A DNA stretch of 64,000 nt, from the sequence record NC_135729.1; one strand, 5' to 3'. The notes under the pieces are model-generated. The model ran no database searches. It was not told where the DNA came from and worked only from the letters and a program-made list of their open reading frames with translations. Source of the stretch: a phage. A program made the position numbers and the translations under genes. Positions 1 through 64,000 of this stretch are shown one piece after another. Within the stretch, counting starts at the first letter, position 1. Every line of letters begins with the position of its first letter.

Positions 1-171
1 TAAAGGGCTGTCACCTACTGGACCAAGAGATAACCACCAGGACTCATCCCTCTCATTCCATTGCATACGCATTTCATACGTTTCATTGTCTAAAACAACA
101 CGCATGGTTTGGTCAGGAAAGCCGTCAATGTCCCACACAAAGGTGATTATGCACCAATCTTTAAGCTCCAT
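1..171 (-). CDS. hypothetical virion protein, N-terminal fragment (gene runs off window start)
   Basis: Minus-strand ATG at 171 with GGGGAG SD directly after the stop of the upstream tail gene; frame open to position 1. Confidence 0.4.
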   Translation of the reverse strand, partial: MELKDWCIITFVWDIDGFPDQTMRVVLDNETYEMRMQWNERDESWWLSLGPVGDSPL

Positions 172-183
172 TATACGCTCCCC

Positions 184-1095
184 TTATTTCCCGTTAACTT
201 TGTTGTAGTTTCCCTGCTCAGATGGGACTATGGTAGAAGGTCTTCCATATTCCTGATAATACCAATCCGCAGCCGATTGGGTAACACCGTTTTCATCTGT
301 CCACATCATAGATTTGTATGGCTGCCACTCCTCTGCAGCGTTTGTGGATGCAGTGTCCGCGAATGCTCCTGTGTCCCTCTTGTTACCTACGTTACTACCA
401 TTCTTACAGTCGTTGACAGCGCCTTTTTGTTGGGTCTTGCCTACTTTCTTAGGATTGCTGTATACAGTTGCATTAACAACCTTATTCAAGTAGAATGTGC
501 GGAACTCTGTAAGTTCTACATCAAACACCATTGCAGCGCCTTCACCAACAGACTTGTTGGCAGAAAGACTGGTTATGATGTAGTTCTCAAGAAGTCTCTC
601 CTCGGTAACCAAAGAAACCAACTGTCGCTTATTGATAATCTCAGTCAAAGCCTCCAATGCAGCGCCTGGTCGCATAGATGCTGCAGGGTTTTTAGAGTCA
701 GTATTCCTATCAATGTAGTTTTGCTCATAGATTATGTGTGGGGATGTATTTACCCTACCAGTAAAAGAAAATACACCATCTTTAATTACGGCGTGGTCTG
801 ACAGGGTAGATTTATCTTCCACCGCAAACCCAGTCTTATCAACAGAATGTTTGAAAGAGTAATTCTCAACCTGATCGAAGATAATGGCAAGATCGTTAGT
901 AAAGTTTTTACCCTTCATCTCCGTATTGCGACCGCCATAGTTAAGACCGCTGACAAACATAGTGTACTTTACATCGCTTTCAGTTTGCTGCTCTGCCTTT
1001 TCAGCCTTTGGAGATTTAACCTCTTGAGGCTTGTACAGGTCTTTTTCATCAACTATATTGCTTGGCATAACCTCTCCAGGACACTCCGATACCAT
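184..1095 (-). CDS. putative distal tail/baseplate protein
   Basis: 303-aa ORF immediately downstream of the tape measure gene in the tail operon; no diagnostic motif. Confidence 0.45.
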   Translation of the reverse strand: MVSECPGEVMPSNIVDEKDLYKPQEVKSPKAEKAEQQTESDVKYTMFVSGLNYGGRNTEMKGKNFTNDLAIIFDQVENYSFKHSVDKTGFAVEDKSTLSDHAVIKDGVFSFTGRVNTSPHIIYEQNYIDRNTDSKNPAASMRPGAALEALTEIINKRQLVSLVTEERLLENYIITSLSANKSVGEGAAMVFDVELTEFRTFYLNKVVNATVYSNPKKVGKTQQKGAVNDCKNGSNVGNKRDTGAFADTASTNAAEEWQPYKSMMWTDENGVTQSAADWYYQEYGRPSTIVPSEQGNYNKVNGK

Positions 1096-1133
1096 CTAGA
1101 TATTGTATCATAAAATAGCCGTTTTTACAACAC

Positions 1134-1163
1134 CGATAAAATAAAGGGGGCCGGAGCCCCCCC
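1134..1163 (-). terminator. intrinsic terminator-like hairpin after tape measure gene
   Basis: GC hairpin (GGGGGGCTCCGGCCCCC on minus) followed by TTTATTTT. Confidence 0.45.
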
Positions 1164-1174
1164 TGCACAGTTTA

Positions 1175-3511
1175 TTACCAAAGGTCGGTAGACATGAAGT
1201 TGATATCTTTATTGTTCTCCCACTCAAGTTTTGCATCAAATATTTTGTTAAACTCACCCTCATCTATTGAAATCGTGATTTTCCCATCACTGATCTCTAA
1301 AGGTAGCATTTCCATAGTTCTTAATTGAGAAGCAAAACCAGGGCCACCCGGCAACGGAAGAGTCCCGCCAGGTAAGGTGTCCAAAGGATTAACAAACCCG
1401 TTACCTCCCGATATGATATCTTTGCGAATCATATCGCTGATAGTATCTAGCTGCTGATTTCTTTCACTTAGTGGGTTGTAACGGTCATTAAATAATTCCC
1501 CGGCGCTTAGTATTGTACCGATAATGCCCAGCTTGCCGAGCCGACCAACTTTGCCACCAGGTGTCTTGAGGCCACCCCCACCTTTTCCTGCCGGAGCTCC
1601 ACCACCAGATCCTTCTGTAGTAGCGGCACCCGCTGCTCCAGCTGCACCCCTTAGAGAGTTAAGGAATTTAAAGGTTTTTACAAGCATGGATGCCATGACA
1701 AAACCTTTTGTTAGGGCGTTGACTACCAGCATGATGGCAGCAGCAAACCCTGCCCATTTAGCATAGCTAAAGGTGTCATGAAGCTCTTCAGAATATTCCT
1801 TCGTCTTAGCTGTTATGAATCCCCATTTAATCCCCCATTCAAGGAAAAACATGCGGATCTTGACTATAGTGTTGTTTAGTTCACCAACTACCCAGTTAAG
1901 GCCTCTCACAAACCCGCTAACAAAATCACCAGAGGCATCCCACACAAATTGCAGAGTCTCACCAGTGCGGATTAGTGTATAATAGAACTCTGTTAGTTCG
2001 TCAGACCAACGGGTGAACAGTTTCTGACGAGTCAGTTCGATGAAGGTTTTCAGTCTGTTTTCTGCCAGCACGTTAGACTTCTGCATTCTTTCATAACCAG
2101 CTGCAGATGCCTCGTTCATGTACTTAGCCACATACTTCATGATCTTGGCTGTTTTAACCTCACCTTTCTTCATCATGTCCATGAACTGATCCATGGAGAG
2201 TTCAGAAAGACCAAAAGCCTCTTTGGTGGCCTTGATAAAAGGTTCGTATGCACCAGGCAATGCTTCAGCAAGTTGTTGCTTCAGTTCTTCGGACATTACT
2301 TGTCCCTTGCCAAGCATCTGTTGGATAGCCATAATACCGCGCTGGTATTTTACCTCATCGGCACCATAAGCAGCAGCATACTGTGAGTATGCAGAAAACA
2401 GCTCATGCACTTCCTGATTTGTCATCTGGTTTTTGGCGTTTACCGACATCTGGGCGTAACCTTGAAGACCAGATTTGAGATCAAAACCAAGACGCATAGC
2501 CTCTTGCTGGACAAACGCAACCTCACTGTTGGCTTTGTTTGGATCTCCAGTAACAGCAGTAAGAGCAGCACTTGCCCCCTCCATCATATGACCGGATCTG
2601 TTAACCGCAGCAAATCCAGAAAAAGCCGTATACGCAGCTGTTGCATTAATAACAGATCTACGTAAGTCTCTCATGGCATCGCCTAGTGTAAGCGTTTGGC
2701 TGGTGGCGCTTTTAAACCCAGACTGCAGCGCTGACAGGTGGGCGTTAAAGGTTGACTTCTTCATCTCCCCGCGAGCAAACCTGGACTCTAACTCTGAGTA
2801 TCCTGGCAAGCTTCCACGGAATCCGGCCCCATACTTGGCAGAAAGTCTTATCGCGGAGTTGTAGAGGTGGGTTCTCCTTGCCTCACGATCCGACATAAGC
2901 CTATTATCCATACCAGCTTTACTGTCTCTTCTTAGCTGTCTATGATAACGATTCATAGCGGCTGTCTGAGCTTTTACAAGGTTAGGGTCGGAAGCCACAC
3001 CCCCCATATTAGGGTTACCGGGGATATATTTGAAAGATTTGGCATTAGCCAAAACTCTTGCCTTAGGTGCCTTATAACCACCGTAAGACACTGGTGCAGA
3101 TTTGGCAGCCTTTTTGGCCTCTTTAGCTTGCTGCTGGTAGAACTTACGCATCCTAGCCATTTCTGGATTTTTAGCGGTAAGATTACCTACAGCTTGTTTA
3201 CGTCTCGCATTCTCCCTACGTTCTATTGCAGCCCTTACTGCAGCCTCTTTCTTGGCCTGTGCTACGCTCTCTCTGTGCAGTTTAGCATTTGCCTGAGATT
3301 GCTGTCTGGCAACCCTCTGCATTGTCTGCTGGGTTTTAACAGCTACCGCCTGCCATCTACTCATGGGGTTGGCTGAGTTAAAATCCTCGCCCAGTTTCCT
3401 GAACTCCCTCCCAATACTGCGAATTTTCTCGACAGCTTTTTTGTAGGAGGAGTTCTCTATCTCAAAGCCAATCTTGTTGACTGTTGTGGCAACTATTTTG
3501 TTTGTAGCCAT
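1175..3511 (-). CDS. tail tape measure protein
   Basis: 778 aa, long helical/coiled N-terminal part and Gly/Ala-rich segment; sits after sheath-tube-chaperone genes. Confidence 0.75.
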   Translation of the reverse strand: MATNKIVATTVNKIGFEIENSSYKKAVEKIRSIGREFRKLGEDFNSANPMSRWQAVAVKTQQTMQRVARQQSQANAKLHRESVAQAKKEAAVRAAIERRENARRKQAVGNLTAKNPEMARMRKFYQQQAKEAKKAAKSAPVSYGGYKAPKARVLANAKSFKYIPGNPNMGGVASDPNLVKAQTAAMNRYHRQLRRDSKAGMDNRLMSDREARRTHLYNSAIRLSAKYGAGFRGSLPGYSELESRFARGEMKKSTFNAHLSALQSGFKSATSQTLTLGDAMRDLRRSVINATAAYTAFSGFAAVNRSGHMMEGASAALTAVTGDPNKANSEVAFVQQEAMRLGFDLKSGLQGYAQMSVNAKNQMTNQEVHELFSAYSQYAAAYGADEVKYQRGIMAIQQMLGKGQVMSEELKQQLAEALPGAYEPFIKATKEAFGLSELSMDQFMDMMKKGEVKTAKIMKYVAKYMNEASAAGYERMQKSNVLAENRLKTFIELTRQKLFTRWSDELTEFYYTLIRTGETLQFVWDASGDFVSGFVRGLNWVVGELNNTIVKIRMFFLEWGIKWGFITAKTKEYSEELHDTFSYAKWAGFAAAIMLVVNALTKGFVMASMLVKTFKFLNSLRGAAGAAGAATTEGSGGGAPAGKGGGGLKTPGGKVGRLGKLGIIGTILSAGELFNDRYNPLSERNQQLDTISDMIRKDIISGGNGFVNPLDTLPGGTLPLPGGPGFASQLRTMEMLPLEISDGKITISIDEGEFNKIFDAKLEWENNKDINFMSTDLW

Positions 3512-3520
3512 GGTTTCCTC

Positions 3521-3560
3521 ATAATAAAAAGGGCCAGATCCCAGAAAAGGAATCCGGCCC
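3521..3560 (-). terminator. intrinsic terminator-like hairpin between chaperone and tape measure genes
   Basis: Imperfect GC hairpin followed by TTTTTATT on minus strand. Confidence 0.4.
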
Positions 3561-3565
3561 TTAGA

Positions 3566-3814
3566 TTATCCTCTCCTGCGCTTAGCTTTCGCAGCAGCTG
3601 CGGCAGCCTTCTGCTCCCGCTCCATTTCCCTGTTTTGGACGGTATCTAGGAATTCTTCGATATCAAGATACTCACAGAGCTTCAGGAAATACGCCATATC
3701 TGCAAGATTTAGCGATTCAAAATTTTCCCCTTTGAAATTCTTGAGCACCCTACACCAAAGAAAGTCGAACCAGTTGAGTGAACTGTTCTTGGCTGCCCAC
3801 TCACTGGCCCTCAC
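3566..3814 (-). CDS. tail assembly chaperone, second ORF (gpT-like, possible -1 frameshift extension)
   Basis: 82-aa ORF in -1 frame relative to the upstream chaperone ORF; position between tube and tape measure genes. Confidence 0.4.
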   Translation of the reverse strand: MRASEWAAKNSSLNWFDFLWCRVLKNFKGENFESLNLADMAYFLKLCEYLDIEEFLDTVQNREMEREQKAAAAAAKAKRRRG

Positions 3815-3825
3815 AACAACCTTGC

Positions 3826-4299
3826 TTATTCCTGCTCTTCCGGAGTCTGATCCAGGTTGTTCACCTGCTGAATCATACCCATCTGCTGTAACATCTCCAG
3901 AAGGCTTCCTAAACCGTCTTGTGTGAAAAAACAGCCGTAGTTAACCTCCAGAACCTTACCTGCCAGCTTAATCATCTCCAGCAGATGCCCTGCAAACACA
4001 ACATCTGGGTTAAGCTTATCCACACCATCTACGGTAATATCTTCGAACAAGATTTTAAATAACTCTTCAATAGAGCTATCATCAAGTTCTTGGAACAGGT
4101 AAGCCAGAGCAGTAGGAAGGACCTCTGCCATATTCTGACCACCAGAGATAATAGATCCACCGATAGCACCTAGCGGGACAGCCACAATCTTACCGATTTT
4201 AGGCATGTTTTTCATTGCTTTCATCGGTCCCCAGTGGGTGATCACAAAGTTGTGCCCTGCTAAATCAATCTCTGTTGTAGGTCTAAAGTTTATAGCCAT
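3826..4299 (-). CDS. tail assembly chaperone (gpG-like)
   Basis: 157-aa acidic ORF between tail tube and tape measure genes. Confidence 0.5.
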   Translation of the reverse strand: MAINFRPTTEIDLAGHNFVITHWGPMKAMKNMPKIGKIVAVPLGAIGGSIISGGQNMAEVLPTALAYLFQELDDSSIEELFKILFEDITVDGVDKLNPDVVFAGHLLEMIKLAGKVLEVNYGCFFTQDGLGSLLEMLQQMGMIQQVNNLDQTPEEQE

Positions 4300-4461
4300 T
4301 TTATAGCATCCTTATTAGTCATGTTGTGCACCATATTTGTGTATTTTACCATGATTATGGTGCATTGTCAATTTAACCTTTCAAGCAATTCAAGAACGTG
4401 TGTCAAAACCATAAAAGCAAAAAGCCCCACCCGAAGGTGAGGCTTATGCTAAAGTGTGCCC

Positions 4462-4935
4462 TTAGATAATACCTGCAAGACCTGCGAGGCCAGTAAGAGC
4501 ACCAGTGATGTTATCACGGTTGAGCCATGCATCCAGAATACCGATATCCCAGTCCAGCTGACCTACTTCGGTTCCGTAAGTCAGGTCAGGCTGTTTCTGG
4601 ATCCAACCAATTGTGAAAATACCAGGACCCTGGCTACCTTCCAGCAGAACTGGGAAGAATACCAGACCAGTAATCGATGCCTGTTTCTGCCAGTCAGAAA
4701 GGTAAGCGTTCCATACAGAAGTGTTCTGCAAAGATACAGTCATAACACCAGATTGGTTACGAGACAGGGCCGCAGACATTTCGCCATCCACACCAACGTG
4801 AGGGTAGATGTTGTCTTCGTTTCTTGAAACAACGATCTTGGTGTCAGCAGCGAAGCCAGTGACACGCTGCTGCATCAGGTACAGTTTGACCTTTTTAGGG
4901 TCATACGCATAAGGAGTTAAAATTTGAGTTTCCAT
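4462..4935 (-). CDS. tail tube protein
   Basis: 157-aa ORF directly downstream of the putative sheath gene; size and position typical of contractile-tail tube proteins. Confidence 0.5.
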   Translation of the reverse strand: METQILTPYAYDPKKVKLYLMQQRVTGFAADTKIVVSRNEDNIYPHVGVDGEMSAALSRNQSGVMTVSLQNTSVWNAYLSDWQKQASITGLVFFPVLLEGSQGPGIFTIGWIQKQPDLTYGTEVGQLDWDIGILDAWLNRDNITGALTGLAGLAGII

Positions 4936-4945
4936 CTAGTCTTCC

Positions 4946-6322
4946 TTATTCAGTCATTGCAACAGCATTGGTGGATTTAGAACCAACTTTGTCCAGAAGA
5001 ACGTTGATCCGGATACGAACGAAGTGCAGGGCGTTGTTATACACCAGTTCTACTTTCACACCTTCCAGAACACGAGCAGCCAACTGATTGGTTGGGATTT
5101 CTGCACGTTTAGGAACTGTGATGATCGGGTCGTAGAATACATTATTGTCTTCGTCGAAACCTGTCAGGATCGCACCATTCTTAATGCCAGTGTTGATTGG
5201 GTTGTTCATCAGGACAGACTTGATAACCGGAAGATCATCATCAGACATCTTCATGCTTAAACCCATGTTGGAGCGACGATGCATGTACCCAAACATAGAT
5301 TCTTCAGATCTGAACTTGATCCAGTGTGCAAAACGAATAGCGTCTGCATACTGACCTGAAGCACACTTACCTTCCCAGAAAGCGCCAACACCGTTAATCA
5401 TTCTGTAGAAGTTAACGTGGTTTTCCCAAATAGCCATACGCTGAGTTAAAGTCAGAGACGGTGCAATCACACCTGGCATCTGTTTTAAGTGCAAGCTGTC
5501 GCCGTAAGACGGATCGTTGGATGCCATAGCACCTATGATACCACCCTCCGGGAAGTCCTTATCTGCACGAGGATCGTACATGCCGACACTGTCATATTGT
5601 GCAGCTTTCAGTTTGGTGGCGATGTTATTATCTTTACCAGTCACATCTTCTGCAGTAGAGTAGACATGCAGCTTGTAGTTAGCCTGAGCCCACTTAGCAC
5701 ATGCTTCAATGTCGGTGTGGTCTTCATGGCACAGGAAGTACCAATTGTCACGCTCAGCATTGATCTTATCAACTACTGTAGAAGGTTTTTCAGCATTGGC
5801 GATATTTTTGATTGTATAGTTACCAGTATGGTAACCAACAGTACAGTCACCAGTGATGGTGATAACACCATCAGCAGCCTCTACAGTGATATCGTCCAAG
5901 TTATCATCTGCTTCGATTTTAGTCTTCATTGACTCTGCAATCTGAGTTGCAGCTGTTCCACCAGAGATAGGGACTATCAAAGAGGTATTGTAGCTACCTT
6001 TTGCAATAGTCATTACGACATCGGTATCAGCTGCGGCAGCAATACCTTTAAAATCTACAGTGGTCTTTTCTTTGGCCTGTCTGCCGATCATAACGTATTG
6101 TGGAGGGAATACACCACCAAAAGCTTTTGCTGCAAACTCATACGCTGCAGAGCCTTGTGCGAAACCATCTTCCACCATCTGATCCAGCTCTGCATATACG
6201 CGAGCTCGCTCAGTAAAGTTGTTGTGGATAGCGATGAACAGGGGAGTTTCGAAACCTACAGTGTCAATAGGCTGGGTTCCGAGGTTAACTGTAACATCTA
6301 CCACTTTATCTAAATATGGCAT
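4946..6322 (-). CDS. tail sheath protein
   Basis: 458-aa ORF preceding tube, chaperones and tape measure, the canonical myovirus gene order. Confidence 0.6.
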   Translation of the reverse strand: MPYLDKVVDVTVNLGTQPIDTVGFETPLFIAIHNNFTERARVYAELDQMVEDGFAQGSAAYEFAAKAFGGVFPPQYVMIGRQAKEKTTVDFKGIAAAADTDVVMTIAKGSYNTSLIVPISGGTAATQIAESMKTKIEADDNLDDITVEAADGVITITGDCTVGYHTGNYTIKNIANAEKPSTVVDKINAERDNWYFLCHEDHTDIEACAKWAQANYKLHVYSTAEDVTGKDNNIATKLKAAQYDSVGMYDPRADKDFPEGGIIGAMASNDPSYGDSLHLKQMPGVIAPSLTLTQRMAIWENHVNFYRMINGVGAFWEGKCASGQYADAIRFAHWIKFRSEESMFGYMHRRSNMGLSMKMSDDDLPVIKSVLMNNPINTGIKNGAILTGFDEDNNVFYDPIITVPKRAEIPTNQLAARVLEGVKVELVYNNALHFVRIRINVLLDKVGSKSTNAVAMTE

Positions 6323-6394
6323 TTGTTTCCTCTTAATATCTGTGCACGGATATCAAACACGCAGTGTAATCATTACACTACACAATTATAACGA

Positions 6395-6946
6395 TTACTG
6401 ACCACTGTCTGTAACCGCTTTACCAGAATTGGGTGAAGGGAAGTGTGTGGTTATTTCAGCCTTAATTCCCTGAAGATCCTCAAAAGCCCCAATGTCTGTT
6501 TCAACAAACCTTACGTTAAATGTCAGCATCACAGTGGCTCTATTTTCATACGTCTGTTTATTCAACGGCACTCTTTGAGGTGAGATTGTTGAATTGTTAG
6601 AGTAGGCAAAGCACGATCCCATAGGGAAATACTTGTCATAAAACATTGGAAGATTTATTGCTTGCAATACTCTGCTAAGTGCAGCATGTGCCCTGCCACG
6701 ATAAGCTGTTAACAGATAGGTAACAGTGTAACTGTGTGTTACGTAAGCATTACCCTCCGCATCTTGAAACTCATTATCTTCCCAAGTGGTGGGATTGATC
6801 GCCAAGGTTTGTAAAAGCACAAACTCACCTTCCGGCTTCGGTATGGTAGAGCTTTCTGCCAGAACTACAGTTCTTCCTGTGGCAACCTTGACAAGCTTAG
6901 CAATGGTTGTTTCAAGATCAGAAAAAACTTTTTCGAAAGCTTCCAT
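6395..6946 (-). CDS. hypothetical structural protein (neck/tail completion region)
   Basis: 183-aa ORF between capsid and sheath genes. Confidence 0.4.
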   Translation of the reverse strand: MEAFEKVFSDLETTIAKLVKVATGRTVVLAESSTIPKPEGEFVLLQTLAINPTTWEDNEFQDAEGNAYVTHSYTVTYLLTAYRGRAHAALSRVLQAINLPMFYDKYFPMGSCFAYSNNSTISPQRVPLNKQTYENRATVMLTFNVRFVETDIGAFEDLQGIKAEITTHFPSPNSGKAVTDSGQ

Positions 6947-7371
6947 CAGTCTTCTCCTTCAGGCTCTTCTACCACAAAAAATCTATATCTTCCACCACCA
7001 GACGTGACATATGCATCGCATTTTAAAACGGTAAACCATTTCAAGTCACCACGGATGTCAGGCAGCTGAATTTGATCAGCCATTGCATATGTTCCTTCAT
7101 CTGGACTATACAACTTGGTTGAGGAGTAAACTGTAAAAGCCTCGTACTGTCTGTCACCTTCTGGATTTATTTGAGAGGAGTAATCTTTAGCTGCCCTTCC
7201 TGTCAACGGCTGCACAACACACTCTAAGACATCAAACTCTTCATACTCAAGTTCTAACCCCTCGTTAGCAAAAGGACCACCAACTGTTTTGTTATACACT
7301 CTGTGGCGACCTTTGAATGTTTTACGGGGTATTAGCCTGTTCTTTCCTATCAGCTTATAACCTGCTGCCAC
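6946..7371 (-). CDS. hypothetical structural protein (neck/tail completion region)
   Basis: 141-aa ORF, start overlaps stop of downstream gene (translational coupling). Confidence 0.4.
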   Translation of the reverse strand: MAAGYKLIGKNRLIPRKTFKGRHRVYNKTVGGPFANEGLELEYEEFDVLECVVQPLTGRAAKDYSSQINPEGDRQYEAFTVYSSTKLYSPDEGTYAMADQIQLPDIRGDLKWFTVLKCDAYVTSGGGRYRFFVVEEPEGED

Positions 7372-7380
7372 TCAACCCCC

Positions 7381-7857
7381 TTATTTTTGCTGTCCAATTT
7401 TAAAGGTTGCAGATTCCAGCAGCACATCGTAATGCCGCATAGCCTCGTTGAAGCCCTTCTCTTGTGCCCACTGCTCACTAACAGTAGGGTTACTAAACTG
7501 ACCAGCCTCAATAACAAACTGGATAGCTTTGGCCCCTGTGTCCCCCATCTGCTTAAGAATAGCCTCTGCACTTGATCCTCTAGCCATAGCTCTCAACAAT
7601 TTTTCTGTCAAGGTCTGTAGTTGAGTGCTGTGAAATGCAAAAGCTGTCTCCATGAAATTGCGAACAGGCAGCCCGTTCCAACCGAAGTTGTGAATGGCTG
7701 CCAATGTTGCCATATTTAAGCCTGACGGGTGAGGTTCGTCATAAAAGCCGTAGGTTATTGTTTTACTTTCAAGTCTCACAAGTTCTTTGTAGAAGCGATC
7801 TAAACGCTTTAGGTTGAACTTTGTTTGACATTTAACCTTTAGCATTATATCCCTCAC
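7381..7857 (-). CDS. hypothetical structural protein (head-tail joining region)
   Basis: 158-aa ORF in late operon. Confidence 0.4.
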   Translation of the reverse strand: MRDIMLKVKCQTKFNLKRLDRFYKELVRLESKTITYGFYDEPHPSGLNMATLAAIHNFGWNGLPVRNFMETAFAFHSTQLQTLTEKLLRAMARGSSAEAILKQMGDTGAKAIQFVIEAGQFSNPTVSEQWAQEKGFNEAMRHYDVLLESATFKIGQQK

Positions 7858-7898
7858 TAATGTATTTTACCACAAAGATACATCAAAAGCAACAATTT

Positions 7899-8519
7899 TT
7901 AAAAACTGCGTTTGCGTCTTGGGTGGCGAGGAGGTTGGTTATTTAGACCACTGATAGGTGTAATCCCCTGGACATCGAACGGTCCGTTGCTGTTTTCATT
8001 AAATTTAACCCGAATTCCTTCATCTACACGAACACCACCAATGATAATCATTCTGCTGTAAGCATCTAGCTCAGAATCTACATAGTCTGGGTGTGCCAGC
8101 AGCCAATCAAGGAAATCTTTCCATTGGGCGTAGGAAGATCCACCACGAATCTCTATGGTCTCATCACCTATTTTTTCCAGACGGGAAGTTATACTTGCAT
8201 TACCGCTGGACACTTCCTGCATCATTAGCCACCGCACAAGCTGCACAAGCACATTGTACTTAAGCAGAGGTAGCTTATCAGGGTCTGCCGGATAATTTAG
8301 TTTCAACTTCTCCATGTCAAGGAATGTTTTAATTACCTCATCAGGGAGAGTTTCCTCATCAACATTGCCGAGCAACAACCTCATAATATTAATAAGAGGT
8401 TGGTCTGGATCAGGTTCCGGAAGTACAGGATCTTCTTTTGGTGGTTCTTCTGGGGTATCGACTACACCATCATGGTTAGGCGGTGACGGGATAATCTCTT
8501 CATCTTCATACCATGCCAT
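7899..8519 (-). CDS. hypothetical structural protein
   Basis: Track ORF 7899..8576; start moved to internal Met (MAWYEDEE) because the 5' end overlaps a terminator hairpin; GAGGT SD upstream. Confidence 0.4.
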   Translation of the reverse strand: MAWYEDEEIIPSPPNHDGVVDTPEEPPKEDPVLPEPDPDQPLINIMRLLLGNVDEETLPDEVIKTFLDMEKLKLNYPADPDKLPLLKYNVLVQLVRWLMMQEVSSGNASITSRLEKIGDETIEIRGGSSYAQWKDFLDWLLAHPDYVDSELDAYSRMIIIGGVRVDEGIRVKFNENSNGPFDVQGITPISGLNNQPPRHPRRKRSF

Positions 8520-8534
8520 TTGAAAATACCTCGT

Positions 8535-8569
8535 AAAAATAAAGCCCCATTCCTGATTTGGAAGGGGCC
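8535..8569 (-). terminator. intrinsic terminator-like hairpin
   Basis: GGCCCC...GGGGC hairpin followed by TTTATTTTT on minus strand. Confidence 0.45.
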
Positions 8570-8578
8570 TTAACAAAA

Positions 8579-9424
8579 TTATGCCAGTGCAGCCTCAAAA
8601 TCTTTCATCATATTTTGGAAAGTTTTTGCCTTACTTAAGGTAACACCGTGCTCTTTGGCGAAGGTTTGGAGTGCATCTTTTGAACCACTTTTGTCATCTT
8701 CGTTGTTAAGAGCTGCGGCCTGCTGCAGTATGGCATCAATATCACTGCGAGAAGATCTTGATTCTTGTGCCTGTTCAGGATCCTGCTCAGTGCCTCCCGG
8801 TGCAGCCGGATCTGGGGATTCTTCACCGTCACCACCAGGTTCAGTAGGACCTACAGGCGGCTCCGGTTCTGGTTCAGGCGGTGGAGCTATCGTAGAAACC
8901 AGTCCAAGATTTACAACCTGAGAACGTTTCTTAGGCCACTCAATGGTGAAAGTTTGGGTATCTTCTTCATAAACAATGTTGCATTGCTCATCGTTTATGG
9001 TCACTTTTTTAGGCATCCCTACAGGGTCCCATAGATGCCCCTCTGCCACGGAAACTTGGAAAGCAGCATCTACCTCTTTAAACACTGACGGGGTGAGGGT
9101 GATATTGACATCCCCGCTTTGCAGTGTTAAAGTGCTTTCATCAAGGTTCTCTGTGAAGAACAGAAGAATAACACCCATACGGATAGTTGAAATACCAGTA
9201 TCAATTGGCAGGCCTGTATGTTTTGCAATCTTCTCAAAGAAGTCTACAATCGTTCTACATGGATAGTGAACACTGCCAATAACGAATTCTGTTGGTGGCA
9301 GCAGGGCTGATAAACCAACATTGATTTCTGGGTTATATTGTGCTAAAAATTGATAAAAACTTAACTGATTGTTGAAAACTCTTAATAGCGGATCATACTC
9401 AACTGGATATACGGCTCTCTTCAC
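8579..9424 (-). CDS. hypothetical virion protein with Pro/Glu-rich linker
   Basis: 281 aa; N-terminal domain, PPPEPEPEPP linker, short C-terminal domain; directly downstream of capsid gene. Confidence 0.4.
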   Translation of the reverse strand: MKRAVYPVEYDPLLRVFNNQLSFYQFLAQYNPEINVGLSALLPPTEFVIGSVHYPCRTIVDFFEKIAKHTGLPIDTGISTIRMGVILLFFTENLDESTLTLQSGDVNITLTPSVFKEVDAAFQVSVAEGHLWDPVGMPKKVTINDEQCNIVYEEDTQTFTIEWPKKRSQVVNLGLVSTIAPPPEPEPEPPVGPTEPGGDGEESPDPAAPGGTEQDPEQAQESRSSRSDIDAILQQAAALNNEDDKSGSKDALQTFAKEHGVTLSKAKTFQNMMKDFEAALA

Positions 9425-9444
9425 GGGACACTCCTGTTAAACCC

Positions 9445-9480
9445 TAATAAATAAAAAGGGGAGGGGAGAACCCCCTCCCC
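9445..9480 (-). terminator. intrinsic terminator after major capsid gene
   Basis: Perfect 9-bp GC stem (GGGGAGGGG/CCCCTCCCC) followed by T-rich run on minus strand. Confidence 0.6.
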
Positions 9481-9504
9481 ATATGGGATGAATCACCTTA
9501 GTGA

Positions 9505-10512
9505 TTATTCACCTTTCAGAGTTGCTTTAACAACCAGCTCTGGACGGGTGTTAACTGCCAGCATGGAAGTTTCAGATTCAATCTTCTCTTCACGCAGGTA
9601 TGCAGAGTGTTTATACCACATATACAGTTCCTGTGCTGGGGTATTTGCTTCGTTAACATCATCTGCCGGAGCAAAGTGCAGCTGGAACATCTGATCAATA
9701 CCCATCGGCAGAATGCGAGCTTCTTTCTTAGGAATATTGCCAGAGATATCTTCGATAAAGGTGATACCTTTATGTTCGAACACACGATAAACGCTGTCCT
9801 GACCGCCAGCACCCAGACGACGACGCAGAGGTTCCTGAGCAGAGCCGTAGTAGGTGTATGCCAGTTCTACCAGCGGGTGGTGAGTGATTGCACTGAAGAA
9901 CTCAGGAGAGCACAGAGCCACGATACGGTAGCCAGCAGCGTTGTCACCAGCTTGCAGGGCGATATGCAGACGAGCGTCTTCCAGAACTTCCATCGGGTCC
10001 TGATCTGCTTTCGCTGGATCAATTTCTACAGATTTCTGGGACACACCCCACAGAGTGTAGTAATCATACTGACAGGTGGTGTCACCTGGTGCATAGGATT
10101 TACCCAGAATAGCCTGGAACAGCGCTTTCTCACGCAGTGCTTCATGAGAAACACGGATACGGCGAACAACGCGGGTTACTACGTCCTGAACAGTTTTCGG
10201 AGCATCAGGGGTGAAGTAACGACGGAAGTTCTGAACATCTGCTGCGGTGATGCCTTTGTCCAGAGGGAAGAACGGGATGTTCAGGTTTTTAACCTGAGCA
10301 CGTTCACTACCAACGTAATTACGCTCACCACCACGACGGCGTGCCGGAATGTCGGTTACAACTTCATCAACACGCTCGATCTGAGCAATCGTTGAGGTGC
10401 CGAGACGGGTTTCGAACAGATCCATACCAGTAATCAGTCGGAATTGGCGCGGAACAAGGTCCAGAGTAGCACCTAAATCAACAATGCCAAATTCATCTTT
10501 ACGAGTAATCAT
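9505..10512 (-). CDS. major capsid protein
   Basis: 335 aa; follows scaffold and decoration-like genes and is followed by a strong terminator; size as lambda-E-type capsid proteins. Confidence 0.6.
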   Translation of the reverse strand: MITRKDEFGIVDLGATLDLVPRQFRLITGMDLFETRLGTSTIAQIERVDEVVTDIPARRRGGERNYVGSERAQVKNLNIPFFPLDKGITAADVQNFRRYFTPDAPKTVQDVVTRVVRRIRVSHEALREKALFQAILGKSYAPGDTTCQYDYYTLWGVSQKSVEIDPAKADQDPMEVLEDARLHIALQAGDNAAGYRIVALCSPEFFSAITHHPLVELAYTYYGSAQEPLRRRLGAGGQDSVYRVFEHKGITFIEDISGNIPKKEARILPMGIDQMFQLHFAPADDVNEANTPAQELYMWYKHSAYLREEKIESETSMLAVNTRPELVVKATLKGE

Positions 10513-10560
10513 TTATTTCTCCAAAGTAAAACTTAAATATTTTCCCGAACAATTTAGGGC

Positions 10561-10950
10561 TTACTCTTCACCAAGAGTCTGGACCTGAACCTTGTTACCC
10601 AGAGCCTCAAGCTTGTCTAACACAGCCTGTTCTGCTTTAGCACCACCAGTTGCCAGCAATTTATCCTTGGCAAAAGTAACACCACGCACAGCAACAACCA
10701 GTTTATATTTCTTTGTGCCAAGAGGTTCAGCGATATGTACTTTACCAGCAGCGTCCGGAATTAAAGCACGATCCACCAGAACGCCATAGGCGTCTGAACC
10801 GTCCTGATTGGCAATGCTACCATCTTTGGTCACAACCGTGCCAGCATGATGGTGCTCTGTCAGTGTAATTTCCATCTCTTTAAAATTGTAGCCAGCATCG
10901 CTAGAATCAACTTTGCCGAGCACGATATCAGAATATTGAGCGGTAATCAT
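10561..10950 (-). CDS. putative head decoration protein
   Basis: 129-aa ORF immediately upstream of capsid gene, size and composition like gpD-type decoration proteins. Confidence 0.4.
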   Translation of the reverse strand: MITAQYSDIVLGKVDSSDAGYNFKEMEITLTEHHHAGTVVTKDGSIANQDGSDAYGVLVDRALIPDAAGKVHIAEPLGTKKYKLVVAVRGVTFAKDKLLATGGAKAEQAVLDKLEALGNKVQVQTLGEE

Positions 10951-10970
10951 TTATTTCCCCCGTTAATGTC

Positions 10971-11948
10971 TTATTTGTTAGATTCTGCACGTGCACGAGC
11001 AAGTGCTTTTGCAACGTTTTCAGCAAGAATTTCTTCTGCGGATTTTGCAATATCATCCACAACAGGTTCGCCATCATTACCATGTTCAGTGGTGGCAAAC
11101 TCTTCTTTAGTTTTATGCACCTCTGCTTCCAGCTCTTCAATTTTTGCTTGAGCTTTCTCCAGCATAGCTACGATAGGTTCGTTAGCTTTTTCCAGCATGA
11201 AGTCAACCAGTGTTGCGTGATCTTCTTCACCAACAAAGCTTAAAGCTTGAGCCTTAGTCAGCATTTTAGCTTTTTCAACTTCAACCTGGGCCTTGATGAT
11301 TTCTTCAGCTTTACTCTGGGTTGCTTTCAGCTCTTCTACTTGCTTCAGCAGATCCAGATACTCTTTAGTTTTGGTTACGTCCACCGGATTCTCCTCGGTA
11401 TTTGCGGATTTTGCAACATCATCCACCTCGGTAGTTTTATCCACCTCAGCAGGTTCCTGTACCGCCTTGATCAGGTTCCCTTCTTTATCGAAGAGATCAG
11501 CGGTTACTTGTTCAAAAATCTGTTGTGTTTTTAACAGACTGTACTGATCTACCACACTAAGCTGCTTGCCTTCTTTTGCAGCCTTATGAATGGTCACGTT
11601 ATCACAACGCTCTTCCAGCCATGCAATACAAGACTCTGCGTCAGCTTGCGCCCATTCCCAATCAGGATGCTCTTTAGCCCAAGCCTCCTCTTCAATCTCA
11701 AAACCAAGCATGTGTGCAAGTGCTTTAGCATCATCATACCACATATCGAAGAAACGACGCAGGTATTCTTCAAAACTAAGCTCCACAGTAACTTGGCGAA
11801 GTGCCTTAACAATATCGTCTGTTAACTGCTCAGGCTTAAGATCACTCTTCATCAAAAGAGATACAGGTCTGTTGTTAGCGCTATAGCCTTGCGCCTTGTG
11901 GCACAGGGCAATCCCCTTCTCTTTAATAGTAATCGTTTTTTCAGACAT
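10971..11948 (-). CDS. putative scaffolding protein
   Basis: 325 aa, acidic, long predicted coiled-coil C-terminal half; between portal/protease and capsid genes. Confidence 0.45.
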   Translation of the reverse strand: MSEKTITIKEKGIALCHKAQGYSANNRPVSLLMKSDLKPEQLTDDIVKALRQVTVELSFEEYLRRFFDMWYDDAKALAHMLGFEIEEEAWAKEHPDWEWAQADAESCIAWLEERCDNVTIHKAAKEGKQLSVVDQYSLLKTQQIFEQVTADLFDKEGNLIKAVQEPAEVDKTTEVDDVAKSANTEENPVDVTKTKEYLDLLKQVEELKATQSKAEEIIKAQVEVEKAKMLTKAQALSFVGEEDHATLVDFMLEKANEPIVAMLEKAQAKIEELEAEVHKTKEEFATTEHGNDGEPVVDDIAKSAEEILAENVAKALARARAESNK

Positions 11949-12379
11949 TATTCATTGCCCTCTTCTACAACACTGATCCCGAAGTTTACGTTGGTAATTT
12001 CACCAGTTTCTTCATCAACATTACCTGTTGCCTGAATGCTTAGGCCACCAACAATGCCAGCCTTCTTAGCTTCCCATAGTTCAGGATTATTGTATTTAAC
12101 TTTAGCAACCCAAGAGCCAGCCTTGATGACCTGCTCAGTGCCAATTACTACAACATCAAACTCTTCTTGAATCCACGTCTTTTCAATGGTGAAAGCATCT
12201 GTAGAGGTCAAGTGGAAAAGGTTCTCAGAAACTAGGCCTGCGGCGTATGCTGCGTCCCAGTTATCTTTGGCCTTTTTGATGGTGTCTTTACTCATCCACT
12301 CACCGTGAGCATCTTTAGTGTCAGGTTCGTAGATGATTTCGTAGGAAATCATTTCTTCCTGTGGCATCTTATTCCCCAT
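11948..12379 (-). CDS. putative prohead protease (XkdF-like)
   Basis: Start set at internal Met (MGNKMPQEE); EPDTKDAHGEWMSKDTIKKA resembles the XkdF-family protease N-terminal motif; located after portal gene. Confidence 0.4.
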   Translation of the reverse strand: MGNKMPQEEMISYEIIYEPDTKDAHGEWMSKDTIKKAKDNWDAAYAAGLVSENLFHLTSTDAFTIEKTWIQEEFDVVVIGTEQVIKAGSWVAKVKYNNPELWEAKKAGIVGGLSIQATGNVDEETGEITNVNFGISVVEEGNE

Positions 12380-12434
12380 GTGGATTATTTTATCACGCCA
12401 AAGGAGGTTTTGCAACCCCCTGTGTTGATAATTT

Positions 12435-13991
12435 TTAATTTTCCATGTTGGATATGGAATTATCTCTGGTTGATGACATCTTAGAAGTGCCGTTGCCAGT
12501 GGATCCTGCAGCCATTCCATCACCAGCCCTACTGATGTCCTGGCCCAAGAGCTTCATCAGCTCTTCCTGATCCATGTCCTCGTCAAATCTTTCATCAAAC
12601 CCGCCTACTTCAAGAATCTTATTAATTACTGCAGGAGTTTTTGGCAAGTAACCTACAGCACCGATCCTCTGGACAAACTTGGAGAAGCTCTCCATGTCCA
12701 CCTCTTCAATCAGACCAGGTTTCAGTTTAGGCATATCATCATCTTCAAGGATGATACCATTCAATGCCAGAAGCTGTGGAATAAGATCTTTATTGAAGGC
12801 CTCAGTGATAATATCTATATCACGCTGAACAAAATGACCATGGATAGACTGTTTTGACTCAGACAGAGAGAAGGATCCAACGTTATCGTTACCGAGGTTA
12901 ATAAAGCCAGCACCGAAACGGTCAAGAATCGCCTTCTTACGGGCATCAATCAAATCTTTAGTGGAATACTGCTTACCCATACCGTCAACCCCCTTCAGGG
13001 TCATGGAGTAAAGCTCTTTACCAGACTTATCTCTGTCAGACGGAAGTATAAAGAAACTTTGCTCACCACTATGGGCGTTTGCTGCGTCAAGCATAAGGTC
13101 TGCAACCATTCTCCCTTCCATTGAATTCGGGTCAATGCTGGCCTTGTTCAAAATATTGGAAGGAATTTTCAGCTCAAGCACACCACCAAGGTCTTTGGAA
13201 CAGCCAACAACCTCAAGGTTTTCAATCAGAACTTTCTCACGGAAAGATCTGTAGCAACCTATCATCGGTGACACACCTGCAGGGTTAGATTCTGTTCCTG
13301 ACAGGGTCATGAGCATAAGCTTTTTAGCAGGGATGAAAATTTCAGGCTCATTAAAGCCTTTTGAAGGCATTGCAGCAAGAGGTCCAGCCCAGCGTGCATT
13401 CTGAGTGTTTAGAAATGCATTAGGTGACTGATAAATACCTGTCAGTGTTCTACTATTCTTGTCAAAAACAAACGGCTCTGATCTGGACAAACTAGCCTGA
13501 GGTCGGAATGCAATTTTATCAATAAGAAGCATCCCGGCATATTTACCTTCTCTCTCTCTGCGGTATACTTTCTCAAACAGTGAAAAACCATACTCGTTAA
13601 AGGTAGCTGCGCTTCTTGCAATATCTCGAAGAGTTTGTTGGTTTGCCAAATTACGCAAAGAATACTCTATAAGCTCGGCAGCTTTCTTAGAGTCTTCACT
13701 TTTAACATTATAAAGGATCTTAAAATCATTAAATGCTTTCGTGATGAAAACATATTTTGTATCTAAGGCAGTAGCAACTGTGGAATCACATTTCATAGTC
13801 TCCACTGTAGCAATCAGCTGAGGCCAACGCAATTCCTCAACCATCATAGATTGCGACTCTGCCATAATTTGGGAAAGTGCGCCAGAACCGATCTCACTCA
13901 TACGAACATTATGAGTTGGTGCGCCTGCGTTCCCAGATTTATTCACAGTTTTGGCTGTGGCGTTGTGTTTCCTGCGGTTCTTTTTGGACAC
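12435..13991 (-). CDS. portal protein
   Basis: 518-aa ORF immediately downstream of large terminase. Confidence 0.6.
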   Translation of the reverse strand: MSKKNRRKHNATAKTVNKSGNAGAPTHNVRMSEIGSGALSQIMAESQSMMVEELRWPQLIATVETMKCDSTVATALDTKYVFITKAFNDFKILYNVKSEDSKKAAELIEYSLRNLANQQTLRDIARSAATFNEYGFSLFEKVYRREREGKYAGMLLIDKIAFRPQASLSRSEPFVFDKNSRTLTGIYQSPNAFLNTQNARWAGPLAAMPSKGFNEPEIFIPAKKLMLMTLSGTESNPAGVSPMIGCYRSFREKVLIENLEVVGCSKDLGGVLELKIPSNILNKASIDPNSMEGRMVADLMLDAANAHSGEQSFFILPSDRDKSGKELYSMTLKGVDGMGKQYSTKDLIDARKKAILDRFGAGFINLGNDNVGSFSLSESKQSIHGHFVQRDIDIITEAFNKDLIPQLLALNGIILEDDDMPKLKPGLIEEVDMESFSKFVQRIGAVGYLPKTPAVINKILEVGGFDERFDEDMDQEELMKLLGQDISRAGDGMAAGSTGNGTSKMSSTRDNSISNMEN

Positions 13992-14093
13992 AAGCTTTAC
14001 CCCTCAAAACAGTATAACAAAATAGCCCTCGTGTTAGAGGGCTAGTATCTCCGATTACTCTATTCTACCACATCTAATTAAGATTGGCAACAC

Positions 14094-15641
14094 TTAGATA
14101 AAACGCTTGAACATAGAAGGTGATGAGATTGATGGAATCACACAAGGAAGTGCTACCTCCTCTTTCTCCAGGAAATTAATCGCAGAAGCTACACAGTCGG
14201 CCCAGTCGTCTTTCCTGTTAAATGTTGATCTTTCCCCGTTGAATTTTTCAAGTTCAGTCAGAAATGCTTCCAGAGTATCAGGATGGAAACTGGATTTTAC
14301 AATCCTAACCATTCCTTGTTGGGCAAGATTGGCAAAAGGTGAGAACCTTGTCAGTTTAGATTTGTTGGAAGGCATTGGGTCTTCTTCAACCCTAAACCCT
14401 TCGGCGAGCAAGGATCTGGAGGATGTTAAGAACTCACTCTTACCTGCCTGACCGGGGTCCACAGAGAATACGATTATACAATCATCACCATCAAACTGCG
14501 CCTGTTTCCTGATGATCACATCTCGTTCACCAGCCTTTTTACAGAACTTGCCTTCCAGACCTGTGGAATACCTCCCGTCATCCACGTTCTCAGGACAATA
14601 ATCACCGGACAGGTAATAAAAGCCGTCGCTATCTTTACTTACCTTAACACTGGCGGTAAAGTCAGGAAATTTATTACCGGAAGTTCTCTCGGTTCCTGCC
14701 TTATCCCATGCCCTGCAAGATACTGATCCAAGGGGTACTCTATCGGCATCACGAAGGAAAGATCTTTGAAAATAGTTTGCACCCTCAGGCTTTGCAAACC
14801 AGTTGCCATGAAGAAGCTGGGCTTTTTCAAGCTCGGGCAGACCTTCAAGAAAAGCAAGGTATTCTGGGTTGTCTCTCAAGCAGACAGGATTATCGAAGAT
14901 TGTTGCGCCTATAAACGAGAATGACAACGGTCTTGGCTTGATCTCCACACCCAGTCCGTTAACCGTGGTGTATTTCTCTATCAACTCTTCTTTAGAGTCT
15001 CCCCAGATAAATTCACCGTCGCGTCGGATAAAATATCTTTTCTTACCGCATTTCTCCGGATCTGGATACCCTTCATCGTCCAACCACCATCTAACCAGTT
15101 TGGCAAGCATGTGTTCTGAATCTGGGTTACAGCTGATAACCATTCTTGATGGATACTTTGACTGAGATCGCAGACGAGACATCAGATAGTCTATCTGCTC
15201 CCATTCGAACTGCGTTCCCTCATCGAAGCAAACCATGGTGTACTCAAGCCCTTGATGGTTAAGCTTATCTTGTACATACTCCATGTGGCAGTATTTTACA
15301 ACAGCTCCCTTTTTGCTCCTATCCCACTTGCCAGTGTTCGGATCAAACCGTGGAAAAATGAACTTATGATCCTTCTCTCTGAACTTTGGCTTAATGTTTT
15401 CAGGCAGATCACTATAAATAGCTACTGCTTTAGGCCATAGTCCACCCTCACCTTCCAACTGTGGGGTTGTTCTTCGGAACATAACCACAGAGCTGTGGGG
15501 GTCATCAATAATTTTAAGTGGCATCAACTGCAAGAGGAACGACTTGCCAGACCCTGCGGCACCGCCGATTACCAAAATATCTGCATCGTTTTCTAGGATC
15601 ATCTTCTGCTTTTCAGAACACGGTCCGTAAATCTTAGACAT
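14094..15641 (-). CDS. terminase large subunit
   Basis: Walker A GGAAGSGKS near N-terminus, Walker B-like VCFDEG, 515 aa. Confidence 0.85.
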   Translation of the reverse strand: MSKIYGPCSEKQKMILENDADILVIGGAAGSGKSFLLQLMPLKIIDDPHSSVVMFRRTTPQLEGEGGLWPKAVAIYSDLPENIKPKFREKDHKFIFPRFDPNTGKWDRSKKGAVVKYCHMEYVQDKLNHQGLEYTMVCFDEGTQFEWEQIDYLMSRLRSQSKYPSRMVISCNPDSEHMLAKLVRWWLDDEGYPDPEKCGKKRYFIRRDGEFIWGDSKEELIEKYTTVNGLGVEIKPRPLSFSFIGATIFDNPVCLRDNPEYLAFLEGLPELEKAQLLHGNWFAKPEGANYFQRSFLRDADRVPLGSVSCRAWDKAGTERTSGNKFPDFTASVKVSKDSDGFYYLSGDYCPENVDDGRYSTGLEGKFCKKAGERDVIIRKQAQFDGDDCIIVFSVDPGQAGKSEFLTSSRSLLAEGFRVEEDPMPSNKSKLTRFSPFANLAQQGMVRIVKSSFHPDTLEAFLTELEKFNGERSTFNRKDDWADCVASAINFLEKEEVALPCVIPSISSPSMFKRFI

Positions 15642-15928
15642 TAACCTCTCTCCTTTGGAAACAGTGTTCTAATATAGTCTTGCAAAATGATCAATTTAGC
15701 TCTATCATTGCTACAAGACAGATTATTATCCCTCATAATGCCAGAGTTCACTGCATCTGGCGCACCTTTCTTCAAAGGCATAGCTTTAGCAGGTGGTTTC
15801 ATGGCACCTTCTGGGGGTTTAACAATCAACCTTCCTACATCTGGAGGGTCAATCTTGTATTCTTTCTCAACACTGGTTGCACACCCACATAATAACAAGC
15901 ACGCAATAAACAGTGTGGCAACTCTCAT
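15641..15928 (-). CDS. o-spanin (Rz1-like outer-membrane lipoprotein)
   Basis: Signal peptide with lipobox-like LLLCGC, Pro-rich 95-aa protein; start overlaps stop of i-spanin by 4 nt. Confidence 0.6.
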   Translation of the reverse strand: MRVATLFIACLLLCGCATSVEKEYKIDPPDVGRLIVKPPEGAMKPPAKAMPLKKGAPDAVNSGIMRDNNLSCSNDRAKLIILQDYIRTLFPKERG

Positions 15929-16323
15929 CGATCCTCCTGATTGATACTCTCATTATAAATATCTATAAGCTGATCAGGAAGTGTTGACTTCTTACCTTCA
16001 GGTGATTGGAGGTAGATAATCTGCTTTTCTCTACCTGCCCTCTCAGCTATATTTAATTTATCCTGCAAATCAGAAAGAGATTTTTCAAGGTTTTTAACCT
16101 CCTCTGCGTGGCCCATTTTAATTTTGTCGGCCTGCTTTTGTTGCTGATCAAGGATCCGTTCCCACTTTAACTCTGTTGCTGACACACCCTCTTGGTAGGC
16201 ATCATTAAGCTTAGAGTTAAACCAATACACGGCCCCAAGATAAGCTGCACCTATAGCCGCTGCAAAAACTAAACCTTTTATGATCCCTCTATACCTACTC
16301 AGCCATGTTAAACCTGAAATCAT
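15925..16323 (-). CDS. i-spanin (Rz-like)
   Basis: N-terminal transmembrane helix followed by charged coiled-coil periplasmic domain, 132 aa. Confidence 0.6.
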   Translation of the reverse strand: MISGLTWLSRYRGIIKGLVFAAAIGAAYLGAVYWFNSKLNDAYQEGVSATELKWERILDQQQKQADKIKMGHAEEVKNLEKSLSDLQDKLNIAERAGREKQIIYLQSPEGKKSTLPDQLIDIYNESINQEDR

Positions 16324-16341
16324 TTTAAGGCTCCAGAAACG

Positions 16342-16372
16342 AAAAAACCCCGCAGCTATACAGCTAACGGGG
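16342..16372 (-). terminator. intrinsic terminator ending the tRNA/early transcript
   Basis: CCCCG...CGGGG hairpin followed by TTTTTT on minus strand. Confidence 0.5.
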
Positions 16373-16428
16373 CGGGTTAAAATTGAGTAACCTAAATAGA
16401 TCGAAACTAACTAAAAGGAGACTAATAC

Positions 16429-16698
16429 TTATCGAGGCACTCGGTGGATGATTCTAACAGTAACTGCATTTTCATTCATCAAGTATGCATCTACATCTCT
16501 GTAAATATAAAACTTCTGCTCACTATCAACAACACAAGCTACCGCCCCTTCAGAGTTGTCTTCAAAAAAGACCACCACTGCATCGCAGCTGAGTTCATGA
16601 TATGACTCTCGAAGATTTACAGCCAGAGGATTGAAATCGTCACGAAAATCTACGGTATGGGTTGGATTTACACGCTCTACAATTTTAAGTGTATACAT
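16429..16698 (-). CDS. hypothetical protein
   Basis: Track ORF trimmed to Met (MYTLKIV) with AAGGAA SD so it no longer overlaps tRNA-Pro. Confidence 0.4.
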   Translation of the reverse strand: MYTLKIVERVNPTHTVDFRDDFNPLAVNLRESYHELSCDAVVVFFEDNSEGAVACVVDSEQKFYIYRDVDAYLMNENAVTVRIIHRVPR

Positions 16699-16744
16699 TT
16701 TAAAGGTTCCTTTTGTTTGTATATGTTTAAAGTATAACTGAAAG

Positions 16745-16821
16745 TGGTCTCCACGGAGTGATTCGAACACTCGACCTCCTGATCCCAAATCAGGCGCTCT
16801 ACCAAGCTGAGCTACGCGGAG
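16745..16821 (-). tRNA. tRNA-Pro (anticodon TGG)
   Basis: Hand-folded cloverleaf: C1-G72 acceptor, D-arm GCTC/GAGC, anticodon loop TTTGGGA, T-loop TTCGAAT, encoded CCA. Confidence 0.8.
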
Positions 16822-16832
16822 TATCTACTATT

Positions 16833-16907
16833 TGGTGGCCCTGGGTGGAATTGAACCACCGTCTGGCGATTATGAGTCGCTTGCTTGAACCTTCCAGCTA
16901 CAGGGCC
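16833..16907 (-). tRNA. tRNA-Met (anticodon CAT; initiator, elongator or Ile2 not resolved)
   Basis: Hand-folded cloverleaf, anticodon loop CTCATAA, T-arm GGTGG/CCACC, encoded CCA. Confidence 0.7.
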
Positions 16908-16908
16908 A

Positions 16909-16983
16909 TGGTGCTGATGGCAGGACTTGAACCCGCAACCTATTGATTACAAATCAATTGCACTACCAATTGTGCTACATCAG
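16909..16983 (-). tRNA. tRNA-Thr (anticodon TGT)
   Basis: Hand-folded cloverleaf, D-arm GCAC/GTGC, anticodon loop TTTGTAA, T-loop TTCAAGT, encoded CCA. Confidence 0.8.
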
Positions 16984-16988
16984 CAAAA

Positions 16989-17087
16989 AGGTGCTAGGCG
17001 GTGGAATCGAACCACCTATGTATTCAACGACTACCTCGTCTATTTTCAGGATTAAAAATCCTCGCCCTTGCCAAAGGGCTTACCTAG
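16989..17087 (-). tRNA. aberrant tRNA-like element (about 97 nt; anticodon unresolved)
   Basis: Canonical acceptor stem, D-arm (GCCC/GGGC) and T-arm (GGTGG-TTCGATT-CCACC), but about 30 nt extra between anticodon-like hairpin and T-arm. Confidence 0.35.
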
Positions 17088-17185
17088 CTCAATATGTTGA
17101 CCATGTTGCTAGTCGGCGATGACGACTGTAACATTTGATAATCCGGTTCTGCTTCCGGCTTTCGCTTAATTGCAAGGTCAACAAT

Positions 17186-17276
17186 GTGGCGGAGAGTAAT
17201 GGAATCGAACCATCATCGAGTCATCCTCAACGGGACGGTTTTCAAGACCGCTTGAGCACCATTGCTCCCTACCCTC
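17186..17276 (-). tRNA. tRNA-Ser (anticodon TGA), type II
   Basis: Acceptor GGAGGGT, anticodon loop CTTGAAA, long variable arm, T-loop TTCGATT, encoded CCA. Confidence 0.7.
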
Positions 17277-17392
17277 CTTTATAAATTATACTGATAATGA
17301 CACTGATTTTCGAGCAGTTAGTGACTAGTATAAACGACGATAAATATCAATGCCATTATCTGTATTATTTATGCATCTAAAAAATATAAATT

Positions 17393-17479
17393 TGGTGGGG
17401 AGTGGTGGAGTCGAACCACCCGAGTCGCAATGACAATAGATTTACAGTCTACACCGCTACCTCTACGGGATAACTCCCC
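17393..17479 (-). tRNA. tRNA-Tyr (anticodon GTA), type II
   Basis: Anticodon loop CTGTAAA; variable arm TGTCATTGCGACTCG closely resembles E. coli tRNA-Tyr; T-arm GGTGG/CCACC; CCA encoded. Confidence 0.75.
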
Positions 17480-17483
17480 AATT

Positions 17484-17558
17484 TGGCACCCCGTACTGGA
17501 CTCGAACCAGTGTCAACGGCTTAGAAGGCCGCTGCTTTATCCACTAAGCTAACAGGGC
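17484..17558 (-). tRNA. tRNA-Arg (anticodon TCT)
   Basis: D-arm GCTT/AAGC, anticodon loop CTTCTAA, T-loop TTCGAGT, encoded CCA. Confidence 0.8.
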
Positions 17559-17616
17559 ACTGGGTGGCTTTCTTTTACACCTTAGCCGCCAGAAAAGGTG
17601 GGAGACCATGTTTACA

Positions 17617-17645
17617 ATATTACACTGTTAAGCAAAGTTTGTCAA
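17617..17645 (-). promoter_or_regulatory. sigma70-like promoter upstream of tRNA cluster
   Basis: TTGACA, 17-nt spacer, TAATAT on minus strand, about 55 nt upstream of tRNA-Arg. Confidence 0.55.
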
Positions 17646-17654
17646 GAAAATATT

Positions 17655-17993
17655 TTAGCTATTGCTAACAGGCTGTATTTCTGTAGTAAATGGCATAAAA
17701 GGTGCTGGTTTTTCAGCCTCTTCCACTACCACCTCTTCCTCTTCACCAAACATCTCATCATATTCTTCCTGCATTCGGTCTGCCTTATCAAGAACATACT
17801 CTGCAATGCTTTGACGAATATTTTGTTTGGTTTTCGGGTCCAACATCAGCTCTCTTAAAACTTTGTGAGCTTCTGGAACCATCGCTATAAAAGATTCCTT
17901 CATATCAAGGATGTTCTTCTCTAGCTGAATGGCGTTGGACTCCTCTTTCAGAGGTCTGCCTCTACGGCGACGCTTTTTAGTTGTATCCGCCAT
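17655..17993 (-). CDS. small basic protein, possible DNA-binding
   Basis: Start at Met (MADTTKKRRRRGRP) with GGAGGAAAC SD; basic N-terminus, acidic C-terminus. Confidence 0.45.
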   Translation of the reverse strand: MADTTKKRRRRGRPLKEESNAIQLEKNILDMKESFIAMVPEAHKVLRELMLDPKTKQNIRQSIAEYVLDKADRMQEEYDEMFGEEEEVVVEEAEKPAPFMPFTTEIQPVSNS

Positions 17994-18021
17994 GTTTCCT
18001 CCATTATCACGTGATAGGTGG

Positions 18022-18050
18022 ATTTTATCACAGCAAATACTGATTGTCAA
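18022..18050 (-). promoter_or_regulatory. sigma70-like promoter with overlapping palindromic operator-like site
   Basis: TTGACA, 17-nt spacer, TAAAAT on minus strand; palindrome TTATCACGTGATA (about 18004-18016) at the predicted transcription start. Confidence 0.5.
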
Positions 18051-18327
18051 GTTCGCCGCAGGGTGGTGTTCCCTGCGACTTGTCCAGCGTCCTGGACCAG
18101 CAAGTTTTCCAGCTATACCCATTACCGCGCTCAGGCTCGACCTTATTACAGGTTGGCTGGGGTCACATCGTCATGTGCTGGCTGCCCCTACCATTTTAAG
18201 TGTGGTGCACTATCAAGCCCTCTAAGGGGAACTCAGTCTTCTCCGAACCCTGTTTCAAAGCATCCGGAGATAAAGCCATCAAATTCATCTTTAAATTGGA
18301 TATTCATCATGATACACGAAAACAACC

Positions 18328-18570
18328 TCATTGTAAAGCGCAAATAAATAAAACATACTTAATTTGTTTGTTATCAGGCTCAGGGTAGAAGTAGAAGATC
18401 TTGCTATCACCGATCTGAACACCACCATCCCAACAGCATAGCCCATAACCTGTATTCATACAAGCTAGGTCGTTGGCAAAATCTATTGCATCATCCAGTG
18501 CACGAAATTCACCTTCATCTTCTAAATAATCCTCATTCATGGAACGAAAAACGAGCTTAACCTTAAACAT
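18328..18570 (-). CDS. hypothetical protein
   Basis: 80-aa ORF, no motif. Confidence 0.35.
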   Translation of the reverse strand: MFKVKLVFRSMNEDYLEDEGEFRALDDAIDFANDLACMNTGYGLCCWDGGVQIGDSKIFYFYPEPDNKQIKYVLFICALQ

Positions 18571-18646
18571 AGCATTACCTGTAGACCTCGTAAGTTAAAA
18601 TTGCATCACATCATATTGCAGATCTTATCAGGTAACACTATTTTTG

Positions 18647-18856
18647 TCAACAGATTCCGGCCTTATCCTTCCTGTCTGCGTATTCTTTAATCGCAACCTC
18701 ATCTGCATTAGTGACCAGGTATTCAAAGTAACTCTCAAGCTCCTCGTCAATGTCAGGAGACCAGCTCTTTTTCCTGTCAGTGTGAATTGCAGACTTGTTG
18801 AACTTATTACAGTTCTTTGCTACCGGGTTGTTCATTAAGCGCTCCTCAGCGTTCAT
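18647..18856 (-). CDS. hypothetical protein
   Basis: 69-aa ORF, start overlaps upstream gene end. Confidence 0.35.
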   Translation of the reverse strand: MNAEERLMNNPVAKNCNKFNKSAIHTDRKKSWSPDIDEELESYFEYLVTNADEVAIKEYADRKDKAGIC

Positions 18857-19424
18857 AGTAAATTTTATTTAACATTACCTCATCCTTTGCAGAAAGGATA
18901 TCTAGATATGCATCACCGAATCTACCTGCAACAACCTCTGCATGATACATCACTTCGTTAATATCGTCAAGAGTGATAACTGGATGACCGTATCTCTCTG
19001 AGTATTGTCTCAGAGTGCGATGTAGGGAGTCATCATCATAGGCAGACTTTTTAATATCGCAAACACGACGAATAGCCTTGATGTCGAAAAACCCTGTACG
19101 ATACCAACCAAGAAAAAGGTTTCGTGCAGTGTCAACATCTACATCAATACCATTAAGAACCTTATCTACAAGATAGCTGTCATCCTTTGGACCAGCTTCC
19201 TTAGTGCGAATGTAGTTGCCATCTTTTCCAGGTGACATCTCCTTCTCATCACCAACCTGCATGCCATCATTTGGCGGTGTTAGCCACTTATCCGGATGCT
19301 TACGATCACGAGCGTTAGAATGATTACGCTGGAAACCAGGCTTCCACTTGAAAGTTTTCTCCATCTGTTCTTCATTCTGATAACGTTTTGCAATCTTTTC
19401 ACGGTCATCTTTGCGTGAACCCAT
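18846..19424 (-). CDS. hypothetical protein
   Basis: 192-aa ORF with GAGGAGG SD upstream of ATG. Confidence 0.45.
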   Translation of the reverse strand: MGSRKDDREKIAKRYQNEEQMEKTFKWKPGFQRNHSNARDRKHPDKWLTPPNDGMQVGDEKEMSPGKDGNYIRTKEAGPKDDSYLVDKVLNGIDVDVDTARNLFLGWYRTGFFDIKAIRRVCDIKKSAYDDDSLHRTLRQYSERYGHPVITLDDINEVMYHAEVVAGRFGDAYLDILSAKDEVMLNKIYYER

Positions 19425-19927
19425 AGCTGCCTCCTCTTCAAGTTATAGAAAAACTCACTGTATCACTTTGTAACGAGCTTTTCTATCAAACTGGTGCGAT
19501 TGCATTACCTGGTATAGTTCATATAGCTGTGGAGCGATTTAGGGGCCTTCTTGTCAGTTTCCACACATAAACTTCATCCAAGCTCGCGCGGGAGACTCTC
19601 AACCGACTCCTTACGGCGCTGGCAAGCTTTCGTCGGTGGTCCACATCAGTGCTCGGCCTTTGGCCTGCGCTATCGCTTCGCTCCCACACATGTTAACAGA
19701 CCTGCATGTATGCACTTCTGTTATTGTGTGCACCAAGGAGGCCCGGCATCTCGCCCCTCGTAGGCGAGTGCCAATGAAGGGCCGACACTACCTATAGTAA
19801 GTAATAATTTTAAAACATGGTACTTAGGATCTAGTATATTCTACATAAGTTAAGTATATGTACTTAGTACCATAAGTACTAGATCTTTTATTTTTTATTA
19901 TTTAGTTATTTTAGTTATATTCTTTAT

Positions 19928-20010
19928 GTGTCCGTATCACGGACAGTTAGTGTCCGTATTACGGGCAGATGTGTCCGCGTGACGGACAGTAGTGTCCGTA
20001 TCACGGGCAG
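19928..20010. repeat. array of four tandem 22-bp palindromic repeats (iteron/operator-like)
   Basis: GTGTCCGTATCACGGACAG and three close variants in direct tandem, each with internal dyad TGTCCGT/ACGGACA; adjacent to 120-bp AT-rich tract. Confidence 0.7.
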
Positions 20011-20084
20011 TTACTGACCTCTGTTCCAGAGCGAACATAAAACATACGAATCCTTATAGTACAGATATTTAAGTTTTTACTGGT

Positions 20085-20435
20085 CTAACCAGTTGTTGAC
20101 ATTCGAATAACCTCTTCTGGTGGCAAAACTTTGGAAAATGTACATCTTTTACCTCTCCCTTGTGTGGATATTTCAACCACTCCTGCACATTCTAAAGTTT
20201 TAACGCACGCTGCTGCTTTTGTTTTCTTTATCCCAACATCTGCTGCAATTTTCCTTGTGCTTGGTGTGAAGCGTGAATTTCCTCCAAGCTTATACCAGTT
20301 GTGCAGGTAGCAGTATACGATCTTGTCATATAAGTCAAGAACAACAGCCTCCCCAGTTGTGTCATTCAAAACTTTTGACATAGACAGTATTTCAAGGGGG
20401 ACTTTAAGATATAGCAGCTTATCCCCATCTTTCAT
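20085..20435 (-). CDS. hypothetical protein (possible DNA-binding protein next to repeat array)
   Basis: 116-aa ORF whose stop is about 75 bp from the palindromic repeat array. Confidence 0.4.
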   Translation of the reverse strand: MKDGDKLLYLKVPLEILSMSKVLNDTTGEAVVLDLYDKIVYCYLHNWYKLGGNSRFTPSTRKIAADVGIKKTKAAACVKTLECAGVVEISTQGRGKRCTFSKVLPPEEVIRMSTTG

Positions 20436-20482
20436 ATCTCCTGATTCTCCTTGTGTGGCAATTTTCTTTAAAATAGCAGGGA

Positions 20483-21037
20483 TTACTCCCCGCTGTCAAT
20501 AGCAAGACTCATTGCAATACGGTATGCCTCTTCTAATGGTAAGAGTCTCCCCCACACATCCCAACCGACATCAAACTGCCTGCCAAACAACTGCTGTGTG
20601 GTTCCGTGAGCATGACCGAACAGTTGGACTGATCCGTGAGGCTTTCTGTTCCACTTTGCAAACTGGTAATGGCTCATACAGATCAAATTCTTGTTGTGGC
20701 GAAGCTCGTAATAATCTACAACCTCATGACCGAACTCTTTCATAATTCTGACAGTCGTCCTTGTGTCATGGTTACCACGAACAAGAATAATATGTCCGTT
20801 CAACATATTTAGAACATCTGGGAGCAATTTGTTGATATTCTTATCATTAGTGCACGCAATATCTCCCAAGTGAAACACAGTGTCTGCAGGTGACACAACA
20901 GAGTTCCACTCGGCGATGATTCCCGCATTCATACTGTCAAGATTGTGATCATACTGAGATCTGTGTTTTTGACATGAATCAAACTCCATGACCCGCTGGT
21001 GGAGAAAGTGTGTGTCGCTTGTTACAAAGTATTTCAT
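20483..21037 (-). CDS. calcineurin-like metallophosphoesterase (putative polynucleotide 3'-phosphatase)
   Basis: Start at Met (MKYFVTSDTHF); metallophosphatase motifs D-T-H, GDI, VRGNHD, GHAH. Confidence 0.7.
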   Translation of the reverse strand: MKYFVTSDTHFLHQRVMEFDSCQKHRSQYDHNLDSMNAGIIAEWNSVVSPADTVFHLGDIACTNDKNINKLLPDVLNMLNGHIILVRGNHDTRTTVRIMKEFGHEVVDYYELRHNKNLICMSHYQFAKWNRKPHGSVQLFGHAHGTTQQLFGRQFDVGWDVWGRLLPLEEAYRIAMSLAIDSGE

Positions 21038-21044
21038 ACATTCC

Positions 21045-21455
21045 TCATTTAAGTTTAATGCAGTTTTTAAGCTGGCGTTCCATACGATCCACAACCTTGT
21101 CTGGAACATCATGAATGCTTTTATTACCGTGGCGGTTTTCAACCACGATCACGGTATAACTATACCCGTGACTGATTGCCATGTCAACATATTCCTGCAC
21201 ATGTTTTTCTTTTGTAAACGTATTACTTACCACGATACGGTCGTATCCCGTACGCATCATATCTTCTACGTTATCTTTGCACCATTTTGCTGCGAGTGTT
21301 ACTTTACTTGCATCCCAGTTGTAATTGCCGTCATCGTCATACCAGAACATGTCGTTCTCAAAATGTGGATACAGACCTTCTAAAGATAGCGCATTTGCCA
21401 GTGTTGATTTGCCAGACCCTGGCAGACCACGCACGATATATAGCATTTTAGACAT
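21045..21455 (-). CDS. P-loop kinase (polynucleotide kinase-like)
   Basis: Start at Met (MSKMLYIVRG) with GGAGGG SD; Walker A GLPGSGKST; immediately upstream of the phosphatase gene. Confidence 0.6.
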   Translation of the reverse strand: MSKMLYIVRGLPGSGKSTLANALSLEGLYPHFENDMFWYDDDGNYNWDASKVTLAAKWCKDNVEDMMRTGYDRIVVSNTFTKEKHVQEYVDMAISHGYSYTVIVVENRHGNKSIHDVPDKVVDRMERQLKNCIKLK

Positions 21456-21515
21456 AGCAACCCTCCGTTTTAATTTTAATGATAGTATACCTAACTGTTT
21501 TGTTAATTTCAAGTG

Positions 21516-21545
21516 TTGACACTAGGTTATTTGTGTGGCATGATA
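21516..21545 (+). promoter_or_regulatory. possible promoter for ligase operon
   Basis: TTGACA at 21516 but only a weak -10 candidate. Confidence 0.3.
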
Positions 21546-21573
21546 GACTGACAAAATGACAAATGAGGAACGT

Positions 21574-22491
21574 ATGATGAAGTATTTTAATGCAGATGAC
21601 CTAGTAGACAAAGGTCTTGTAACCAGTCGGTATTATCCAGATCTTGGATTAAAGATCTATAAATATGCCAGAAAAGTATTCTACAACAATCTGTGGCATT
21701 TGTCTCCGCGTTTACTGGAGTGCCGAGGTATTGTTGTTGGCAATGAGGGGAATGTTGTGGCATGGCCTTTCACAAAAGTATTCAACTTAGGAGAAAACTC
21801 CACCAACCTACCGGACAGTAAACTTGTTACTGCGGTAGAGAAAAAGAACGGATTCCTCGGTGTGGTATCATCTCATAAAGGTGAACTATTGTTCTCAACA
21901 ACCGGGTCTCTTGATTCTCCATATTGTAACCTTGCAAAGGAAACCATCCAAGAGCAATGTGGTAATTTAGATCTTATCAAGAAGGTTATGGGCAATGAAA
22001 ACATGACATTCATGTTTGAAATTTGTCACCCTTCAGATCCGCATATTGTTCAGGAAGATCATGGCGCATATTTGATAGGTTGCAGATATAATGATTCTGG
22101 AATAATGCTACCAGAAGCAGCTTTAGATGGGATTGCCAAATACCTTGGTGCAAAACGTCCTCACACTGTGCGTGAAATTCCGTTCAGCTATGCAAAAGAA
22201 TTAGCTGCAGAAACAAGAGGTGAAGGGTATATGATTCGTAAGCCTTACTACCCTTATGATCTGCAGCTGAAGATCAAGTCTCCATACTATCTGGCACGGA
22301 AGGCCGTAATGAGGGGTAAAGCTTGGAAGATTTGGGATGATGATATCTTTAAACGTGTTGACGAAGAGTTTTACGGCATGGTAAACTTCATTCGTAGCAA
22401 TTACACAGAGGATGTGTGGAACTGCCTCCTGGAGCAGGAACGCCGTGAGATACTTGATTACTATTTCCACAACGAGAACTATATGCAATGA
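21574..22491 (+). CDS. nucleotidyltransferase of ligase family, probably RNA ligase
   Basis: Motif I-like EKKNGF, motif III-like FMFEIC, motif V-like EGYMIRK; divergent from kinase/phosphatase pair; start uncertain (track start 21556). Confidence 0.5.
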   Translation: MMKYFNADDLVDKGLVTSRYYPDLGLKIYKYARKVFYNNLWHLSPRLLECRGIVVGNEGNVVAWPFTKVFNLGENSTNLPDSKLVTAVEKKNGFLGVVSSHKGELLFSTTGSLDSPYCNLAKETIQEQCGNLDLIKKVMGNENMTFMFEICHPSDPHIVQEDHGAYLIGCRYNDSGIMLPEAALDGIAKYLGAKRPHTVREIPFSYAKELAAETRGEGYMIRKPYYPYDLQLKIKSPYYLARKAVMRGKAWKIWDDDIFKRVDEEFYGMVNFIRSNYTEDVWNCLLEQERREILDYYFHNENYMQ

Positions 22492-22838
22492 AGAAGTTGA
22501 TTGTGTGGCTAGATGACTTAAGAGATCCGTCAAATTACGGGCTCCCAGACGCTGTTTGGCTGAAGAATTCCTCCGAGTTTATGGATTTTATTAACGATAA
22601 GGGAAAGCTCTACAGACGCGTTTCTGAGTGGCATATGGACAACGACCTAGGAGAAGTATTCGAAGGATACGATTGCCTATCCATGTTGGAGGAAAAATTT
22701 GTATTCGGTAAGCCTCCCGTGGTTGACAACGTGAAGATTTTCGTACATACTTCTAATCCATCAGCGGCTCGTAAATTCATGCTTGCAGCTGACTCGTTTA
22801 AAAAGTTTGGAATAGAGATTAAACAAAACATCTACTGA
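22488..22838 (+). CDS. hypothetical protein coupled to ligase
   Basis: 116-aa ORF overlapping ligase stop by 4 nt; conserved-looking acidic patches (WLDDLRDP, WHMDNDLG). Confidence 0.4.
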   Translation: MKKLIVWLDDLRDPSNYGLPDAVWLKNSSEFMDFINDKGKLYRRVSEWHMDNDLGEVFEGYDCLSMLEEKFVFGKPPVVDNVKIFVHTSNPSAARKFMLAADSFKKFGIEIKQNIY

Positions 22839-22846
22839 GGGCACTT

Positions 22847-23608
22847 ATGCGACGACTGATTATTATCTCCGGTGCTGGTTTGAGCGCTGAATCTGGTATT
22901 CCCACTTTCCGATCTGGTAGTACTGCAATGTGGGAGAATTTCAGCATAGATGAGGTGTGCAACATCCACACCTTCGCCAAGAACTACTATAAGGTGCATG
23001 ACTTTTACAATGCACGTCGTGTAGCTCTGGGCAGTGTTGATCCTAACCTTGCACATCTCCGGATCGCTGAGTGGTATTCCCGCTGGTCTGGTCGTGTGAT
23101 CAACCTGACCACCAATGTAGATGATTTGCTGGAGCGTGCTGGTGTAAAACATGAAGATATTTTACATGTCCACGGGTATTTGCCTGAAATCACCTATGAA
23201 GATACTGAAGGTAATGATGTAATTAAAAATATAGGGTACACGGAGGTAGATACAGGCAAGTATACCTGGGTTAAGCCCAATGTAGTGTTCTTCGGTGAGG
23301 TTGCTCCTAAGTATACAGACATGTATGACCTGTTGACATCTCTTACCAGCAATGATATGGTGATCCTGGTAGGTTGTTCTAACACAGTTATTAATTTTAA
23401 CTGGGAATTGTTTCCTGCTACTTGTAAAGGCACAAAACTGCTGATTGTAAACAAGTATGATTCGCAGAGTGCAGATGGAAGTGGCATTTCACGTAGCGAC
23501 CTTTATCAATATGAGGATCGCGGGATCCCTGTATGGTTTAACGGTGCTGTTGACGCTTTCTCTGATAAAGCATTTATTGAAACTGTAGAAAACTTTATGG
23601 AACTGTAA
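22847..23608 (+). CDS. Sir2-like NAD-dependent enzyme (sirtuin family)
   Basis: GAGLSAESGIPTFRS Rossmann motif, TTNVDDLLERAG and HVHG catalytic-His motif; no CxxC zinc ribbon seen. Confidence 0.7.
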   Translation: MRRLIIISGAGLSAESGIPTFRSGSTAMWENFSIDEVCNIHTFAKNYYKVHDFYNARRVALGSVDPNLAHLRIAEWYSRWSGRVINLTTNVDDLLERAGVKHEDILHVHGYLPEITYEDTEGNDVIKNIGYTEVDTGKYTWVKPNVVFFGEVAPKYTDMYDLLTSLTSNDMVILVGCSNTVINFNWELFPATCKGTKLLIVNKYDSQSADGSGISRSDLYQYEDRGIPVWFNGAVDAFSDKAFIETVENFMEL

Positions 23609-23622
23609 GAGGTGACCTTTTA

Positions 23623-24336
23623 ATGCTAAATACTAAACTGATCGACAACCTGGAAAAACTGTCTCAGCCAGAAAACTACCTTTGGTCTGCCAGTTGGGTG
23701 GAAAATTGGAACCGTGTAGCAGCTAAAGTGAAAAAATCATACACACCATTCGAACTCCAGCTCAGTTTTATTGAAGAAGAGTTTAATGAGGTTCTTGAAG
23801 AGTTGGAGAAAGGTGATGGTGGAGATCACCTGCTAAAAGAGGCCTGTGATCTGCACGTTGTTACAAGTTATGCCGCTTATCTTGTCAACGATAACTACGA
23901 AAAGTGGACAAGTCTGTTTGATAATTCGCGAGATATTAAGTTTAAGATTGGGGAGTTCTATGATACACTGATCGCTGCTAAAAACACACCAAAGCAAAAA
24001 GCGTCTGCTTACCGACTAGCGGAGTTATCAACAGCTTTGCTGTTCCAGCTTAGCGGGGATGTGTGTGGGATGATGCGGAAGGTTCTCAAATCTAATGACA
24101 GTAAGTTTGCGCGGATCAACCATCTACGGCATTCACACGGTGCTAGTGCAGATATGCCTGCTGAACAACTCATAGAGTTGGAGATTAAAGATCTTGAGCG
24201 ACGCTTTGATGGTCGCTACGAAGGTTTTGTTGCTAAGGAAGAGTTCTACAACGGTAATAAAGTTATCATATTCCTTGACAGTAAAGGTAAGATCATGAAG
24301 CCTTCGAGCTTCAAGGATGTAACAGAGTATATTTGA
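23623..24336 (+). CDS. hypothetical protein, possibly MazG-like NTP pyrophosphohydrolase
   Basis: EEEFNEVLEELEKGD ... KEACDLHVV resembles the MazG E-x-x-E ... E-x-x-D pattern; weak. Confidence 0.3.
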   Translation: MLNTKLIDNLEKLSQPENYLWSASWVENWNRVAAKVKKSYTPFELQLSFIEEEFNEVLEELEKGDGGDHLLKEACDLHVVTSYAAYLVNDNYEKWTSLFDNSRDIKFKIGEFYDTLIAAKNTPKQKASAYRLAELSTALLFQLSGDVCGMMRKVLKSNDSKFARINHLRHSHGASADMPAEQLIELEIKDLERRFDGRYEGFVAKEEFYNGNKVIIFLDSKGKIMKPSSFKDVTEYI

Positions 24337-24342
24337 CAACAT

Positions 24343-24369
24343 AGCCGGGTAATCCCGGCTTTACTTATT
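24343..24369 (+). terminator. intrinsic terminator-like hairpin
   Basis: AGCCGGG-taat-CCCGGCT followed by TTACTTATT. Confidence 0.45.
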
Positions 24370-24398
24370 ATGGAAAGTATGCAGCGAGGTAGTTAGTT

Positions 24399-24707
24399 AT
24401 GTACAAGCATTCCAGAGATCTTGAAAAAGATGCTGTGTTTGGCGACCAGATGAAGGAGCTGATCAAACTTATAGGTAGAATGGAAGATAAGTTTGACACT
24501 AAAATCTACATCGATAGCAAGATCTTCAACCACAAAATATGGACAAATGTGTGTGTTGGGCTACATGGTGATAAAGATATTGTAAATTTGGTTGTAATAA
24601 AGTTCATAGTGTGGCAGAATAAGACTATACGTTATTCCGATCCACACTTACTTGTTTATCCTATAAAAGACCTACTACAGAAGGAGGACTGCAATGCCGT
24701 TATTTAA
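24399..24707 (+). CDS. hypothetical protein
   Basis: 102-aa ORF. Confidence 0.35.
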   Translation: MYKHSRDLEKDAVFGDQMKELIKLIGRMEDKFDTKIYIDSKIFNHKIWTNVCVGLHGDKDIVNLVVIKFIVWQNKTIRYSDPHLLVYPIKDLLQKEDCNAVI

Positions 24708-24963
24708 TCTTGCTAAACCTGTAGAAGCCCACCAGTTTGACGGAAGCTCTTCATCAGTATCTGATCTGCAACGGTGGATTGATACAGGTGTGTTTACATC
24801 GTCACCTGTTCGGACCAGAGATCTTCGTCGCATGTGTGAGCTTGTCGAGCCTTTTGGTAACCTTGTCTTGTACCAGGGAGATTGGCTAGTTGACTTTATG
24901 GGAGACTGGTTGGTAATGAGTAAAGAAGAGATGTTTAAAATTTTTAAGGAAGAGGCCGAGTAA
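24694..24963 (+). CDS. hypothetical protein
   Basis: 89-aa ORF overlapping neighbours (coupled). Confidence 0.35.
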   Translation: MPLFNLAKPVEAHQFDGSSSSVSDLQRWIDTGVFTSSPVRTRDLRRMCELVEPFGNLVLYQGDWLVDFMGDWLVMSKEEMFKIFKEEAE

Positions 24964-26246
24964 TGCATCAAATCAAAACAACACTGTACGCACTGAACAA
25001 AGATGGCAGCTACCAACAGTGGAAAGTATTCACTGATGGCGAAAAGGTTATCGTAGAGTTTGGCAAGCTTGACGGTAAATTGCAGTACAAAGAGACGGTA
25101 TGCACACCTAAGAACGTAGGTCGTGCCAATGAGACTACAGCTGAGCAACAGGCCGAGCTTGAGGCTATCAGCAAGTGGGAAAAACAAGTCCGTCTGGGGT
25201 ATGTTGAAAACATGGAAGATTGCGAGCAGGGTGTTGATCTTTTACCCATGCTGGTGCATGACTACCTGAAGCGTGGCAAGGCACTTAAACTACCTTGCTG
25301 GATCTTGCGTAAGTTAGATGGCCTTCGTCTGCTTGTTGTTTTCCAAAATGGTGAGCCTAAATTTATTTCCCGTGGTAATAAGTCCTACCCTATTCAAGGA
25401 AAGCTTTTAGAGCAACTTCGTTCTTTCCATTCTACCACTGGGATTAAACAACTTGATGGGGAACTATACATTCATGGTCTTCCTTTGCAGAAAATAGTGT
25501 CTCTTGCTAAACGGTGGCGCACACAGGAAGAGATTCAGGCCGAGATCGATAAAGACTATGAGGCAGATAAAAAACGCCGTCATGCCGCAATTAAGTCCGG
25601 CTTATCAACATATAAAAACTTCAACAAGGTAGATATTCCTGTCGATGTTGAGCCTGTTCGTGATGATTTGCGTTACGGTGGGTACTGTAGCTACGATCTG
25701 GAGTATCACATTTTTGATATTCCTAGCGACAAGGTGTGGTGGGATCCCGAAACAGAGTCTGGACGCTGCAAGGATCTTATGGATGCAGAGGATACCGTTA
25801 CCACTCTGATGCTTGACCATATCAAGGTTGTTGACGCAGAGCTTGCGTACACAGTTGATCATTGCGAAGAATCTGTTGGTATATTCATGTCCGAAGGATA
25901 TGAAGGTACCATTATGCGTAACTTCTGTGGTAAATATGAGTACGGTCAGAGAACATCTGAAGCATTGAAATGGAAAAAGTTCAACGACGCAGAGGTGAAA
26001 GTTATTGACGTTGAGAAAGATAAGAATGATGAAGGTGTTCTTATCTGTGTTGACAAGGAAGGTATTGTTGTTAAAATGAAGATGAAAGGTACGCACGAGG
26101 AGCGTAGCTATGACAGAATGCAGGAAATGATCGGCAAGTTTGTCACCTTCAAATATCAAGCAAGGACAGAAGACAACAACTACCAATTCCCTGTCGGTAT
26201 CTGCGTCCGAAATGTTAACCCAGACACTTGGGAGGTGCTGGAATAA
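24963..26246 (+). CDS. ATP-dependent DNA ligase
   Basis: Motif I KLDGLR (KxDGxR), motif V-like EGTIMRN; 427 aa. Confidence 0.75.
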   Translation: MHQIKTTLYALNKDGSYQQWKVFTDGEKVIVEFGKLDGKLQYKETVCTPKNVGRANETTAEQQAELEAISKWEKQVRLGYVENMEDCEQGVDLLPMLVHDYLKRGKALKLPCWILRKLDGLRLLVVFQNGEPKFISRGNKSYPIQGKLLEQLRSFHSTTGIKQLDGELYIHGLPLQKIVSLAKRWRTQEEIQAEIDKDYEADKKRRHAAIKSGLSTYKNFNKVDIPVDVEPVRDDLRYGGYCSYDLEYHIFDIPSDKVWWDPETESGRCKDLMDAEDTVTTLMLDHIKVVDAELAYTVDHCEESVGIFMSEGYEGTIMRNFCGKYEYGQRTSEALKWKKFNDAEVKVIDVEKDKNDEGVLICVDKEGIVVKMKMKGTHEERSYDRMQEMIGKFVTFKYQARTEDNNYQFPVGICVRNVNPDTWEVLE

Positions 26247-26388
26247 TTTAGGTATGTTTAGTAGCCAATTGAATAAGTGTTTTCAATTTGCACCTACATA
26301 TGCCCTGATGTATGAACTGTGCAACCTAGCCACACCACACAGTGGTGCTGATCGGGGCTCGTTATGAGTGAACTGGAGAGTATGAAAA

Positions 26389-26859
26389 ATGAAACTTGAT
26401 AAAAATGTTCAACGAAAGGCTTTCTTGGATATGATCGCATATTCGGAAGGCACAGATAATGGTAGACAACCTACCAAGGATCGGGGATACGATGTCATAG
26501 TCGGAGGCAAGCTGTTCAGCGATTACAGCAAGCATCCCGGTGTTTACGTTAAGCTAAATGCTAAACTTACCTCCTCCGCTGCTGGGCGTTACCAGGTTTT
26601 GGAGAAGTTTGCTAAACACTACATGGAACAGTTAGGATTGCCAGATTTTGGCCCTGCCAGTCAGGACAAGATTGCGTTGCAACTGATCCGTGAGTGCAAG
26701 GCTCTCGCCGACATTGACGAAGGGCGTATCCACGAGGCTATCCATAAATGCCGTTCCCGCTGGGCTTCGTTGCCTGGTGCTGGATATGGTCAGCATGAAC
26801 AGAAGATTGAGAAGTTGATCGAGGTGTTTAAAAAGGCAGGCGGTGTTGTCCTTGATTGA
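26389..26859 (+). CDS. endolysin, lambda R-like lytic transglycosylase
   Basis: Near-collinear similarity to phage lambda R recalled from memory (QRKAFLDM..SEGTDNGRQ..GYDVIVGG..AGRYQ..WASLPGAGYGQ). Confidence 0.85.
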   Translation: MKLDKNVQRKAFLDMIAYSEGTDNGRQPTKDRGYDVIVGGKLFSDYSKHPGVYVKLNAKLTSSAAGRYQVLEKFAKHYMEQLGLPDFGPASQDKIALQLIRECKALADIDEGRIHEAIHKCRSRWASLPGAGYGQHEQKIEKLIEVFKKAGGVVLD

Positions 26860-26862
26860 TCA

Positions 26863-26891
26863 TTGACATAACCACACGGACGTGGTATTGT
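26863..26891 (+). promoter_or_regulatory. sigma70-like promoter
   Basis: TTGACA, 17-nt spacer, TATTGT. Confidence 0.45.
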
Positions 26892-26922
26892 TACCTCATA
26901 AAATGTTTAGGAGGGTTTAACC

Positions 26923-27129
26923 ATGAAAGACTTTCTGTTGGCAATTTTGTTCATGGCAGCATGTCTGGCCTGTGGTGTCGTGTTTGCAGGTGAAACAGCG
27001 TATCTTGTCGATGTATATCGGGACAATGGTAAACGTATTTGCCTTTATGAGACAAGTCAAGGTGAGCTCTACGAGCTTGTGAAACAAGGCGAGGCTGGAT
27101 CTTGTCCTCGCACCCATTTCTTTGAGTGA
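26923..27129 (+). CDS. small secreted or membrane-anchored protein
   Basis: 68 aa with N-terminal hydrophobic segment LAILFMAACLACGVVFA; directly downstream of endolysin. Confidence 0.4.
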   Translation: MKDFLLAILFMAACLACGVVFAGETAYLVDVYRDNGKRICLYETSQGELYELVKQGEAGSCPRTHFFE

Positions 27130-27138
27130 GGAGAATAC

Positions 27139-27603
27139 GTGGAAGACGGACGTTTAATGAAGTCTGAACGCAGGCTTATTGTGCAACTGATCCCAGAAAC
27201 AGCTTGGTATAATAACCTCCGAAACGCTGTGAAGAAGAGTGAGTGGGATAAGATCCGCAAGAAGTGCTATAGAGAAGCCAACTACACCTGTGAGGTGTGC
27301 GGCGGTAAAGGCAGCAAACACCCAGTGGAGTGTCATGAACTTTACACTTTCGAAGAGGGAGTGATCCGGCTTGTCGGACTGATAGCGTTGTGCCCAGATT
27401 GTCACACATCAGTGCACCCTGGGTTAGCAAATATCCGTGGAAAGTATGCTCAGGCAGTTAGTCAGTTAGCTAAGGTGAATAAGATCACCAAGGGTATGGC
27501 AGAGGCCTATTACCGAGACTGCTTTGCAGAGTGGCGTGAGCTTAGTAAAGTTCCAGAATGGAAGACTGACTTTTCGTGGATAGAGGGTTACCTTGATGGC
27601 TAA
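27139..27603 (+). CDS. HNH-like zinc-finger nuclease
   Basis: CEVCGG ... ECHE ... CPDCHTSVH arrangement typical of the HNH motif. Confidence 0.45.
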   Translation: MEDGRLMKSERRLIVQLIPETAWYNNLRNAVKKSEWDKIRKKCYREANYTCEVCGGKGSKHPVECHELYTFEEGVIRLVGLIALCPDCHTSVHPGLANIRGKYAQAVSQLAKVNKITKGMAEAYYRDCFAEWRELSKVPEWKTDFSWIEGYLDG

Positions 27604-27886
27604 GAAACCTGTAAAAGAGAAATTCGATAAGACAGCTTTTGTATTCGATACACCTCTGGACGATATCATCAGAGGTATGCAAGCCTTGTATCGGAAGGCT
27701 GAATCTGAGCAGTTGTCTGAATCAGAACTTTACTGGCTTGGTTGGTGGGAGTTAAACCTGCCTAAAGCTGAAAGTTCTTGTCTGAGAACTGTTAAAACGT
27801 GCGCCCAAGAAAACGCTGCACTTGGAATCTACCACAAAAGGAAAAGATCAACAAAAAGCTCTCCAAGAAAGACTAAAAAGTCTTGA
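27593..27886 (+). CDS. hypothetical protein
   Basis: 97-aa ORF with basic C-terminus. Confidence 0.35.
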   Translation: MMAKKPVKEKFDKTAFVFDTPLDDIIRGMQALYRKAESEQLSESELYWLGWWELNLPKAESSCLRTVKTCAQENAALGIYHKRKRSTKSSPRKTKKS

Positions 27887-27912
27887 CAAAAGTGTTATTA
27901 ATCTGATATTAT
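27883..27912 (+). promoter_or_regulatory. sigma70-like promoter
   Basis: TTGACA, 18-nt spacer, TATTAT. Confidence 0.55.
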
Positions 27913-27945
27913 CGGTCAGATATCTATAAACTAGGAGAACTAGAT

Positions 27946-28254
27946 ATGCTTAAAATTTTTATTATTGAAGATAAAGATATTGTCCAGTTGTATGCAAACG
28001 AGAATCATAAAGGTATGATTCTGAAGAAGGCAAGCAACCTTCATGAAAACACAATTCAACCTGGCGATGTAATTAAGATCTGTGGTTATATGATACCAGA
28101 CTCCTTGATGAAAATAACCCACCACTGGGGGTCTAATCCGTTCCTTTTTGAAAAGTATTGGGATGTTGAGTCACTTATTGCAGAGAGTGATGATGCATTC
28201 CATTACAGCATCCAACCATCTTGCAGAATAACTAACAGGAGGGTCTTTGAGTAG
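27946..28254 (+). CDS. hypothetical protein
   Basis: 102-aa ORF with GGAGAA SD. Confidence 0.4.
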   Translation: MLKIFIIEDKDIVQLYANENHKGMILKKASNLHENTIQPGDVIKICGYMIPDSLMKITHHWGSNPFLFEKYWDVESLIAESDDAFHYSIQPSCRITNRRVFE

Positions 28255-29386
28255 AGAATATCCACTTATTGAGTCCATAGATTGTCTGGCTGATCTTCTT
28301 GAACCTGACGCTATAGTTTATTATGACTTCGATCAGGTTGCATATCAAGCTGCAGCAAGTTGTGAAAAAAGGACAATTGAGGTAACACACAAAGCCTCCG
28401 GACGTAAGAAGATGTTTAAAACACGAACAGAGTTCTGGGGGCGGCAGAAGAACACCGTTGGTGGTTGGTTAAAAGCTGAGAATACCAACCGTGAAGCTGC
28501 ATGTAAAAAGGCTGGCAAGGAGTTTATTCCGTGGACACGAGAAGATTTCGATGTCTTGGATATCCAAACCCCAGATCCTGTAGAGAACTGCTTGCACACA
28601 ATTAAGTGTAAAGCTAATGCAGTCCTTAATTATCTCGGTATTCCGGAAGATCGGTGCGTTGGGGTGCTGGGAGGCACAGGTAACTTCAGACTAGATCTCC
28701 CAATGCCGGAAAGATATAAAGCCAACCGTAACAATACTCTTCGACCACTGCTGCTTGGAGATGCAAGACAGTATCTCCAAAAGCAGTATAATGCTCAAGT
28801 GATCAACGGTATCGAGGCTGACGACTGGTTAGCTATCCAGCAATTTGAAGGTTGGAACCACTACCAAAAAACAGGTAAGTTCAACAAGTTTATTATCTCT
28901 ATTGATAAGGACCAAAGAACACTACCGGGGCTTGTGTTCGATCCCATGCGAAACGATAAGGGAGATTTTGTAAGGGAAACCCCTATGCTGATCGATAACG
29001 GTATGGGGAACATCTTCATGAAGCCTAATGGAGAGGTTGGTGGTTACGGAATGCTGTTCTTCGGATACCAAATGCTGTGTGGTGACTCTGCCGACAATAT
29101 TAAGCCGTATCAAGGACTTATCGGTAAGGGTAAGTTCGGGGATGCCTCAGCATTCTACCTACTGTCTCAGTGCAGCACTCCAAAGGAGATGTGGGTGGCT
29201 ATTATTGATCAGTACAAGAAGTGGTTCCCGAAAGGTGTTGTTAAGTATACTGACTTCAACGGTATTGATCGTAGAATTTCCGTAGGTCAGTGGATGAGTA
29301 TAATTTTTGACTGTTTGTATATGAAGCGAACATTCAATGATCAAACAAAACTTGTTAACGTTCTTAGAAATGTTGGAGCAATTTGA
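28247..29386 (+). CDS. 5'-3' exonuclease / flap endonuclease (T4 RNase H-like)
   Basis: YDFDQVAY, GIEADDWLA and GDSADNIKPY motifs parallel to T4 RNase H / FEN family. Confidence 0.7.
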   Translation: MSREYPLIESIDCLADLLEPDAIVYYDFDQVAYQAAASCEKRTIEVTHKASGRKKMFKTRTEFWGRQKNTVGGWLKAENTNREAACKKAGKEFIPWTREDFDVLDIQTPDPVENCLHTIKCKANAVLNYLGIPEDRCVGVLGGTGNFRLDLPMPERYKANRNNTLRPLLLGDARQYLQKQYNAQVINGIEADDWLAIQQFEGWNHYQKTGKFNKFIISIDKDQRTLPGLVFDPMRNDKGDFVRETPMLIDNGMGNIFMKPNGEVGGYGMLFFGYQMLCGDSADNIKPYQGLIGKGKFGDASAFYLLSQCSTPKEMWVAIIDQYKKWFPKGVVKYTDFNGIDRRISVGQWMSIIFDCLYMKRTFNDQTKLVNVLRNVGAI

Positions 29387-29718
29387 TGACTAAAAATTCT
29401 GTAGATAATGCAATTATGGAAGCTGTTTTTGAGGATGATCATACAACAGGGACCATTAAAACAAAAAATACATTTATTGTTGCCACAGGTATGTGGCGGT
29501 TGTATGAAGATGACACTATTTCATACATCCTGTACACAGATGATTACGCAGATGACCGTGTATGGTCTGCTGTTTTAAAAGAGGATTGTGAGTTGATTGA
29601 GGGCGAGCGGTTATGCATGTTCACCAGTGTGGAAACAGATGTTAAGCTTTGCTCTCTCGTCTTGTTCAAAGATAAGGCTTATGCTCCTGATGAAGGAGAG
29701 GAGGATGAGGAAGCATGA
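29383..29718 (+). CDS. hypothetical acidic protein
   Basis: 111-aa ORF with EGEEDEEA tail. Confidence 0.35.
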   Translation: MMTKNSVDNAIMEAVFEDDHTTGTIKTKNTFIVATGMWRLYEDDTISYILYTDDYADDRVWSAVLKEDCELIEGERLCMFTSVETDVKLCSLVLFKDKAYAPDEGEEDEEA

Positions 29719-30344
29719 GAGAGCGTCTATTATCCATAGACCAGTCGTTGACACACACAGCTTGCGTTGTATGGGACGATGGAAAGCCTGTTCATAAGGT
29801 TGTGTTACGAACTCAAAGCTCATCTGCAAAAGAGAAGAAACCAGGGACGGTTTCTTTTGCAACAGCTGCTGAGCGTATTGACTGGATCTGCAAACAGGTC
29901 AGATATTATATCCACACGCATCACGTTGACACCGTGGTTATGGAAGGGCTTTCCTTTGGATCACGCGGGGATGCCACACGTGAACTGGCTGGGTTGTTTT
30001 ACGGTCTTGAAATTATGCTTTGGGATGCCTTAGCTGATTGTGAAAATGACGGCCTGTTTAAGGTCCACACAGTGACACCAACAACTGCCAAAAAGTTTGC
30101 TCGTAGTCATCTTCCTGAAGAACTTGCTTTTGAGGAGAAGAAAAAGCTTGACAAAAAGACAGGTAAAGAGCATACTGTGAAGAAACCTGTTACAATGGAT
30201 AAAAAGTTGATGGTTAAGGCCTGCGAAGTATCTGAACCTGGGTTCCTAGACGGGATCAATTTGGTACAAGGTAAGGCCGATCTCGCAGATGCTTATTGGA
30301 TAGGCAGGGCTCATCTGGAGGGATTATCGCAAAGCGTAAAATAA
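29715..30344 (+). CDS. possible RuvC-like Holliday junction resolvase
   Basis: N-terminal SIDQSLTHTACVVWD and downstream VVMEG/D-rich segments resemble the RuvC fold; weak. Confidence 0.35.
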   Translation: MRERLLSIDQSLTHTACVVWDDGKPVHKVVLRTQSSSAKEKKPGTVSFATAAERIDWICKQVRYYIHTHHVDTVVMEGLSFGSRGDATRELAGLFYGLEIMLWDALADCENDGLFKVHTVTPTTAKKFARSHLPEELAFEEKKKLDKKTGKEHTVKKPVTMDKKLMVKACEVSEPGFLDGINLVQGKADLADAYWIGRAHLEGLSQSVK

Positions 30345-30901
30345 GAAAGAAAGCTGTCAAAGCCCCAGTTCATAACGGGTGGTTAAAAGATTCTAAGGAC
30401 ATAGCCAACTTTCGAAAAGAATTGTCAGAGGAGCAGGATGGTCTTGATCCGATCTTGTGCGAGCCACTTCGTAAGCCTTGTTTAGATCATGATCATCTGA
30501 CTGGTCGTTGCAGGGGTGTTTTGTCTCAATGCACTAATACCTTTGAGGGGTATGTGCTTAAATACTGGATGAAATACTGTAACGAGTATACAGATTGCAG
30601 TTTATCAGAGGCGTTGCGCCGGATGGCTGACTATTTGGAGAAAGACTACAGCGACTTCCCGCTCCACAAAAACTACAGAGATGATATGACAAAGTTCTTG
30701 AGGAGATGCTCTAAAGCTACGATTATTGCACGAGCAGAATCAGATCTCAATCTTGTCATTGATCCGGAGTGCACCAAGCATGAGGCTATTGAGTTCTACA
30801 TGCAAGAGTTTATAAAGAAAACTGAGGAGAGAGATTTCTATGGGGATGAAAAAGGTATTCAATCCTTGCGACTCAGTCCTGATCAGGATGAAATACCGTA
30901 A
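30296..30901 (+). CDS. endonuclease VII-like junction-resolving enzyme
   Basis: LDHDHLTGRCRGVLSQCTNTFEG parallels the T4 endo VII motif; 5' end overlaps upstream ORF, start uncertain. Confidence 0.5.
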   Translation: MDRQGSSGGIIAKRKIRKKAVKAPVHNGWLKDSKDIANFRKELSEEQDGLDPILCEPLRKPCLDHDHLTGRCRGVLSQCTNTFEGYVLKYWMKYCNEYTDCSLSEALRRMADYLEKDYSDFPLHKNYRDDMTKFLRRCSKATIIARAESDLNLVIDPECTKHEAIEFYMQEFIKKTEERDFYGDEKGIQSLRLSPDQDEIP

Positions 30902-31061
30902 CTGGAAAGGTGTTGTTGCAGATCGCTGCGTTACTGAGCCTAATTTATGGTTTGGCTCTACAGAGTATCATAAAGAAGAGCAGTGGTTGATGCGTGCCTT
31001 CGATGTAGACAAGGGCGAATATCGTGACTTCGCTTTAAAAGACATTCTTCAGTTTTACTAA
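30888..31061 (+). CDS. hypothetical protein
   Basis: Short ORF; start chosen at internal Met MKYRNW. Confidence 0.3.
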   Translation: MKYRNWKGVVADRCVTEPNLWFGSTEYHKEEQWLMRAFDVDKGEYRDFALKDILQFY

Positions 31062-31073
31062 GGAATCTTAACG

Positions 31074-32057
31074 ATGATGACAAAGTTAACTCTTGAGCAA
31101 ATTTTAACACTAAAGCAACAAGGATACACTAATAGACAAATTGCTCGTGAATTTTTAGGCCGTGAGTCACGTGAGAGCTGGATCCGACTACAGCTTAAAC
31201 GTGCACAAGAGAATATGTCAGAGATTGTAGGAGAAGCAACGGAGCGCTTCCTTGAAGAGCACAAAGGTGCTAAAGTTTGGGTGTATGATACAGAGACATC
31301 CCCAACAAACGGCTGGTTCTTTGGGCACTATAAGACCAACATTCAAACCTGCGGTATTGAAATTATGCCCTACATGCTAACTTTCGCAGGTAAGTGGTTA
31401 GACAGTCCTAGTGTGGTTGACTGCGCTCTTCCTGATTACAAAATGTGGGATGAGGATATTCACAATGATCTCGAATTGATTCAGGATTTGTGGTATTATC
31501 TGGATAAATGTGATGTCGCAGTAGCCCACAATTCAGGTTTTGACTGTGGGTGGGCCAACCAACGATTTGCATTTCACGGATTGCCTCCAACAAGCCCCTA
31601 CAAAGAGGTTGACACCCTTAAAATGATCAAGAAGGCATTCCGTTTGAATGCAAACACTTTGGAGTATGCATGCAAATACTTCCAACTTGCCCGACAGAAA
31701 CTGATTGACCACACATTTGAAATGTGGATCAAGTGTGTTCACGGTGATCTTGAGGCGTTTAAACAGATGCGGGAGTACAATGTTGGCGATATCCTATCTC
31801 TGGAAGGCCTGTATTTGCTGGCTCGCCCGTTTGCTAAGCAGCACCCCAACATGTCATTGTACTACCAGGATGAGGAGCCAAAAGTTCGTTGCCCACGCTG
31901 TGGTGGAGAACACCTTCACGAGGAAGAAGCTTTGGCGTATACTCAACTGAGTGCATTTAAAACATACCGCTGCGAAGGTTGTGGATCTGTTGTTCGTGAC
32001 CGTAACAACATCCGCACCAGAGAAGAAATGAAAAATACCCTGATTCAGATAATCTAA
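31074..32057 (+). CDS. DEDD-family 3'-5' exonuclease with N-terminal HTH and C-terminal zinc ribbon
   Basis: Exo I YDTETS, Exo II HNSGFDCGW, Exo III-like YNVGD; C-terminal CPRCGG...CEGCGS. Confidence 0.55.
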   Translation: MMTKLTLEQILTLKQQGYTNRQIAREFLGRESRESWIRLQLKRAQENMSEIVGEATERFLEEHKGAKVWVYDTETSPTNGWFFGHYKTNIQTCGIEIMPYMLTFAGKWLDSPSVVDCALPDYKMWDEDIHNDLELIQDLWYYLDKCDVAVAHNSGFDCGWANQRFAFHGLPPTSPYKEVDTLKMIKKAFRLNANTLEYACKYFQLARQKLIDHTFEMWIKCVHGDLEAFKQMREYNVGDILSLEGLYLLARPFAKQHPNMSLYYQDEEPKVRCPRCGGEHLHEEEALAYTQLSAFKTYRCEGCGSVVRDRNNIRTREEMKNTLIQII

Positions 32058-32064
32058 CAATTAT

Positions 32065-32093
32065 AGGGAGGCTTGCGCCTCCCTTTTCCTTTT
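32065..32093 (+). terminator. intrinsic terminator
   Basis: AGGGAGGC-ttgc-GCCTCCCT followed by TTTTCCTTTT. Confidence 0.6.
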
Positions 32094-32921
32094 GGAGGCA
32101 CTTTGAGCAAGAAAGAGTCCAACGACAAATACTACACAAACCCTGAGTATGCAGAATATCTTGTTGGTAAAGTAAAAGATAAGTATGGGAATTGTGCATA
32201 CGTTGAGCCTTCTGCTGGAAGGGGTTCTTTTTCAAAACTATTTTCAGAGATACTGTCGTACGATTTAGTACCAGATCCTGAATTTGAAGGACCAACACCG
32301 TGCATTCAGGCAAACTTCTTGGAGGTGCATCCCAAGGCAGATGTCTTCATAGGTAACCCACCATTTGGCAAGAATTCATCCTTAGCTTGCAAATTCTTTA
32401 ACCATTGTGCATCATTGCTAGAGCTTGGAGGGGCTATAGCCTTCATCTTGCCACGGACATTTGAAAAAATATTTTTTGCAAACAAACTGGACATGTCGAT
32501 GCACCTTGTCTACAGCGAAAGGTGCCCTAAGAATTCGTTTTTACTTAATGGCAAACCTTATGACGTGCCATGTGTTTTCCAAATTTGGGAGAAAAAGGCG
32601 TGCAATAGGGATCCTGTAGAGATTGGAGAGAATAAGTTATTTTCTTTTAGCACACCAGATGACTACGACTTCTGTGTAAGACGTGTTGGGTATAATGCTG
32701 GAAAAGTATTGGGGGATGATGACCCAAAATCTGAAGAATCAACATATTTCATAAAATCTTTAGTTAACGGTGTTGACAGAGTGTTTGCTGAATGCTATTC
32801 TTCTTTTCAAGAAGAAGCAGGTAAGACTGCTGGAATGAAGAGTATAGGTAAGAAAGAACTACAATACATTTTGGAGACCAGGTATGATCAAAAGCATAGA
32901 CTTGACCAAAGAACTTACTGA
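32073..32921 (+). CDS. N6-adenine DNA methyltransferase (gamma class)
   Basis: Motif I VEPSAGRGSF and motif IV GNPPFG; track start lies inside the terminator hairpin, so true start probably TTG near 32103 after GGAGG. Confidence 0.6.
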   Translation: MRLPFPFGGTLSKKESNDKYYTNPEYAEYLVGKVKDKYGNCAYVEPSAGRGSFSKLFSEILSYDLVPDPEFEGPTPCIQANFLEVHPKADVFIGNPPFGKNSSLACKFFNHCASLLELGGAIAFILPRTFEKIFFANKLDMSMHLVYSERCPKNSFLLNGKPYDVPCVFQIWEKKACNRDPVEIGENKLFSFSTPDDYDFCVRRVGYNAGKVLGDDDPKSEESTYFIKSLVNGVDRVFAECYSSFQEEAGKTAGMKSIGKKELQYILETRYDQKHRLDQRTY

Positions 32922-33342
32922 TGCAAAAGCTTTTGGTGAGACAGCGGTACAAAGAGGACAGGCGATGGGACTGGCACTACCTTTCGTCTTAAAAGAGCAC
33001 TTTACAGATTTTCAACTTATCAAAGGTGATAAGGGAATGCTTATCCTGGAGCATAAGTTGAGTAAGAAACGCTATAAAGTCGTTTTTAATTCTAAAGCTC
33101 CAACAAAACTGGGATTCAGAACTTACAATCTTAACCCATCCTACACTAAGGGTGTTGGAAGGGTAGAACAACAGCATTTCAGTGCCAGAGCTTCTTTAGC
33201 CCCTTTGATGCTAAATTTCTCAGGGGTGGCTTTAGGATACCTTGATAAGAAAAGGGTTCTTCATGTTCGTTTCACAGACTTTGTAACGCTTTTAGCTAAC
33301 AACGAGGTTGATGAGAAGGGACGTGTAAAAACAAACTTCTAA
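32884..33342 (+). CDS. hypothetical protein overlapping methyltransferase 3' end
   Basis: 152-aa ORF overlapping the methyltransferase by about 38 nt. Confidence 0.35.
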   Translation: MIKSIDLTKELTDAKAFGETAVQRGQAMGLALPFVLKEHFTDFQLIKGDKGMLILEHKLSKKRYKVVFNSKAPTKLGFRTYNLNPSYTKGVGRVEQQHFSARASLAPLMLNFSGVALGYLDKKRVLHVRFTDFVTLLANNEVDEKGRVKTNF

Positions 33343-33357
33343 TAACGCATAGTATGA

Positions 33358-33561
33358 TTGGAGACCGAAATGACACTAGAGTTAACAATTCCAGACAGCT
33401 TTTCAGAAAACTTTATCCCAGAAATGATGAGTAAGATGCGATCATTGCTTGATCAGATTGAGGAGGCTGTTTGGGAAGACGATGCTGTAGTGGCTAACGA
33501 GCTGGTAGATAAGTGTAAAAGTATTATTGATGCAGTTGAAGAATACCACGGAGGTTTTTAA
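33358..33561 (+). CDS. hypothetical small acidic protein
   Basis: 67-aa ORF. Confidence 0.3.
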   Translation: METEMTLELTIPDSFSENFIPEMMSKMRSLLDQIEEAVWEDDAVVANELVDKCKSIIDAVEEYHGGF

Positions 33562-34175
33562 TGGATATTATTGTTCTTAACGCCCCACCCAGCAGTGGTA
33601 AGGATCACATTGCAGATCTCTTGTTGGAAGCTATTCCTAACTCACACCACCGTGAGGTTAAGGAAATGCTCTTCAGTGTGGCAATTAAGGCAGCTGGTGT
33701 AACTCCTCAACTCTGGAATGCACTTTATGACCGCCACTACAAAGAAGAGCCTTGCCCTTTCTTAATGATAGACGGCAAGCATGTTTCTCCGCGAGAATGG
33801 ATGATCCATTGTAGTGAAAATCTGATTAAACCTATCTTTGGTGAAGATGCTTTCGGTAAAGCCGCAGTCGCATCTTTGAAGAAAGATTTCCCTGAAGGTA
33901 AAGGGGTTATTGTTTACTCCGATGGGGGATTCAAAGAGGAGCTGGCATGCCTTAGCGAGTACGCATACAGCACAGGTGGAGATCTGTTGTTGTTCCGTAT
34001 TCACCGTGTAGGATATGACTGGGGAAATGATTCCAGAACCTATCTAAGTCTGGAAAAGAACGGAATAAAAGGGGTTGAGTTTGATGTTGTAAACCCTGAA
34101 GGTGCACCTTGGGAGTGTGCATCGGAGATTGTGTGCAAGTATATTGATGCTAAAGAGGCCCAAGAAGAATGTTAA
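33561..34175 (+). CDS. deoxynucleoside monophosphate kinase
   Basis: N-terminus IIVLNAPPSSGKDHIADLL parallels T4 gp1 dNMP kinase P-loop region. Confidence 0.6.
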   Translation: MDIIVLNAPPSSGKDHIADLLLEAIPNSHHREVKEMLFSVAIKAAGVTPQLWNALYDRHYKEEPCPFLMIDGKHVSPREWMIHCSENLIKPIFGEDAFGKAAVASLKKDFPEGKGVIVYSDGGFKEELACLSEYAYSTGGDLLLFRIHRVGYDWGNDSRTYLSLEKNGIKGVEFDVVNPEGAPWECASEIVCKYIDAKEAQEEC

Positions 34176-34762
34176 TCGGAATTGATGTAGATCTGACACT
34201 GGTAGATTCAGGAACAGCATGGTGGGAGTGGTTGGAGCGTTTGTATGGTCCAGCCAGTAAGACAGTAGCTAAACCTTCTAATGGGCTAATGTATTACGAT
34301 CTGTCAAAGTATTGGCCTGATCGTCCCAAAGAAAACATCATAGGACCTTTTGATTTCTGGAGTGATCCGTTCCTCTACGACTTCCTTAAGCCTGAAGAGG
34401 GGGCTATTGAGGTTATGAAAGATTTGGTGGCTCGTGGTCACAAGCTTGCATTTATCTCGGTATGCAAGAAAGGTCACCTTGCATCTAAATCAAGGTTCTT
34501 AAAGCGTTGGACCAGTGATTTTATGGATCTGGACGATCACACCCAGGGCCACGGCTTCTACGCCACACATTTCAAAGGTAATGTGGCTGTAGATGTTATA
34601 ATTGACGACAGGCATGAATACCTGAACCAATTCGCTTCACGACCTGAAGTTATTAAAATCCTAAAAGACACACCTTATGAGCAATTCGAGGAGTTAAAGG
34701 TCAGTGTTGACTATACCACTAATAGCTGGTATAAAATAGGAAAGTTTTTAGAAGGTATTTGA
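34169..34762 (+). CDS. HAD-family phosphatase (possible 5'-deoxyribonucleotidase)
   Basis: N-terminal HAD motif I GIDVDLTLVDS. Confidence 0.5.
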   Translation: MLIGIDVDLTLVDSGTAWWEWLERLYGPASKTVAKPSNGLMYYDLSKYWPDRPKENIIGPFDFWSDPFLYDFLKPEEGAIEVMKDLVARGHKLAFISVCKKGHLASKSRFLKRWTSDFMDLDDHTQGHGFYATHFKGNVAVDVIIDDRHEYLNQFASRPEVIKILKDTPYEQFEELKVSVDYTTNSWYKIGKFLEGI

Positions 34763-34763
34763 A

Positions 34764-34964
34764 ATGGGCAGATGTTCTAAAGGTGGCGATCCTGTAGTCA
34801 GATACGGTGACTGGCTGGAGGTATATGATCTGGGTGGCAAGCTGGTGTATGCCTCCAGGATCACCCAAGACATGTGCTCCGATATGTTCAACAGATACCT
34901 TGCATTTAAGGCTAACATAAGCCCAGACGAAATTTCCAAAATTAAAACAAGGAGAGCTAAATAA
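34764..34964 (+). CDS. hypothetical protein
   Basis: 66-aa ORF. Confidence 0.3.
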   Translation: MGRCSKGGDPVVRYGDWLEVYDLGGKLVYASRITQDMCSDMFNRYLAFKANISPDEISKIKTRRAK

Positions 34965-35947
34965 TGCTAAAACTGTGCACTGCAAAGATCATTGCTGACA
35001 GCATTTCCGAGAAAGGTAAGCGTATCACCACTTTTGAGCTAGAGTATCCTCGAATTATTCACTCAGAGCTTATGACACATCGAGTGTTCAGCCGAAACGC
35101 CATGTCTTCCCGTGCAGTGCCTGTCGGCAAGATGCTGCAACAGATTGTGGAGAATCCGGCAATGCCAGTTCGCTTCGGTGTAAATAAGCGAGGGATGGAA
35201 GATGGTGGAGAACACGATCAAAAGATCCGTGTAGAGTACACTGACATGGAGTTAACTCCTGAAGAATTTTGGAAAGAAGCTGCAAAAAACGCCGCTTGGC
35301 ATGCAGAGAAGTTCGCCCTTGCTGGTTACCATAAGCAAGTATGTAACCGCTTAGTGGAGCCTTTTCAACGCATGAAAACAGTTGTAACAAGCACCGAGTG
35401 GAATAATTTTTTCCACCTCCGTTGCTGGCACGATGCGGATCCTACGATTCAGATGTTGGCTAATTGCATGTGGGAAGCTCTTGTGAATAGCACCCCTGAG
35501 ATCCTTAAACCGGGTCAATGGCACACCCCATATGTAGAGCACGTTTATTTGGACGGAGAGTTTAACTACGCTGTACGTGACACAGAAGGAAAGCTCTGCA
35601 TCCTCGATACTAAAGAAGCTCTGTCTATCAGTGCTAGTTGCTGTGCACAAGTATCTTATCGAAATATTGACAGCACGTTTGAAAAGGCAGACAGTGTGGC
35701 TAAAAAATTGATTGGTGGGGATCGTATTCATGCAAGCCCTTACGAGCACCAGGCAACACCTATGGATCACGATAACGCAATGGAACGTTTAAACTACTAC
35801 CTGTCTTCATGTGAAATCACACAAGACATCAGTACTTGGCAGGAAGGTGTAACCCATCAAGATCGTGATGGTAAATTCTGGTCTGCCAACTTTTGTGGGT
35901 GGATTCAGCACAGACAACTGCTTAATAACCACTTCGTGAAAGGTTAA
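34964..35947 (+). CDS. thyX: ThyX-like flavin-dependent thymidylate synthase
   Basis: ELMTHRVFSRNAMSSRA fits the ThyX RHR-x7-S signature except the first R is T; sits in nucleotide-metabolism cluster. Confidence 0.6.
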   Translation: MLKLCTAKIIADSISEKGKRITTFELEYPRIIHSELMTHRVFSRNAMSSRAVPVGKMLQQIVENPAMPVRFGVNKRGMEDGGEHDQKIRVEYTDMELTPEEFWKEAAKNAAWHAEKFALAGYHKQVCNRLVEPFQRMKTVVTSTEWNNFFHLRCWHDADPTIQMLANCMWEALVNSTPEILKPGQWHTPYVEHVYLDGEFNYAVRDTEGKLCILDTKEALSISASCCAQVSYRNIDSTFEKADSVAKKLIGGDRIHASPYEHQATPMDHDNAMERLNYYLSSCEITQDISTWQEGVTHQDRDGKFWSANFCGWIQHRQLLNNHFVKG

Positions 35948-35976
35948 TCCTATCACAGCGATAGGTAATTTTTGTG

Positions 35977-36005
35977 TTGACTAATAGTATTAGATAATCT
36001 ATAAT
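35977..36005 (+). promoter_or_regulatory. sigma70-like consensus promoter
   Basis: TTGACT, 17-nt spacer, TATAAT; preceded by palindrome CCTATCACAGCGATAGG. Confidence 0.6.
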
Positions 36006-36045
36006 AATGGCTCACTTTGTTAGTGAGCCAGAAATGGAGACAGAT

Positions 36046-36507
36046 ATGAGTAATGTTATGATTCCTAAAAAGACATTTATTTCAGTTACTTTGGATTTCC
36101 TATCTACTGTTCCCGGGTTTAACGTTCGCACACGAAACGGTCTCCGAGCTGCACTCTTTGCCGTAGGGTTTGATTTAAAAAGTATTGATGTTCTTCGTGG
36201 AAAAAACGTTCGATGCAGAAATAAGCCAACACATTATCGAAAGGCAGATGTATTTGCTGGTGTTATGCGTGCAGACTTTAGATACCCGCAAATGTATAAC
36301 GGTGTAGATATTTTAGATGTGGATAAAGCACCCGGTGAGGCAATGCTTGTTCAAGATCTTCCGTATGATATCCCTGTAGAGGATCGTGTTAATGTAAGAA
36401 AGTATACAAAACAATCTGAAAAGGCTGAAGATATTCATATTGTTGATGAACCTTTCAATTTTGAAGATCTGCATCGCCTGGAAAAATTATTCGGTATTGA
36501 AAGCTAA
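36046..36507 (+). CDS. hypothetical protein
   Basis: Track ORF starts at 36007, next to the -10 box; start moved to Met at 36046 (GGAGA SD). Confidence 0.4.
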   Translation: MSNVMIPKKTFISVTLDFLSTVPGFNVRTRNGLRAALFAVGFDLKSIDVLRGKNVRCRNKPTHYRKADVFAGVMRADFRYPQMYNGVDILDVDKAPGEAMLVQDLPYDIPVEDRVNVRKYTKQSEKAEDIHIVDEPFNFEDLHRLEKLFGIES

Positions 36508-36517
36508 GGTGGTGAAG

Positions 36518-36748
36518 ATGAGCCATAACTCCAAGTGGAAGGATCTTGGTTTTGCAAGTCGGGCAGAATATGTTGGTTGGCTTTGGTTCAACGGCCTGAC
36601 AAACGATATTAAAATGTATGATGATGTTTATTATGACGAGTATACAGGTAAAATTATAAATATCTCTGTAGAAGAGGATACTTTTATCCAGCAAGATACT
36701 GATACCTGCCTTGATAAATACGTTAGTGAAGTGGAGGAAGCAAATTGA
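36518..36748 (+). CDS. hypothetical protein
   Basis: Start at Met MSHNSKW with GGTGGTGAAG SD; stop overlaps nrdA start. Confidence 0.35.
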   Translation: MSHNSKWKDLGFASRAEYVGWLWFNGLTNDIKMYDDVYYDEYTGKIINISVEEDTFIQQDTDTCLDKYVSEVEEAN

Positions 36749-39060
36749 TCACCAAGGTAATTAAAAGCAACGGATGTGAAGTGGCATTCGATCCAGAACG
36801 TTTAAATAAGGCAGCTATTTTCGGTGACGACGGTAACGGCAATTGGTCACACATTGCACTGGATGCATACAAACGACTGTATGATGGATGTACAACCAAA
36901 GAAGTTAACCAAGCTATCATAGACTCCTGTGTTAGCCGTAAAGACGAAGAACATTCCCGTATGGCTGGTCGTGTTCTTATTGGTCAGATTTATAAAGAGG
37001 CTTTTGGAGGGTTTACAAAGATCCCTTCCTTACCATCATTTTACAATACCATGGTTGAGAAATGGTATTGGGAGGATATGGGCTATAGCTTTACCGAGCT
37101 AAACACTTTAGACGCTGTTATTGACCACAGTAAAGATCTCGGTTATGGCTATGCAGTCCTTAAACAGTTTCGCGACAAATACGGGATCAAGGATACTCTT
37201 AAAGACACCTTGTTTGAATCTCCCCAGATGATGTTTATGGGGATAGCAATGGCTGTCATGAAGAATATGCCGAAAGAACGTCGTATCAACGATGTTGTAA
37301 AATTATACACTTATCTGTCCGACTTAAAGATCAATGCCCCGACACCGTACTTAAACGGGCTGCGCACAGGTAAGACAGGGTATGCATCTTGTTGTGTAAT
37401 AAAAGCTGATGATACAGCAAAATCTATTGGTGTGGCACGTGAAGTTGCGTACACAATGACGGTTAACCAAGCAGGTATCGGCTACTATTTATCATCAAGA
37501 TCTGCAGGCGATGGTGTTCGTGGTAACACTATTAAACACATGGGTAAGATTCCATATTATCGAGGTATTGATGCTGGGGTTAAGGAGAACAGACAACAAT
37601 CACGTGGCGGTTCTGCAACAGTATCATTCCTTGCACTAGACCCGCAGATTGATGAGCTAATCCGTTTGAGAAACCCTATGACTGTTGCTTCAAAAAGAAT
37701 CAACACCATGGACTACTCTATAGGTATTAATAGGTCGTTTATCAACCGTGTGGCTAAGAATTTAGATTGGATGCTTGTTTCTTATAAGCACGCGCCTCAA
37801 CTGCATGAAGGTATCTTCACCATGCCTATGGAGGAGTTTGATGCAGAGGTTGATCGTATCGCTAAAGATGACAGTATTCCTAAAACATGGATCCGAGCTA
37901 GAGATCTTGCTGTTGAACTGCTCACGCAGCGTATTGAGGTTGGAAGGCTGTTCGTATACTGGACAGACGAGATGAATAGACATACACCTTTTAAAGATGT
38001 GATCTATTCAAGTAACCTGTGTGCAGAAATAGCCCTCCCGACAAAAGGCTATTCAGATATGCGTAATATCTTCAAGCACGATGTTGATGATGGCGAAGTT
38101 GCATTGTGCTTCCTGTCATCACTTGTAGCTGGAAGGGTTACCCCAGAGGAGTATGAGGATGTTGCATATTACACGGTGCTTATGATTGACAATGTTATGG
38201 AAATCATGACATATCCGTATGAAAATATGGAGAGCACTGTTAAAAAACGCAGATCCATCGGAGTTGGCCTTACCAATGTTGCACATTTTATTGCCAGCCA
38301 CAAGGTTACTTACGGATCTCCTGAAAGTAAACAGCTTGTTCACGATCTTGCAGAACTTCACAGCTACAGCTTGCATAAGGCAAGTTTACGGTTGGCAAAA
38401 GAGCGTGGTGTCTGCGAGTGGATGCATAAAACAAAATATCCAGAAGGTTGGTTACCAATCGACACCTATAACAAAGAGGTCGATAGCGTGGTGAAAGATC
38501 CTTCTCTTAAACAGGATTGGGAAGGGTTACGTAAAGAAATCATTGAAAATGGTGGGCTACGTAATAGCGTTCTTGAAGCATATATGCCTAATGAAAGCTC
38601 TTCGCTGGCAACAAACACCACTAATGGGGTTTATCCTGTCCGTGAGCACATTATCTTTAAAAAATCGCCACAAGGGCAGGTGCTGTTTATCGTTCCTGAC
38701 TATGATGAGTTGAAAGAGTATTACACCTCGGCTTGGGACGTTGATACTAACGACATGATCGATATGTATGCTGTGATTCAAAAATTCACAGGTCAGGCAA
38801 TCAGCGCGGATTTATACATAGACTACACCAAGTTGAAAGATGGTAAAATTTCAATGAAGGAGCAGCTAGGGTACCTTATCCGTGCCACTAAATTCGGGAT
38901 GAAGACATGGTATTATTTAAACTCCAGGGTTGGTGCTGGTGACTCCTTGGCAGAGGAACTTCATGCCAAGAAACAGGCTGAAGATGAAACCAGAAAGAAC
39001 TATCCTTTGATTGCAGATAGTTCAGTTGAAGATCCGTATTGCGAAAGCTGTGCACTATAA
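36745..39060 (+). CDS. nrdA: ribonucleotide reductase class Ia large subunit
   Basis: N-terminal ATP-cone (VIKSNGCEVAFDPERLNKA) and catalytic-site motif SNLCAEIALP; 771 aa. Confidence 0.9.
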   Translation: MITKVIKSNGCEVAFDPERLNKAAIFGDDGNGNWSHIALDAYKRLYDGCTTKEVNQAIIDSCVSRKDEEHSRMAGRVLIGQIYKEAFGGFTKIPSLPSFYNTMVEKWYWEDMGYSFTELNTLDAVIDHSKDLGYGYAVLKQFRDKYGIKDTLKDTLFESPQMMFMGIAMAVMKNMPKERRINDVVKLYTYLSDLKINAPTPYLNGLRTGKTGYASCCVIKADDTAKSIGVAREVAYTMTVNQAGIGYYLSSRSAGDGVRGNTIKHMGKIPYYRGIDAGVKENRQQSRGGSATVSFLALDPQIDELIRLRNPMTVASKRINTMDYSIGINRSFINRVAKNLDWMLVSYKHAPQLHEGIFTMPMEEFDAEVDRIAKDDSIPKTWIRARDLAVELLTQRIEVGRLFVYWTDEMNRHTPFKDVIYSSNLCAEIALPTKGYSDMRNIFKHDVDDGEVALCFLSSLVAGRVTPEEYEDVAYYTVLMIDNVMEIMTYPYENMESTVKKRRSIGVGLTNVAHFIASHKVTYGSPESKQLVHDLAELHSYSLHKASLRLAKERGVCEWMHKTKYPEGWLPIDTYNKEVDSVVKDPSLKQDWEGLRKEIIENGGLRNSVLEAYMPNESSSLATNTTNGVYPVREHIIFKKSPQGQVLFIVPDYDELKEYYTSAWDVDTNDMIDMYAVIQKFTGQAISADLYIDYTKLKDGKISMKEQLGYLIRATKFGMKTWYYLNSRVGAGDSLAEELHAKKQAEDETRKNYPLIADSSVEDPYCESCAL

Positions 39061-39064
39061 TTTT

Positions 39065-39088
39065 AAAGGGGCTTCGGCCCCATTTTAG
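39065..39088 (+). terminator. intrinsic terminator-like hairpin after nrdA
   Basis: GGGGC-ttcg-GCCCC followed by ATTTTAG. Confidence 0.45.
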
Positions 39089-39099
39089 AGGTTAGAATA

Positions 39100-40188
39100 A
39101 TGGCTGTATTTAATGCTGAGAACACCGCTCATAAAACTGGTGACTATCCGCTGTTTCTGGGACAGCAAATGGGTATGTACGACTCTATCAACAAAAAATA
39201 TCCACAACTGTTTGAACTATACAAAAAACAAAAAGAACAAGACTGGGCAGAGGATGAAGTGGATTTGTCGCAATCTATTTCAGATTTTGTAACATGCTCA
39301 AAGTCAACTTATGACGTGATGGTGCAGACCTTGATGTGGCAATGGGAGGCTGATAGCGTTGCGGCAAGATCTATCATTTGTCTGTTTTCACCATTTATCA
39401 CCAATAGTGAGCTTTTCACTCTATTGATGAAACAGTCAGAGATTGAAGTTCTTCACGCACTAACTTACTCAGAGATTGTTAGACAATGCCTCCCCAATGC
39501 CCGTGAGATTATAGAAGAGATTCAGGAAAACCAAAACGTTCTGAGCAGATCCGGCGTTATTGTCAAATATATGCAAGAGCTTGAGGTTATTGGTGCAAAA
39601 TACCGACTGGATCCTTCTAGTGTTGAAGAAGATGTTGTGCGGAAATGCATTCTTAGAGCGCTTTTTGCACTTTTAGCTCTGGAGAGTATTGAGTTTATTG
39701 CAAGTTTTGCATGCACTTTCGCAGTAGCTGAACAGGGTATCTTTGTTCAGGTGGCGCAGCTTGTTCAAAAAATCATGCTTGACGAAATGCTACATTCGAA
39801 AGGTGATTTTGCCATCATTGATATCCTGCTTAATGATCCCGCATGGGAGAAAAGCTTCCTTGAGATAAAAGGGGAGTTAAAAGAGATTCTTGATGAAGTA
39901 CGAACCAAAGAGTACGGTTGGAGTGACTATATTTTCAGCGAAGGAAGAGCGATTATAGGTCTTAACTCACCGTTGCTTAAAGAATGGGTTGACTATAACT
40001 GCTCACCGATTTATGATTACTACGACATCGACAAAGACTTTGTGCCGCCAACAAAGGACCCTCTACCGTTTATGCAGGTGTGGATGAAACCTTCATTGCA
40101 ACAGACGGCTAACCAGGAAATGTCGAACACTGACTACCGAGTCAACACAACTGTTAACGACGCTGAAGAAGAAATTTGGGAGTTTTAA
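39100..40188 (+). CDS. nrdB: ribonucleotide reductase class Ia small subunit
   Basis: 362-aa ORF directly after nrdA; size and helical composition consistent with the small subunit. Confidence 0.75.
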   Translation: MAVFNAENTAHKTGDYPLFLGQQMGMYDSINKKYPQLFELYKKQKEQDWAEDEVDLSQSISDFVTCSKSTYDVMVQTLMWQWEADSVAARSIICLFSPFITNSELFTLLMKQSEIEVLHALTYSEIVRQCLPNAREIIEEIQENQNVLSRSGVIVKYMQELEVIGAKYRLDPSSVEEDVVRKCILRALFALLALESIEFIASFACTFAVAEQGIFVQVAQLVQKIMLDEMLHSKGDFAIIDILLNDPAWEKSFLEIKGELKEILDEVRTKEYGWSDYIFSEGRAIIGLNSPLLKEWVDYNCSPIYDYYDIDKDFVPPTKDPLPFMQVWMKPSLQQTANQEMSNTDYRVNTTVNDAEEEIWEF

Positions 40189-40191
40189 TAC

Positions 40192-40470
40192 ATGAGCTGT
40201 GAAAAATCTTTTTTCTTTATTATTTACGGTAAAGATAACTGCCCACATTGTGTAAGAGCAAAAGAATTTGCAGTCAGTAAAGGTCTGCCTTTTGTATATA
40301 AGACACTTGGAGAGGGATACACAAAAGAAGAGCTTATTGAGAAGTGTAGTCCAATCGTCCCAAGAACGTTACCGCAGATCTTCTTAGAAAGCGATCTTGA
40401 TAGTGTCCATGTAGGTGGTGCCGACGATTTCATCTCTTTTGTTAAGAATGATTTTGGAGAGAAAAAGTGA
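40192..40470 (+). CDS. glutaredoxin/thioredoxin-like protein
   Basis: CPHC redox motif near N-terminus, 92 aa, between nrdB and nrdD. Confidence 0.6.
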   Translation: MSCEKSFFFIIYGKDNCPHCVRAKEFAVSKGLPFVYKTLGEGYTKEELIEKCSPIVPRTLPQIFLESDLDSVHVGGADDFISFVKNDFGEKK

Positions 40471-42590
40471 AAGTTGTAAAACGGGACGGCAGAGAAGAGG
40501 TCTATAACGGAATTAAGGTGATCAAGGCGGCAGAGTCCGCCTTACTTGAGTCTGGACATACTGAAGAAGAAGCTTACCGGATCTCCTGTGCGGTTAATGA
40601 AGTTGTTGCTAACAATCTACCAACCGATCAGTGCACGATCTCTGTAAAAAATATCCATATCCTTGTTGAAGATGCTCTTATGGATATGGGTTTAAAATGT
40701 GCAGCCAGAGAATACATCCAGTATAGGCAGACAAGAGATAATAACAGAGAGGCAGGTGGAAAACTGCTTGCAGATATTAGTGGCTTCTTGGATCGCACTT
40801 GTGATGAATTTACAAAAGAAAACGCAAATAAGCCTACCAATCATGTACACACTCATCGTGACCTGCTTGCAGGCATCCTTAGCAAACACCTTGCATCAAC
40901 ACAGATCCTGCCAGACCGTGTCTCAGAAGAGCACAATAAAGGCTTCATCCATGTGCATGATCTTGACTACTTGATCAGTCCGTTAACAAACTGTTGTTTG
41001 GTAAATTATCCAGATATGTTGGAAAACGGATTCAACATTGGCAACGCCCATGTCAGTAAGCCGAAGTCAATAGGGGTTGCAACAACAATCCTTAGCCAAA
41101 TCTCTAGTGCAGTAGCTAGTGCTCAATATGGAGGTCAGACTATGAGCCATATTGATCATTATCTGGCACAGTATGCTGAGGCGACCTATGAGAAGAATCT
41201 TAAATTTTGCCAGGAACACTGGTTGCCAGATGCTGAGACTGTTGCAATGCAAATGACAGATAAAGACGTATTTGACAGCATGCAGACTTTGCTCTATCAA
41301 ATCAATACGTTAACCTCTGTCAACGGGCAAACTCCATTCATCACATTAAGTTTAGGACTGGATACCTCGGTCTTTGGTAGAATGATTACCAAAAACTACT
41401 TGAAAGTCCACAAAATGGGTCTTGGTGAAGAACGTATCACACCTGTGTTCCCTAAAGTGCTGTTCTTCCTAGAAGAGGGTGTCAACATGAGCCCTGGAGA
41501 TCCCAACTATGATTTGAAACGATTAGCTCTGGAATGCTCTGCAGAGCGGATTTATCCTGACTTTGTTTCTGTTCCACTAAATCGTAAAGTGACAGGCTCG
41601 ACAGATGGCAAAGTAACGAGCATGGGTTGCCGGAGTTTTCTTAGCAAATACAATGACTTGGAAACAGGCGAGGAGAAATACCTTGGTAGATTTAACTTAG
41701 GCGTTGTTAGCCTTAACCTGCCAATGATTGCGGCAAAAGCTAAAACGGAAGGTGTTGATTTCTTTGCAGTTCTTGACGAATACCTGGATCTTGCATACGA
41801 GGCTCACCTTGTAAGGGTTAACCGTCTAAAAGGAACAAAGGCAGGGCAGAACCCTATCATGTGGTGTGAAGGCGCTCTTGCTCGCCTGGATCCTGAAGAG
41901 AGTATTGATAAACTCTTCTATGACGGGTACGCTTCCATCAGTATTGGGTATATTGGTGTGTATGAAACCTGTCAGATTTTGGGCAGAGAGGGTGACAAGG
42001 CTTTAGCTCTTGGAATCCTTCAGCACATGAAAGATGCTTGTGAGAGATATAAGAAGGAAAGTGGACTAGCATTTAGCTTGTACGGCACCCCTTCTGAGAG
42101 TTTATGCTATAAAGCTGCAACCTGTCTGGATCGTGAATATCCAGAAGTGTTGAAGCACGAGCATGAATACCTCACCAACAGTTTCCATCAGCCAGTATGG
42201 ATCAATAGTTCACCTTTTGATAAGTGGAAGTATGAAGAAGGTTTTGCTATGATCTCTTCTGGTGGCAACATTGGATATATAGAGACACCTAACCTGAAAA
42301 ACAACCTGGATGCTTTAGAGGCTCTTGTTGACTTCGGGTATAAACACATTATGTATTTTGGTATTAACCAACCTGTGGATAAATGTCTCAAGTGTGGTTT
42401 CTCTGGTGAGTTCAGTGCAACAGCTAAAGGCTTTGTATGCCCAGAGTGTGGAAACCATGAGGAGGGAACGATCAGTGTAATTAGACGTGTGTCTGGATAC
42501 CTTTCCAGTCCTAACTCCCGTCCTTACAATAAAGGTAAGCAAGCGGAAGTTATAGAACGGGTTAAGCACTATGGAAGTTGTAGTTGCTGA
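40467..42590 (+). CDS. nrdD: anaerobic ribonucleoside-triphosphate reductase
   Basis: N-terminal ATP-cone, C-terminal Cys cluster and glycyl-radical motif RVSGYL. Confidence 0.85.
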   Translation: MKVVKRDGREEVYNGIKVIKAAESALLESGHTEEEAYRISCAVNEVVANNLPTDQCTISVKNIHILVEDALMDMGLKCAAREYIQYRQTRDNNREAGGKLLADISGFLDRTCDEFTKENANKPTNHVHTHRDLLAGILSKHLASTQILPDRVSEEHNKGFIHVHDLDYLISPLTNCCLVNYPDMLENGFNIGNAHVSKPKSIGVATTILSQISSAVASAQYGGQTMSHIDHYLAQYAEATYEKNLKFCQEHWLPDAETVAMQMTDKDVFDSMQTLLYQINTLTSVNGQTPFITLSLGLDTSVFGRMITKNYLKVHKMGLGEERITPVFPKVLFFLEEGVNMSPGDPNYDLKRLALECSAERIYPDFVSVPLNRKVTGSTDGKVTSMGCRSFLSKYNDLETGEEKYLGRFNLGVVSLNLPMIAAKAKTEGVDFFAVLDEYLDLAYEAHLVRVNRLKGTKAGQNPIMWCEGALARLDPEESIDKLFYDGYASISIGYIGVYETCQILGREGDKALALGILQHMKDACERYKKESGLAFSLYGTPSESLCYKAATCLDREYPEVLKHEHEYLTNSFHQPVWINSSPFDKWKYEEGFAMISSGGNIGYIETPNLKNNLDALEALVDFGYKHIMYFGINQPVDKCLKCGFSGEFSATAKGFVCPECGNHEEGTISVIRRVSGYLSSPNSRPYNKGKQAEVIERVKHYGSCSC

Positions 42591-42656
42591 TACTTGACAG
42601 AAGCCACAAGGATGTGGCATACTTGGCTAATCTATGAGAACCAAGAGGGATCAAAG

Positions 42657-43613
42657 ATGCCTAGAGGAAAACAACTTACAACTGAAGAATTTACAAAAAG
42701 AGCTAGAGAAGTACATGGCGATAAATATGACTATTCAAAAACCGTATATAAAACTGCTAAAAGTAAGGTTGTAATTGTATGCCCTGTTCATGGTGAGTTT
42801 ACGCAGATCGCTGGACATCATATCCTTGACGGTAGTGGGTGTCCTAAGTGTGGTAGAGTGCCAGTAGGCAATAAGCTTAGAAACGATTCTAGTGATATTA
42901 TCAAAAAATTTGTAAAAATCCACGGTGACACCTATGATTATTCTAAGGTTGAATATGTTAACTATAAAACTCCTGTAAAAATTGTATGCCCTGAGCACGG
43001 AGTGTTCTTGCAATCCCCATCTAACCATTTGAAAGGCCAAGGGTGCCCTGAGTGTAGTAAACTCATTAGCGCAGCAAAAAGGAATAAAGGCCCTGAATTC
43101 ATAGAAAGAGCCAAAGAAATCCATGGCGATAAATATGACTACTCTTTTGTAGATTATATGACTTGCGAAGATAAGGTAGAGATAATCTGCAACACTTGTG
43201 GAAATCACTTCACCCAGACACCTTCTTGCCACCTGTCTGGTCGTGGATGCCCTAAATGTGCCAAAAACGGTTTCTTATCTCACAACTATGGGAAGCTTTA
43301 CCTCATGGTTGATAACTTAGAAGCGCCAACACTTATGAAGATCGGTGTGAGCGTCAATGTAGAAGCGAGGAAGGGAAGGATATTAAGAGCATCCAAGAAG
43401 GCTGGTGCAGGTATTTATGATCTCCACATAGTAAAAACATGGGGCGGATCGACTGAAAACATGCTGAGTGTAGAAAAATCTGTGCATGAAGCCTTCAATA
43501 AGTATAAAATAAACTTCTCTAAAGTATTTAGTGGAAGCACTGAATTCTTTCACTACAGACCTGAAGTGTTTAGCATAGTGGAAGCAGTATACAAAGAGAT
43601 CTGTGGTAAATGA
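42657..43613 (+). CDS. homing-endonuclease-like protein (zinc-binding repeats plus GIY-YIG-like T5orf172-type domain)
   Basis: Four repeats of KYDYSK...CP.HG...GCPKCG then C-terminal GKLYLMVD...KIGVS...GSTEFFH; start at Met MPRGKQL (AAGAGGGA SD). Confidence 0.5.
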   Translation: MPRGKQLTTEEFTKRAREVHGDKYDYSKTVYKTAKSKVVIVCPVHGEFTQIAGHHILDGSGCPKCGRVPVGNKLRNDSSDIIKKFVKIHGDTYDYSKVEYVNYKTPVKIVCPEHGVFLQSPSNHLKGQGCPECSKLISAAKRNKGPEFIERAKEIHGDKYDYSFVDYMTCEDKVEIICNTCGNHFTQTPSCHLSGRGCPKCAKNGFLSHNYGKLYLMVDNLEAPTLMKIGVSVNVEARKGRILRASKKAGAGIYDLHIVKTWGGSTENMLSVEKSVHEAFNKYKINFSKVFSGSTEFFHYRPEVFSIVEAVYKEICGK

Positions 43614-43665
43614 TCGTAGAAAGATACACATGTCTTAAATATGCTATTAACTAAGGAGGTGCAGT

Positions 43666-43782
43666 ATGTCATCGGGTATCTATAAAATCTGCAAGTGCGG
43701 TTGTCATTGTAATCTTCGTTGGTGCAAGGCACTGGACGATTTTATTTGGCATTGCCCTAAATGTGATGCGGAGTATCTATGA
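43666..43782 (+). CDS. small zinc-ribbon protein (38 aa, below ORF-track cutoff)
   Basis: AAGGAGGTG SD 6 nt before ATG; MSSGIYKICKCGCHCNLRWCKALDDFIWHCPKCDAEYL; stop overlaps nrdG start. Confidence 0.35.
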   Translation: MSSGIYKICKCGCHCNLRWCKALDDFIWHCPKCDAEYL

Positions 43783-44252
43783 ATATTGCCGGATACACAG
43801 AAATATCTTACACCGAAGGGCCAGGTATTAGAACTGCCTTATGGGTATCTGGGTGCCCACACGCTTGCCCTGGTTGCTTTAATCAGGCATTTTGGTCAAA
43901 AGATAAGGGGAGAGAGTTTACTGAAGAAGACTTGCAAAAAATCTTGTCAGATTTAGATAACCCGTCTGTGTGCGGTATCTCTCTGCTGGGTGGAGAACCC
44001 TTAGCATACTATAATGAGCCAGATATTATTAGCCTGATGGAGAAAATTAAGGAAAAATTTGGTGACAAGAAAACTATTCTTGTATATACTGGGTTCACAT
44101 TTGACCATATCTCTAGTGATGTTCTTAAACTGGCTGATATCATCATTGACGGTAAGTATGTAAAAGATTTACCAACCAAGAAACCGTTCCGAGGTAGCGA
44201 TAACCAAAGAATGTTTAAAAAAGTAGCAGGCGGTTGGGTCCAGGTAGACTAG
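43779..44252 (+). CDS. nrdG: anaerobic RNR activating enzyme (radical SAM)
   Basis: CPHACPGC radical-SAM cysteine motif in GPGIRTALWVSGCPHACPGCFN. Confidence 0.8.
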   Translation: MNIAGYTEISYTEGPGIRTALWVSGCPHACPGCFNQAFWSKDKGREFTEEDLQKILSDLDNPSVCGISLLGGEPLAYYNEPDIISLMEKIKEKFGDKKTILVYTGFTFDHISSDVLKLADIIIDGKYVKDLPTKKPFRGSDNQRMFKKVAGGWVQVD

Positions 44253-44255
44253 TTG

Positions 44256-44285
44256 TTGACAAAGCTTTGTTTAGATAGGTATAAT
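44256..44285 (+). promoter_or_regulatory. sigma70-like consensus promoter
   Basis: TTGACA, 18-nt spacer, TATAAT. Confidence 0.6.
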
Positions 44286-44316
44286 TATCGTAAAATGAAA
44301 GCAGAGGAGGTGCCAA

Positions 44317-44430
44317 ATGGCTAAAAAAGCCTTGAAGAAGGCGTACAAGAAAGAGATTGCGCTTGAGCTTAAGAAAAAACACAAGCGTGAAAAGAAACAT
44401 CATGAGGATGAAGAGGGGGTGCAACAGTGA
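44317..44430 (+). CDS. small lysine-rich protein (37 aa, below ORF-track cutoff)
   Basis: GAGGAGGTG SD; MAKKALKKAYKKEIALELKKKHKREKKHHEDEEGVQQ; stop overlaps next start. Confidence 0.4.
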   Translation: MAKKALKKAYKKEIALELKKKHKREKKHHEDEEGVQQ

Positions 44431-44777
44431 CACAAGAACGTATCGATTTGGCTAATAAGTTTGTAGATCTCATTTTGCCACGGTTAGTTACTCAACATGC
44501 AGATGCTATTTCTACTAATCTTGATGGCTTACGCCTAATGCTGAATCGCACAGATGACCCTCGTATTCGGGCTGATTTAGAAGCCTCTGCCAACAAACTG
44601 GAAAAGTTCTTGCAAGTAGACACGCAAGAAGCCTTGCACAAGATTATGGTGGAAGGTTTCTCTAAAGAATTTACCATTAAAGAGCTTAAGGAGCTGATCC
44701 ACCAAGAAGAGATGAATATCCGAGTTCAGGCTGTTGCAAGCAGCATGGAAGCGGCTATTGAAAAACTGTTGCAGTAA
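44427..44777 (+). CDS. hypothetical protein
   Basis: 116-aa helical ORF, GTG start overlapping upstream stop. Confidence 0.4.
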   Translation: MTQERIDLANKFVDLILPRLVTQHADAISTNLDGLRLMLNRTDDPRIRADLEASANKLEKFLQVDTQEALHKIMVEGFSKEFTIKELKELIHQEEMNIRVQAVASSMEAAIEKLLQ

Positions 44778-44815
44778 AAGTACTTGGCACATCTCAATCT
44801 GAAAGGAGTCCCAAC

Positions 44816-45604
44816 ATGGGTCGAGCTAAAGAAACAAAACGCATGCGTGATGAAGCTAGAGAGGCTCGCAAATCTGATCGCCTGCGTAAGGCTGCTGAGA
44901 AATTTGCTGACGAAAGAGAGCACACCGCTCCAGCTCTCCGACCAATGAATAAGAAGCAGCAAAAGTATCTTGATTATCTAGGGTCACGTAAGATTATTAT
45001 TGTAAACGGTGTGTTTGGATCCGGTAAGACATTCATGGCATCTGCATATGCAGGTGATCTTCTGCGTAAGAACGAGATTGATAAGATTATTGTTGCACGT
45101 CCTTACGTTCAGACAGGAAAGACTTCAGGATTTAAACCTGGAAATGCAATGCAGAAACTGTGGCCCTATCTTCGAAGCATGATGGACACGATTTGTCGTC
45201 GTGTTGGCAAAGGTGCTTTTGCCGCAATGCTGGGAGACGGTCAGAACAGCCGTATCGAGATTTGTGAAGTTGAAAGCATTCGTGGTCGTAGTTTCGATGA
45301 GCGATGCTTTGTCCTGATTGACGAGGCACAGCAAACTAACCCTGAAGAAATGTTGTCAATTATCACAAGGATCTCTGATCAAGCCACCCTTGTAATTATG
45401 GGTGATAATAGCCAACGTGACATCCCTGGTAAATCTGGCCTTGCATGGGTGACGGATTTCTTTACTCGTCATCCAGATCCTGAGGTTGGAATGATCAGCT
45501 TTGATAGTCCAGACGATGTCGTTCGTTCTGGGTTGGGTCGTCAGATCGCACTCAATCTTATTGAGGATCGTGCAAATCATATTTGGACCCCTGTTTCCGA
45601 GTAA
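44816..45604 (+). CDS. phoH: PhoH-like ATPase
   Basis: Walker A GVFGSGKTFMA and overall PhoH-like layout, 262 aa. Confidence 0.75.
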   Translation: MGRAKETKRMRDEAREARKSDRLRKAAEKFADEREHTAPALRPMNKKQQKYLDYLGSRKIIIVNGVFGSGKTFMASAYAGDLLRKNEIDKIIVARPYVQTGKTSGFKPGNAMQKLWPYLRSMMDTICRRVGKGAFAAMLGDGQNSRIEICEVESIRGRSFDERCFVLIDEAQQTNPEEMLSIITRISDQATLVIMGDNSQRDIPGKSGLAWVTDFFTRHPDPEVGMISFDSPDDVVRSGLGRQIALNLIEDRANHIWTPVSE

Positions 45605-45648
45605 TACAGAAGGGTGGTTATTCCACCCTTAAATATCTAAAACAGTTG

Positions 45649-45677
45649 TTGACAAATAGGTAAGCTTTAGATATTAT
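45649..45677 (+). promoter_or_regulatory. sigma70-like promoter
   Basis: TTGACA, 17-nt spacer, TATTAT; preceded by hairpin AAGGGTGG-ttatt-CCACCCTT. Confidence 0.55.
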
Positions 45678-45705
45678 TATCGGACAAAACAGAGAGAAGG
45701 ACAGT

Positions 45706-46017
45706 ATGGCTACAATACAAGAGAAACTGAATAAAATATACTGCCTGTTTGTCTATAACGGCGAGACAATTTTGGCAAATAAGGGATCCAAGAATGTGTG
45801 GACCAAGGACAGCGGTGGTAATATAATTAACTTAGCGTTGCTACGTGAGCGCCGACACAGATTCTTTATCGAGTCTCGAATTATTGAAAGCAGCACTTGC
45901 TACAGAACAGGCGATAAAGTAATTGTTGACAATGATACGTGGTATGTGGTAGACTGGCAATCATTGAGCTGTGATGCTTCTGACAATCGTAAGTATTCCA
46001 TAGTGATTGCTAAATAA
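45706..46017 (+). CDS. hypothetical protein
   Basis: 103-aa ORF downstream of promoter. Confidence 0.4.
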   Translation: MATIQEKLNKIYCLFVYNGETILANKGSKNVWTKDSGGNIINLALLRERRHRFFIESRIIESSTCYRTGDKVIVDNDTWYVVDWQSLSCDASDNRKYSIVIAK

Positions 46018-46077
46018 AGGTAAATGTGAATCAGGTTTAAATAAATAGCTTTCAACTTCCAATATTAAGGATTTCTC

Positions 46078-47127
46078 ATGAATTTAACACCTCGCAGCAC
46101 CATGGTACACGGCATGAAAGAAAAACAGAACGGTTTCGAACCTATGAGTAATAAAATGTTTGGTATGCCGGGTGGTATTATGGAAACATACAGCTACCCA
46201 ACACCTGTTGTTGACCACGTTCTTTATATCGACGATTTGGAAGACTTACAAGATCATATGTCTCGTCTGCAGACGATCCGTATGGCTCAGCCGGAAGAAA
46301 GCATTCGGGTGATCATCAATAGCCCTGGGGGTTGCGTGCACATTGCAATGGCCTATCTGCAGGCATTCCGCGAGTCTCAGGCAAGCGTTGTTGCACATGC
46401 TGAAGGGATGTGCTGCTCTGCTGGAACAATCTTATGGCTTGGTTGTAAAGAACGTACTGTGGCTCCGGACACAGAGTTTATGTTCCACTACTATCAAGGT
46501 GGCACTTATGGTAACGGTGTGAACATGAATACTCAGGTCAGCTACTGGAAAAAACGTTTTGAACGCCTGATCGAAAAATACTACGGTGGGGTGCTAACAG
46601 AAGATGAGATCGCATCCATCACAGCTGGTGGCGAAGTGTGGTTGGACGGAGAAGAGCTGGCAGCACGCACTGGAGCTATTATTCTGGATGAAGGCAACAT
46701 ACAACGCATCCAGAACGGACAAAAACCGAAAAAGCTTCTGGCAAAAGGTGATGAAGAAGGCGTGTTAGGTGAAGCAGGTCTTCCGGAGATTCACCAGTGC
46801 ACATCTTTAGATGAGTTAGTTCATGCTGTTGAATCTGCAAAAGCGGGTGGTTCGAAAGGTGATGTTCACACTGTGCTCCTGAATCTGCAGATGGAGAGTG
46901 GCGAGACCGTCAGAATTGCCCTGGGTGAGATTACTTCAGAAGATCTGCAGAGATTCTCTGTCGTTGAACTTCAGGATATTCTGTCTCAATTGAAGACTAC
47001 TCTGAACGGCGGTGAAGAGGTTAAGGTGAAAGATAAGACGCGCAAGCGTCTGGTGGACAATATTATTAAAACAGCAAAAGAGCTCAATGAAAAAATCCTG
47101 GGTGCAGGAATTGTCGAAGAAGCTTAA
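46078..47127 (+). CDS. ClpP-like serine peptidase with C-terminal extension
   Basis: INSPGG motif, catalytic-Ser context GMCCSAGT, His in EFMFHYY; about 150-aa acidic C-terminal extension. Confidence 0.6.
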   Translation: MNLTPRSTMVHGMKEKQNGFEPMSNKMFGMPGGIMETYSYPTPVVDHVLYIDDLEDLQDHMSRLQTIRMAQPEESIRVIINSPGGCVHIAMAYLQAFRESQASVVAHAEGMCCSAGTILWLGCKERTVAPDTEFMFHYYQGGTYGNGVNMNTQVSYWKKRFERLIEKYYGGVLTEDEIASITAGGEVWLDGEELAARTGAIILDEGNIQRIQNGQKPKKLLAKGDEEGVLGEAGLPEIHQCTSLDELVHAVESAKAGGSKGDVHTVLLNLQMESGETVRIALGEITSEDLQRFSVVELQDILSQLKTTLNGGEEVKVKDKTRKRLVDNIIKTAKELNEKILGAGIVEEA

Positions 47128-47138
47128 ACATTAATTCT

Positions 47139-47162
47139 AAAGCCCTCTTCGGAGGGCTTTTA
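47139..47162 (+). terminator. intrinsic terminator
   Basis: AGCCCTC-ttcg-GAGGGCT followed by TTTT. Confidence 0.6.
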
Positions 47163-47178
47163 CGATCTGGAGATTTGC

Positions 47179-47712
47179 ATGACTTGTGCTAGAAAACCTG
47201 ATGAACAACGTAACGCCTACGATGAGTATGTGACACCGGAGTGGTGTGCAGAAGGGCTGTATGACCTTATTCCGTTCCCAGAAGACTGGACCTACTTAGA
47301 GCCTTGCAGGAATAGTGCCTCAGGTGTGTTCTACTCCCGTATGCCGTTAGGATCTGCATGGGGAGAAATACAAGAAGGTGTTGACTATCTGAATACAGAA
47401 TACAACCATGTTGACTGTATTATCACCAACCCACCATACAGCCTGGCTCGTGAGTTTGTAGACAAGGCGTTGAAAGATGCTGACGTAGTTATTATGCTTT
47501 TGCGTCTTAATTTTCTGGAAAGCAAAGCCAGATTTGAATGGTGGCTTGATAATGCACCTACTACTGTGATCACAATATCTAAGCGTCCATCATTTCAATC
47601 AAACGGCAGAACTGACGGGCAAGCATATGCATATTTTGTGTGGGATAAGAAAAACCGTTTAGACTTGCCGCCGTTTATGTGGTTGGCACCCCCAGAGGTA
47701 GACCTGAAATGA
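47179..47712 (+). CDS. small N6-adenine DNA methyltransferase-like protein
   Basis: Motif I-like EPCRNSASGVF and motif IV DCIITNPPYS; 177 aa. Confidence 0.5.
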   Translation: MTCARKPDEQRNAYDEYVTPEWCAEGLYDLIPFPEDWTYLEPCRNSASGVFYSRMPLGSAWGEIQEGVDYLNTEYNHVDCIITNPPYSLAREFVDKALKDADVVIMLLRLNFLESKARFEWWLDNAPTTVITISKRPSFQSNGRTDGQAYAYFVWDKKNRLDLPPFMWLAPPEVDLK

Positions 47713-47993
47713 AAATGAGTGCTAAGGACAAATTACACCAGCTGGCGCTAAAACGCCCTGTAACGCTCCCTGACGAGCTTAACTCCATTTATGATGCGAT
47801 TGTAGGGGAGATACAAAATAAAGCGTTAGCAGGCTTTCTGGGGTGCGGATTTTCGATAAATCTACCCTCGCATTTCTCAGATTACTTCCCGCACATTGTT
47901 GGAGATTTAAGGGCAGGAGGTCTGCAGGTAGATGTTGTTGGCATCTCCCCAGAGAAAAATAATACGGTTGCCTACTTGACAGTAACCTGGTAG
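47709..47993 (+). CDS. hypothetical protein
   Basis: Start at internal Met MKMSAKDK. Confidence 0.3.
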   Translation: MKMSAKDKLHQLALKRPVTLPDELNSIYDAIVGEIQNKALAGFLGCGFSINLPSHFSDYFPHIVGDLRAGGLQVDVVGISPEKNNTVAYLTVTW

Positions 47994-48029
47994 TTGTGTA
48001 TTGTTGTTTTCAACAAGAGGGGGTCATTT

Positions 48030-48269
48030 ATGTACAAGTCATTTTCAATCTACTCAAGACAGGCGAAACACTACACAGAGATCCTGATCACTCAGAAAAA
48101 ATCTGTAGAAGGTGAGTGGGAATATCACCATAAAATGTTGCGTCCAGACTGGGTTTTTGATAGACTTATTGCTATGATCCCTCTCGGAGAAGTATACCCT
48201 CTGACAGCCCATCGCGATGCTTGGGATTTAATTGATTACATAGATTCATTTAAGGAGCCTAGATTATGA
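48030..48269 (+). CDS. hypothetical protein
   Basis: Start at Met MYKSFS with AGAGGGGG SD. Confidence 0.35.
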   Translation: MYKSFSIYSRQAKHYTEILITQKKSVEGEWEYHHKMLRPDWVFDRLIAMIPLGEVYPLTAHRDAWDLIDYIDSFKEPRL

Positions 48270-48664
48270 AGATTGAGATTACTAAAGAAGGTAAGAAAGT
48301 GTCCGGCAACTATGCAACAGTAATTCGGGATTTAATGTTTGAAGCCACCAAGATCGGTACATCTAAAGTTGGTCAAACTGTTAGTGTGAAAAGTAATATC
48401 TCCACAGGAGAGAAGGTATTCATTGTGGTCAAAGGGCAGGATCCCGTGGAAGGAACAGTGGGCCGAGGTGGCTACCTGTGCATTTCTGAAGAGCCGCGTA
48501 TGTTAGTGGCTGACGCTACTATGGGTGGGAAACGTGTGTGCGAGGCGGATGAGGTAATGATTATCCAACCTGTTGATCCAGATGACCCAGCAACTTGGGT
48601 GGTAGGAAATGAAATCTTCTCTTTAGAAGAGTTATCCTTCCCAGCACCGCGCTCTGTTCAGTAA
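48266..48664 (+). CDS. hypothetical protein
   Basis: 132-aa ORF, coupled start. Confidence 0.4.
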   Translation: MKIEITKEGKKVSGNYATVIRDLMFEATKIGTSKVGQTVSVKSNISTGEKVFIVVKGQDPVEGTVGRGGYLCISEEPRMLVADATMGGKRVCEADEVMIIQPVDPDDPATWVVGNEIFSLEELSFPAPRSVQ

Positions 48665-48701
48665 TAATTTATCTTACCAGGGACGGTAGGTAGGAGGTAG
48701 C

Positions 48702-48935
48702 ATGAAAGTTAAATTTCTTACAGATTTAGGGTACCCTTCCTTGGTTGACTGTGTTGGTAAAATTGTGGAAGCAAAACGGCTATCTGCAAACGAGAATGTT
48801 GTCCTGGTTAAAGGGAAGGATTTACTAGCTGCAGGTGCAGAGTCTGGCAGGATCTCTCCTGATTATATGTATTACCTATCTTTAAGTAATCTGCCAGAGC
48901 GAGGCGGTAAAGGCCTTGAAGTTGTGGAGGAGTGA
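48702..48935 (+). CDS. small acidic protein, paralog family member
   Basis: MKVKFL N-terminus and KGKDLLAAGA motif shared with ORFs at 52261 and 52478. Confidence 0.45.
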   Translation: MKVKFLTDLGYPSLVDCVGKIVEAKRLSANENVVLVKGKDLLAAGAESGRISPDYMYYLSLSNLPERGGKGLEVVEE

Positions 48936-49465
48936 CAGGTATGCTTCTGATTAACTGGGAAGACCTCTATGGGGACAAAGACCCTGTTGCGTTTGTTGAT
49001 CGTAGGTGGAGATACACTGAAGAACAACTGGCGGCAAAAAATTTAACTGCAAAACGCAGAAAGATCATCCAGTGCAAGTACAAATACGCACAGTTTGCTG
49101 CAAAAGTGTCTCCACAAATCGAGAGCTTTGTGCTTAAATTGTATGACGAGTACCTCAAATTCAAATTGGATTTTGTGCAGGTGTACCGTGCACAGGTACG
49201 ACCAGATACCAACATATGTAGATGGAAGGTTGTTTGTGAAGGTAAAGATTTGCCGCTCAGCTTGACAATTGAGTGGCGTTATGGGTATCATGAGTGTGGT
49301 CTGTATGATATTTGGGATGTCATTGTAGATCCTGCTAAGCATCTGAACACAGAGGAGCTGGAATATATCAATAAGGTTATTCTCGATATGTTTTTCAGCT
49401 ACACACATGAAAACTCTGAGAAAGAACGGGATAATTTTCTTGACACCCTCAGCGACCATTTGTAG
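48932..49465 (+). CDS. hypothetical protein
   Basis: 177-aa ORF. Confidence 0.4.
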   Translation: MTGMLLINWEDLYGDKDPVAFVDRRWRYTEEQLAAKNLTAKRRKIIQCKYKYAQFAAKVSPQIESFVLKLYDEYLKFKLDFVQVYRAQVRPDTNICRWKVVCEGKDLPLSLTIEWRYGYHECGLYDIWDVIVDPAKHLNTEELEYINKVILDMFFSYTHENSEKERDNFLDTLSDHL

Positions 49466-49467
49466 TA
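49439..49467 (+). promoter_or_regulatory. sigma70-like promoter
   Basis: TTGACA, 17-nt spacer, TAGTAT. Confidence 0.5.
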
Positions 49468-49495
49468 TACAATTTAACCTACAAAGGGAGGACCA

Positions 49496-49723
49496 ATGAG
49501 TATAAATGTTGTGCTAATAGGTTACCTGGTAATGTCCGTTATAACAGCGGTATTCTTGACAGGTGTATGCATCGTGTCCAGACGAAGGGTGAAGTTTGAT
49601 GATTTTATCACCATCATCACTGCTGCACCTTTTTGGCCTGTTGTTATCTTCATCGTAATAATGTGCCTAGTTGATTACTACAAGAATATCAGGAAGGAGA
49701 GTAGGGATGGAGACCGCACCTAA
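49496..49723 (+). CDS. small two-helix membrane protein (holin-like topology)
   Basis: Two hydrophobic helices and charged C-terminus KNIRKESRDGDRT; 75 aa. Confidence 0.35.
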   Translation: MSINVVLIGYLVMSVITAVFLTGVCIVSRRRVKFDDFITIITAAPFWPVVIFIVIMCLVDYYKNIRKESRDGDRT

Positions 49724-49924
49724 AACTATCTATACTGTTCTTAAAGAGATTGCGTTCTACGCAGATCTTAGCCAGGCACCTTTATGGGAAAAGAGCATGT
49801 ATTTAAAATGGTGCGTTAATTTAGGGAGACCTTCCAGTGTTTCAAGCCATGTTTATTGAGATGCTATCTGGGATATTGTTACTGGTAGCCATCTTAGGTG
49901 GTGCAGTTCTGATGTATAACTATC

Positions 49925-50128
49925 TTGAAAAAGGAGACAGCAATGGTAAAAAATAAATCTTTAGAGCAGGCTGAAAACCTTCTCCACGAGCTGGTAAAGG
50001 AGTGGAAAGTTGAATACTCAGATTTTAATGCACGAGAGGGTGAAGATTATTGGCCTACGGAGCGCTCAGAGGGCGAATGGTATCAAGATTTTATAGAGTG
50101 GTTATATCAGACGTGCGATGAGGGGTGA
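49925..50128 (+). CDS. hypothetical protein
   Basis: 67-aa acidic ORF. Confidence 0.35.
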   Translation: MKKETAMVKNKSLEQAENLLHELVKEWKVEYSDFNAREGEDYWPTERSEGEWYQDFIEWLYQTCDEG

Positions 50129-50595
50129 CGATGTTTGTTAAATATGTAAAAACGTGCCTCAACAGTCTTGGCAGAGAGCATTGGTACACCTTGCTTGAAA
50201 AAGGGGAAATTTTAACAAAATCTGGAAAGATAACTTTGATACCTCTTGATAGTAAAGGTAAAGACCCGTCACGACTTGTTATAGATGATTACGTTACAGG
50301 TGTGACGTTCGAGGTCTCTGTGGATAGGTTAATACGCAGAGCTGGCGGCCCTTATGACCGAAGAGAGTATGTTTTCGATTCCGTTACAGAGATGGGGGAG
50401 CCTCCGTCTTTAATGTTCAGGATGGTAATCAGAGATATGAGGTCATCTATAGATAGGATCGTAAAGGACATTAAGGAACCTTTTAGAGTAAAAGTTAAGA
50501 AGTTTTTCGATTCTAAGATTAACATACTCGCCGTTGCACTAGGTGTAGTTCAACTTCTGTTAATTTTGCACTATTTTGAACTACTATTTAAGTAG
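50125..50595 (+). CDS. hypothetical protein
   Basis: 156-aa ORF. Confidence 0.4.
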   Translation: MTMFVKYVKTCLNSLGREHWYTLLEKGEILTKSGKITLIPLDSKGKDPSRLVIDDYVTGVTFEVSVDRLIRRAGGPYDRREYVFDSVTEMGEPPSLMFRMVIRDMRSSIDRIVKDIKEPFRVKVKKFFDSKINILAVALGVVQLLLILHYFELLFK

Positions 50596-50657
50596 TAGTT
50601 GAGATATGGCACAAAGGATGTGCCATAGTGAAATAAACTAAGAAAGAGGTAGAGAGA

Positions 50658-51005
50658 ATGCCAAAGATTAAAACGTTATTACTGTGGGTAGCTGTTTTAG
50701 CTTTTATAGGGTACTGGACTTGGGAAACTGAATTAAAAGATATCGGATATACCAGTCTTGAGAGCAAGGCGTGCATTGGCATAACCGATGCGTTCAGGCA
50801 AAATGCTATGGATCACGAATGTGTTGATGCAGATATAGATGAGAAACTGTCTAAGGACAAAGATTTTTACCATGGGCATGCTTTACTTGATAGTGGTGAC
50901 ACTGTAGAGTTCTGGTCGTGGTTTCGTGAAGATGGAACAATAAAAACAGCAGTAAAGATCTCTAACAAAGAGTTAATGCTGTTGCAGCAAAAGGAGGCTC
51001 AATGA
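50658..51005 (+). CDS. hypothetical membrane-anchored protein
   Basis: N-terminal hydrophobic helix LLLWVAVLAFIGYW. Confidence 0.4.
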   Translation: MPKIKTLLLWVAVLAFIGYWTWETELKDIGYTSLESKACIGITDAFRQNAMDHECVDADIDEKLSKDKDFYHGHALLDSGDTVEFWSWFREDGTIKTAVKISNKELMLLQQKEAQ

Positions 51006-51289
51006 TCTGGATATCCTATGCTGATGGCACCATGCTGTATACTGCAGGTACCAGATATGAAGTTCAGGAGAACGATAAAAAATTTATCGTAAAAACATTT
51101 GACAAGGACGACAACCTTTTGCTAGAATTGACTTACAAAGTTGGAGAGGTATCCAATATCCAGTTGGATTGTGGTCATAAAGATAATCCACTCAAAAAAC
51201 CTGGAGTAGGTAAGGCTTCAGAAGAACGTCTGTCTCGTATTGCAGAAAGCGTTTCTCCCCAAAAATCTAAGAAGAGGACTAGAAAATGA
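51002..51289 (+). CDS. hypothetical protein
   Basis: 95-aa ORF, coupled. Confidence 0.35.
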   Translation: MIWISYADGTMLYTAGTRYEVQENDKKFIVKTFDKDDNLLLELTYKVGEVSNIQLDCGHKDNPLKKPGVGKASEERLSRIAESVSPQKSKKRTRK

Positions 51290-51480
51290 AAAACTTACGT
51301 TTTAACACTTATTACTACAACACATTGAATGATTTGTATTATATTGTTCGAAGTAAAAGTCCTGAAACAGTCCTATTCTGCCGCGAACCTTTCAAAGGGG
51401 AGGAAGTAGAGTCTGAGATGAATGTTAGCCAGATCACCTCTTTGTTGCTCTCAGGCGCAATGGAAGAAGCAATATTCTAA
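51286..51480 (+). CDS. hypothetical protein
   Basis: 64-aa ORF, coupled. Confidence 0.3.
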   Translation: MKNLRFNTYYYNTLNDLYYIVRSKSPETVLFCREPFKGEEVESEMNVSQITSLLLSGAMEEAIF

Positions 51481-51498
51481 ACCAGGCAGGAGGGTTTT

Positions 51499-51687
51499 AT
51501 GAAGCACTATTGCCTGTCTGGTAGAATGGGTGCAGATTGTGATTGGGTTTTCTTAAAACTTGTCAGCATTCGAGAGTTCATCCCAGAGGAAGAGCAAGAA
51601 AGCGAGCTGATGTCATGGATCAACCATTACGGTAACACTTTTCGGCATGTTAAGGTAGAAGAGTTGCCAAGCGAGGCTGAATTATGA
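51499..51687 (+). CDS. hypothetical protein
   Basis: 62-aa ORF. Confidence 0.3.
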   Translation: MKHYCLSGRMGADCDWVFLKLVSIREFIPEEEQESELMSWINHYGNTFRHVKVEELPSEAEL

Positions 51688-51980
51688 AACTTTTTGAGTG
51701 GTTTAAAAAGTTTAAATATAAAGCTGTAGCCATCGTGCCGTGGTCCATTCAGTGGGTTGATGAAGGTGGTCTACCGATACCTGGTGACAAAGATACTGGG
51801 TACTGGATTATGATGGAGAACGGGTTTGGAAAGCGAAAGTATACGTGCACAAACTCTACTCGATCTGCACTTAATAGAGTGCCTGGTTACAAACTTATGG
51901 TTGTGTGGAAAATGTCAGGCGTGCCTCCAGCCAATGCTCAATTTCTTACTGACAATCCGACCACGGTAGAGGGAGATTGA
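51684..51980 (+). CDS. hypothetical protein
   Basis: 98-aa ORF, coupled. Confidence 0.35.
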   Translation: MKLFEWFKKFKYKAVAIVPWSIQWVDEGGLPIPGDKDTGYWIMMENGFGKRKYTCTNSTRSALNRVPGYKLMVVWKMSGVPPANAQFLTDNPTTVEGD

Positions 51981-52264
51981 TAATGAAAAAGATTAACAGT
52001 AGTGAAGTAGAGTTTAAACTTGTCGGAAAAGGCACTTACTGGGAAGTTCGTCAAAAGGTATATTTGTTCGGTCTTATTCCCTACTGGTCTAAATTCTACT
52101 GGGGAGCTAACGAGTTGGGAAGATACGCCACCAAATCAATGGCACTTATTGGTATAGCAGAGTACATTGCAGCCCGAGACAGGGTTGGAACCACTTATTA
52201 CTACACTGCTGACGATATTCGTAACAGTGTTTACGTCCCACAACCACCTGATGGAGACCGTTGA
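51977..52264 (+). CDS. hypothetical protein
   Basis: 95-aa ORF, coupled. Confidence 0.35.
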   Translation: MIMKKINSSEVEFKLVGKGTYWEVRQKVYLFGLIPYWSKFYWGANELGRYATKSMALIGIAEYIAARDRVGTTYYYTADDIRNSVYVPQPPDGDR

Positions 52265-52488
52265 TGAAAGTTAAAGTTTTAGATTCAAGCTTCTATATTG
52301 GTCAGGAGCCTTTAGTAGGAAAAGTGTTTACTGCTGTCCCTAACGAAGATTACCCTGACCTTTTAAAAATAAAAGGAGCAGATCTTATTGCCGCTGGTGC
52401 ATCTCAGGAATGCTTTGACAGTCAGTGGACCTATAACTTTGCCCTAGGTGAGGATGTAGAGGTAGTGGAGGACGATCATGAAGGTTAA
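52261..52488 (+). CDS. small acidic protein, paralog family member
   Basis: MMKVKVLDSSFYIGQEPLVGKV and KGADLIAAGA; close paralog of next ORF. Confidence 0.45.
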   Translation: MMKVKVLDSSFYIGQEPLVGKVFTAVPNEDYPDLLKIKGADLIAAGASQECFDSQWTYNFALGEDVEVVEDDHEG

Positions 52489-52732
52489 AATTCTTGATTC
52501 TAACGTCTACTTGGGACAATCCTTCCTGAATGGAAAGGTCGTTCCTGCGGTATACTTTGAAGGGTTGCCGTGGGATGATCCTGTGCGGCAACATCACAGT
52601 TATGTAGGCCACAACGTGGTGTTTATCTTGGGATCAGACCTGATCACCGCTGGTGCACCTGAATATTATTTCGGGGAAGAGTCCTACTATGCCTTTGGGG
52701 TAGGGTCAGATGCAGATATTGTAGAGCTGTGA
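52478..52732 (+). CDS. small acidic protein, paralog family member
   Basis: MKVKILDSNVYLGQSFLNGKV and GSDLITAGA; overlaps previous paralog. Confidence 0.45.
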   Translation: MKVKILDSNVYLGQSFLNGKVVPAVYFEGLPWDDPVRQHHSYVGHNVVFILGSDLITAGAPEYYFGEESYYAFGVGSDADIVEL

Positions 52733-52744
52733 TGGGTAACCGTT

Positions 52745-53143
52745 GTGAAAAATAAACTGTTCAAAGTTACAATGAAAATTCGCGGAGCTTGGAGCGTAAA
52801 GCAAGGGCGTATCCCAGAATTTGAGAAAGACTTCTACGTAGTCTCCACCTCGGAGGAGGCTGCATGCTGGCAGGCTGGCTATGCCTATGCAAGAACCTGG
52901 TACGAAGGATACCAGACTGGGGGCTATGACGGAGAAATTGTCAGCAAGGGTGTAGAAGAAATTAATGTGTTGACAAGTGAAAAAGTTTTTGTTATAGTGC
53001 ATCCAGATTCCAGAGTGAAGCATTACTGGAATGCCAGAACAAAAACTTGGACACCGTTTGCAGATTCTGCTACTCCACTTTTAAACCAGAAAGCTCTTGA
53101 CTCTGCCCCAAGTTATGGGGTTGTTGAAGAAAAGCTAAACTGA
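52745..53143 (+). CDS. hypothetical protein, paralog of ORF 54958..55353
   Basis: Shared block VFVIVHPDSRVKHYWNARTKTWTP versus KFVMRHPHSNIAYYWDVLNNEWTP. Confidence 0.45.
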   Translation: MKNKLFKVTMKIRGAWSVKQGRIPEFEKDFYVVSTSEEAACWQAGYAYARTWYEGYQTGGYDGEIVSKGVEEINVLTSEKVFVIVHPDSRVKHYWNARTKTWTPFADSATPLLNQKALDSAPSYGVVEEKLN

Positions 53144-53160
53144 AACAGTGAGGTGTCACC

Positions 53161-53451
53161 ATGATGGATTTAATTCTAAATATTGATAACGCAGGAGAGT
53201 TTAAAGACGATGGTGTAACAAGCATGGACAAACCCTGCTCTGCTAAGGTTGACTCAAAATGGACCTATAAGTTTGATGGAGAGATCTTCGCAAATGATGA
53301 GAAGGTTGTAGATGCTGCAGCCATTTTGAACGCTCTAGGTTACGACCCTGTGAATTCTTTGATCAAGGATCCTGTTGAGTTTGCGGAGTATGTTCGAAAA
53401 ATGGCAGATCTTGCTGTAGATATTTTAAAAACTATCGACAACAAGCTATAA
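53161..53451 (+). CDS. hypothetical protein
   Basis: 96-aa acidic ORF. Confidence 0.35.
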   Translation: MMDLILNIDNAGEFKDDGVTSMDKPCSAKVDSKWTYKFDGEIFANDEKVVDAAAILNALGYDPVNSLIKDPVEFAEYVRKMADLAVDILKTIDNKL

Positions 53452-53456
53452 AACTG

Positions 53457-53485
53457 TTGACACAATGCTTCAGCTATAGTATTAT
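53457..53485 (+). promoter_or_regulatory. sigma70-like promoter upstream of HPF homologue
   Basis: TTGACA, 17-nt spacer, TATTAT; followed by leader hairpin AAGAGAGA...TCTCTCTT. Confidence 0.55.
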
Positions 53486-53537
53486 TGTTTTCAAAGAGAG
53501 ATGGTTGTTACTCTCTCTTCCTTAAAAGGAGCACGTT

Positions 53538-53855
53538 ATGCAAATTGAAATCACTGGCAACGTAGAAATCACTGAAGGTATGGTGTCTTTCATTTCCCAC
53601 AAAATGTCTAAGCTGGAGCGTTTGCACCCATCTGCCAACTATGCACGTGTGAGTGTAAAAGTTGAAAATGATCACCAGGAAGTCATGGCGTTCATTTTTG
53701 ACACTTCCGGAAAAGAAGTTATTGCCAAAGCTAAAGGTAGTGACGCTTACGAGGCAACTGACCGTATGGTAGATGTTGCAGCACGTCAGCTGGCTAAATG
53801 CGGTGGAAAGAAAGGTAAGGGGAAAGGCAAAGTAAAGATTGACTTTGGAGAATGA
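53538..53855 (+). CDS. ribosome hibernation promoting factor homologue (HPF/RaiA/YfiA family)
   Basis: MQIEITGNVEITEG...KLE...VSVKVEN...KAKGSDAYEATDRMVDVAARQL aligns with E. coli HPF as recalled from memory. Confidence 0.7.
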   Translation: MQIEITGNVEITEGMVSFISHKMSKLERLHPSANYARVSVKVENDHQEVMAFIFDTSGKEVIAKAKGSDAYEATDRMVDVAARQLAKCGGKKGKGKGKVKIDFGE

Positions 53856-53864
53856 GGTGCTACA

Positions 53865-53966
53865 ATGGGCGTGATTAAGAAATTAGTCCCAAATGTAGAG
53901 ATTGCATGCTTTGAAATTATGTTTGCAATCGCAGTTGTAGTTAATGTGTTAGGTTACGGCTATTAA
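53865..53966 (+). CDS. small hydrophobic peptide (33 aa, below ORF-track cutoff)
   Basis: GAGGTG SD; MGVIKKLVPNVEIACFEIMFAIAVVVNVLGYGY. Confidence 0.3.
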   Translation: MGVIKKLVPNVEIACFEIMFAIAVVVNVLGYGY

Positions 53967-53992
53967 TATCAAATAATTGAGGAGACCTCTAA

Positions 53993-54262
53993 ATGAAAAT
54001 TAAATTATTCAAAACTGAGCTGGCAGACAAAAACTGTGGACTGGTTGAAGGCATGATCGTTGAAGCACAACCAGTGGACTACATGAAGGTAGTTCGTGAT
54101 GCACTGGGTGAAGGCTTTGATCTGATGGAGCCAGCTCTGCGAGAAGATGTTATCGAGATGGCTAAAAAGCACACACCTGAAGGCTTGGTGGTGTTTGTTG
54201 CACCGGGTAACGGAGAAGAGTTGATTGTAACTCCTGATGTGTATGAGATTGTAGAAGAGTAA
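53993..54262 (+). CDS. small acidic protein
   Basis: 89-aa ORF, MKIKLF N-terminus, acidic IVEE C-terminus. Confidence 0.4.
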   Translation: MKIKLFKTELADKNCGLVEGMIVEAQPVDYMKVVRDALGEGFDLMEPALREDVIEMAKKHTPEGLVVFVAPGNGEELIVTPDVYEIVEE

Positions 54263-54357
54263 TCCTGCTTGGATTAGCATACTTCTCTCAATAAAAAGAA
54301 AAGTTTGTAATTATTTGTGGGAAAGGAATCCCCATCTCTTGCCAGAGGTGATACTAT

Positions 54358-54621
54358 ATGATTGTTTATTTTAAAACTTCAGGTGGATACCCTGATTCTC
54401 AAAGCTTGATCGGAAAAACGTGCACAGCATACTCACCTTTTGATGAGGAGGTAAGCGATATCCTACGAGATATGTATCGGATTGATCCCCAAGAAGCTTT
54501 TGATCAAAACCTTGTATTTGTCAAGGGCTCAGACATGAAGTCTTTGGGAGCATTCCCTGAAGCAGATGATGATGCTGTTTATTCGTTCATGACTCCTTTT
54601 GAAGCTATGGTTGTTGGGTGA
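54358..54621 (+). CDS. small acidic protein
   Basis: 87-aa ORF. Confidence 0.4.
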   Translation: MIVYFKTSGGYPDSQSLIGKTCTAYSPFDEEVSDILRDMYRIDPQEAFDQNLVFVKGSDMKSLGAFPEADDDAVYSFMTPFEAMVVG

Positions 54622-54625
54622 GAAT

Positions 54626-54958
54626 ATGAAAGTACGATTTATTGGTGAAACAATTCCTGTGCATCTCCGGTCGCCTGAAGATTCTGCAGATCTTGCATCT
54701 CAGAAGGCGAGAGGTTATGATAAGAAAGTAATCTCAACCGATGTAGAGCTTGAGGCTACCAGTCTACCTGACCCTGCTGCATTCTTTAATCATTATGGGT
54801 ACTATTTCAGCAATCTGATGAATATAGGGGAGCTTGTGTTTATTAGTGGTGGAGAAATTGTTAGCAAGCTTGGCGGCGATCCGGATGTCTTTCATGAAAC
54901 CTGTCCTTTTGCATTTGTGGTTGGTTCAGATGTGGAAGTTATTGAGGAGGTGCGGTAA
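54626..54958 (+). CDS. small acidic protein, probable paralog family member
   Basis: Start at Met MKVRFIGET; C-terminal VVGSDVEVIEE resembles family C-termini. Confidence 0.4.
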   Translation: MKVRFIGETIPVHLRSPEDSADLASQKARGYDKKVISTDVELEATSLPDPAAFFNHYGYYFSNLMNIGELVFISGGEIVSKLGGDPDVFHETCPFAFVVGSDVEVIEEVR

Positions 54959-55353
54959 TGGTAAGCCTATACCGTGTTGAGTATAGCTCAGATACTGTGT
55001 ACAACGTAAGAAGTAAAGATCGCAGCGACAGAGTGCAAGAAATGTATGTTCTTGCCGACAGTCCGTTATCTGCAGCGTTCAAGGCAGGGGCTCTTGCATC
55101 TCGTTGGAAATTTGAAGGCGGATCTTTCTATGAAGAAACCCTTGAAGATTCTGTTGTTATTTCTTCTGTAGAGGTTTCAGATGACTACGAAGGGAAAAAG
55201 TTCGTAATGCGGCACCCACACAGCAACATTGCGTACTACTGGGATGTTCTGAACAACGAGTGGACCCCAGATCTTCAGAAGGCTACTGTGCTAACACCGT
55301 TTTTGGCAGATAAGTTCCCACCAGAAGGTAATTTATCCGCATTGTTTCAGTGA
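54958..55353 (+). CDS. hypothetical protein, paralog of ORF 52745..53143
   Basis: Shared HP(D/H)S..YW...WTP block. Confidence 0.45.
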   Translation: MVSLYRVEYSSDTVYNVRSKDRSDRVQEMYVLADSPLSAAFKAGALASRWKFEGGSFYEETLEDSVVISSVEVSDDYEGKKFVMRHPHSNIAYYWDVLNNEWTPDLQKATVLTPFLADKFPPEGNLSALFQ

Positions 55354-55433
55354 TTTTCTTGCACACAGGTATTGACAACGCCAACCCTGTGTGCAATAAT
55401 ACACCCATCTTAACAAAACAGGAGATTTTAATA

Positions 55434-55682
55434 ATGAAAATTAAACTTAAGAATATTGATGAGGCCGCTTTAGAAGGTATCGATTTCGATTTCCCATTTA
55501 AAAACGGGGATATCATTGAAGCACAAATTCCTACCCGAGAAATGGTAAATAGTTTTGCAGAAGATGGTGCGGCAACAATGATTATGCTAATTATGGACGG
55601 CACTCTCTTCATTGGGGAAGAGGACGATCCAATCATGATTCCTGGTCATTTTTATGAATTAGTTGACGAAGAGGTGCTGTAA
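55434..55682 (+). CDS. small acidic protein
   Basis: Start at Met MKIKLKNID with AGGAGA SD. Confidence 0.4.
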   Translation: MKIKLKNIDEAALEGIDFDFPFKNGDIIEAQIPTREMVNSFAEDGAATMIMLIMDGTLFIGEEDDPIMIPGHFYELVDEEVL

Positions 55683-56033
55683 ATGAAAGTAGAAATTACC
55701 GGTTTTGATGTGAATGTGGTTCCGGAAGATATTTTAGCTAAACTTCCGGAAGGTTTTGGTAACGGCGTTGTGGTGGATGCTGTTCCTCCTACCAAAGACA
55801 TTCTGCTGCAGTATGGTGTAGCAGAGGAAGATGTCGATAAAGTTCTTACAATGATGGCAATCGATCGTGTTGTCGTTGTTAAGGGTCTCGATAATTTTGA
55901 GAGTGATCCCCTGATTATTCGTGGAGATGACTACAAAATCATCGATAATGAAGGCCAAGAGTTCTATGAACCTTGTGCAGAAGATATTCTTAACTTATTA
56001 CTGGAAGCAGGCACCGAAGAGGAGGACGAATAA
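55683..56033 (+). CDS. small acidic protein
   Basis: 116-aa ORF, start abuts previous stop. Confidence 0.4.
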   Translation: MKVEITGFDVNVVPEDILAKLPEGFGNGVVVDAVPPTKDILLQYGVAEEDVDKVLTMMAIDRVVVVKGLDNFESDPLIIRGDDYKIIDNEGQEFYEPCAEDILNLLLEAGTEEEDE

Positions 56034-56362
56034 TGAAGATTGACCCGTTACTGAAGGCTCGTGCAGAAAAAGCGTACACCATTAAGCTGACCAACCTGGT
56101 TCCTACTTGTCATCCGGATGTAGGTTGGCCCGAAGGTTTGGTGGAGGGAACTGTAACAGCTGCATACCTTCCTAACATCAAATACCTTATGGAAATCTTA
56201 GAGATGGATGAGGAAACTGCAGAACAGTTCCAGTTGGATATGAAACAGAGTGGAACTCTGGTTATTCACGGGTGGTATAATACTAAAGATGCAGAAGACC
56301 CTCTGGTAACTTCTAATCTGGCATATGAAATCTTAGGGCCTTTGAACCTGGAGGAAGACTAA
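56033..56362 (+). CDS. small acidic protein
   Basis: 109-aa ORF, coupled. Confidence 0.4.
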   Translation: MKIDPLLKARAEKAYTIKLTNLVPTCHPDVGWPEGLVEGTVTAAYLPNIKYLMEILEMDEETAEQFQLDMKQSGTLVIHGWYNTKDAEDPLVTSNLAYEILGPLNLEED

Positions 56363-56649
56363 TGAAAGATCTGGTTAAGATTAAGATTAAAGATACCAAT
56401 GGGGAGCTCAGCCATTTTGGAATTAATGATGGTGACGAGCTGATCGCACACCTGCCTACCAAGGAGGTTGTAAGCAAAGCAGTTGCCGGAGAAGAAGCTG
56501 CAATGCAGGCTGCAGGTGTGGATGAAAACTATGTAGCTATGTGCATGTGCCGAGATCAGGTTGTTCTGTATAAAGCGTATCGACCAAACGGAGCCACGGA
56601 GTGGCTTGTATTCCGACCCGAAGGATATGAAATCTTAGAGGCAATATGA
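56362..56649 (+). CDS. small acidic protein
   Basis: 95-aa ORF, coupled. Confidence 0.4.
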   Translation: MKDLVKIKIKDTNGELSHFGINDGDELIAHLPTKEVVSKAVAGEEAAMQAAGVDENYVAMCMCRDQVVLYKAYRPNGATEWLVFRPEGYEILEAI

Positions 56650-56738
56650 TAAATATTGCCAAGGTTGCAACGGCACTGTTAATTATTTGCTGGTCAGTAA
56701 CCTTAACACTGTGTCTTGTATTTCAGTGAGGTGCTTGT

Positions 56739-57002
56739 ATGAACATCCTGATGTGGGTTATAGCAGTGGCGTTTGTTGCATGTTTTTGCTGCTGGGTTGC
56801 GGTGAGGATTTCTGTAGCTACCCTTCGGAAGTTGGGGTTCTCAGAATGGGATATTAATATCCTTTCTTTTCGCAATGAGACAATATCAGCCGCCCTGCTT
56901 TGTAAGAAATTCAAGTGGGAACCTTGTGAGGTCATGAACTATCTAAGAACGGGAGATATCCCTGAAAGATTTAAAAAAGTTCTTGACGGTAAGGATAAAT
57001 GA
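56739..57002 (+). CDS. hypothetical membrane-anchored protein
   Basis: N-terminal hydrophobic helix MNILMWVIAVAFVACFCCWVAV. Confidence 0.4.
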   Translation: MNILMWVIAVAFVACFCCWVAVRISVATLRKLGFSEWDINILSFRNETISAALLCKKFKWEPCEVMNYLRTGDIPERFKKVLDGKDK

Positions 57003-57030
57003 TAGTATAGTGACTAACAAGAGGTGAGGA

Positions 57031-57171
57031 ATGACCGATTTTACTGAAGCTTTAATGATGGCCTTGTCTGTTTTAGCGCTATCGGTGTGTTTTGGGGCGT
57101 TATTCACATCTCTGGTTAAAGTTTTACATACAGTATTATTACCCAAGGAGCGCAGTAATGACGAAGATTGA
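57031..57171 (+). CDS. small hydrophobic peptide (46 aa, below ORF-track cutoff)
   Basis: AAGAGGTGAGGA SD; single predicted transmembrane helix; overlaps next start. Confidence 0.3.
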   Translation: MTDFTEALMMALSVLALSVCFGALFTSLVKVLHTVLLPKERSNDED

Positions 57172-57409
57172 CTTGAATGCTGGCGACCATGTTGTTGTCA
57201 AATGCATCGGAGATTATCTTGGATTCACAATCGGCAATACTTACGAGGCGGTAGTGGCGAAGGTTTATCATGATAAAGTCCTCAGTCTTGTATTTGACTG
57301 TGATGATGACGGAGATGACCGTTACGTCTGTGAGGTGCTGGCTCGTGACGATAGTGAAGACCAGAAATTCCTGGTTATTGAACTGAACGGTATTTTTGTA
57401 GAACGTTAA
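57158..57409 (+). CDS. hypothetical protein
   Basis: Start at Met MTKIDLNAGD with AAGGAG SD. Confidence 0.4.
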   Translation: MTKIDLNAGDHVVVKCIGDYLGFTIGNTYEAVVAKVYHDKVLSLVFDCDDDGDDRYVCEVLARDDSEDQKFLVIELNGIFVER

Positions 57410-57437
57410 TTTAAAACAACATAAGGAGACTCTTACT

Positions 57438-57743
57438 ATGGCTAAATCTAAAGTTGAACTGTTCACCTCTCTTCCTTCTGACACTGCAGAGCGTGATCGC
57501 CTTCGCAAAACAATCGAAGAACTGGTGGAACTCCAACTTCAGATTAAAGATCTGAAAGATGCCATTAAGGATATCATTCTCGTTGAGAAGCAGGATCACC
57601 TGTATTCTCCTAAATTCATCAAATCTCTGGTTGCTACCGAGTTTGATATTCGCTATGAGGCTGAAAAGCGTCGAGCTAAAATCGAAGAAGAGGTTGAGCA
57701 CATGTCCGAGGCAGACATTCTGTTCAAACGCTCTGTAGAATAA
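57438..57743 (+). CDS. hypothetical coiled-coil protein
   Basis: 101-aa charged helical ORF. Confidence 0.4.
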   Translation: MAKSKVELFTSLPSDTAERDRLRKTIEELVELQLQIKDLKDAIKDIILVEKQDHLYSPKFIKSLVATEFDIRYEAEKRRAKIEEEVEHMSEADILFKRSVE

Positions 57744-57750
57744 TGACAAA

Positions 57751-57779
57751 GAGGGGGGGCTTGGGCCCCTCTTTTTACT
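57751..57779 (+). terminator. intrinsic terminator
   Basis: AGAGGGGGGGC-ttg-GGCCCCTCT followed by TTTTT. Confidence 0.6.
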
Positions 57780-57799
57780 ATCTATGGAGGAGATTTGAG

Positions 57800-58132
57800 A
57801 TGGGTATACCGATCACTGTAAAAGAATTGAATGAACGTGATGCAGGTGGTCTATGGCCTGCACGAAAAATACGCTGCATCCGTATGAAAGAGAACCTTGA
57901 GCATCTTGAGCAACAGAAACGGATTGAGGTTGGCGATATTTTCGAAGTATTTTATTCTGATCGCCGTAACTGGGAAACCATTCAACCTTCCGGTTTTGTT
58001 CTTGCTAAGCTTGACACTGGAGAAGCGATTGTTCCTGGGTTGGATATTGTCTTCGAAATTATACAGGAGTGGGATCCGGACAAGATTAGATACGAAGAGC
58101 TATTCGGTGAAGGTATTATCAAACCTGTGTGA
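57800..58132 (+). CDS. hypothetical protein
   Basis: Track ORF start lies in terminator; start moved to Met MGIPITV with GGAGGAG SD. Confidence 0.4.
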   Translation: MGIPITVKELNERDAGGLWPARKIRCIRMKENLEHLEQQKRIEVGDIFEVFYSDRRNWETIQPSGFVLAKLDTGEAIVPGLDIVFEIIQEWDPDKIRYEELFGEGIIKPV

Positions 58133-58140
58133 GGTGGATT

Positions 58141-58440
58141 ATGTCTACAAAGGCGGCTAAATACTCCTATATGCCATCAACCTCTGCAGAGGTAGACTTT
58201 AGTTTCGATGTGTTTCCACTGTTTGAGGTGGTTCTGGCATACCCAACAATACTATCTACTCCTGAATCACTTGTGCCTGTTAAGTTGCAGAACGCTATGC
58301 ATTCCATGCACTACAACAACAAATGTAGGCACAGATGGTGTCAGGACGAGGAAAAAGATTTGGATAGTTTGAGAGATTTTGACAGTCACCTTTTGACACC
58401 TTTCAGCTACTCCAACCTTGATAAGCCCTCGTGGGTATAG
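58141..58440 (+). CDS. hypothetical protein
   Basis: Start at Met MSTKAAK with GAGGTGG SD. Confidence 0.35.
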   Translation: MSTKAAKYSYMPSTSAEVDFSFDVFPLFEVVLAYPTILSTPESLVPVKLQNAMHSMHYNNKCRHRWCQDEEKDLDSLRDFDSHLLTPFSYSNLDKPSWV

Positions 58441-59133
58441 CAAAATATCAAATTTAAGACACCTAGGACGCTCTGTGGCGTCCTTTTCTTTATCTGGTGC
58501 ACGATTGCATACCTTGGGTAGTTAATCTCATTACAGAGCGTTTAAGAGCTCCCTACAAACAACTCCATATTTCGAGCGTAGCGAGAACGCACGTCCGTTT
58601 TGACCCAAATCACCATACGCTCGGATTTTAACCAAACCCTCGCGGCGTTTCTGTTGACACATTGCCGCTCCAGTGATAGTATCCACACATCGTTTGGAGA
58701 ATATGGAATACACAATGAAAACATTGTCAGAGGTTTTGGTGGTGATCCTGATGATCATTACGTCCATAGTGGCTGTTGCCGGAATACTCACGGGTGGAAC
58801 ATGATAAACACACATGCATCTGAAGAGACATCCAAAGGAGTGACTATATGTCCCTTGACTGAGCCAGTGCAAGAGGAAAACTTCGATTCTGAAGATTCTC
58901 CATCTTCGCTCCAGGTAGACCCTGAGGCTGATGACCTAACGTGGGAAGACATCGTAGATATCTGGTTCTCTATTATGCCTGAGCACGAAGAGTTCAGAGG
59001 TGGTAGACTATGAAGCACCGAGCCCACACAGGTTCCTCATGCTAAAGCATGGCCTGAAGAGGCAAACGTGCATAATTCCAGTGCATTGGAACATATAAAC
59101 CCTGTTCACATTCTCATTTCCAGAGGAGATTTC

Positions 59134-59349
59134 ATGAAGATAGAAATATTTGGTGGAGCTGACAACACTCGTGGCCTGATTTACCTTGAATTCGATGAAT
59201 CATACCTGCCAGAGGTGTTAAATATAGACTCTGTTGCTGAGGCTTTGGGAGTAAGTCCTAAAGATCTCTACTCTGGTGCTGAGATTGATGGTTGGGAGGA
59301 GACCATGAACATTGATTTCAGTGAAGTAGGTGATGAACCACTGGACTGA
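59134..59349 (+). CDS. hypothetical small acidic protein
   Basis: Start at Met MKIEIFGG with AGAGGAGA SD. Confidence 0.35.
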   Translation: MKIEIFGGADNTRGLIYLEFDESYLPEVLNIDSVAEALGVSPKDLYSGAEIDGWEETMNIDFSEVGDEPLD

Positions 59350-60192
59350 CACACAATTAGCTACCCGGCTAAAGTGCTGGGAGCACCTATAACACATCTT
59401 TCAACTAAATTTCCTACCACCACAATCACTTACCTCCCACACATGACTGTTTGCTTGTTTAGTGAGCAGTCATGCCTTGACATTCTTGCCTATCCTGATA
59501 AAATTAAGTTCTTCTCTTTTCTTTTACCGAGTAATTCGGGTTTTCTGTTCTCTTCGGTTTGAAGGGGTATAGAGATACACCTGAGTGAACAGGGTGAACA
59601 ACCGAACCATTAGCTATGGCATTAGCATGGCGAAGCGGACGGGTGACGAAAGAGGGGCCGGAGGACACCAGTCACTGCCATATGATATATGGGTGATAAC
59701 CTGAAGAGTCTGAATAAGTGTTTAAGTACCAGTCAGAGGAAAAGGTGAATGGTAGCCGAAGGGGGGAGGGGGGTTTCTTGTATCTTTAATTTGTATATTA
59801 TGTATACACTTGTAAACCAATCTAATCTGAATCTGTTTACCACGCAAAGCGGATAGAGACAAATATTGCCTATTAAACTTGAATTATTTATAGAAAATAC
59901 CACAACACCCCTTAAGTCTTTGATTTTACACACAAATCCTACAGATATTCAACCTCCATATTTAACATACTTGTAACATATTCCATACTCTACCTGTCTG
60001 ATCAACTCACCCAACTACATCCTCCATATTTCCCCTGTCTGTACTACCCCTGCCCCGCCTGGAGTCCCGTCATATCTGGCTTTCCAGCAAATATCCCACC
60101 CACAAATATCATTGCCTGAAGAGGGTTTCCTCCCATAATACATGCCTTACCTGAAGAGCGCTTCATATACCCCGTAAATTTTTTAATTGACA

Positions 60193-60225
60193 CCCTCCCC
60201 GCCGCCGGAGGGGGTTGGCTTTTCC
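60193..60225 (+). terminator. GC-rich hairpin, terminator-like
   Basis: CCCTCCCCGCCGCCGGAGGGGG followed by TTGGCTTTTCC. Confidence 0.35.
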
Positions 60226-60882
60226 CACACAGACCTGAAGAGCCAGCCAGAAATATCTGAACAGGTCCAGTTATACCACGATTTTGACCTGACCGACAGG
60301 AGTGCTGCCAGGCGGACGAAATGGGAATACTTCTCATTCTTATAACAATTCTCAAATATCGAGGCAGTGAGGCAAATTAATAGGTGAGGCCGTTCACATA
60401 GTGGCACAACATTTGCAATCTATTTTGTGTGGGGAATGAGAATACATATCATTGTGAGAACCATTATCATTACGGGCAATTTAACATAATACCCATTATG
60501 CGCACCACTGGCGATCCATACAGGGATTGATAACATGAGTTACTGTTTACACACATAACAATTATATTTCTTACTATTTGTGTGGGATATAGTTAGCAGC
60601 CGATAGATTAGATATTGACCTGTGGACTTCCAACAGTCTAGACGTCTAAGCGCCCACACAACAAGGCTTATACATACACAACTGAATGTAAACAGGGCCG
60701 CAAAAATGCTACCATACCAGCTTGTAAATTTTTCATACAGCACTTGACAAAGAGGAGAAAAACTTGTCTGACACTTTAGACACCTTTGACACACTGGGCA
60801 TACTAAACACTGGATATAATAACAATTGTTACTATTGCATGCCTCACTGTTCACGTATAGACTATTTGCTCAAAAATTATAA

Positions 60883-61171
60883 GCCATGCCATTCGTTTGC
60901 ATGATAACGATTAGCAAGTTAATAATCTTTCACTGGCTATGCCAGGTGACCTTTGGTCACCCCTTCGGGTGTTTCTATGACATAATATAAAAGCAGGGCA
61001 ACTATTAGAAGATCTATAGTTGCCTTGCTTGTTATGTCATGATTAACTAAATACAAGGCAACTATGATCTGATTAATAGTTTGCAGGCAAACTATCACGG
61101 GGGTGATGGTTACTGCTTTTATATTATGTCGCGACTCCGTCGCGCCATGCCATTCGTTTGCATAGTTGCCT
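60883..61171. repeat. repeat cluster: 20-bp direct repeats flanking nested inverted repeats and multiple GGCAACTAT/ATAGTTGCC 9-mers
   Basis: GCCATGCCATTCGTTTGCAT at about 60883 and 61144; palindromes GGTGACC-TTT-GGTCACC and GGCAACTAT...ATAGTTGCC; 9-mer in both orientations at least five times. Confidence 0.6.
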
Positions 61172-61779
61172 TATTGTTACAGGTAAAATAATCACATTAT
61201 TAATTATTTCTTATCTTTCTCTTAGTCATCTAATGATTCCAGTCAGTATAGTAATGTACAGTAGACATTAGACGACTAAAGATTTCTCTGTTTATGATAA
61301 CTCATCGTGATAATTTCGGACTGTTTACGAAAAATGTTGACACCTGAGCTGATTTATGTTATGCAGTTTACACGAATAATTATTTTATGCAGGTATTGAC
61401 TATTCCGTTATTCTGTGGTTGGAATAAATACTTTGCAGGCTATAGAATGGCGTGCGTACGTGAATTCTTAGATCTGGCGGCTATAGTTATACTCGATTTT
61501 TCGCGTAGGACACGCTTTCTATGTTGTGTAAGTGTATGACTTATAAAGATTTTTAGTTGTTGACAAGATATTGGAGATGTGCATCAGGTTAAAATTTGTG
61601 CAATAGCGGCATTACGTGCACTTTTGGGAGAGAAAACGGGTAAAAATGGCCCTGCTACCACACAGTGAAAGATTATGCAATAGTTATTTTATATGTATAT
61701 TTGTACAGTGTGTGGGATTAATGGCTAGTCAATTATTCCACTTGCCGGGTAGGGCCGTTTATGGTAGGAGAAGAGCAGA

Positions 61780-61806
61780 CAAAAAGAAAGGGGCCTTTAA
61801 GCCCCT
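61780..61806 (-). terminator. intrinsic terminator for leftward genes
   Basis: GGGGC-ttaaag-GCCCC followed by TTTCTTTTTG on minus strand. Confidence 0.5.
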
Positions 61807-61825
61807 TGATAATTCAGTTAAGAAA

Positions 61826-62245
61826 TTATAATGATTCGTATATTTCAAAAATCCGATTTGCCAGGTCGTTACGGTAGCGGAATTTTTCATCACGTTTGAT
61901 CATCAGATCTTTAAAGCCGTATTCTTTAAGCACTTCATTAACTTTATGGCGGCACACCTTCATATTGTCCTGAGCGTCACCAATAAACCTGTTGCTATGG
62001 TGCATGGCTTTAATTTCTTCTTCCAGGACCAGGGCAACTATGCGGACCGGATCAAGCTGATAGGCGGTAACATCAATGCGGCATTGTAAACGGCTTTTTA
62101 CGTCTGCCACCGGATATACTGCAACCTCTTCCCCGTCAACATTGACAATAATTAGTTTACCATCGATTTCGAATCCTTTCGCCGCCGGACCGTGACAAAA
62201 AGCGTTATCAAAGCTATATGCCGGATTATCAGATTTAATGTTCAT
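61826..62245 (-). CDS. hypothetical protein
   Basis: 139-aa ORF with AAGAGGT SD. Confidence 0.45.
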   Translation of the reverse strand: MNIKSDNPAYSFDNAFCHGPAAKGFEIDGKLIIVNVDGEEVAVYPVADVKSRLQCRIDVTAYQLDPVRIVALVLEEEIKAMHHSNRFIGDAQDNMKVCRHKVNEVLKEYGFKDLMIKRDEKFRYRNDLANRIFEIYESL

Positions 62246-62389
62246 GGTGTTTTTACCTCTTAGTTAATTTTCTTACAACTTCCCTTCAAAAAAGAATATA
62301 GCAAAACTGCCGATCCCTGTCAACAAGGGATAGCATAATTTTTATGTGATCAAGGGGCTTTATTGCCCCTGACCATGTAACTTGTTGTA

Positions 62390-62653
62390 TTATTTGTTGC
62401 TCATCCAGTTTTCCCAAGCTGCCTGATAATCTGCCTCACTACGGCGGATCTCTTCTTGTTCTTCAAGCCGGATCTCTTCTTCCAGGTACCCCAAGATGTC
62501 AGCCTTTTTAGTCTGGCGTAACATCCAATCGTCTTTTTTGCGAGTAAAGATCTTGTACGCTTTCTCGCAAACTTCTTTTTTGCTACCTTTTTGGACTTCA
62601 AGAATTCTGTAAGCCATGTACTGAACTAGTTTGAGCTGGTCAAGACGTTTCAT
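62390..62653 (-). CDS. hypothetical protein
   Basis: Start at internal Met MKRLDQL with AGAGGA SD. Confidence 0.4.
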   Translation of the reverse strand: MKRLDQLKLVQYMAYRILEVQKGSKKEVCEKAYKIFTRKKDDWMLRQTKKADILGYLEEEIRLEEQEEIRRSEADYQAAWENWMSNK

Positions 62654-62714
62654 GATGTTTTCCTCTTTATGTGGTCCTGGTTTAGTGGGCCTTTTGGCCC
62701 GTGTCATTATCTTA

Positions 62715-62987
62715 TTACTTACGGCGGCAGAATTCAAGCGTTTTTAATTGATAATCTTCCTCAGCCTGGAGTACAACCGCCTCGATCATTTCGTTGGCAT
62801 TGTTGAAGCCATACCCTTTAGCGAACTCGTCCGCACCACCTTCGTGATCATGTTCTGCGTTCATCGCTTCCACAAAATGGAATTCAAGATTATTGAGGTA
62901 AGGGCTTGATGTTCCGTCCTCTTTTTCGATGAGATCCCATATAGCATTAAAACGTGATTCGACCTCTTGATTAATCCAGCTTGACAT
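62715..62987 (-). CDS. hypothetical acidic protein
   Basis: Start at internal Met MSSWINQ with GAGGAA SD. Confidence 0.4.
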   Translation of the reverse strand: MSSWINQEVESRFNAIWDLIEKEDGTSSPYLNNLEFHFVEAMNAEHDHEGGADEFAKGYGFNNANEMIEAVVLQAEEDYQLKTLEFCRRK

Positions 62988-63202
62988 GATGTTTTCCTCT
63001 CTTCTGGTTGTTGTGTGGGGCAAACGTCTTGCCCCTTCAAGATAAATGTTACCCCACCCCATGGCAGATGTCAACGGTTTTTATAGTTCTTATATGACAG
63101 GCAGGCCCGGTGATTGTCTCCCCCCGTCGCCAGGTGCCTGCCGTGGAATAAGTATAACAAAAAACAGGACCATTGCAAGCCCTGTTTTGTAGTTTATAAA
63201 TA

Positions 63203-63394
63203 TTATATTTTTTCGCCTATGTAGTCCGGTCGGTTTTTCTCTGTCATGCGCTTTAGCAATTCTTGCATGTTACTTATGGCTTGTAGTGTATCCTCTTCCA
63301 GGCTTGAATCAACATAATCAGGATCGTCTATGACCTTTCTATGATTATGATAACGCAGTACCGCTAATACCTTTCTAACTTGTTCGATATTCAT
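63203..63394 (-). CDS. hypothetical protein
   Basis: 63-aa ORF. Confidence 0.3.
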   Translation of the reverse strand: MNIEQVRKVLAVLRYHNHRKVIDDPDYVDSSLEEDTLQAISNMQELLKRMTEKNRPDYIGEKI

Positions 63395-63543
63395 TTTTAT
63401 CGCTCTTTAAAACAAGGTGCCAACCGTTTCCAATAGATCACTGACTATCAGGACAACACTGATCAGCACATACCTAACCATAAGGGGAAAGAGCGCCAGT
63501 ATTGCTACCACAATCCCCAAGGTGATGGTTATCTTTCTCATGG

Positions 63544-63828
63544 TTAACGGTTTACGTAAGCTTTACCGTTTACGGTGATGGGTAGATCTTCCAGATCTGG
63601 ATCTTCCTTAAGGTCGCGAGCAAGCTCACCGCACCGGATACCCTCGAATCCGTAGTACTCTGTCGTGCCGTCCTGGAAAGTTTTAGCGGCAAGGCATAAG
63701 CGATAAGTAACCCCGATTTGATTGACGGCATGAATATCCGTTAGATTAACCTCTTTTGCCAGCTCTTTAGCCATTACAGGCGCATTAAGTCCAACAACCA
63801 GGGCAACCACTGCGATCATCTTTTTCAT
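63544..63828 (-). CDS. hypothetical secreted protein
   Basis: N-terminal signal-peptide-like MKKMIAVVALVVGLNAPVMA; AGAGGA SD. Confidence 0.45.
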   Translation of the reverse strand: MKKMIAVVALVVGLNAPVMAKELAKEVNLTDIHAVNQIGVTYRLCLAAKTFQDGTTEYYGFEGIRCGELARDLKEDPDLEDLPITVNGKAYVNR

Positions 63829-64000
63829 TGTGTCTATCCTCTTTCTGCTACGTTTAAGGCGGCGGTAACCGCCTGTTTATGCTTTGTTGGTTAATTTTCG
63901 GGTATCGGTATAAATTAAACTATGCTGTACGCTCAACTATAACAACGGTTTGGGGGATCTCACCTTCCACCACTAATAAGGCCTTTTTCTGCGTGATGGA

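Follow-up and report, generated by a model that had tools for sequence, protein, structure and literature searches.

The stable RNAs of phage T4 (species 1 and 2, bands C and D) are co-transcribed with the tRNAs of that phage and processed together with them. In the origin of phage lambda, four iterons, each internally dyad-symmetric, lie beside an AT-rich tract; a palindrome flanks the origin, and the gene for the small oop RNA is next to it. In lambdoid phages, the initiator and its iterons are exchanged between relatives as one cassette. Plasmids ColE1 (RNA II/RNA I), R1 (CopA), pT181 and pIP501 have structured non-coding RNAs beside the origin or the rep gene, with covarying stems and with loops that form the recognition surface. 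In P4, whose cos is that of P2, and in SaPIs and PICIs with their pac or cos sites, a short non-coding sequence tops the conservation between helper and satellite, and the satellites are devoid of key morphogenesis genes. The mobile regulatory PeSL cassettes of the T4 type and the BIME/REP arrays of enterobacteria consist of hairpin cassettes that vary in number and order among close relatives.

The locus described here lies in a Vequintavirus (rV5-like) phage of Escherichia coli; the window is the whole stretch of DNA that was analysed (64 kb). A first, sequence-only reading had proposed that a GC-rich island in the window may encode a stable small RNA of the T4 kind, close to the tRNA cluster. 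As in T4, this is a candidate structured non-coding RNA of a phage that also has tRNA genes. The proximity holds only loosely, however, as the seven tRNA genes (16745–17558, minus strand) are about 2 kb away with five protein-coding genes in between, so that the element lies outside the cluster. Wobble pairs favour the strand opposite to that of the tRNAs, the actual neighbours are iterons, an AT-rich tract and a gene for a winged-helix (wHTH) protein, and no tRNA-like features were found in the interval 19425–20084 with ARAGORN or the Rfam tRNA model. These differences speak against the T4 analogy, which is not supported.

The gene-free interval and its conservation

According to the ORF list, the interval between the adjacent genes is free of genes over exactly the 660 bp that had been claimed (19425–20084). 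It contains leader motifs, the GC-rich island, the AT-rich tract and the iterons, and it is flanked by the genes for a 192-aa protein (18846–19424) and the 116-aa wHTH protein (20085–20435), both on the minus strand. The genes around it are of the early type and encode Pnk, a phosphoesterase, an RNA ligase and tRNAs. Most annotation pipelines, and most of the annotated relatives, leave the interval empty; in the rV5 genome paper a 'non-coding' box is drawn on the map and is not discussed. With 56.2% GC, positions 19545–19795 stand out against a window mean of 42.9% (sd 3.5%, 251-nt windows), a value that only 0.05% of the 251-nt windows reach. The highest value in the entire 64-kb window (57.4%) belongs to the 251-nt segment that starts at 19542, which makes the island the GC maximum of the window, in agreement with its initial description as GC-rich. 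The absence of a convincing ORF was likewise borne out: all six frames are open through composition, there are no conserved starts and the satellites described below have no counterpart of any of these frames.

The island is present in 118 of 118 Vequintavirus records with 88–100% identity, and the mean column identity of the interval 19425–20084 is 96% in 10 diverse phages. Both flanking proteins are confined to the genus. Two divergent phages, L010 and L086, have kept the island although their iterons and wHTH protein have been swapped for others. Outside the genus, the covariance models R1 and R2 (see below) had no match in the 8.5-kb loci of Hena1, BIS47 and PVP-SE1, which represent other Vequintavirinae genera and differ in synteny, and the locus of a distant homologue of the 192-aa protein (L085) has tightly packed genes with no gap and no element. 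A search of IMG/VR seeded with the wHTH protein gave no confirmed locus, and when 185,579 species genomes were scanned for exact 18-mers, the 59 matches were all due to chance, with no shared flanks. The Rfam scan that had been suggested as a check returned no family match for the island: in Rfam 15, the whole window had only five tRNA matches at the gathering threshold, the gap had only noise and an rli43 hit of 22.9 bits (gathering score 100) at E ≤ 10, and two satellites and L086 had only tRNAs at E ≤ 0.1. The element is the best-conserved non-coding feature of Vequintavirus, with a fold that is now defined and can be mutated; should it be an RNA, Rfam would gain a new family.

Homologous copies of the element were found in circular E. 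coli 'plasmids' of 13–15 kb (the copies themselves in plasmids of 13.2–13.9 kb) whose capsid, tape-measure and Dit-like tail proteins are relatives of the phage's own. These plasmids look like phage satellites and are referred to as such in the following.

A covarying fold and its companions

The core domain, termed block 1 (19577–19650, plus strand), consists of a box GCGCGGGAG, a stem-loop and a second box, GGTCCACAT. Its covariance model, R1, scores 99.9 bits at this position and has no other match in the 64-kb window; every phage that was tested has the R1 element, as do 11 satellites. The stem-loop (19594–19641, plus strand) has three tiers, P0' (GACT 19594–97/GGTC 19638–41), P1 (ACCGAC 19602–07/GTCGGT 19632–37) and P1b (GCT 19618–20/AGC 19625–27, with a GGCA loop), and its internal loop has the strands TCCTTACGGC and TTTC. 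What stays constant in the core is parts of the internal loops (TCCTTMCGGC ... TTTC) and the two flanking boxes.

The stems, by contrast with parts of the internal loop, which are invariant, differ among the carriers: six different Watson–Crick versions of P1 occur across phages and satellites, the sixth of them in L094. Among 22 distinct sequences, both sides have changed in five of the six pairs of P1, in which 97% of the cells are paired, and in two of the three pairs of P1b; P0' has 93% of its cells paired and one pair that varies between U·G, U-A and C-G. The covariation score is 0.459, compared with 0.136 ± 0.019 for shuffled alignments (0 of 500 reach 0.459) and at most 0.094 for slid partners. 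Alignments A5 and A6 were fitted to a model that held P1, so that the counts for P1 are biased; the model contained neither P0' nor P1b, and three double changes in P1 and two in the second hairpin, P2, are already visible in plain BLAST or ungapped alignments. P0' and P1 were also predicted independently by RNAalifold. Compensatory substitutions thus maintain the secondary structure (5/6 pairs in P1, 2/3 in P1b and 2/15 in P2 are double-changed), and the structural conservation across related phages that had been named as a check is there. The folding energy has only a modest advantage over shuffled sequences (z = −2.7 on the plus strand and −2.5 on the minus strand), so it is sequence comparison, not energy, that supports the fold. 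Taken as comparative evidence, the covariation of P1, P1b and P0' argues strongly for a functional fold, and we have hardly any doubt that the fold is real and selected. P1 is dispensable for some elements, since the satellite L096 has lost it. The island is a genuine non-coding structured element, neither a gene nor an accident of composition.

Downstream of the core lies P2 (19740–19783, plus strand), a bulged hairpin of 15 bp (GGCCC/GGGCC, GGCA/TGCC and CTCGCC/GGCGAG), for which covariance model R2 scores 98.8 bits with one match in the 64-kb window. In nine distinct sequences every cell of P2 is paired, and the satellite L011 has two double changes; P2 is also found in the satellite L087, where one pair is U·G on the plus strand. 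With regard to the short complementary segments pointed out by the sequence-only reading, CCGAC...GTCGG proved to be the covarying P1; GGCC-TTT-GGCC (19655–19665, plus strand) is present in the sequence as a small hairpin but shows no informative variation; and the third pairing was slightly out of register, the real helix being CTCGCC/GGCGAG (19750–55/19763–68) within P2.

Between the core and P2 there are optional short hairpins, separated by a linker motif CCCACACA (19683–19690, plus strand) that separates hairpin cassettes in the satellites as well; a CCACACA linker motif has its first copy at 19561–19567 (plus strand). One of the cassettes (19687–19730, plus strand; inverted repeat I1 and alignment) is variable: Murica, O157 typing phage 5 and MaxTheCat have a deletion of its tip (18–19 nt), whereas L010 and L086, which are divergent, have a remodelled form. 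The number and order of cassettes also vary in phages and satellites. In this the element resembles the PeSL, BIME and REP cassettes with their variable number and order among close relatives, with the fixed motif between the hairpins, which suggests that the cassettes are shuffled at CCCACACA. Unlike those systems, the core P1 domain is single-copy in each genome and the unit has no promoter; the dispersed copies of the CCCACACA family (16 in the window compared with 2 expected) come without hairpins. R1 and R2 being single in the 64-kb window and the 8-nt motif alone being dispersed, the element is no mobile hairpin cassette of the PeSL/REP type. CCCACACA was also considered as a DnaA box and dropped, as it matches at only 5 of 9 positions.

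Two further motifs lie on the other side of block 1. A palindromic site, CTGGTGCGATTGCATTACCTGG (19491–19512), matches the satellites at 19 of 20 positions in a plus/minus BLAST alignment and is located there about 100 nt from block 1 in inverted orientation; the box ATTTAGGGG (19537–19545, plus strand), identified in alignments, is common to the satellites in the same orientation relative to block 1. Three additional helices were tried and discarded: a long-range stem GGAGCGA/TCGCTCC that would close the island (FV3 and Aya have uncompensated changes in it), a pseudoknot-like helix GGGA/TCCT (two disruptions versus one compensatory change) and, on the minus strand, GUGUGGGA/UCCCGCGC, which would join the CCCACACA motif to the GCGCGGGAG box (both sides are near-invariant, and it is broken in L086). 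No partner of at least 7 nt for the P1 loop was found in or near the gap.

The evidence on the active strand points in both directions. The P0' pair in columns 22/64 is U·G in 16 sequences, U-A in four and C-G in two, a series in which pairing is possible on the plus strand only, whereas four sequences, which represent three or more lineages, have a closing pair of P1 that is A·C on the plus strand (G·U on the minus strand). For the whole island, RNAalifold gave −68.6 kcal/mol on the minus strand versus −62.1 on the plus strand, and P1 was not recovered on the latter. The U·G pairs favour, though not decisively, the plus strand, which is antisense to the neighbouring genes and tRNAs, and we lean towards it. 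Nearly all stems are purely Watson–Crick, which fits single-stranded DNA hairpins or folding of both strands as well as it fits RNA; that the element acts as an RNA seems to us somewhat more probable than not.

Neither strand of the gap has a sigma-70-type promoter or a canonical intrinsic terminator, and the search for plus-strand promoters returned only non-canonical −10-like hexamers with impossible −35 spacing. A weak AU-rich hairpin (19860–79, −7 kcal/mol) is followed on the plus strand by the run TTTTATTTTTT (19886–96); in L010 and L086, P2 is followed by a hairpin and then TTTCTTTTCTCTTTTTC, and the last cassette of the satellites is an 11-bp hairpin with a T-rich tail that resembles a terminator on the plus strand. 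On the minus strand, a sigma-70-like promoter at 20499–20470 would allow read-through into the island. Literature searches on rV5-like transcriptomes, small RNAs and satellites found nothing relevant.

Replication-type neighbours and satellite-like plasmids

Next to the island is an AT-rich tract (19800–19925, 24–34% GC) with GTACTTAG inverted repeats (I7), which hardly varies among the phages; at this site, L010 and L086 carry a T-rich tract. It is followed by four palindromic 17-bp sites TGTCCGTATCACGGACA with a spacing of 21–22 bp (19928–20019; direct repeats D1, inverted repeats I2–I5). These sites are iteron- or operator-like and have been annotated as repeat_region in several records. 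In L010, L086 and each of the satellites they are replaced by different palindromic iterons, of which the satellites have 5–10 in the same relative position. The adjacent 116-aa protein, a presumed iteron binder, has a winged-helix assignment based on Pfam and PHROG matches: HTH_36 (24.5 bits, cut-off 25) and DUF6945, both just under the gathering score, its own PHROG family 12838 (1e-79), named 'replication initiation protein', and, more weakly, two further initiator families, phrog_8102 and phrog_428, PHROG names being annotations, not tests of function. Its counterpart in L086 matches phrog_8102, and the Rep-like proteins of the satellites have weak matches to O-like and initiator PHROGs and to Pfam HTH_36. 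In phage and satellites alike, the element thus adjoins an AT-rich tract, palindromic iterons and a gene for an initiator-like wHTH protein.

Iteron origins have tandem repeats at helical-turn spacing and an adjacent AT-rich region, and both are present here, in the four 17-bp palindromes and the tract at 19800–19925. The similarity to the lambda origin goes further, as the four palindromic sites are about two helical turns apart, the GC-rich palindrome or hairpin P2 (19740–83) and a gene for an initiator-like DNA-binding protein lie nearby, a small non-coding element abuts the putative origin, and relatives differ in initiator and iterons jointly, by the kind of cassette exchange that lambdoid phages show. 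Unlike in lambda, the array is outside the initiator gene, not inside it, the similarity of the 116-aa wHTH protein to initiators is remote, and the structured part, with its length of about 200 nt, far exceeds anything comparable in lambda and includes a covarying stem-loop with a fixed loop that has no lambda counterpart. Judging from this architecture and the remote protein similarity, we infer that the iterons and the AT-rich tract may function as an origin; a second complex gene-free region in the window, of 2.5 kb, could equally be the origin. The rV5 paper did not locate an origin and found skew changes only at switches of transcription direction. Phages of the rV5 type, which have large non-coding regions, have been widely isolated and are used as candidates for therapy and biocontrol.

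The satellite Dit-like, 152-aa and tape-measure proteins have, respectively, 50%, 45% and 25% identity to proteins of the window. At the DNA level, block 1 is 84% identical between phage and satellite and is the best-conserved DNA that they have in common; other short shared segments exist, for example at 60926–60976. The satellites lack terminase and portal genes, and one satellite multimer of 39.6 kb exists. Type-C and type-D satellite copies had no BLAST match, and hence no candidate helper, in 50,697 phage records. A short non-coding sequence at the top of helper–satellite conservation and the absence of key morphogenesis genes are also what characterizes P4, the SaPIs and the PICIs; the sites of those satellites, however, are double-stranded packaging sites without covarying stems, whereas here a folded domain lies near replication-type repeats. 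By this analogy, the relation between phage and satellites would be that of helper and parasite. Because the satellites carry the same element as the phage, it is probably a control or recognition signal on which both depend.

Possible functions of the element

Our preferred reading, to which we would assign a probability of roughly 0.4, is that the element is the RNA part of a replicon-control module that the phage has in common with its satellites; that its function is linked to the replicon at all falls somewhat short of an even chance. An RNA of 200–320 nt would be made from the plus strand, antisense to the flanking genes, starting shortly upstream of 19585 and running toward, or ending in, the AT-rich tract. 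Transcription from this strand, action as RNA and not as single-stranded DNA, and the link to replication are all inferred. Together with the gene for the initiator-like wHTH protein, the four palindromic iterons and the AT-rich tract, this RNA would constitute the module, in which it could serve as a counter-transcript or, at the AT-rich edge, as an activator or primer of initiation. The fixed P1 loop would then probably be the recognition surface for a phage- or host-encoded factor common to helper and satellite, because the satellites combine the P1 domain of the phage with an initiator and iterons that are their own.

The control RNAs of ColE1, R1, pT181 and pIP501 offer a close parallel to such a module: a structured non-coding element beside an origin or rep gene, covarying stems, loops as the recognition surface and, here too, plasmids among the carriers. 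In those systems both the sense and the antisense RNA must fold, which would explain the purely Watson–Crick stems. The element differs from them in that it has neither sequence nor Rfam similarity to these RNAs, that its promoter and an overlapping target transcript would be hypothetical, that iteron replicons usually do without such RNAs and that it is also present in a strictly virulent phage of 137 kb.

Alternatively, the element might be a trans-acting regulatory small RNA with no tie to replication, whose fixed single-stranded stretches would titrate an RNA-binding protein or base-pair with mRNAs of the host, the phage or the satellite; these stretches would be the anti-Shine–Dalgarno-like CUCCUU in the internal loop of P1 and the C/A-rich CCCACACA linkers, both on the plus strand, and the satellite copy would interfere with the helper or sense it. 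The conserved fold with its invariant loops, the U·G pairs in favour of the plus strand, the terminator-like last cassette of the satellites on that strand and the CUCCUU box visible in the sequence are all compatible with such an RNA, as is the varying number of hairpin cassettes, a trait of sponge-type RNAs. Nevertheless, we regard it as unlikely, given that the gap has no promoter, that the anti-Shine–Dalgarno-like box is replaced by UCGU or UUCUU in type-D satellites, that there is no same-strand target of at least 7 nt near the element (matches of 8–9 nt elsewhere in the window are unremarkable) and that it offers no explanation why the element is always linked, in the phage as well as in the satellites, to iterons and an AT-rich tract.

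That linkage is accommodated if the hairpins act as single-stranded DNA in a replication origin, folding once the AT-rich tract opens and serving for priming or helicase loading like the single-strand initiation sites of the G4 or phiX type; the phage replisome would recognise the signal and the satellites would copy it. Near-pure Watson–Crick stems fold equally on either strand, the element directly adjoins the AT-rich tract and the iterons in all carriers and stays in place while initiator and iterons are swapped, no promoter was found, and the rV5 paper reports a primase-helicase of the T7 gp4 type encoded by the phage. On the other hand, the U·G/U-A/C-G series in P0' and the U·G pair that L087 has in P2 are characteristic of RNA, DNA being less well served by such pairs, and a DNA signal of this kind presupposes an origin function that is itself putative, so that we consider it quite unlikely. 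GTGTC and TGGTC were looked at as primase sites of the T7 type and dropped, because they are not kept in L010 and L079.

A third possibility is a packaging (pac) signal common to helper and satellites. Circular permutation of the rV5 genome points to headful packaging, and the satellites, which encode capsid and tail proteins yet have no terminase and portal, must on this account carry the packaging signal of the helper; the status of block 1 as the best-conserved helper–satellite DNA and the 39.6-kb satellite multimer would agree with it. Small terminase subunits, however, read double-stranded DNA and provide no reason for covarying stems and a fixed loop, the element lies in an early-gene region far from the packaging genes, the P1 variants of type C and D have no counterpart in the 50,697 phage records, and other shared segments such as that at 60926–60976 are equally eligible. 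A packaging role is, in our view, very unlikely.

We are just as sceptical of a cis-regulatory role in a minus-strand mRNA, in which the element, transcribed by read-through from the wHTH gene promoter, would form an intercistronic structured leader for the 192-aa gene and for the genes and tRNAs beyond it, acting in processing, antitermination or translational control. The promoter at 20499–20470 with no terminator before the island, the closing pair of P1 that is G·U on the minus strand in four sequences, the lower energy and fewer mismatches of the consensus fold on that strand and a strong Shine–Dalgarno-like UAAGGAG in the P1 loop are in its favour. Against it, the P0' pair that is U·G in 16 of 22 sequences and the U·G pair in P2 of L087 become C·A mismatches on the minus strand, the genes downstream of the element differ in the satellites, and a start codon after the Shine–Dalgarno-like box is found in the phage only. 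In the satellite L075, moreover, the best predicted minus-strand promoter of the rep operon is downstream of the element, which leaves the element outside that mRNA and bears on the counter-transcript idea as well.

Practically no weight can be given to the idea that the island consists of small protein-coding genes, such as the minus-strand ORFs of 56 and 31 aa in some GenBank records or an open frame on the plus strand, even though ORFs of 171, 96 and 102 nt are annotated in it in BASEL-collection records and the 18-nt and 3-nt indels of some phages are divisible by three: besides being opened by composition in an interval that most pipelines leave unannotated, these ORFs are without conserved starts, are broken by a 19-nt deletion in MaxTheCat, are truncated in divergent phages such as L010 and are absent from the satellites, the 56-aa ORF begins with GTG without a convincing Shine–Dalgarno sequence, and the differences between phage and satellite are non-periodic, falling as complementary pairs on paired stem positions and not on third codon positions. 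Virion proteomics of rV5 lists none of the island peptides, early proteins not being expected in such data.

Beyond the replicon-control reading preferred here, we tentatively suggest, while holding it to be somewhat unlikely, that a helper–satellite system hitherto unrecognised has its 'handshake' in the P1 domain: plasmid-borne satellites of 13–15 kb would exploit strictly virulent rV5-like myoviruses through a shared folded RNA or single-stranded DNA signal, and its fixed loop would be recognised by a factor, of the phage or of the host, that sets off replication or packaging. If so, the variants of stem and iterons would define specificity groups, and a structured nucleic-acid element, rather than a linear cos or pac site, would be central to satellite parasitism, the satellites themselves providing capsid, tape-measure and Dit-like proteins. 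As satellites of a virulent coliphage, elements that have a plasmid lifestyle and remodel capsid and tail would represent a new class, for which the shared P1 domain would provide a handle on how they sense or exploit the helper, and therapy phages could suffer interference where production or target strains carry them. The family is apparently large and, as far as literature searches reach, undescribed, and it may possibly include a class of 19–20 kb: the search for Dit-like homologues gave some 90 more, of which many lie on 13–20 kb contigs.

The island and its gene-free gap

The GC-rich island (19545–19795) lies in a 660-bp gene-free interval (19425–20084), flanked by a 192-aa gene of unassigned function (18846–19424, − strand) and a 116-aa helix-turn-helix gene (20085–20435, − strand). 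The gap and the GC enrichment described in the sequence-only reading both held up: the island is 56.2% GC (window mean, 42.9%), no 251-nt segment of the 64 kb is richer in GC than the one beginning at 19542, and only 0.05% of such segments reach or exceed the island's value. All the complementary segments that it listed are present as well. The folding energy of the island is unremarkable by itself (z = −2.7 for the + and −2.5 for the − strand).

In + strand order, the gap starts with a moderately variable stretch that has a hairpin in the 5' leader of the 192-aa gene; this leader holds a 12-bp imperfect inverted repeat, ATAGAAAAACTC / GAGCTTTTCTAT (19445–19486), conserved even in the divergent rV5-like phages L010 and L086. 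A palindromic site (19491–19512) and then a ATTTAGGGG box precede the island, which is followed by an almost invariant AT-rich tract (19800–19925, 24–34% GC) and four 17-bp palindromes TGTCCGTATCACGGACA (19928–20019) at a spacing of 21–22 bp. The 116-aa protein is a winged-helix (wHTH) protein, a member of a PHROG named 'replication initiation protein' with weak similarity to two other initiator PHROGs, and its gene is preceded by a sigma-70-like promoter (20499–20470, − strand). Scanning both strands inside the gap revealed no sigma-70 promoter and no canonical terminator.

The region 19400–20100 is matched by 118 phage records (88–100% identity), all from Vequintavirus (rV5-like) myoviruses of E. 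coli, and the element is without annotation in most records. Across the island region, eighteen of these records, named 'Campylobacter phage' (MG0656xx; stated host C. jejuni), hardly differ from E. coli Vequintaviruses, and the name in these deposits probably stems from a labelling or propagation-host artefact. Among ten diverse phages the island core is nearly invariant, with a lone hairpin tip that varies or is deleted. Because both gap-flanking proteins are restricted to Vequintavirus, comparison within the genus has little power on its own.

Seven tRNA genes (16745–17558, − strand) lie ∼2 kb from the island, which the sequence-only reading had likened to the stable RNAs that T4 encodes beside its tRNAs. 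The analogy breaks down in three respects, namely position, probable strand and tRNA-like features. ARAGORN predicted no tRNA in the gap, and an Rfam search of the gap gave no match at gathering thresholds, nor at E ≤ 10. Within the tRNA cluster, ARAGORN assigns 16990–17088 (− strand) to a 'tRNA-???' of 99 nt whose anticodon, atcc, has four bases, and the same locus appears in other records as tRNA-Lys(TTT) or tRNA-OTHER of 97–98 nt; the tRNA could contain an intron or be unusual in some other way. An RNA-repair-type gene set (20483–22491) adjoins the module on the other side and comprises a metallophosphoesterase (20483–21142, − strand), a polynucleotide kinase/AAA_33 protein (21045–21512, − strand) and an RNA ligase (21556–22491, + strand), the last two divergent from a common promoter region at ∼21480–21545.

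Satellite-like plasmids that carry the element

A sensitive BLAST search with the island as query, covering complete E. coli genomes and plasmids, returned partial matches (∼85% identity) in small circular 'plasmids' of 13.2–13.7 kb and in a 39.6-kb multimer of one. In each of them the match sits inside a gene-free region of 2.2–2.9 kb. Their major capsid protein belongs to the same PHROG as that of the phage, and window proteins are matched by their Dit-like tail protein (50% identity), by a 152-aa protein similar to the neck/tail-completion protein (45%) and by the tape-measure protein (25%). They also encode HTH and Rep-like proteins and, in some cases, a resolvase or AntA; they encode no terminase or portal. 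These circular elements are probably satellites of rV5-like virulent phages with a plasmid lifestyle, a family of which we found no description in the literature searched. The family is large, with 13–15 kb circular elements and a 19–20 kb class, and includes the E. coli plasmids NZ_CP020521.1, NZ_CP043822.1, NZ_CP178698.1, NZ_CP035869.1 and CP148565.1 as well as metagenome and Logan contigs: the satellite Dit-like protein has ∼90 homologues, many on contigs of 13–15 kb or 19–20 kb, of which ten were retrieved for analysis, and a single metagenome scan produced further copies of the element, of both phage and satellite type. Found in passing, the satellites strengthen the finding and raise its interest.

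NZ_CP043822.1 (39.6 kb) is a head-to-tail satellite multimer with three copies of the core domain (block 1; 19577–19650 in the phage). Two repeat units in the retrieved locus lie ∼13.5 kb apart and are non-identical, with some genes truncated, which could reflect headful packaging of concatemers or recombination.

A covarying fold in the island

Plain BLAST aligned phage and satellite over a 68-nt block (84% identity) with eleven differences, six of which pair up as three complementary double changes within a single 6-bp helix (ACCGAC/GTCGGT to GCTGCC/GGCAGC). This helix, P1, pairs 19602–19607 with 19632–19637, and the 24 nt between its arms are the same in both, save for one A/C position that varies among phages too. 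A second block, the 15-bp bulged hairpin P2 (19740–19783), has two double changes. Covariance models built from the two blocks each found one copy in the window; the P1 model found one copy per satellite and two in L089 and L093, and every satellite match fell within the gene-free region, with a constant orientation relative to the Dit gene. Loci retrieved from three other Vequintavirinae genera gave no match to the models. At the same position, distant satellites have the P1 stems CCGTCC/GGACGG, GCCGGA/TCCGGC, GCAGCC/GGCTGC and, in L094, GCCGTC/GACGGC. The stem variants of satellite types C and D had no counterpart among 50,697 phage records, which leaves more helpers, or more uses of the element, to be found.

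The structure is conserved across relatives, the point on which the sequence-only reading had staked its candidate RNA. Over 22 distinct sequences, five of the six P1 pairs changed on both sides and 97% of cells are paired, counts that are biased because the alignments were fitted to a P1-containing model. That model included neither the basal 4-bp helix P0' (19594–19597 with 19638–19641; 93% of cells paired) nor P1b, a 3-bp hairpin inside the P1 'loop' (GCT-GGCA-AGC versus GGC-RGCA-GCC) in which two of three pairs changed on both sides. The overall covariation score is 0.459, compared with 0.136 ± 0.019 for shuffled data (none of 500 reached 0.459) and at most 0.094 with slid partners, and RNAalifold, given no prior structure, predicts P0' and P1. 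Ungapped alignments had already revealed the P1 compensations, and the model did not contain P0' or P1b, so the fold is real and under selection. In satellite L096 (8582–8627) the boxes flanking P1 (GCGCGCGAGAAACTC ... CGGTCC) are kept and ∼4 nt replace the hairpin, a natural P1 deletion that could be usable as a control.

After block 1, the satellites carry short, perfectly paired hairpin cassettes of variable number and order, separated by CCCACACA or, in a single subgroup, by CCCACCA. An 11-bp hairpin whose tail is T-rich forms the last cassette, beyond which come a G/C-rich hairpin, a short A/T-rich stretch and 5–10 palindromic repeats of ∼21 bp that differ from satellite to satellite, with several families in single satellites. 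The phage has a short form in the same order, in which block 1 is followed by small hairpins, CCCACACA, a single variable cassette, P2, the AT-rich tract and the four palindromic repeats; P2 is itself one of the cassettes in satellites L011 and L087. The ∼21-bp palindrome arrays and the adjoining wHTH or Rep-like gene are exchanged as a unit between close relatives (TGTCCGTATCACGGACA in the phage, TGATACAAATATGTATCA in L010 and L086). L010 and L086 retain the island although both their wHTH protein and their repeats differ from those of the window (the L086 192-aa protein is 83% identical to its window counterpart), so the repeats and their binder make up an exchangeable cassette and the folded element is the constant part.

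Strand and possible role of the element

One P0' pair is U·G in 16 sequences, U-A in four and C-G in two, and would be C·A on the − strand; such a series is typical of RNA and favours the + strand. The + strand is also favoured by a U·G pair in P2 of L087, by the last satellite cassette, terminator-like on that strand only, by a hairpin and long T-run beyond P2 in L010 and L086, and by a weak hairpin with TTTTATTTTTT at 19860–19896 of the window. For the − strand speak the P1 closing pair, A·C on + and G·U on − in four sequences from at least three lineages, the whole-island consensus fold (−68.6 versus −62.1 kcal/mol on the + strand) and the wHTH promoter, read-through from which would yield a − strand transcript. 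On balance we lean towards an element that acts as RNA and, with similar confidence, towards use of the + strand, antisense to the flanking genes and tRNAs.

Any explanation has to cover a folded domain in which the loop is fixed and the stems are free; its invariable linkage to an AT-rich tract, a palindromic repeat array and an initiator-like DNA-binding gene; and its carriers, a virulent 137-kb phage and small plasmid-like elements that probably depend on such phages for morphogenesis. Our tentative proposal (probability about 0.4) is a replicon-control module at a putative origin, with the element as its RNA component. An origin-proximal transcript might activate or prime initiation, or serve as a counter-transcript, and helper and satellite would share a factor that reads the fixed loop. 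Lambda-type origins combine dyad-symmetric repeats, an AT-rich tract and a palindrome, and the phage, in which the repeats number four, resembles them in this arrangement. Satellite Rep-like proteins weakly match O-like and initiator families and Pfam HTH_36, a domain shared with the phage protein. Against replication count a second complex gene-free region of ∼2.5 kb (about 59350–61870) with its own repeat array and the loss of P1 in L096. Among the closest functional analogies, with no homology to the element, are the origin-associated RNAs ColE1 RNA II/I, R1 CopA and lambda oop and helper-derived cis sites in satellites (P4 and P2 cos).

The same fold might instead belong to a trans-acting small RNA unrelated to replication, which we consider unlikely. 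A single-stranded-DNA priming or loading signal is a slimmer prospect; nearly all stems apart from those cited above for one strand or the other are pure Watson–Crick, and either strand of them would fold equally well, be it RNA or single-stranded DNA. A packaging signal, which the satellites must share with their headful-packaging helper, is improbable, the circular permutation of rV5 speaking in its favour, and we give just as little credence to a − strand leader or processing element, on which the − strand observations bear. Protein coding is scarcely credible: all six frames of the island are open, as its composition predicts, and the sequence-only reading was right that the island lacks a convincing ORF. 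None of the three small ORFs annotated in some records has a conserved start; one is disrupted in phage MaxTheCat by a 19-nt deletion, and others are truncated in divergent relatives.

The region at about 59350–61870 separates convergent gene blocks and may correspond to the box marked 'non-coding' in the rV5 map. Within it are direct and inverted repeats of the GCAACTAT type, several short hairpins, an exact 20-nt direct repeat (at 60883 and 61144) and a 51-nt piece (60926–60976) that is 80–90% identical to one or two places per satellite. The octamer CCCACACA/TGTGTGGG, the satellite cassette separator, occurs at 16 window sites against ∼2 expected (none of 100 shuffles reached 16), among them 132, 735, 1939, 19683 and 20551, with seven copies in 59.0–61.7 kb (59023–61716), and lies just upstream of some Shine–Dalgarno sites.

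Follow-up and report, generated by a model that had tools for sequence, protein, structure and literature searches.

A candidate heal-and-seal RNA-repair cluster in an rV5-like Escherichia coli phage and its known relatives

In phage T4, Pnkp (PseT) and Rnl1 (RnlA) repair tRNAs cut by the anticodon nuclease PrrC. Bacterial Pnkp/Hen1 systems, such as Clostridium thermocellum Pnkp and Capnocytophaga Pnkp1–Rnl–Hen1 (PMC4411300), combine a P-loop kinase, a calcineurin-type phosphoesterase and a ligase, while in fungal and plant tRNA splicing Trl1 (ligase, kinase and 2H cyclic phosphodiesterase) is followed by Tpt1/KptA. The closest description is a prediction from comparative genomics by Iyer, Burroughs, Anantharaman and Aravind (2022; PMC9503650, section 3.7.3), who outlined a 'sirtuin-centred NAD+-utilising RNA-repair' neighbourhood. 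Its type 2, with Escherichia phage V5 and Proteus phage Mydo as prototypes, holds a T4-like tRNA ligase, cREC, a nucleotide kinase, a sirtuin, a MazG-superfamily pyrophosphatase and a calcineurin-like phosphoesterase.

The same genes are described here in the same phage genus, in the genome of a Vequintavirus (rV5-like) E. coli phage (NC_135729.1; the window analysed is 64,000 nucleotides). We consider it probable (roughly 0.6) that the cluster at 20483-24336 is a phage heal-and-seal RNA break-repair module, likely one that undoes the cuts made in tRNAs by host defence ribonucleases. An earlier note on this DNA had proposed a tRNA-repair module. The RNA-end repair part of that proposal is supported by an Rnl1-type ligase, a polynucleotide-type kinase and a recurrent gene trio, but the idea is not new: both the cluster and the NAD-linked idea were already known as a prediction, published in 2022 with the same neighbourhood and mechanism (PMC9503650).

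Layout of the locus

The cluster consists of two back-to-back operons, and all six genes lie where they had been noted before, with families backed by Pfam and PHROG. Gene positions bear out the description of the kinase and phosphatase as separate, adjacent minus-strand genes opposite a plus-strand ligase: the minus-strand operon runs from kinase to metallophosphoesterase, and the plus-strand operon from RNA ligase through cREC and Sir2 to a MazG-like protein. This operon layout is a computed result, as are the family assignments, the intact catalytic motifs and the recurrence of gene linkage reported below. Between the operons lie divergent sigma-70-like promoters (21479..21544), one for each, identified by consensus matches only: TTGACA-17-CATGAT with an extended TG on the plus strand (21516-21544) and TTGAAA-17-TATACT on the minus strand (21512-21484). 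The plus-strand operon ends at an intrinsic-terminator-like hairpin (24343..24360, plus strand), found by a consensus scan and called a terminator in the annotation of phage Murica as well. On the minus strand, a hairpin with a short T tract (20470..20494) overlaps the phosphoesterase stop codon; the consensus scan did not pick it up, but it too is a terminator in the Murica annotation and likely serves the kinase/phosphoesterase pair. Both operons are compact, tightly spaced and terminator-bounded. The 6.3-kb region is 90-99% identical across 110 phage records, and the phage's own ATP-dependent DNA ligase is encoded 600 bp downstream of the cluster.

A seven-member tRNA cluster had also been noted about 3 kb away. 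ARAGORN does find seven tRNAs (Pro, Met, Thr, an odd Lys(UUU)-like, Ser, Tyr and Arg; 16745..17558, minus strand), 2.9 kb from the repair genes. Five of the seven exceed the Rfam threshold with default filters, and the odd 99-nt tRNA scores 31 bits with laxer filters. This closeness is circumstantial and serves only as context for the module.

The kinase, phosphoesterase and ligase as a predicted repair set

The ligase (21556..22491, plus strand; 311 aa as listed) is an Rnl1-family ATP-dependent RNA ligase by Pfam (PF09511 RNA_lig_T4_1, 9e-15), PHROG (phrog_562, 4e-66), profile and structure comparison. It probably starts at ATG 21577, giving 304 aa, since this codon follows GAGGA at 21565-21569, homologues start with 'MKFNVDDL', and in the longer form pLDDT stays below 50 across residues 1-7. 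Searching the PDB with the family profile returned T4 Rnl1 as the sole match (E about 1e-12), and hhalign against T4 RnlA gave 97.5%. The AF2 model (pLDDT 89) has T4 Rnl1, the Trl1 ligase domain and Rnl3 as its top Foldseek matches; DNA ligases score 1e-4 or worse, compared with ~1e-11 for T4 Rnl1 and the ligase domains of fungal Trl1. Profile and predicted fold place the enzyme in the T4 Rnl1/fungal Trl1 group, and with neither DNA ligases nor capping enzymes. K96, E155, E223/G224 and K239/K241 are invariant, as are motifs I, III, IV and V. In the model, however, the C-terminal helical domain spans ~65 aa, compared with ~120 aa in T4 Rnl1. With so short a domain tRNA specificity cannot be assumed, which counts against the repair reading.

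The kinase (21045..21455, minus strand; 136 aa) is a minimal P-loop polynucleotide-kinase-like protein, with matches to AAA_33 at 2e-10 and phrog_2071 at 3e-58, and starts at ATG 21455 as annotated in phage Murica. Its family has >8000 members, each ~130 aa, and keeps the P-loop, D35, N78/T79 and E106-N-R-H-G110 invariant. On the question of whether it groups with nucleoside or nucleotide kinases, alignment with Pnkp1 (4xrp), PSTK, T4 Pnkp and the C. thermocellum Pnkp kinase (4gp7) spans the entire profile, whereas alignment with nucleotide kinases is restricted to the P-loop. By hhalign the match to T4 Pnkp has a probability of 95.7% (E 1e-8); the same comparison finds no equivalent of T4 Pnkp R38, a point against repair. 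Kinase (positions 2-109) and ligase (441-686) both match the 737-residue profile phrog_8238, the pattern expected of a fused kinase-ligase protein.

The third member, a calcineurin-like binuclear metallophosphoesterase of 184 aa (20483..21037, minus strand), matches Pfam PF00149/PF12850 (Metallophos/Metallophos_2) and phrog_547 (4e-52), and its closest solved relative is aq_1665 (1xm7, 2e-10). All metal-binding motifs are intact: D8xH10, G58D59, G88N89H90, H123 and G141HxH144 are invariant among orthologues down to 32% identity. A TTG start at 21142, overlapping the kinase gene, had been suggested, but ATG 21037 is most likely, in agreement with the Murica annotation. It lies 7 nt past the kinase stop codon, so the two genes do not overlap.

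The trio recurs in unrelated phage contigs. For example, phosphoesterase, ligase and kinase occur together in a 101-kb contig, and phages of about 146 kb carry the order phosphoesterase, RNA ligase, cREC, kinase, Sir2, shuffled relative to the present cluster. In freshwater contigs the kinase stop overlaps the phosphoesterase start, with a PF09414 ligase and a NUDIX protein near; in a 78-kb contig PRA-PH, PolyA_pol (CCA-adding type), Rnl1, Metallophos and kinase genes stand in a row. No T4-type Pnkp match was seen in the sampled loci, where the phosphoesterase is a constant partner of kinase and ligase. Because the trio recurs in unrelated contigs, in one case alongside a CCA-adding-type enzyme and in another with a ligase from a different family, the heal-and-seal RNA repair function predicted for it is well supported.

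In such a pathway the small kinase would phosphorylate the RNA 5'-OH end, the metallophosphoesterase would strip the 2',3'-cyclic phosphate or 3'-phosphate, and the ligase would seal 3'-OH to 5'-phosphate through a lysine K96-AMP intermediate. The cREC, Sir2 and MazG-like proteins may form an accessory branch, in which, most likely, cREC would open the cyclic phosphate to a 2'-phosphate, Sir2 would remove this using NAD+ in the manner of Tpt1/KptA, and the MazG-like protein, cREC or the phosphoesterase would clear ADP-ribose-phosphate by-products. We infer the substrates, the step order, all accessory-branch roles and the counter-defence purpose; the NAD-dependent step by Sir2 is suggested by gene linkage, which is not universal. 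Several further points weigh against the repair reading. The host E. coli already encodes a KptA, which leaves no obvious need for a phage analogue. Of five kinase homologues sampled elsewhere, two lack such partners, no repair genes neighbour the remote cREC homologues, and synteny among rV5-like phages owes much to common descent. A search of the literature found no biochemical or genetic test of the cluster.

Alternative roles for the cluster's genes

The most plausible alternative concerns Sir2 (22847..23608, plus strand; 253 aa), a sirtuin, as the earlier note had supposed, and one derived from the CobB/SIRT5-like class (PF02146, 7e-28; phrog_2162, 1e-108). The kinase, phosphoesterase and ligase could repair RNA alone, with Sir2 an ordinary CobB/SIRT5-type deacylase or an ADP-ribosyltransferase for host takeover, present because this is an early-gene block. 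We regard this as possible, though clearly less likely than the module proposed above. NCBIfam puts Sir2 nearest protein deacylases, its nearest solved structures are E. coli CobB (1s5p) and SIRT5 (about 3e-21), and it retains the Tyr/Arg pair (FYNARR), which we take to bind acidic acyl groups in those two enzymes. The clade is also separate from repair genes in several phages: it lies ~32 kb from the cREC/phosphoesterase cluster in four phages of roughly 150 kb, and T5-like phages have no ligase or kinase homologue within 8 kb of Sir2, both of which count against the repair reading. GAGxSAESG, FYNxRR, TNVDD, H109-G and KPNVVFFGE are invariant. However, the small peptide-binding domain has no conserved Cys in the family alignment and has lost all its zinc-binding cysteines, and GCSNTVINFNWELFPA stands in place of the usual GTSxxVxP motif. 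The clade also sits beside RNA-end enzymes in three separate arrangements: in rV5-like phages; in T5, where the orthologue and a HAD_SAK_2 'RNA repair' phosphatase are three genes apart; and in a 607-kb megaphage, where a relative lies two genes downstream of an Rnl1-like ligase.

An unlikely alternative is that cREC, the phosphoesterase and the MazG-like protein, perhaps with Sir2, are a separate counter-defence set and do not prepare RNA ends; their targets would be immune signals derived from nucleotides or NAD, namely variants of cyclic ADP-ribose and cyclic oligonucleotides, or the products of such signals, which they would destroy. The cREC protein (22488..22838, plus strand; 116 aa), previously listed as an unknown ORF, belongs to a known family: it matches PF20274 cREC_REC at 1.5e-14, a divergent receiver-fold domain with predicted cyclic-phosphate processing. 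The family was defined in PMC7824862, and both this paper and PMC9503650 allow action on cyclic ADP-ribose phosphate. The MazG-like protein (23623..24336, plus strand; 237 aa) is an all-alpha MazG/PRA-PH-superfamily pyrophosphohydrolase-like protein with a conserved C-terminal extension. It matches phrog_671 at 5e-21; Pfam is marginal for this phage's copy, but 7/8 orthologues match PF01503 PRA-PH (best 3e-7), and E52, E53, E56, D65, D76, S157, N158, K161 and GKIMKP are invariant. In two phages (L009 and L013) cREC, phosphoesterase and MazG stay together with no ligase or kinase within 8 kb, which also tells against repair, and NUDIX proteins accompany the kinase–phosphoesterase pair in the freshwater contigs. 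Against a signal-destroying role, cREC is translationally coupled to the ligase in this phage, through a true ATGA overlap (22488-22491) that upholds the coupling noted earlier; across lineages, no other partner accompanies kinase and ligase as constantly as the phosphoesterase; and a ligase may sit beyond the 8 kb examined in L009 and L013.

It is more doubtful still that the ends healed by kinase and phosphoesterase are those of DNA (5'-OH, 3'-phosphate), in preparation for the downstream DNA ligase. T4 Pnkp acts on DNA too, all rV5-like relatives examined, and L068 as well, have a DNA ligase homologue next to the cluster, and the phosphoesterase weakly matches the ligase-associated DNA-damage phosphoesterase PdeM (2.4e-4, far below cut-off). 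Yet the cluster has its own dedicated Rnl1-type RNA ligase, and in the freshwater and 78-kb contigs its place is among RNA ligases and a CCA-adding-type enzyme, where the listed neighbours include no DNA ligase. Finally, a main role for the ligase in tail-fibre attachment, the second activity of T4 gp63 implied by its GenBank product name, is very improbable, because the name shared by phrog_562 and many records ('RNA ligase and tail fiber protein attachment catalyst') is inherited from T4, identity to T4 RnlA is low and limited to the catalytic domain, and the gene shares an early or replication-side operon with end-healing enzymes, away from tail genes.

Comparison with known repair systems

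The kinase/phosphoesterase/ligase trio is a split-gene counterpart of T4 Pnkp and Rnl1. The chemistry is the same (5' kinase, 3'-end phosphate removal, Rnl1-family ligase), and kinase and ligase are demonstrable homologues of the T4 enzymes. In contrast to T4, kinase and phosphatase are encoded by two genes, a binuclear metallophosphoesterase acts as the phosphatase where T4 has a HAD/DxD domain, the ligase C-terminal domain is much shorter, and cREC, Sir2 and MazG have no counterpart in the T4 pathway. In domain chemistry the trio also corresponds to the bacterial kinase–metallophosphoesterase–ligase protein Pnkp, but the domains fused there are separate here, Hen1 methyltransferase is absent, and the phosphoesterase is nearest aq_1665 and not the Pnkp phosphatase domain.

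The match of the ligase model to Trl1 ligase domains is as good as that to T4 Rnl1, and the proposed accessory branch would mirror the Trl1/Tpt1 route (cyclic phosphate to 2'-phosphate, ligation, NAD+-driven 2'-phosphate removal). No 2H domain or Tpt1/KptA was seen among the island genes; cREC and Sir2 would be unrelated stand-ins for these. From the type 2 neighbourhood of PMC9503650, where the same KptA-like sirtuin role was proposed, the cluster shows no essential difference. Added here are the phosphoesterase as a constant, not occasional, partner of kinase and ligase in the loci sampled, the loss of the sirtuin clade's zinc cysteines, the operon architecture, and a sirtuin linkage that varies between phages.

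Genome setting and operon layout

The 3.9-kb island at 20483-24336 lies in a well-represented group of phages. Escherichia phage PDX is 98.7% identical across the 6.3 kb around it, and 110 phage records reach 90-99% identity over at least 80% of that 6.3-kb length, nearly all of them rV5-like (Vequintavirus) coliphages. The gene order of terminase, spanins, tRNA cluster, DNA ligase and endolysin is the same as in phage Murica. Eighteen GenBank records labelled 'Campylobacter phage' (MG0656xx, host Campylobacter jejuni) are 96-97% identical over 20000-26300 and are probably mislabelled or contaminant assemblies.

ORF calls with Pfam and PHROG assignments put the six island genes where the earlier note, made from the sequence alone, had placed them. 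The minus strand carries a metallophosphoesterase (MPE; 20483-21037; Metallophos, phrog_547 at 4e-52) and an AAA_33 P-loop kinase (21045-21455; phrog_2071 at 3e-58 and phrog_505, 'polynucleotide kinase', at 8e-10). The plus strand carries an RNA ligase (21556-22491; RNA_lig_T4_1 at 9e-15, phrog_562 at 4e-66), a 116-aa ORF (22488-22838; PF20274, cREC_REC, at 1.5e-14), a Sir2 protein (22847-23608; PF02146 at 7e-28) and a MazG-like protein (23623-24336; phrog_671 at 5e-21). Two details had to be revised: the phosphoesterase gene is not the long TTG-started ORF that runs into the kinase but most likely begins at ATG 21037, 7 nt past the kinase stop and in agreement with Murica; and the 116-aa ORF, listed in the earlier note as unknown, belongs in Pfam to the cREC, or 'cyclic-phosphate processing receiver', domain family. 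For the ligase, ATG 21577, preceded by GAGGA, is the probable start, a choice that agrees with the starts of homologues and with the structural model, whose first seven residues are disordered. The ligase stop and the cREC start share an ATGA.

The two divergent gene sets are separated by a spacer of about 100 bp, with back-to-back sigma-70-like promoter matches on both strands at 21484-21544 (consensus match only). Terminator-like hairpins lie 3' of the MazG-like gene (24343-24360, consensus match only) and across the phosphoesterase stop (20475-20494, a reading of the sequence); the Murica annotation lists the two as terminators. Together, the divergent promoter matches and flanking hairpins suggest that the island is a self-contained operon pair. 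The minimum of the cumulative GC skew, at about 20000-22000, coincides with the divergent promoters, and near it lies a helix-turn-helix protein (20085-20435) that PHROGs names 'replication initiation protein'. This region is a transcription strand switch and possibly an origin region.

Elsewhere in the window, several genes touch on translation or nucleotide metabolism. A 99-nt tRNA on the minus strand (16990-17088) is given a four-base anticodon by ARAGORN, and scores 31 bits against the Rfam tRNA model with the anticodon loop UUUUUAA (anticodon UUU). It has discriminator A73, a 4-bp anticodon stem and a hairpin insertion of about 26 nt in the variable region, and it is kept in 121 Vequintavirus records, where annotations vary (tRNA-Lys, tRNA-OTHER, tRNA-TERM or none). 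PrrC and PARIS both target tRNA-Lys(UUU), so the phage copy may be a Lys(UUU) tRNA that resists nucleases, which fits, and does not prove, a theme of translation protection. The gene at about 52495-52794, a position reckoned from Murica gp147 by offset, has a Murica orthologue with the annotation 'RaiA-like ribosome-associated translation inhibitor', which gives the phage a second function related to translation. A HAD-like gene (34169-34762) was considered as a 'Swiss army knife' RNA-repair phosphatase and proved instead to be an NT5C-type 5'-nucleotidase (7e-6). It shares a 7-base overlap with a P-loop protein that has no Pfam match (the pair spans 33561-34762, plus strand, upstream of ThyX), and these genes belong to nucleotide metabolism, not RNA repair.

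The kinase, phosphoesterase and ligase core

Searched as a single sequence, the ligase gave no useful match in the PDB. With a profile built from 30 homologues, only three entries matched, all of T4 Rnl1 (E 7e-13 to 1e-11), and hhalign paired the ligase with T4 RnlA at 97.5% probability. An AlphaFold model (pLDDT 89) gave the same grouping in Foldseek, with T4 Rnl1 at 6e-12, fungal Trl1 ligase domains at 1e-11 to 1e-9 and archaeal Rnl3 at about 1e-11; as a group, Rnl1, Trl1 and Rnl3 span 1e-11 to 1e-8, and DNA ligases appear at 6e-5 or worse. Motifs I (the KxxG lysine), III, IV and V are present and align with KEDG, FEF, EGY and KIK of T4 Rnl1, and the corresponding K96-x-N98-G99, F154-E155, E223-G224 and K239-x-K241 are invariant among the 30 homologues. 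On profile and model, the protein can be assigned to the Rnl1 family of ATP-dependent RNA ligases (T4 RnlA type). The alignments end at about residue 247, and the model continues into a helical C-terminal region (residues 243-306) about half the T4 length. The family is large, with 1,682 matches, mostly of about 300 aa.

The kinase sequence by itself likewise drew no useful match from the PDB, and a family profile was required. Over positions 2-129, this profile matches Pnkp1 of the Pnkp1-Rnl-Hen1 repair complex, the seryl-tRNA(Sec) kinase PSTK, T4 Pnkp and the kinase domain of Clostridium thermocellum Pnkp (CthPnkp), all at modest E-values of 6e-5 to 4e-3. Direct comparison with T4 Pnkp by hhalign reaches 95.7% (E 1e-8), spans the T4 kinase domain and brings the invariant D35 within one position of T4 D35/D36, T4 D35 being the catalytic residue that activates the 5'-OH. 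The P-loop (GLPGSGKST here), N78/T79 and an ENRHG motif are likewise invariant in a family of more than 8,000 matches to proteins of about 130 aa. No equivalent of T4 R38, the arginine that binds the substrate phosphate, is found in the family, where the aligned position is F, W or Y; the protein is therefore filed as polynucleotide-kinase-like and not as a Pnkp orthologue. A 737-residue profile, phrog_8238, matches the kinase in its N-terminal part and the ligase in its C-terminal part, as would be expected of a fused kinase-ligase family.

These results bear on the two alternative readings under which the repair idea of the earlier note would have failed. The possibility that the ligase is a DNA ligase or a capping enzyme can be excluded by the PDB profile search, which groups it with T4 Rnl1, and by Foldseek, which groups it with Rnl1, Trl1 and Rnl3. 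That the kinase is a nucleotide kinase can be excluded as well: adenylate, shikimate and gluconate kinases match its profile only at the P-loop (about positions 5-40), whereas the polynucleotide and tRNA kinases match near full length.

The phosphoesterase scores above the Pfam cut-offs, and its DxH, GD, GNH(D/E), H and GHxH motifs are all invariant in seven orthologues down to 32% identity, a pattern that places it among the calcineurin-like binuclear metallophosphoesterases. Its closest solved structure is the uncharacterised protein aq_1665. A role as an RNA 2',3'-cyclic phosphodiesterase or 3'-phosphatase, as in CthPnkp, is predicted from gene linkage only.

That linkage can be followed outside the rV5-like lineage. 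A 101-kb contig encodes MPE, ligase and kinase in that order. On freshwater contigs, the kinase stop overlaps the MPE start; a NUDIX protein precedes the pair, and 1.8 kb downstream of it comes a ligase from another family (PF09414). An unrelated 78-kb phage-like contig (JGI 3300050046, P0284) encodes in series GTP cyclohydrolase I, PRA-PH (MazG-like), PolyA_pol (CCA-adding type), an Rnl1-type ligase, Metallophos and an AAA_33 kinase, a row of six genes that is a fuller tRNA-repair cassette. Of the context evidence that would have the kinase-MPE pair heal RNA ends, the strongest is the exchange of the ligase for a non-homologous RNA ligase, together with the company of a tRNA-nucleotidyltransferase-type gene. 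Two other kinase homologues stand alone, and no related locus holds a T4-type Pnkp phosphatase domain. Taken as a whole, the profiles and gene contexts make it likely, with a probability of roughly three in four, that the core of kinase, phosphoesterase and ligase acts on RNA.

The cREC, Sir2 and MazG-like genes

The 116-aa protein matches the PF20274 family model and has a receiver fold, with D9, D10, D51 and D53 invariant or nearly so. In 12 related loci, its neighbours are ligase, kinase, MPE and Sir2, in line with the company of RNA-repair or ADP-ribose genes, and never of a partner histidine kinase, that is expected of the family. Remote homologues (30-35% identity) have no RNA-repair neighbours at three loci and were dropped as an extension of the linkage. 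The cyclic phosphodiesterase activity of cREC is a published prediction (PMC7824862).

The Sir2 protein scores 98 bits against PF02146, and among solved structures E. coli CobB and human SIRT5 come nearest to it (about 3e-21). The NAD-binding and catalytic motifs GAGLSAESG, TNVDD and H109-G are invariant, as is FYNxRR, whose tyrosine and arginine bind acidic acyl groups in the class III sirtuins SIRT5 and CobB. The four-cysteine zinc module is missing: residues 112-143 hold no cysteine, and eight orthologues conserve none in this stretch. The usual sirtuin GTSxxVxP motif is remodelled in this clade, and more distant jumbo-phage relatives retain CxxC...CxxC. Judged by its sequence, the protein is a zinc-less sirtuin variant, a loss of which Iyer et al. 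2022 (PMC9503650) make no mention.

The MazG-like copy in the window, a candidate member of the MazG/PRA-PH superfamily of all-alpha NTP pyrophosphohydrolases, falls under the Pfam cut-off at 13.6 bits. Seven of eight orthologues match PF01503 (PRA-PH; best 3e-7), the acidic helix residues E52, E53, E56, D65 and D76 are invariant, and the sole PDB match is weak (0.22).

Loci collected from IMG/VR with cREC and Sir2 profiles show how far these genes travel with the core. Phages of about 146 kb encode, all on one strand, MPE, ligase, cREC, kinase, Sir2 and a DNA ligase, and then MazG. Two loci carry cREC, one intervening gene, MPE, ligase and kinase, with Sir2 about 32 kb off (L011 and L012), and two more carry cREC, one intervening gene and MPE, then a DNA ligase and MazG, with no ligase or kinase of the core within 8 kb and Sir2 again about 32 kb off (L009 and L013). 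In phages with distantly encoded Sir2, a conserved protein of 133-134 aa (phrog_839, no Pfam match) lies between cREC and MPE (L009:8450-8851, L011:8444-8848). Three other phages have MPE, ligase, kinase, a 161-aa phrog_652 protein and Sir2, with no cREC detected nearby. The 161-aa protein occupies the cREC slot between kinase and Sir2 (L056:7079-7564, L053:7302-7790, L060:7090-7575); neither Pfam nor PDB sequences match it, and PHROGs assigns it no function. A NADAR domain, suspected at first, was unsupported by Pfam, PHROG and PDB profile searches.

In phage T5, T5.102 is an orthologue of the zinc-less Sir2 (57% identity). Three genes away is T5.105, which matches HAD_SAK_2, the 'Swiss army knife RNA repair' phosphatase family, at 4e-20. 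In T5-like loci, homologues of the ligase and the kinase are absent within 8 kb. The T5.102 operon (record positions 56447-58094) holds T5.105 and also two DUF7415 proteins, and the RefSeq label 'Sir2' on T5.105 appears to be a mis-annotation.

Proposed route, significance and comparison with known systems

In the core reading, the kinase would phosphorylate the 5'-OH end, the phosphoesterase would take off the 2',3'-cyclic or 3'-phosphate and the Rnl1-type ligase would join the healed ends. An accessory branch can be proposed by analogy, in which cREC would open cyclic phosphates, Sir2 would move ADP-ribose from NAD+ onto the 2'-phosphate and remove that phosphate in the manner of Tpt1/KptA, and the MazG-like protein, cREC or MPE would then clear the ADP-ribose phosphate products. 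This branch is doubtful. The still bolder reading, in which a zinc-less, CobB-derived Sir2 would be an RNA 2'-phosphotransferase replacing Tpt1/KptA and cREC a new type of cyclic phosphodiesterase, we consider unlikely. If it were true, sirtuins would gain a new substrate class, with the Tyr/Arg pair binding the phosphate.

The 2'-phosphate idea for Sir2 and cREC is already in print as a proposal, as Iyer et al. 2022 (PMC9503650, section 3.7.3) described this exact neighbourhood and proposed a KptA-like role for the sirtuin. The earlier note, which had read the island as a possible tRNA-repair module with an NAD-dependent step, identified a real feature and read it soundly in outline; its idea is not new, having been published as a computational prediction (PMC9503650). 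Literature searches found no experimental work on the module, on cREC or on an RNA-acting phage sirtuin. The present comparison makes small additions: across the sampled loci MPE is a constant partner and not an occasional one, the zinc site has been lost from the sirtuin clade, sirtuin linkage is incomplete, and a putative operon architecture can be described. As a real cluster already known from prediction, the locus is a moderately interesting experimental target, and a ready one, rather than a discovery.

Its interest lies in the biology of phage defence. Nucleases that cut tRNA are now seen as common effectors (PrrC, RloC, PARIS, retron-Eco7/PtuAB, Cas13a and bacterial Schlafens), and phage repair modules, the counter-measure to them, have hardly been studied outside T4. 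More than 100 sequenced rV5-like coliphages carry the module, and among phages of this group are some that have been evaluated for phage therapy. In metagenomes, the compact ligase family numbers about 1,700 members and the kinase family more than 8,000. Confirmation of the Sir2 step would add nucleic-acid end-processing to the activities of sirtuins and would explain the presence of a sirtuin in both T5-like and rV5-like phages.

Set against known systems, the ligase differs from T4 Rnl1 in its C-terminal helical region, which has about 65 residues compared with about 120 in T4, where this domain gives tRNA preference; with so short a region, a T4-like tRNA specificity should not be assumed. 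The folds of KptA and Sir2 are unrelated, and the likeness to Tpt1/KptA is a functional analogy drawn from gene context (PMC9503650). Should that analogy hold, the phage would run a '2'-phosphate' ligation route of the yeast and plant type beside a route of the T4 type.

Follow-up and report, generated by a model that had tools for sequence, protein, structure and literature searches.

A zinc-less, CobB/SIRT5-like sirtuin encoded in an RNA-repair operon of an rV5-like phage

A Sir2-family protein encoded by an rV5-like Vequintavirus is a canonical sirtuin of the CobB/SIRT5 type whose zinc ligands have been lost secondarily, and its gene lies third in a four-gene operon that begins with an RNA ligase gene (Table 1). 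We tentatively read the protein as part of a phage module for healing and sealing RNA ends, in which it may carry out an ADP-ribosyl transfer coupled to RNA repair. The gene was found in a 64,000-nucleotide stretch of phage DNA (NC_135729.1; hereafter, the window) that is 98% identical to phage PDX over positions 21500-26300. The gene family, its neighborhood, and the RNA-repair hypothesis are already known from a computational description of a phage clade of RNA-repair-associated sirtuins (Iyer, Burroughs, Anantharaman, and Aravind, 2022, Viruses 14:1977; PMC9503650), and the window sirtuin shares both gene family and neighborhood with that clade, with no difference in kind. A text search of that paper returned no mention of zinc or of zinc-binding cysteines in these sirtuins, and the zinc loss, the TQN-to-TTN change, and the contrast with zinc-bearing viral relatives are unreported there. 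The additions made here are the association of zinc loss with the TQN-to-TTN change, the recurrence of RNA-repair linkage among zinc-less sirtuins, and its non-recurrence beside the zinc-bearing viral relatives.

Table 1. Coordinates of the sirtuin gene, its motifs, and the neighboring features in the window.
Feature	Position	Strand	Remarks
Calcineurin-like metallophosphoesterase	20483..21037	-	Pfam Metallophos, Metallophos_2; divergent
P-loop kinase (AAA_33, polynucleotide-kinase-like)	21045..21455	-	Divergent; Pfam AAA_33 E=2e-10
Promoter-like site	21516..21544	+	Upstream of ligase gene; consensus match only
T4 Rnl1-like RNA ligase	21556..22491	+	First gene of operon; Pfam RNA_lig_T4_1 E=9e-15; phrog_562
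cREC (cyclic-phosphate-processing receiver domain) protein	22488..22838	+	Pfam cREC_REC PF20274 E=1.5e-14
Sir2-family gene	22847..23608	+	253 aa; zinc-less, class III-like sirtuin
NAD-binding motif GAGLSAESGIPTFRS, residues 9-23	22871..22915	+	Read from sequence
YNARR, residues 54-58	23006..23020	+	Y-x-x-R pair of class III sirtuins; aligns with CobB FYNARR
TTNVD, residues 88-92	23108..23122	+	TQNxD motif variant, Gln to Thr
HVHG, residues 107-110	23165..23176	+	Catalytic histidine H109
Degenerate zinc-ribbon module, residues 111-143	23177..23275	+	First knuckle substituted, second deleted
FFGE, residues 148-151	23288..23299	+	Substrate-binding FGE loop
MazG-like nucleotide pyrophosphohydrolase	23623..24336	+	Last gene of operon; phrog_671 E=5e-21
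Terminator-like hairpin	24343..24360	+	Closes four-gene operon; annotated terminator in phage Murica

The open reading frame begins with ATG, and GAGGG is located 8 nt upstream of this start codon. An earlier analysis that used only the letters of the window (the sequence-only reading) had assigned the product to the Sir2 family on a Rossmann signature (GAGLSAESGIPTFRS) and HVHG; both are present as described, and the assignment is borne out by a match to the Pfam SIR2 profile PF02146 (E = 7.2e-28, 98.2 bits versus a cut-off of 24) that spans profile positions 1-178 of 180 and was the only Pfam match at E ≤ 0.01. The protein also matches PHROG 2162 ("Sir2", E = 1e-108) and Escherichia coli CobB (1s5p; E = 3e-21, ∼27% identity). 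Its AF2 model (pLDDT 89.5, pTM 0.88) was best matched in Foldseek by CobB (1s5p/6rxq; TM 0.75/0.84, probability 1.00), and the best 50 matches were all canonical sirtuins, with CobB, SIRT5, and Sir2Af leading. The CobB models of NCBIfam gave the highest scores, yet these lie below the cut-offs (NF001753, 122.5 bits versus 243; NF040867, 103.9 versus 320; the remaining CobB models were lower), and the zinc module is not intact, so the protein is not the CobB-clade deacetylase with a complete module that would have told against the sequence-only reading. A survey of domain fusions in longer homologues returned SIR2 alone, plus one WG repeat.

Across 70 homologues, G9, A10, G11, S16, F21, and R22 of the NAD motif are invariant, as are Y54, R57, and R58 of YNARR, T89, N90, V91, and D92 of TTNVD, and F148, F149, and E151 of the FGE loop. 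Within the GAGxS Rossmann motif, G9-A10-G11 and S13 are invariant or nearly so (70-120 homologues), H109 and G110 of HVHG do not vary across the homologues, and N202 is also invariant across the family. Because the catalytic and NAD-binding residues (GAG, S16, F21, R22, N90, D92, H109, FGE, and N202) are unchanged, the enzyme is predicted to be active; it should be catalytically competent and consume NAD+. The Y-x-x-R pair, which we take to be Y92/R95 in CobB and Y102/R105 in SIRT5, binds an anionic group in those two enzymes, and by analogy the invariant Y54/R57 pair of the phage sirtuin could hold a phosphate. Compared with CobB and SIRT5 (PDB 1s5p, 6rxq, 3riy), the window sirtuin shares the fold, GAGxS, Y-x-x-R, the Asn and Asp of TQNxD, the His, and FGE, whereas it lacks the zinc ligands, has a shortened ribbon, carries Thr in place of the TQN Gln, and is encoded by a phage within an RNA-repair operon. 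Relative to CobB, the Thr of GTS is Cys and A76 is replaced by the invariant Cys38.

The absence of a CxxC...CxxC module, also put forward in the sequence-only reading, was confirmed. The protein has three cysteines (C38, C177, and C193), CxxC occurs nowhere, and residues 111-147 (between HVHG and VVFFGE, the zinc-ligand region of sirtuins) contain neither Cys nor His; four Cys of CobB (RCS...KCHCC) align to this Cys-free region. Among 120 cluster representatives of at least 46% identity, the zinc region holds no Cys in 70, one in 48, and two in 2, and the full four-Cys set is present in none. Comparison by BLASTP and hhalign with zinc-bearing relatives placed a 9-residue gap at their second CxxC, and the AF2 model shows confident strands at residues 110-118, 124-128, and 142-146, with a beta module kept in the place of the ribbon. 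Canonical relatives that retain CxxC...CxxC are 46% identical to the window sirtuin. Since zinc-bearing sirtuins exist at this level of identity, ancestral absence of zinc was ruled out, and the loss of the ligands is derived and is common to the phage relatives. Zinc status required 11 changes on a crude neighbor-joining tree versus a mean of 42 when shuffled, pointing to a few derived losses. The position of the TQN Gln is occupied by Thr in 35 of the 49 zinc-less representatives and by Gln in 74 of the 86 zinc-bearing ones; one separate zinc-less clade retains TQN. Together, the zinc loss and the TQN-to-TTN change suggest that the function has changed.

From the missing ribbon the sequence-only reading had drawn a likeness to the effectors of bacterial defense systems, and this part was not supported. 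The SIR2_2 sirtuins, to which the defense proteins ThsA and DSR1/2 belong, are devoid of the entire zinc module, and their sheet has seven strands (PMC12700824). The window sirtuin resembles SIR2_2 proteins (ThsA, DSR1/DSR2, Sir2-HerA, and SPARSA) in its Sir2 Rossmann core and its lack of zinc, whereas they are fused to or paired with sensor domains and it stands alone and keeps a degenerate ribbon. No match to SIR2_2 (PF13289) was obtained with Pfam at E ≤ 0.01, and PADLOC returned only a spurious 13-bit match. With PF02146 as the only profile matched, 46% identity to zinc-bearing sirtuins, the retained beta module, and canonical sirtuins (CobB, SIRT5, and Sir2Af) as the best structural matches, a defense-type Sir2 was rejected. 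We therefore regard as very improbable a defense-effector-like NADase, or a protein ADP-ribosyltransferase, that would serve takeover by depleting NAD+ or by modifying host proteins. Such an enzyme would account for the absent zinc cysteines, which are also absent from SIR2_2 NADases (PMC12700824), and sirtuin folds can hydrolyze NAD+; against it, a stand-alone protein of 253 aa has no sensor domain or partner, and scans of genes surrounding the window sirtuin detected no HerA, TIR/SLOG, pAgo, or macro domain. Moreover, a lytic phage depends on NAD+, and in related phages NAD-salvage genes adjoin the sirtuin gene, which argues against deliberate depletion. As a general proposal, ADP-ribosyl transfer or NAD processing is reasonable. 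SirTM, which is linked to a macrodomain and ADP-ribosylates proteins, offers a likeness in that a sirtuin would be used for ADP-ribosyl transfer and not for deacylation. A scan of seven genes around the window sirtuin gave no macrodomain partner of the SirTM type, and a macro partner is also absent for the RNA-repair-associated clade (PMC9503650).

The operon consists of genes for the Rnl1-like ligase, cREC, Sir2, and the MazG-like protein, in that order, followed by the terminator. The ligase that the sequence-only reading placed beside the sirtuin is real and near, but it is two genes upstream with the cREC gene between them. Successive stop and start codons overlap or are at most 15 nt apart, the start of the cREC gene overlapping the ligase stop codon. 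Residues D9, D10, D51, and D53 of cREC are invariant. A Pfam scan of the MazG-like protein gave no match; the gene is annotated in phage Murica as a nucleotide pyrophosphohydrolase, and the limits of the kinase and phosphoesterase genes are those of the Murica annotation. The ligase, cREC, kinase, and MazG partners all lie no more than 2.4 kb from the sirtuin gene, and an Rfam scan of 16600-24500 revealed tRNAs only. The arrangement corresponds to the type 2 neighborhood, composed of a T4-like RNA ligase, cREC, nucleotide kinase, MazG, and an occasional calcineurin-like phosphoesterase, of which "Escherichia phage V5" is the prototype (PMC9503650). The sequence-only reading had missed the place of the gene in this already published four-gene RNA-repair operon.

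For the RNA-repair role, we infer the sirtuin substrate and every chemical step of the following pathway. A host nuclease would cleave tRNA or mRNA to leave a 2',3'-cyclic phosphate end that cREC, the phosphoesterase, or both would open, the P-loop kinase would phosphorylate the 5'-OH, the Rnl1-like ligase would seal the break, and the sirtuin would remove the leftover 2'-phosphate at the expense of NAD+. In this last reaction the RNA 2'-phosphate would attack C1'' of NAD+ with release of nicotinamide, and the 2''-OH of the ADP-ribose, activated via His109, would then attack the phosphate so that ADP-ribose 1''-2'' cyclic phosphate leaves; this by-product may be degraded by cREC and the MazG-like pyrophosphatase. 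The reaction would thus be Tpt1/KptA chemistry on a sirtuin scaffold, and it is alike in being an NAD+-dependent removal of an RNA 2'-phosphate via an ADP-ribosylated intermediate and 2''-OH attack; the Tpt1/KptA fold is unrelated to that of the window sirtuin, and the resemblance is one of proposed chemistry and not of ancestry. Fungal and plant tRNA ligation employs a cyclic phosphodiesterase, a kinase, and an Rnl1-type ligase, a pathway logic that matches the phage set.

The RNA-repair reading is favored by the packed operon with its divergent kinase and phosphoesterase genes and by the recurrence of RNA-end and ADP-ribose enzymes beside zinc-less homologues (see below). The invariant NAD-binding and catalytic residues, the joint zinc loss and TTN change, and the Y54/R57 pair speak for it as well, and the NAD-salvage genes adjacent to the sirtuin gene in some lineages fit a stoichiometric use of NAD+. 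The reading also gains from the prediction that the sirtuin removes RNA 2'-phosphates like KptA/Tpt1, which Iyer et al. reached independently (PMC9503650, section 3.7.3). Other considerations count against it. The terminal phosphate can be stripped off fully, either in T4-type healing or by a phosphoesterase of the calcineurin type, so that a 2'-phosphate need never arise. We know of no demonstration that a sirtuin acts on nucleic acids, and Tpt1 enzymes are basic whereas the window sirtuin, with a pI of 4.9 and a net charge of -12, is acidic (the median pI in its family is 5.1). In addition, CobB pocket positions A76, Y92, I131, and V187, together with R95, align with C38, Y54, V91, V146/147, and R57 (1s5p alignment; pocket residues taken from the names of engineered mutants in PDB entries), and, with such similar residues at the acyl-pocket positions, an ordinary deacylase would look alike.

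An NAD+-dependent lysine deacylase of the CobB/SIRT5 type, preferring succinyl, malonyl, or acetyl groups and resetting the acylation of host or phage proteins during infection, is indeed the main rival, although we judge it rather unlikely. Candidate targets would include translation factors, metabolic enzymes, and the neighboring ligases, whose active-site lysines may be blocked by nonenzymatic acylation. The nearest solved relatives by both sequence and fold are CobB and SIRT5, the CobB models are the best NCBIfam matches, the Y-x-x-R motif, catalytic His, and peptide-binding FGE loop are invariant, the side chains at the positions aligned to the CobB pocket are similar, and acidity is no obstacle to protein binding. 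Annotated public records mostly say "NAD-dependent deacetylase" or "Sir2-like protein", and deacetylase is the name in every public record that names the protein, an annotation by homology only, for which our literature search found no experimental support. Against a deacylase, every CobB equivalog model falls far under its cut-off, the conserved TQN Gln is replaced, and the zinc module, reportedly required for deacetylation by canonical sirtuins (PMC12700824), is degenerate and shortened. Ordinary deacylation also leaves unexplained the linkage to cREC, Nudix, 2H, and HAD_SAK_2 genes in unrelated phage lineages and the lack of such linkage for the zinc-bearing viral relatives.

That linkage was examined among relatives of the window sirtuin, homologues of which occur in about a thousand sequenced phage records, among them T5-like, rV5-like, Phapecoctavirus-like, and jumbo phages. 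Zinc-less homologues in T5-like phages adjoin a HAD_SAK_2 phosphatase gene; in jumbo phage 121Q, a Nudt16-like Nudix gene lies beside the sirtuin gene and is followed by cREC; and in Serratia phage BF, a 2H/Acb1-like protein is encoded upstream and a Nudix-cREC fusion downstream. Our survey of sirtuin neighbors covered 56 IMG/VR loci. HAD_SAK_2 was found at most 1.3 kb from the sirtuin in 28 T5-like loci, where homologues of the window RNA ligase or kinase were absent within 6 kb. Eleven of the 56 loci encode the ligase, kinase, phosphoesterase, MazG, and DNA ligase within ∼4 kb of the sirtuin, the partners being 26-62% identical and the gene order changed, and eight of these 11 have cREC as well, within ∼5.4 kb. 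Another two loci retain part of the RNA-repair set, and BLAST detected no RNA-repair neighbor in 15, although Pfam scans of some BLAST-negative loci identified HAD_SAK_2 (L059) and a phosphoesterase (L052). For Phapecoctavirus-like contigs without adjacent repair genes, cREC is encoded elsewhere on the contig. As a control, the zinc-bearing viral relatives (26 loci, 139 neighbor ORFs) showed no recurrent cREC, Nudix, or HAD_SAK_2. We conclude that linkage to RNA repair recurs in zinc-less lineages and not beside zinc-bearing viral relatives. Phage gene clusters also reflect expression time, which makes adjacency less telling than it is in bacteria.

Several of these neighbors would also suit a substrate other than an RNA 2'-phosphate, such as a small NAD-derived molecule or NAD-capped RNA. 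The sirtuin would then destroy or reuse ADP-ribose immune signals or toxic metabolites, or process 5'-NAD caps, within an antidefense or NAD-economy module formed with the neighboring Nudix/MazG, cREC, and 2H enzymes, an arrangement that we hold to be improbable. For the 2H partner in phage BF, a match to the anti-CBASS Acb1 family was obtained (E = 3.6e-15), the Nudix proteins encoded near the sirtuin are of the Nudt16-like type, and nucleotide-acting pyrophosphatases (MazG or Nudix) are among the partners common to the lineages. Furthermore, a NAMPT gene adjoins the sirtuin gene in locus L060, NAMPT and cytidylyltransferase-like genes lie just upstream in BF, and a PRPP-synthetase-like gene is near the sirtuin in locus L061. 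Nevertheless, the RNA ligase of the window operon and the adjoining polynucleotide-kinase-like gene indicate RNA ends, and we know of no sirtuin that processes cyclic ADP-ribose signals.

A stronger form of the RNA-repair reading, which we consider doubtful, is that the zinc-less TTN-type phage sirtuins are the first sirtuins to act on nucleic acids, as RNA 2'-phosphotransferases, and that the enzyme adapted from acyl-lysine to RNA phosphate by losing the zinc ribbon and exchanging Gln for Thr. If so, the phage would carry a bacterial-virus counterpart of tRNA ligation in fungi and plants, with 2'-phosphate removal as its last component. Should the RNA-repair prediction be true, sirtuin chemistry would reach nucleic acids and a phage pathway would reverse the cleavage of tRNA or mRNA by host nucleases, which is relevant to the ways in which phages used therapeutically against E. 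coli, Salmonella, and Klebsiella evade RNA-targeting defenses. If the protein is only a deacylase, the zinc ribbon would be dispensable in a canonical sirtuin; with either outcome, a widespread annotation would be corrected or confirmed. A literature search turned up neither biochemical nor genetic work on phage sirtuins of this clade; the NARP3 paper deals with PnuC and NadR and not with a phage sirtuin.

Phage homologues of KptA were found in 98 records, none of them named as an Escherichia or Salmonella phage; they come from other genera, so that phylogeny confounds this pattern as a sign that the sirtuin displaced KptA. Pfam scans of the flanking genes in two KptA neighborhoods detected no RNA-repair partner, and one neighboring gene was scanned in a third. 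At distant cREC loci, Sir2 and KptA are both absent among the 25 families listed, and these loci bear in no direct way on the sirtuin. Calcineurin-like phosphoesterases account for 5 of the ORFs linked to them and Rnl1 for 3, which supports a role of cREC in RNA repair.

Judged by its profile matches, the Sir2 assignment of the ORF is secure: Pfam SIR2 (PF02146) matched with E=7e-28 (98 bits, cut-off 24) and PHROG 2162 'Sir2' with E=1e-108, and a search of PDB sequences returned E. coli CobB and human SIRT5 at E ~1e-21. Residues 9-23 read GAGLSAESGIPTFRS and residues 107-110 HVHG. Homologues were present in 1,012 of 50,697 phage records, and when 1.84 billion representatives were searched exhaustively with HMMER, 5,501 relatives emerged. 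The protein has only three cysteines (C38, C177, and C193), with none between the HG motif and the FGE loop, where aligned CobB has four (RCS...KCHCC). Across 120 cluster representatives of the family (members at at least 46% identity), this stretch contained no cysteine in 70, one in 48, and two in 2; the tetrad, found in none of them, is also missing from the distant versions of phage 121Q, Vibrio phage K575, and Serratia phage BF. The lack of a zinc ribbon noted in the sequence-only reading was thus confirmed.

The nearest relatives by HMMER are zinc-less, with full CxxC...CxxC versions from ~E=1e-46 onward; the latter come from large viral contigs and from bacterial genomes (mostly Campylobacterota MAGs). 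One zinc-bearing relative, P0142, shares 46% identity over 192 residues with the window sirtuin, which has YEDT in place of the first P0142 knuckle (CTKC) and a 9-residue gap where P0142 has its second knuckle (CPNC) and the residues that follow; profile-profile comparison with zinc-bearing relatives supported the same changes (probability 100). On a crude neighbor-joining tree built with the ribbon columns left out, zinc status changed 11 times versus a shuffled mean of 42. On the basis of these relatives, the knuckle changes, and the change count, we conclude that the zinc ligands were lost secondarily. A second zinc-less group (P0222, P0223, P0239, P0242, and P0264), which keeps TQN and has alanine at the Cys38 position, appears to represent an independent loss.

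A confident AlphaFold2 model (70 homologues; pLDDT 89.5, pTM 0.88) places strands 110-118, 124-128, and 142-146 at the zinc-ribbon site. The best Foldseek match in the PDB was E. coli CobB (TM 0.75 query-normalised, 0.84 target-normalised, 27% identity), followed by SIRT5, Sir2Af1, and SIRT2, and canonical sirtuins made up all 50 top matches. CobB models were also the best NCBIfam matches, far under their cut-offs (122 versus 243 bits and 104 versus 320 bits). SIR2_2-type proteins lack the zinc module altogether (PMC12700824), whereas the window protein keeps a degenerate remnant; it is a canonical, class III-like sirtuin whose zinc ligands were lost secondarily. With these fold matches, no SIR2_2 match in the Pfam scan, and none to the PADLOC defence models, a SIR2_2-type identity was ruled out. 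The suggestion that the protein resembles defence effectors therefore did not hold and a defence-like NADase is highly improbable, but the NAD-dependent transfer chemistry proposed with it is plausible.

The invariant residues of the family are GAG, S16, F21, R22, W29, C38, F53, Y54, R57, R58, P66, N67, H70, T89, N90, V91, D92, H109, G110, K143, P144, F148, F149, E151, G176, S178, and N202, with the class III Y-x-x-R pair included among F53/Y54/R57/R58. The canonical motifs are altered at two positions, TQNxD to TTNVD and GTS to GCS. Among representatives with a full ribbon region, Gln occupies the TQN position in 74 of 86 zinc-bearing sequences versus 8 of 49 zinc-less ones (Thr in 35), and thus zinc loss and the Gln change go together. 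Cys38 does not vary within the close family, and 122 of 148 wider relatives, among them zinc-bearing ones, also have Cys there. By our own mapping and numbering, it aligns with an acyl-pocket-lining residue (CobB A76, SIRT5 A86) and would be a conserved thiol adjoining the reaction centre.

The window derives from an rV5-like Vequintavirus; its region 21500-26300 shares 98.4% identity with Escherichia phage PDX and 97% with phage Murica. Sir2 is the third gene of a tightly packed operon, and a P-loop polynucleotide-kinase-like gene and a calcineurin-like phosphoesterase diverge from the same intergenic region. A tRNA cluster lies 4 kb from the operon; Rfam at the gathering threshold recovered five of its seven ARAGORN calls, the exceptions being tRNA-Ser and an odd 99-nt call. 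The same 21500-26300 region is matched by 18 'Campylobacter phage' records (MG0656xx; host C. jejuni listed in 16), at 96-97% identity in the 12 of 18 listed; these are probably mislabelled or contaminant assemblies.

Features of the sirtuin locus and of loci carrying homologues
Feature	Location	Strand	Remarks
tRNA cluster	window 16745-17558	-	Pro, Met, Thr, odd one, Ser, Tyr, Arg
Odd tRNA call	window 16990-17088	-	four-base anticodon 'atcc'; Murica label tRNA-OTHER (Asp|Gly)
Phosphoesterase	Murica-equivalent 20483-21037	-	start predicted; mechanical ORF longer, TTG start 21142
Kinase	Murica-equivalent 21045-21455	-	start predicted; mechanical ORF longer, TTG start 21512
Promoter-like site	window 21516-21544		upstream of operon
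Rnl1-like RNA ligase	window 21556-22491	+	operon gene 1
cREC	window 22488-22838	+	operon gene 2; start overlaps ligase stop
Sir2	window 22847-23608	+	253 aa; ATG start; GAGGG ribosome-binding site 8 nt upstream
Cys38 codon	window 22958-22960	+	in sirtuin gene
MazG-like pyrophosphohydrolase	window 23623-24336	+	operon gene 4
Terminator-like hairpin	window 24343-24360		after MazG-like gene
ATP-dependent DNA ligase	window 24963-26246		beyond operon
T5-like ESCO40 locus			Sir2, small ORF, HAD_SAK_2 'Swiss-army-knife' RNA-repair phosphatase
Jumbo phage 121Q locus			Sir2, Nudt16-like Nudix, cREC
Serratia phage BF locus	L005 (1-5680 for the NAD-salvage and 2H genes)		2H/Acb1-like protein, small zinc-binding protein, Sir2, Nudix-cREC fusion; NAMPT and cytidylyltransferase-like gene just upstream
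NAMPT	L060 4057-5490		directly upstream of sirtuin (Pfam)
PRPP-synthetase-like gene	L061 3460-4332		locus also has DNA ligase and MazG (Pfam)
Tandem DUF7415 x2	L004 6502-7332		after HAD_SAK_2 gene; first copy scanned
Tandem DUF7415 x2	L032 6969-7762		directly after sirtuin

This locus is the neighbourhood described by Iyer et al. (PMC9503650), who predicted that the sirtuin removes RNA 2'-phosphates like KptA and that partner enzymes act either on the cyclic phosphate, opening it, or on the ADP-ribose cyclic phosphate that results. The family is thus already known computationally, its prototype being this phage group; a text search of that paper found no reference to zinc for these sirtuins, and we found no experiments on any phage member of the clade in the literature. 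Our additions are modest: loss of the zinc ligands is derived and common to the phage relatives examined, it is accompanied by the TQN change, and repair-gene linkage tracks the zinc-less branch.

Among 56 IMG/VR loci, 11 carry the ligase, kinase, phosphoesterase, MazG, and DNA ligase all within ~4 kb (26-62% identity, gene order changed), eight of them also with cREC within ~5.4 kb; two more have part of the set, and in 28 T5-like loci HAD_SAK_2 lies within 0.8-1.3 kb of the sirtuin. For the remaining 15, BLAST showed none of these genes. When several of the 15 were scanned with Pfam, L059 proved to have HAD_SAK_2 3 kb from the sirtuin and L052 a phosphoesterase; the nearby genes of the scanned Phapecoctavirus-like loci were all unknowns, with cREC elsewhere on the three contigs of this type in L037-L039. 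The compared loci are non-independent samples, and divergent partners are missed by BLAST and Pfam. As a control, 26 viral loci of zinc-bearing relatives (139 neighbour ORFs) showed no recurrent cREC, Nudix, or HAD_SAK_2, the neighbours including nitroreductase (four) and Rnl1 (two). We conclude that linkage to RNA repair is a recurrent property of the zinc-less branch, one not shared by the viral zinc-bearing relatives that were sampled.

A role in RNA repair is the reading that we favour, though only tentatively. The sirtuin would take off an RNA 2'-phosphate using NAD+, like KptA, and the operon would resemble the route of fungi and plants, with its cyclic phosphodiesterase, kinase, Rnl1-type ligase, and Tpt1. 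This reading draws on the operon structure, on partners that differ by lineage while the theme stays constant, on the contrast with zinc-bearing relatives, on the active-looking enzyme and the invariant, putatively anion-binding Y/R pair, and on the parallel of sirtuin with Tpt1 chemistry. Both begin with nucleophilic attack on C1'' of NAD+, and 2''-OH attack then gives a 1'',2''-cyclic species. Against it, we know of no sirtuin acting on RNA, the protein is acidic (pI 4.9, net charge -12), positions aligned with the CobB pocket carry similar side chains, the step is needless if the end phosphate is wholly removed, and no ligase or kinase was seen near T5-like sirtuins. On the question of whether the sirtuin displaces KptA, phage KptA was present in 98 records, with no Escherichia or Salmonella phage among their names, but the KptA neighbourhoods examined were uninformative. 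The main rival, a plain CobB/SIRT5-like protein deacylase, is favoured by homology but explains neither the neighbourhood pattern, nor the degenerate ribbon, nor the Gln change, and we consider it rather unlikely.

NAD-salvage genes (NAMPT, cytidylyltransferase-like, and PRPP-synthetase-like) adjoin the zinc-less sirtuin in some lineages (BF, L060, and L061), and the upstream 2H protein of BF matched the anti-CBASS Acb1 family with E=3.6e-15. Such neighbours could mark an island for NAD economy or anti-defence instead of RNA repair alone. In a module of that kind the sirtuin might act on NAD caps or on small molecules derived from NAD; the Acb1-like, Nudt16-like, and NAMPT neighbours favour this reading, which is improbable overall. 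Tandem DUF7415 genes were observed in two loci, in one of which (L032) no HAD_SAK_2 match was found; the DUF7415 proteins of T5-like loci are labelled 'exonuclease' in ESCO40.
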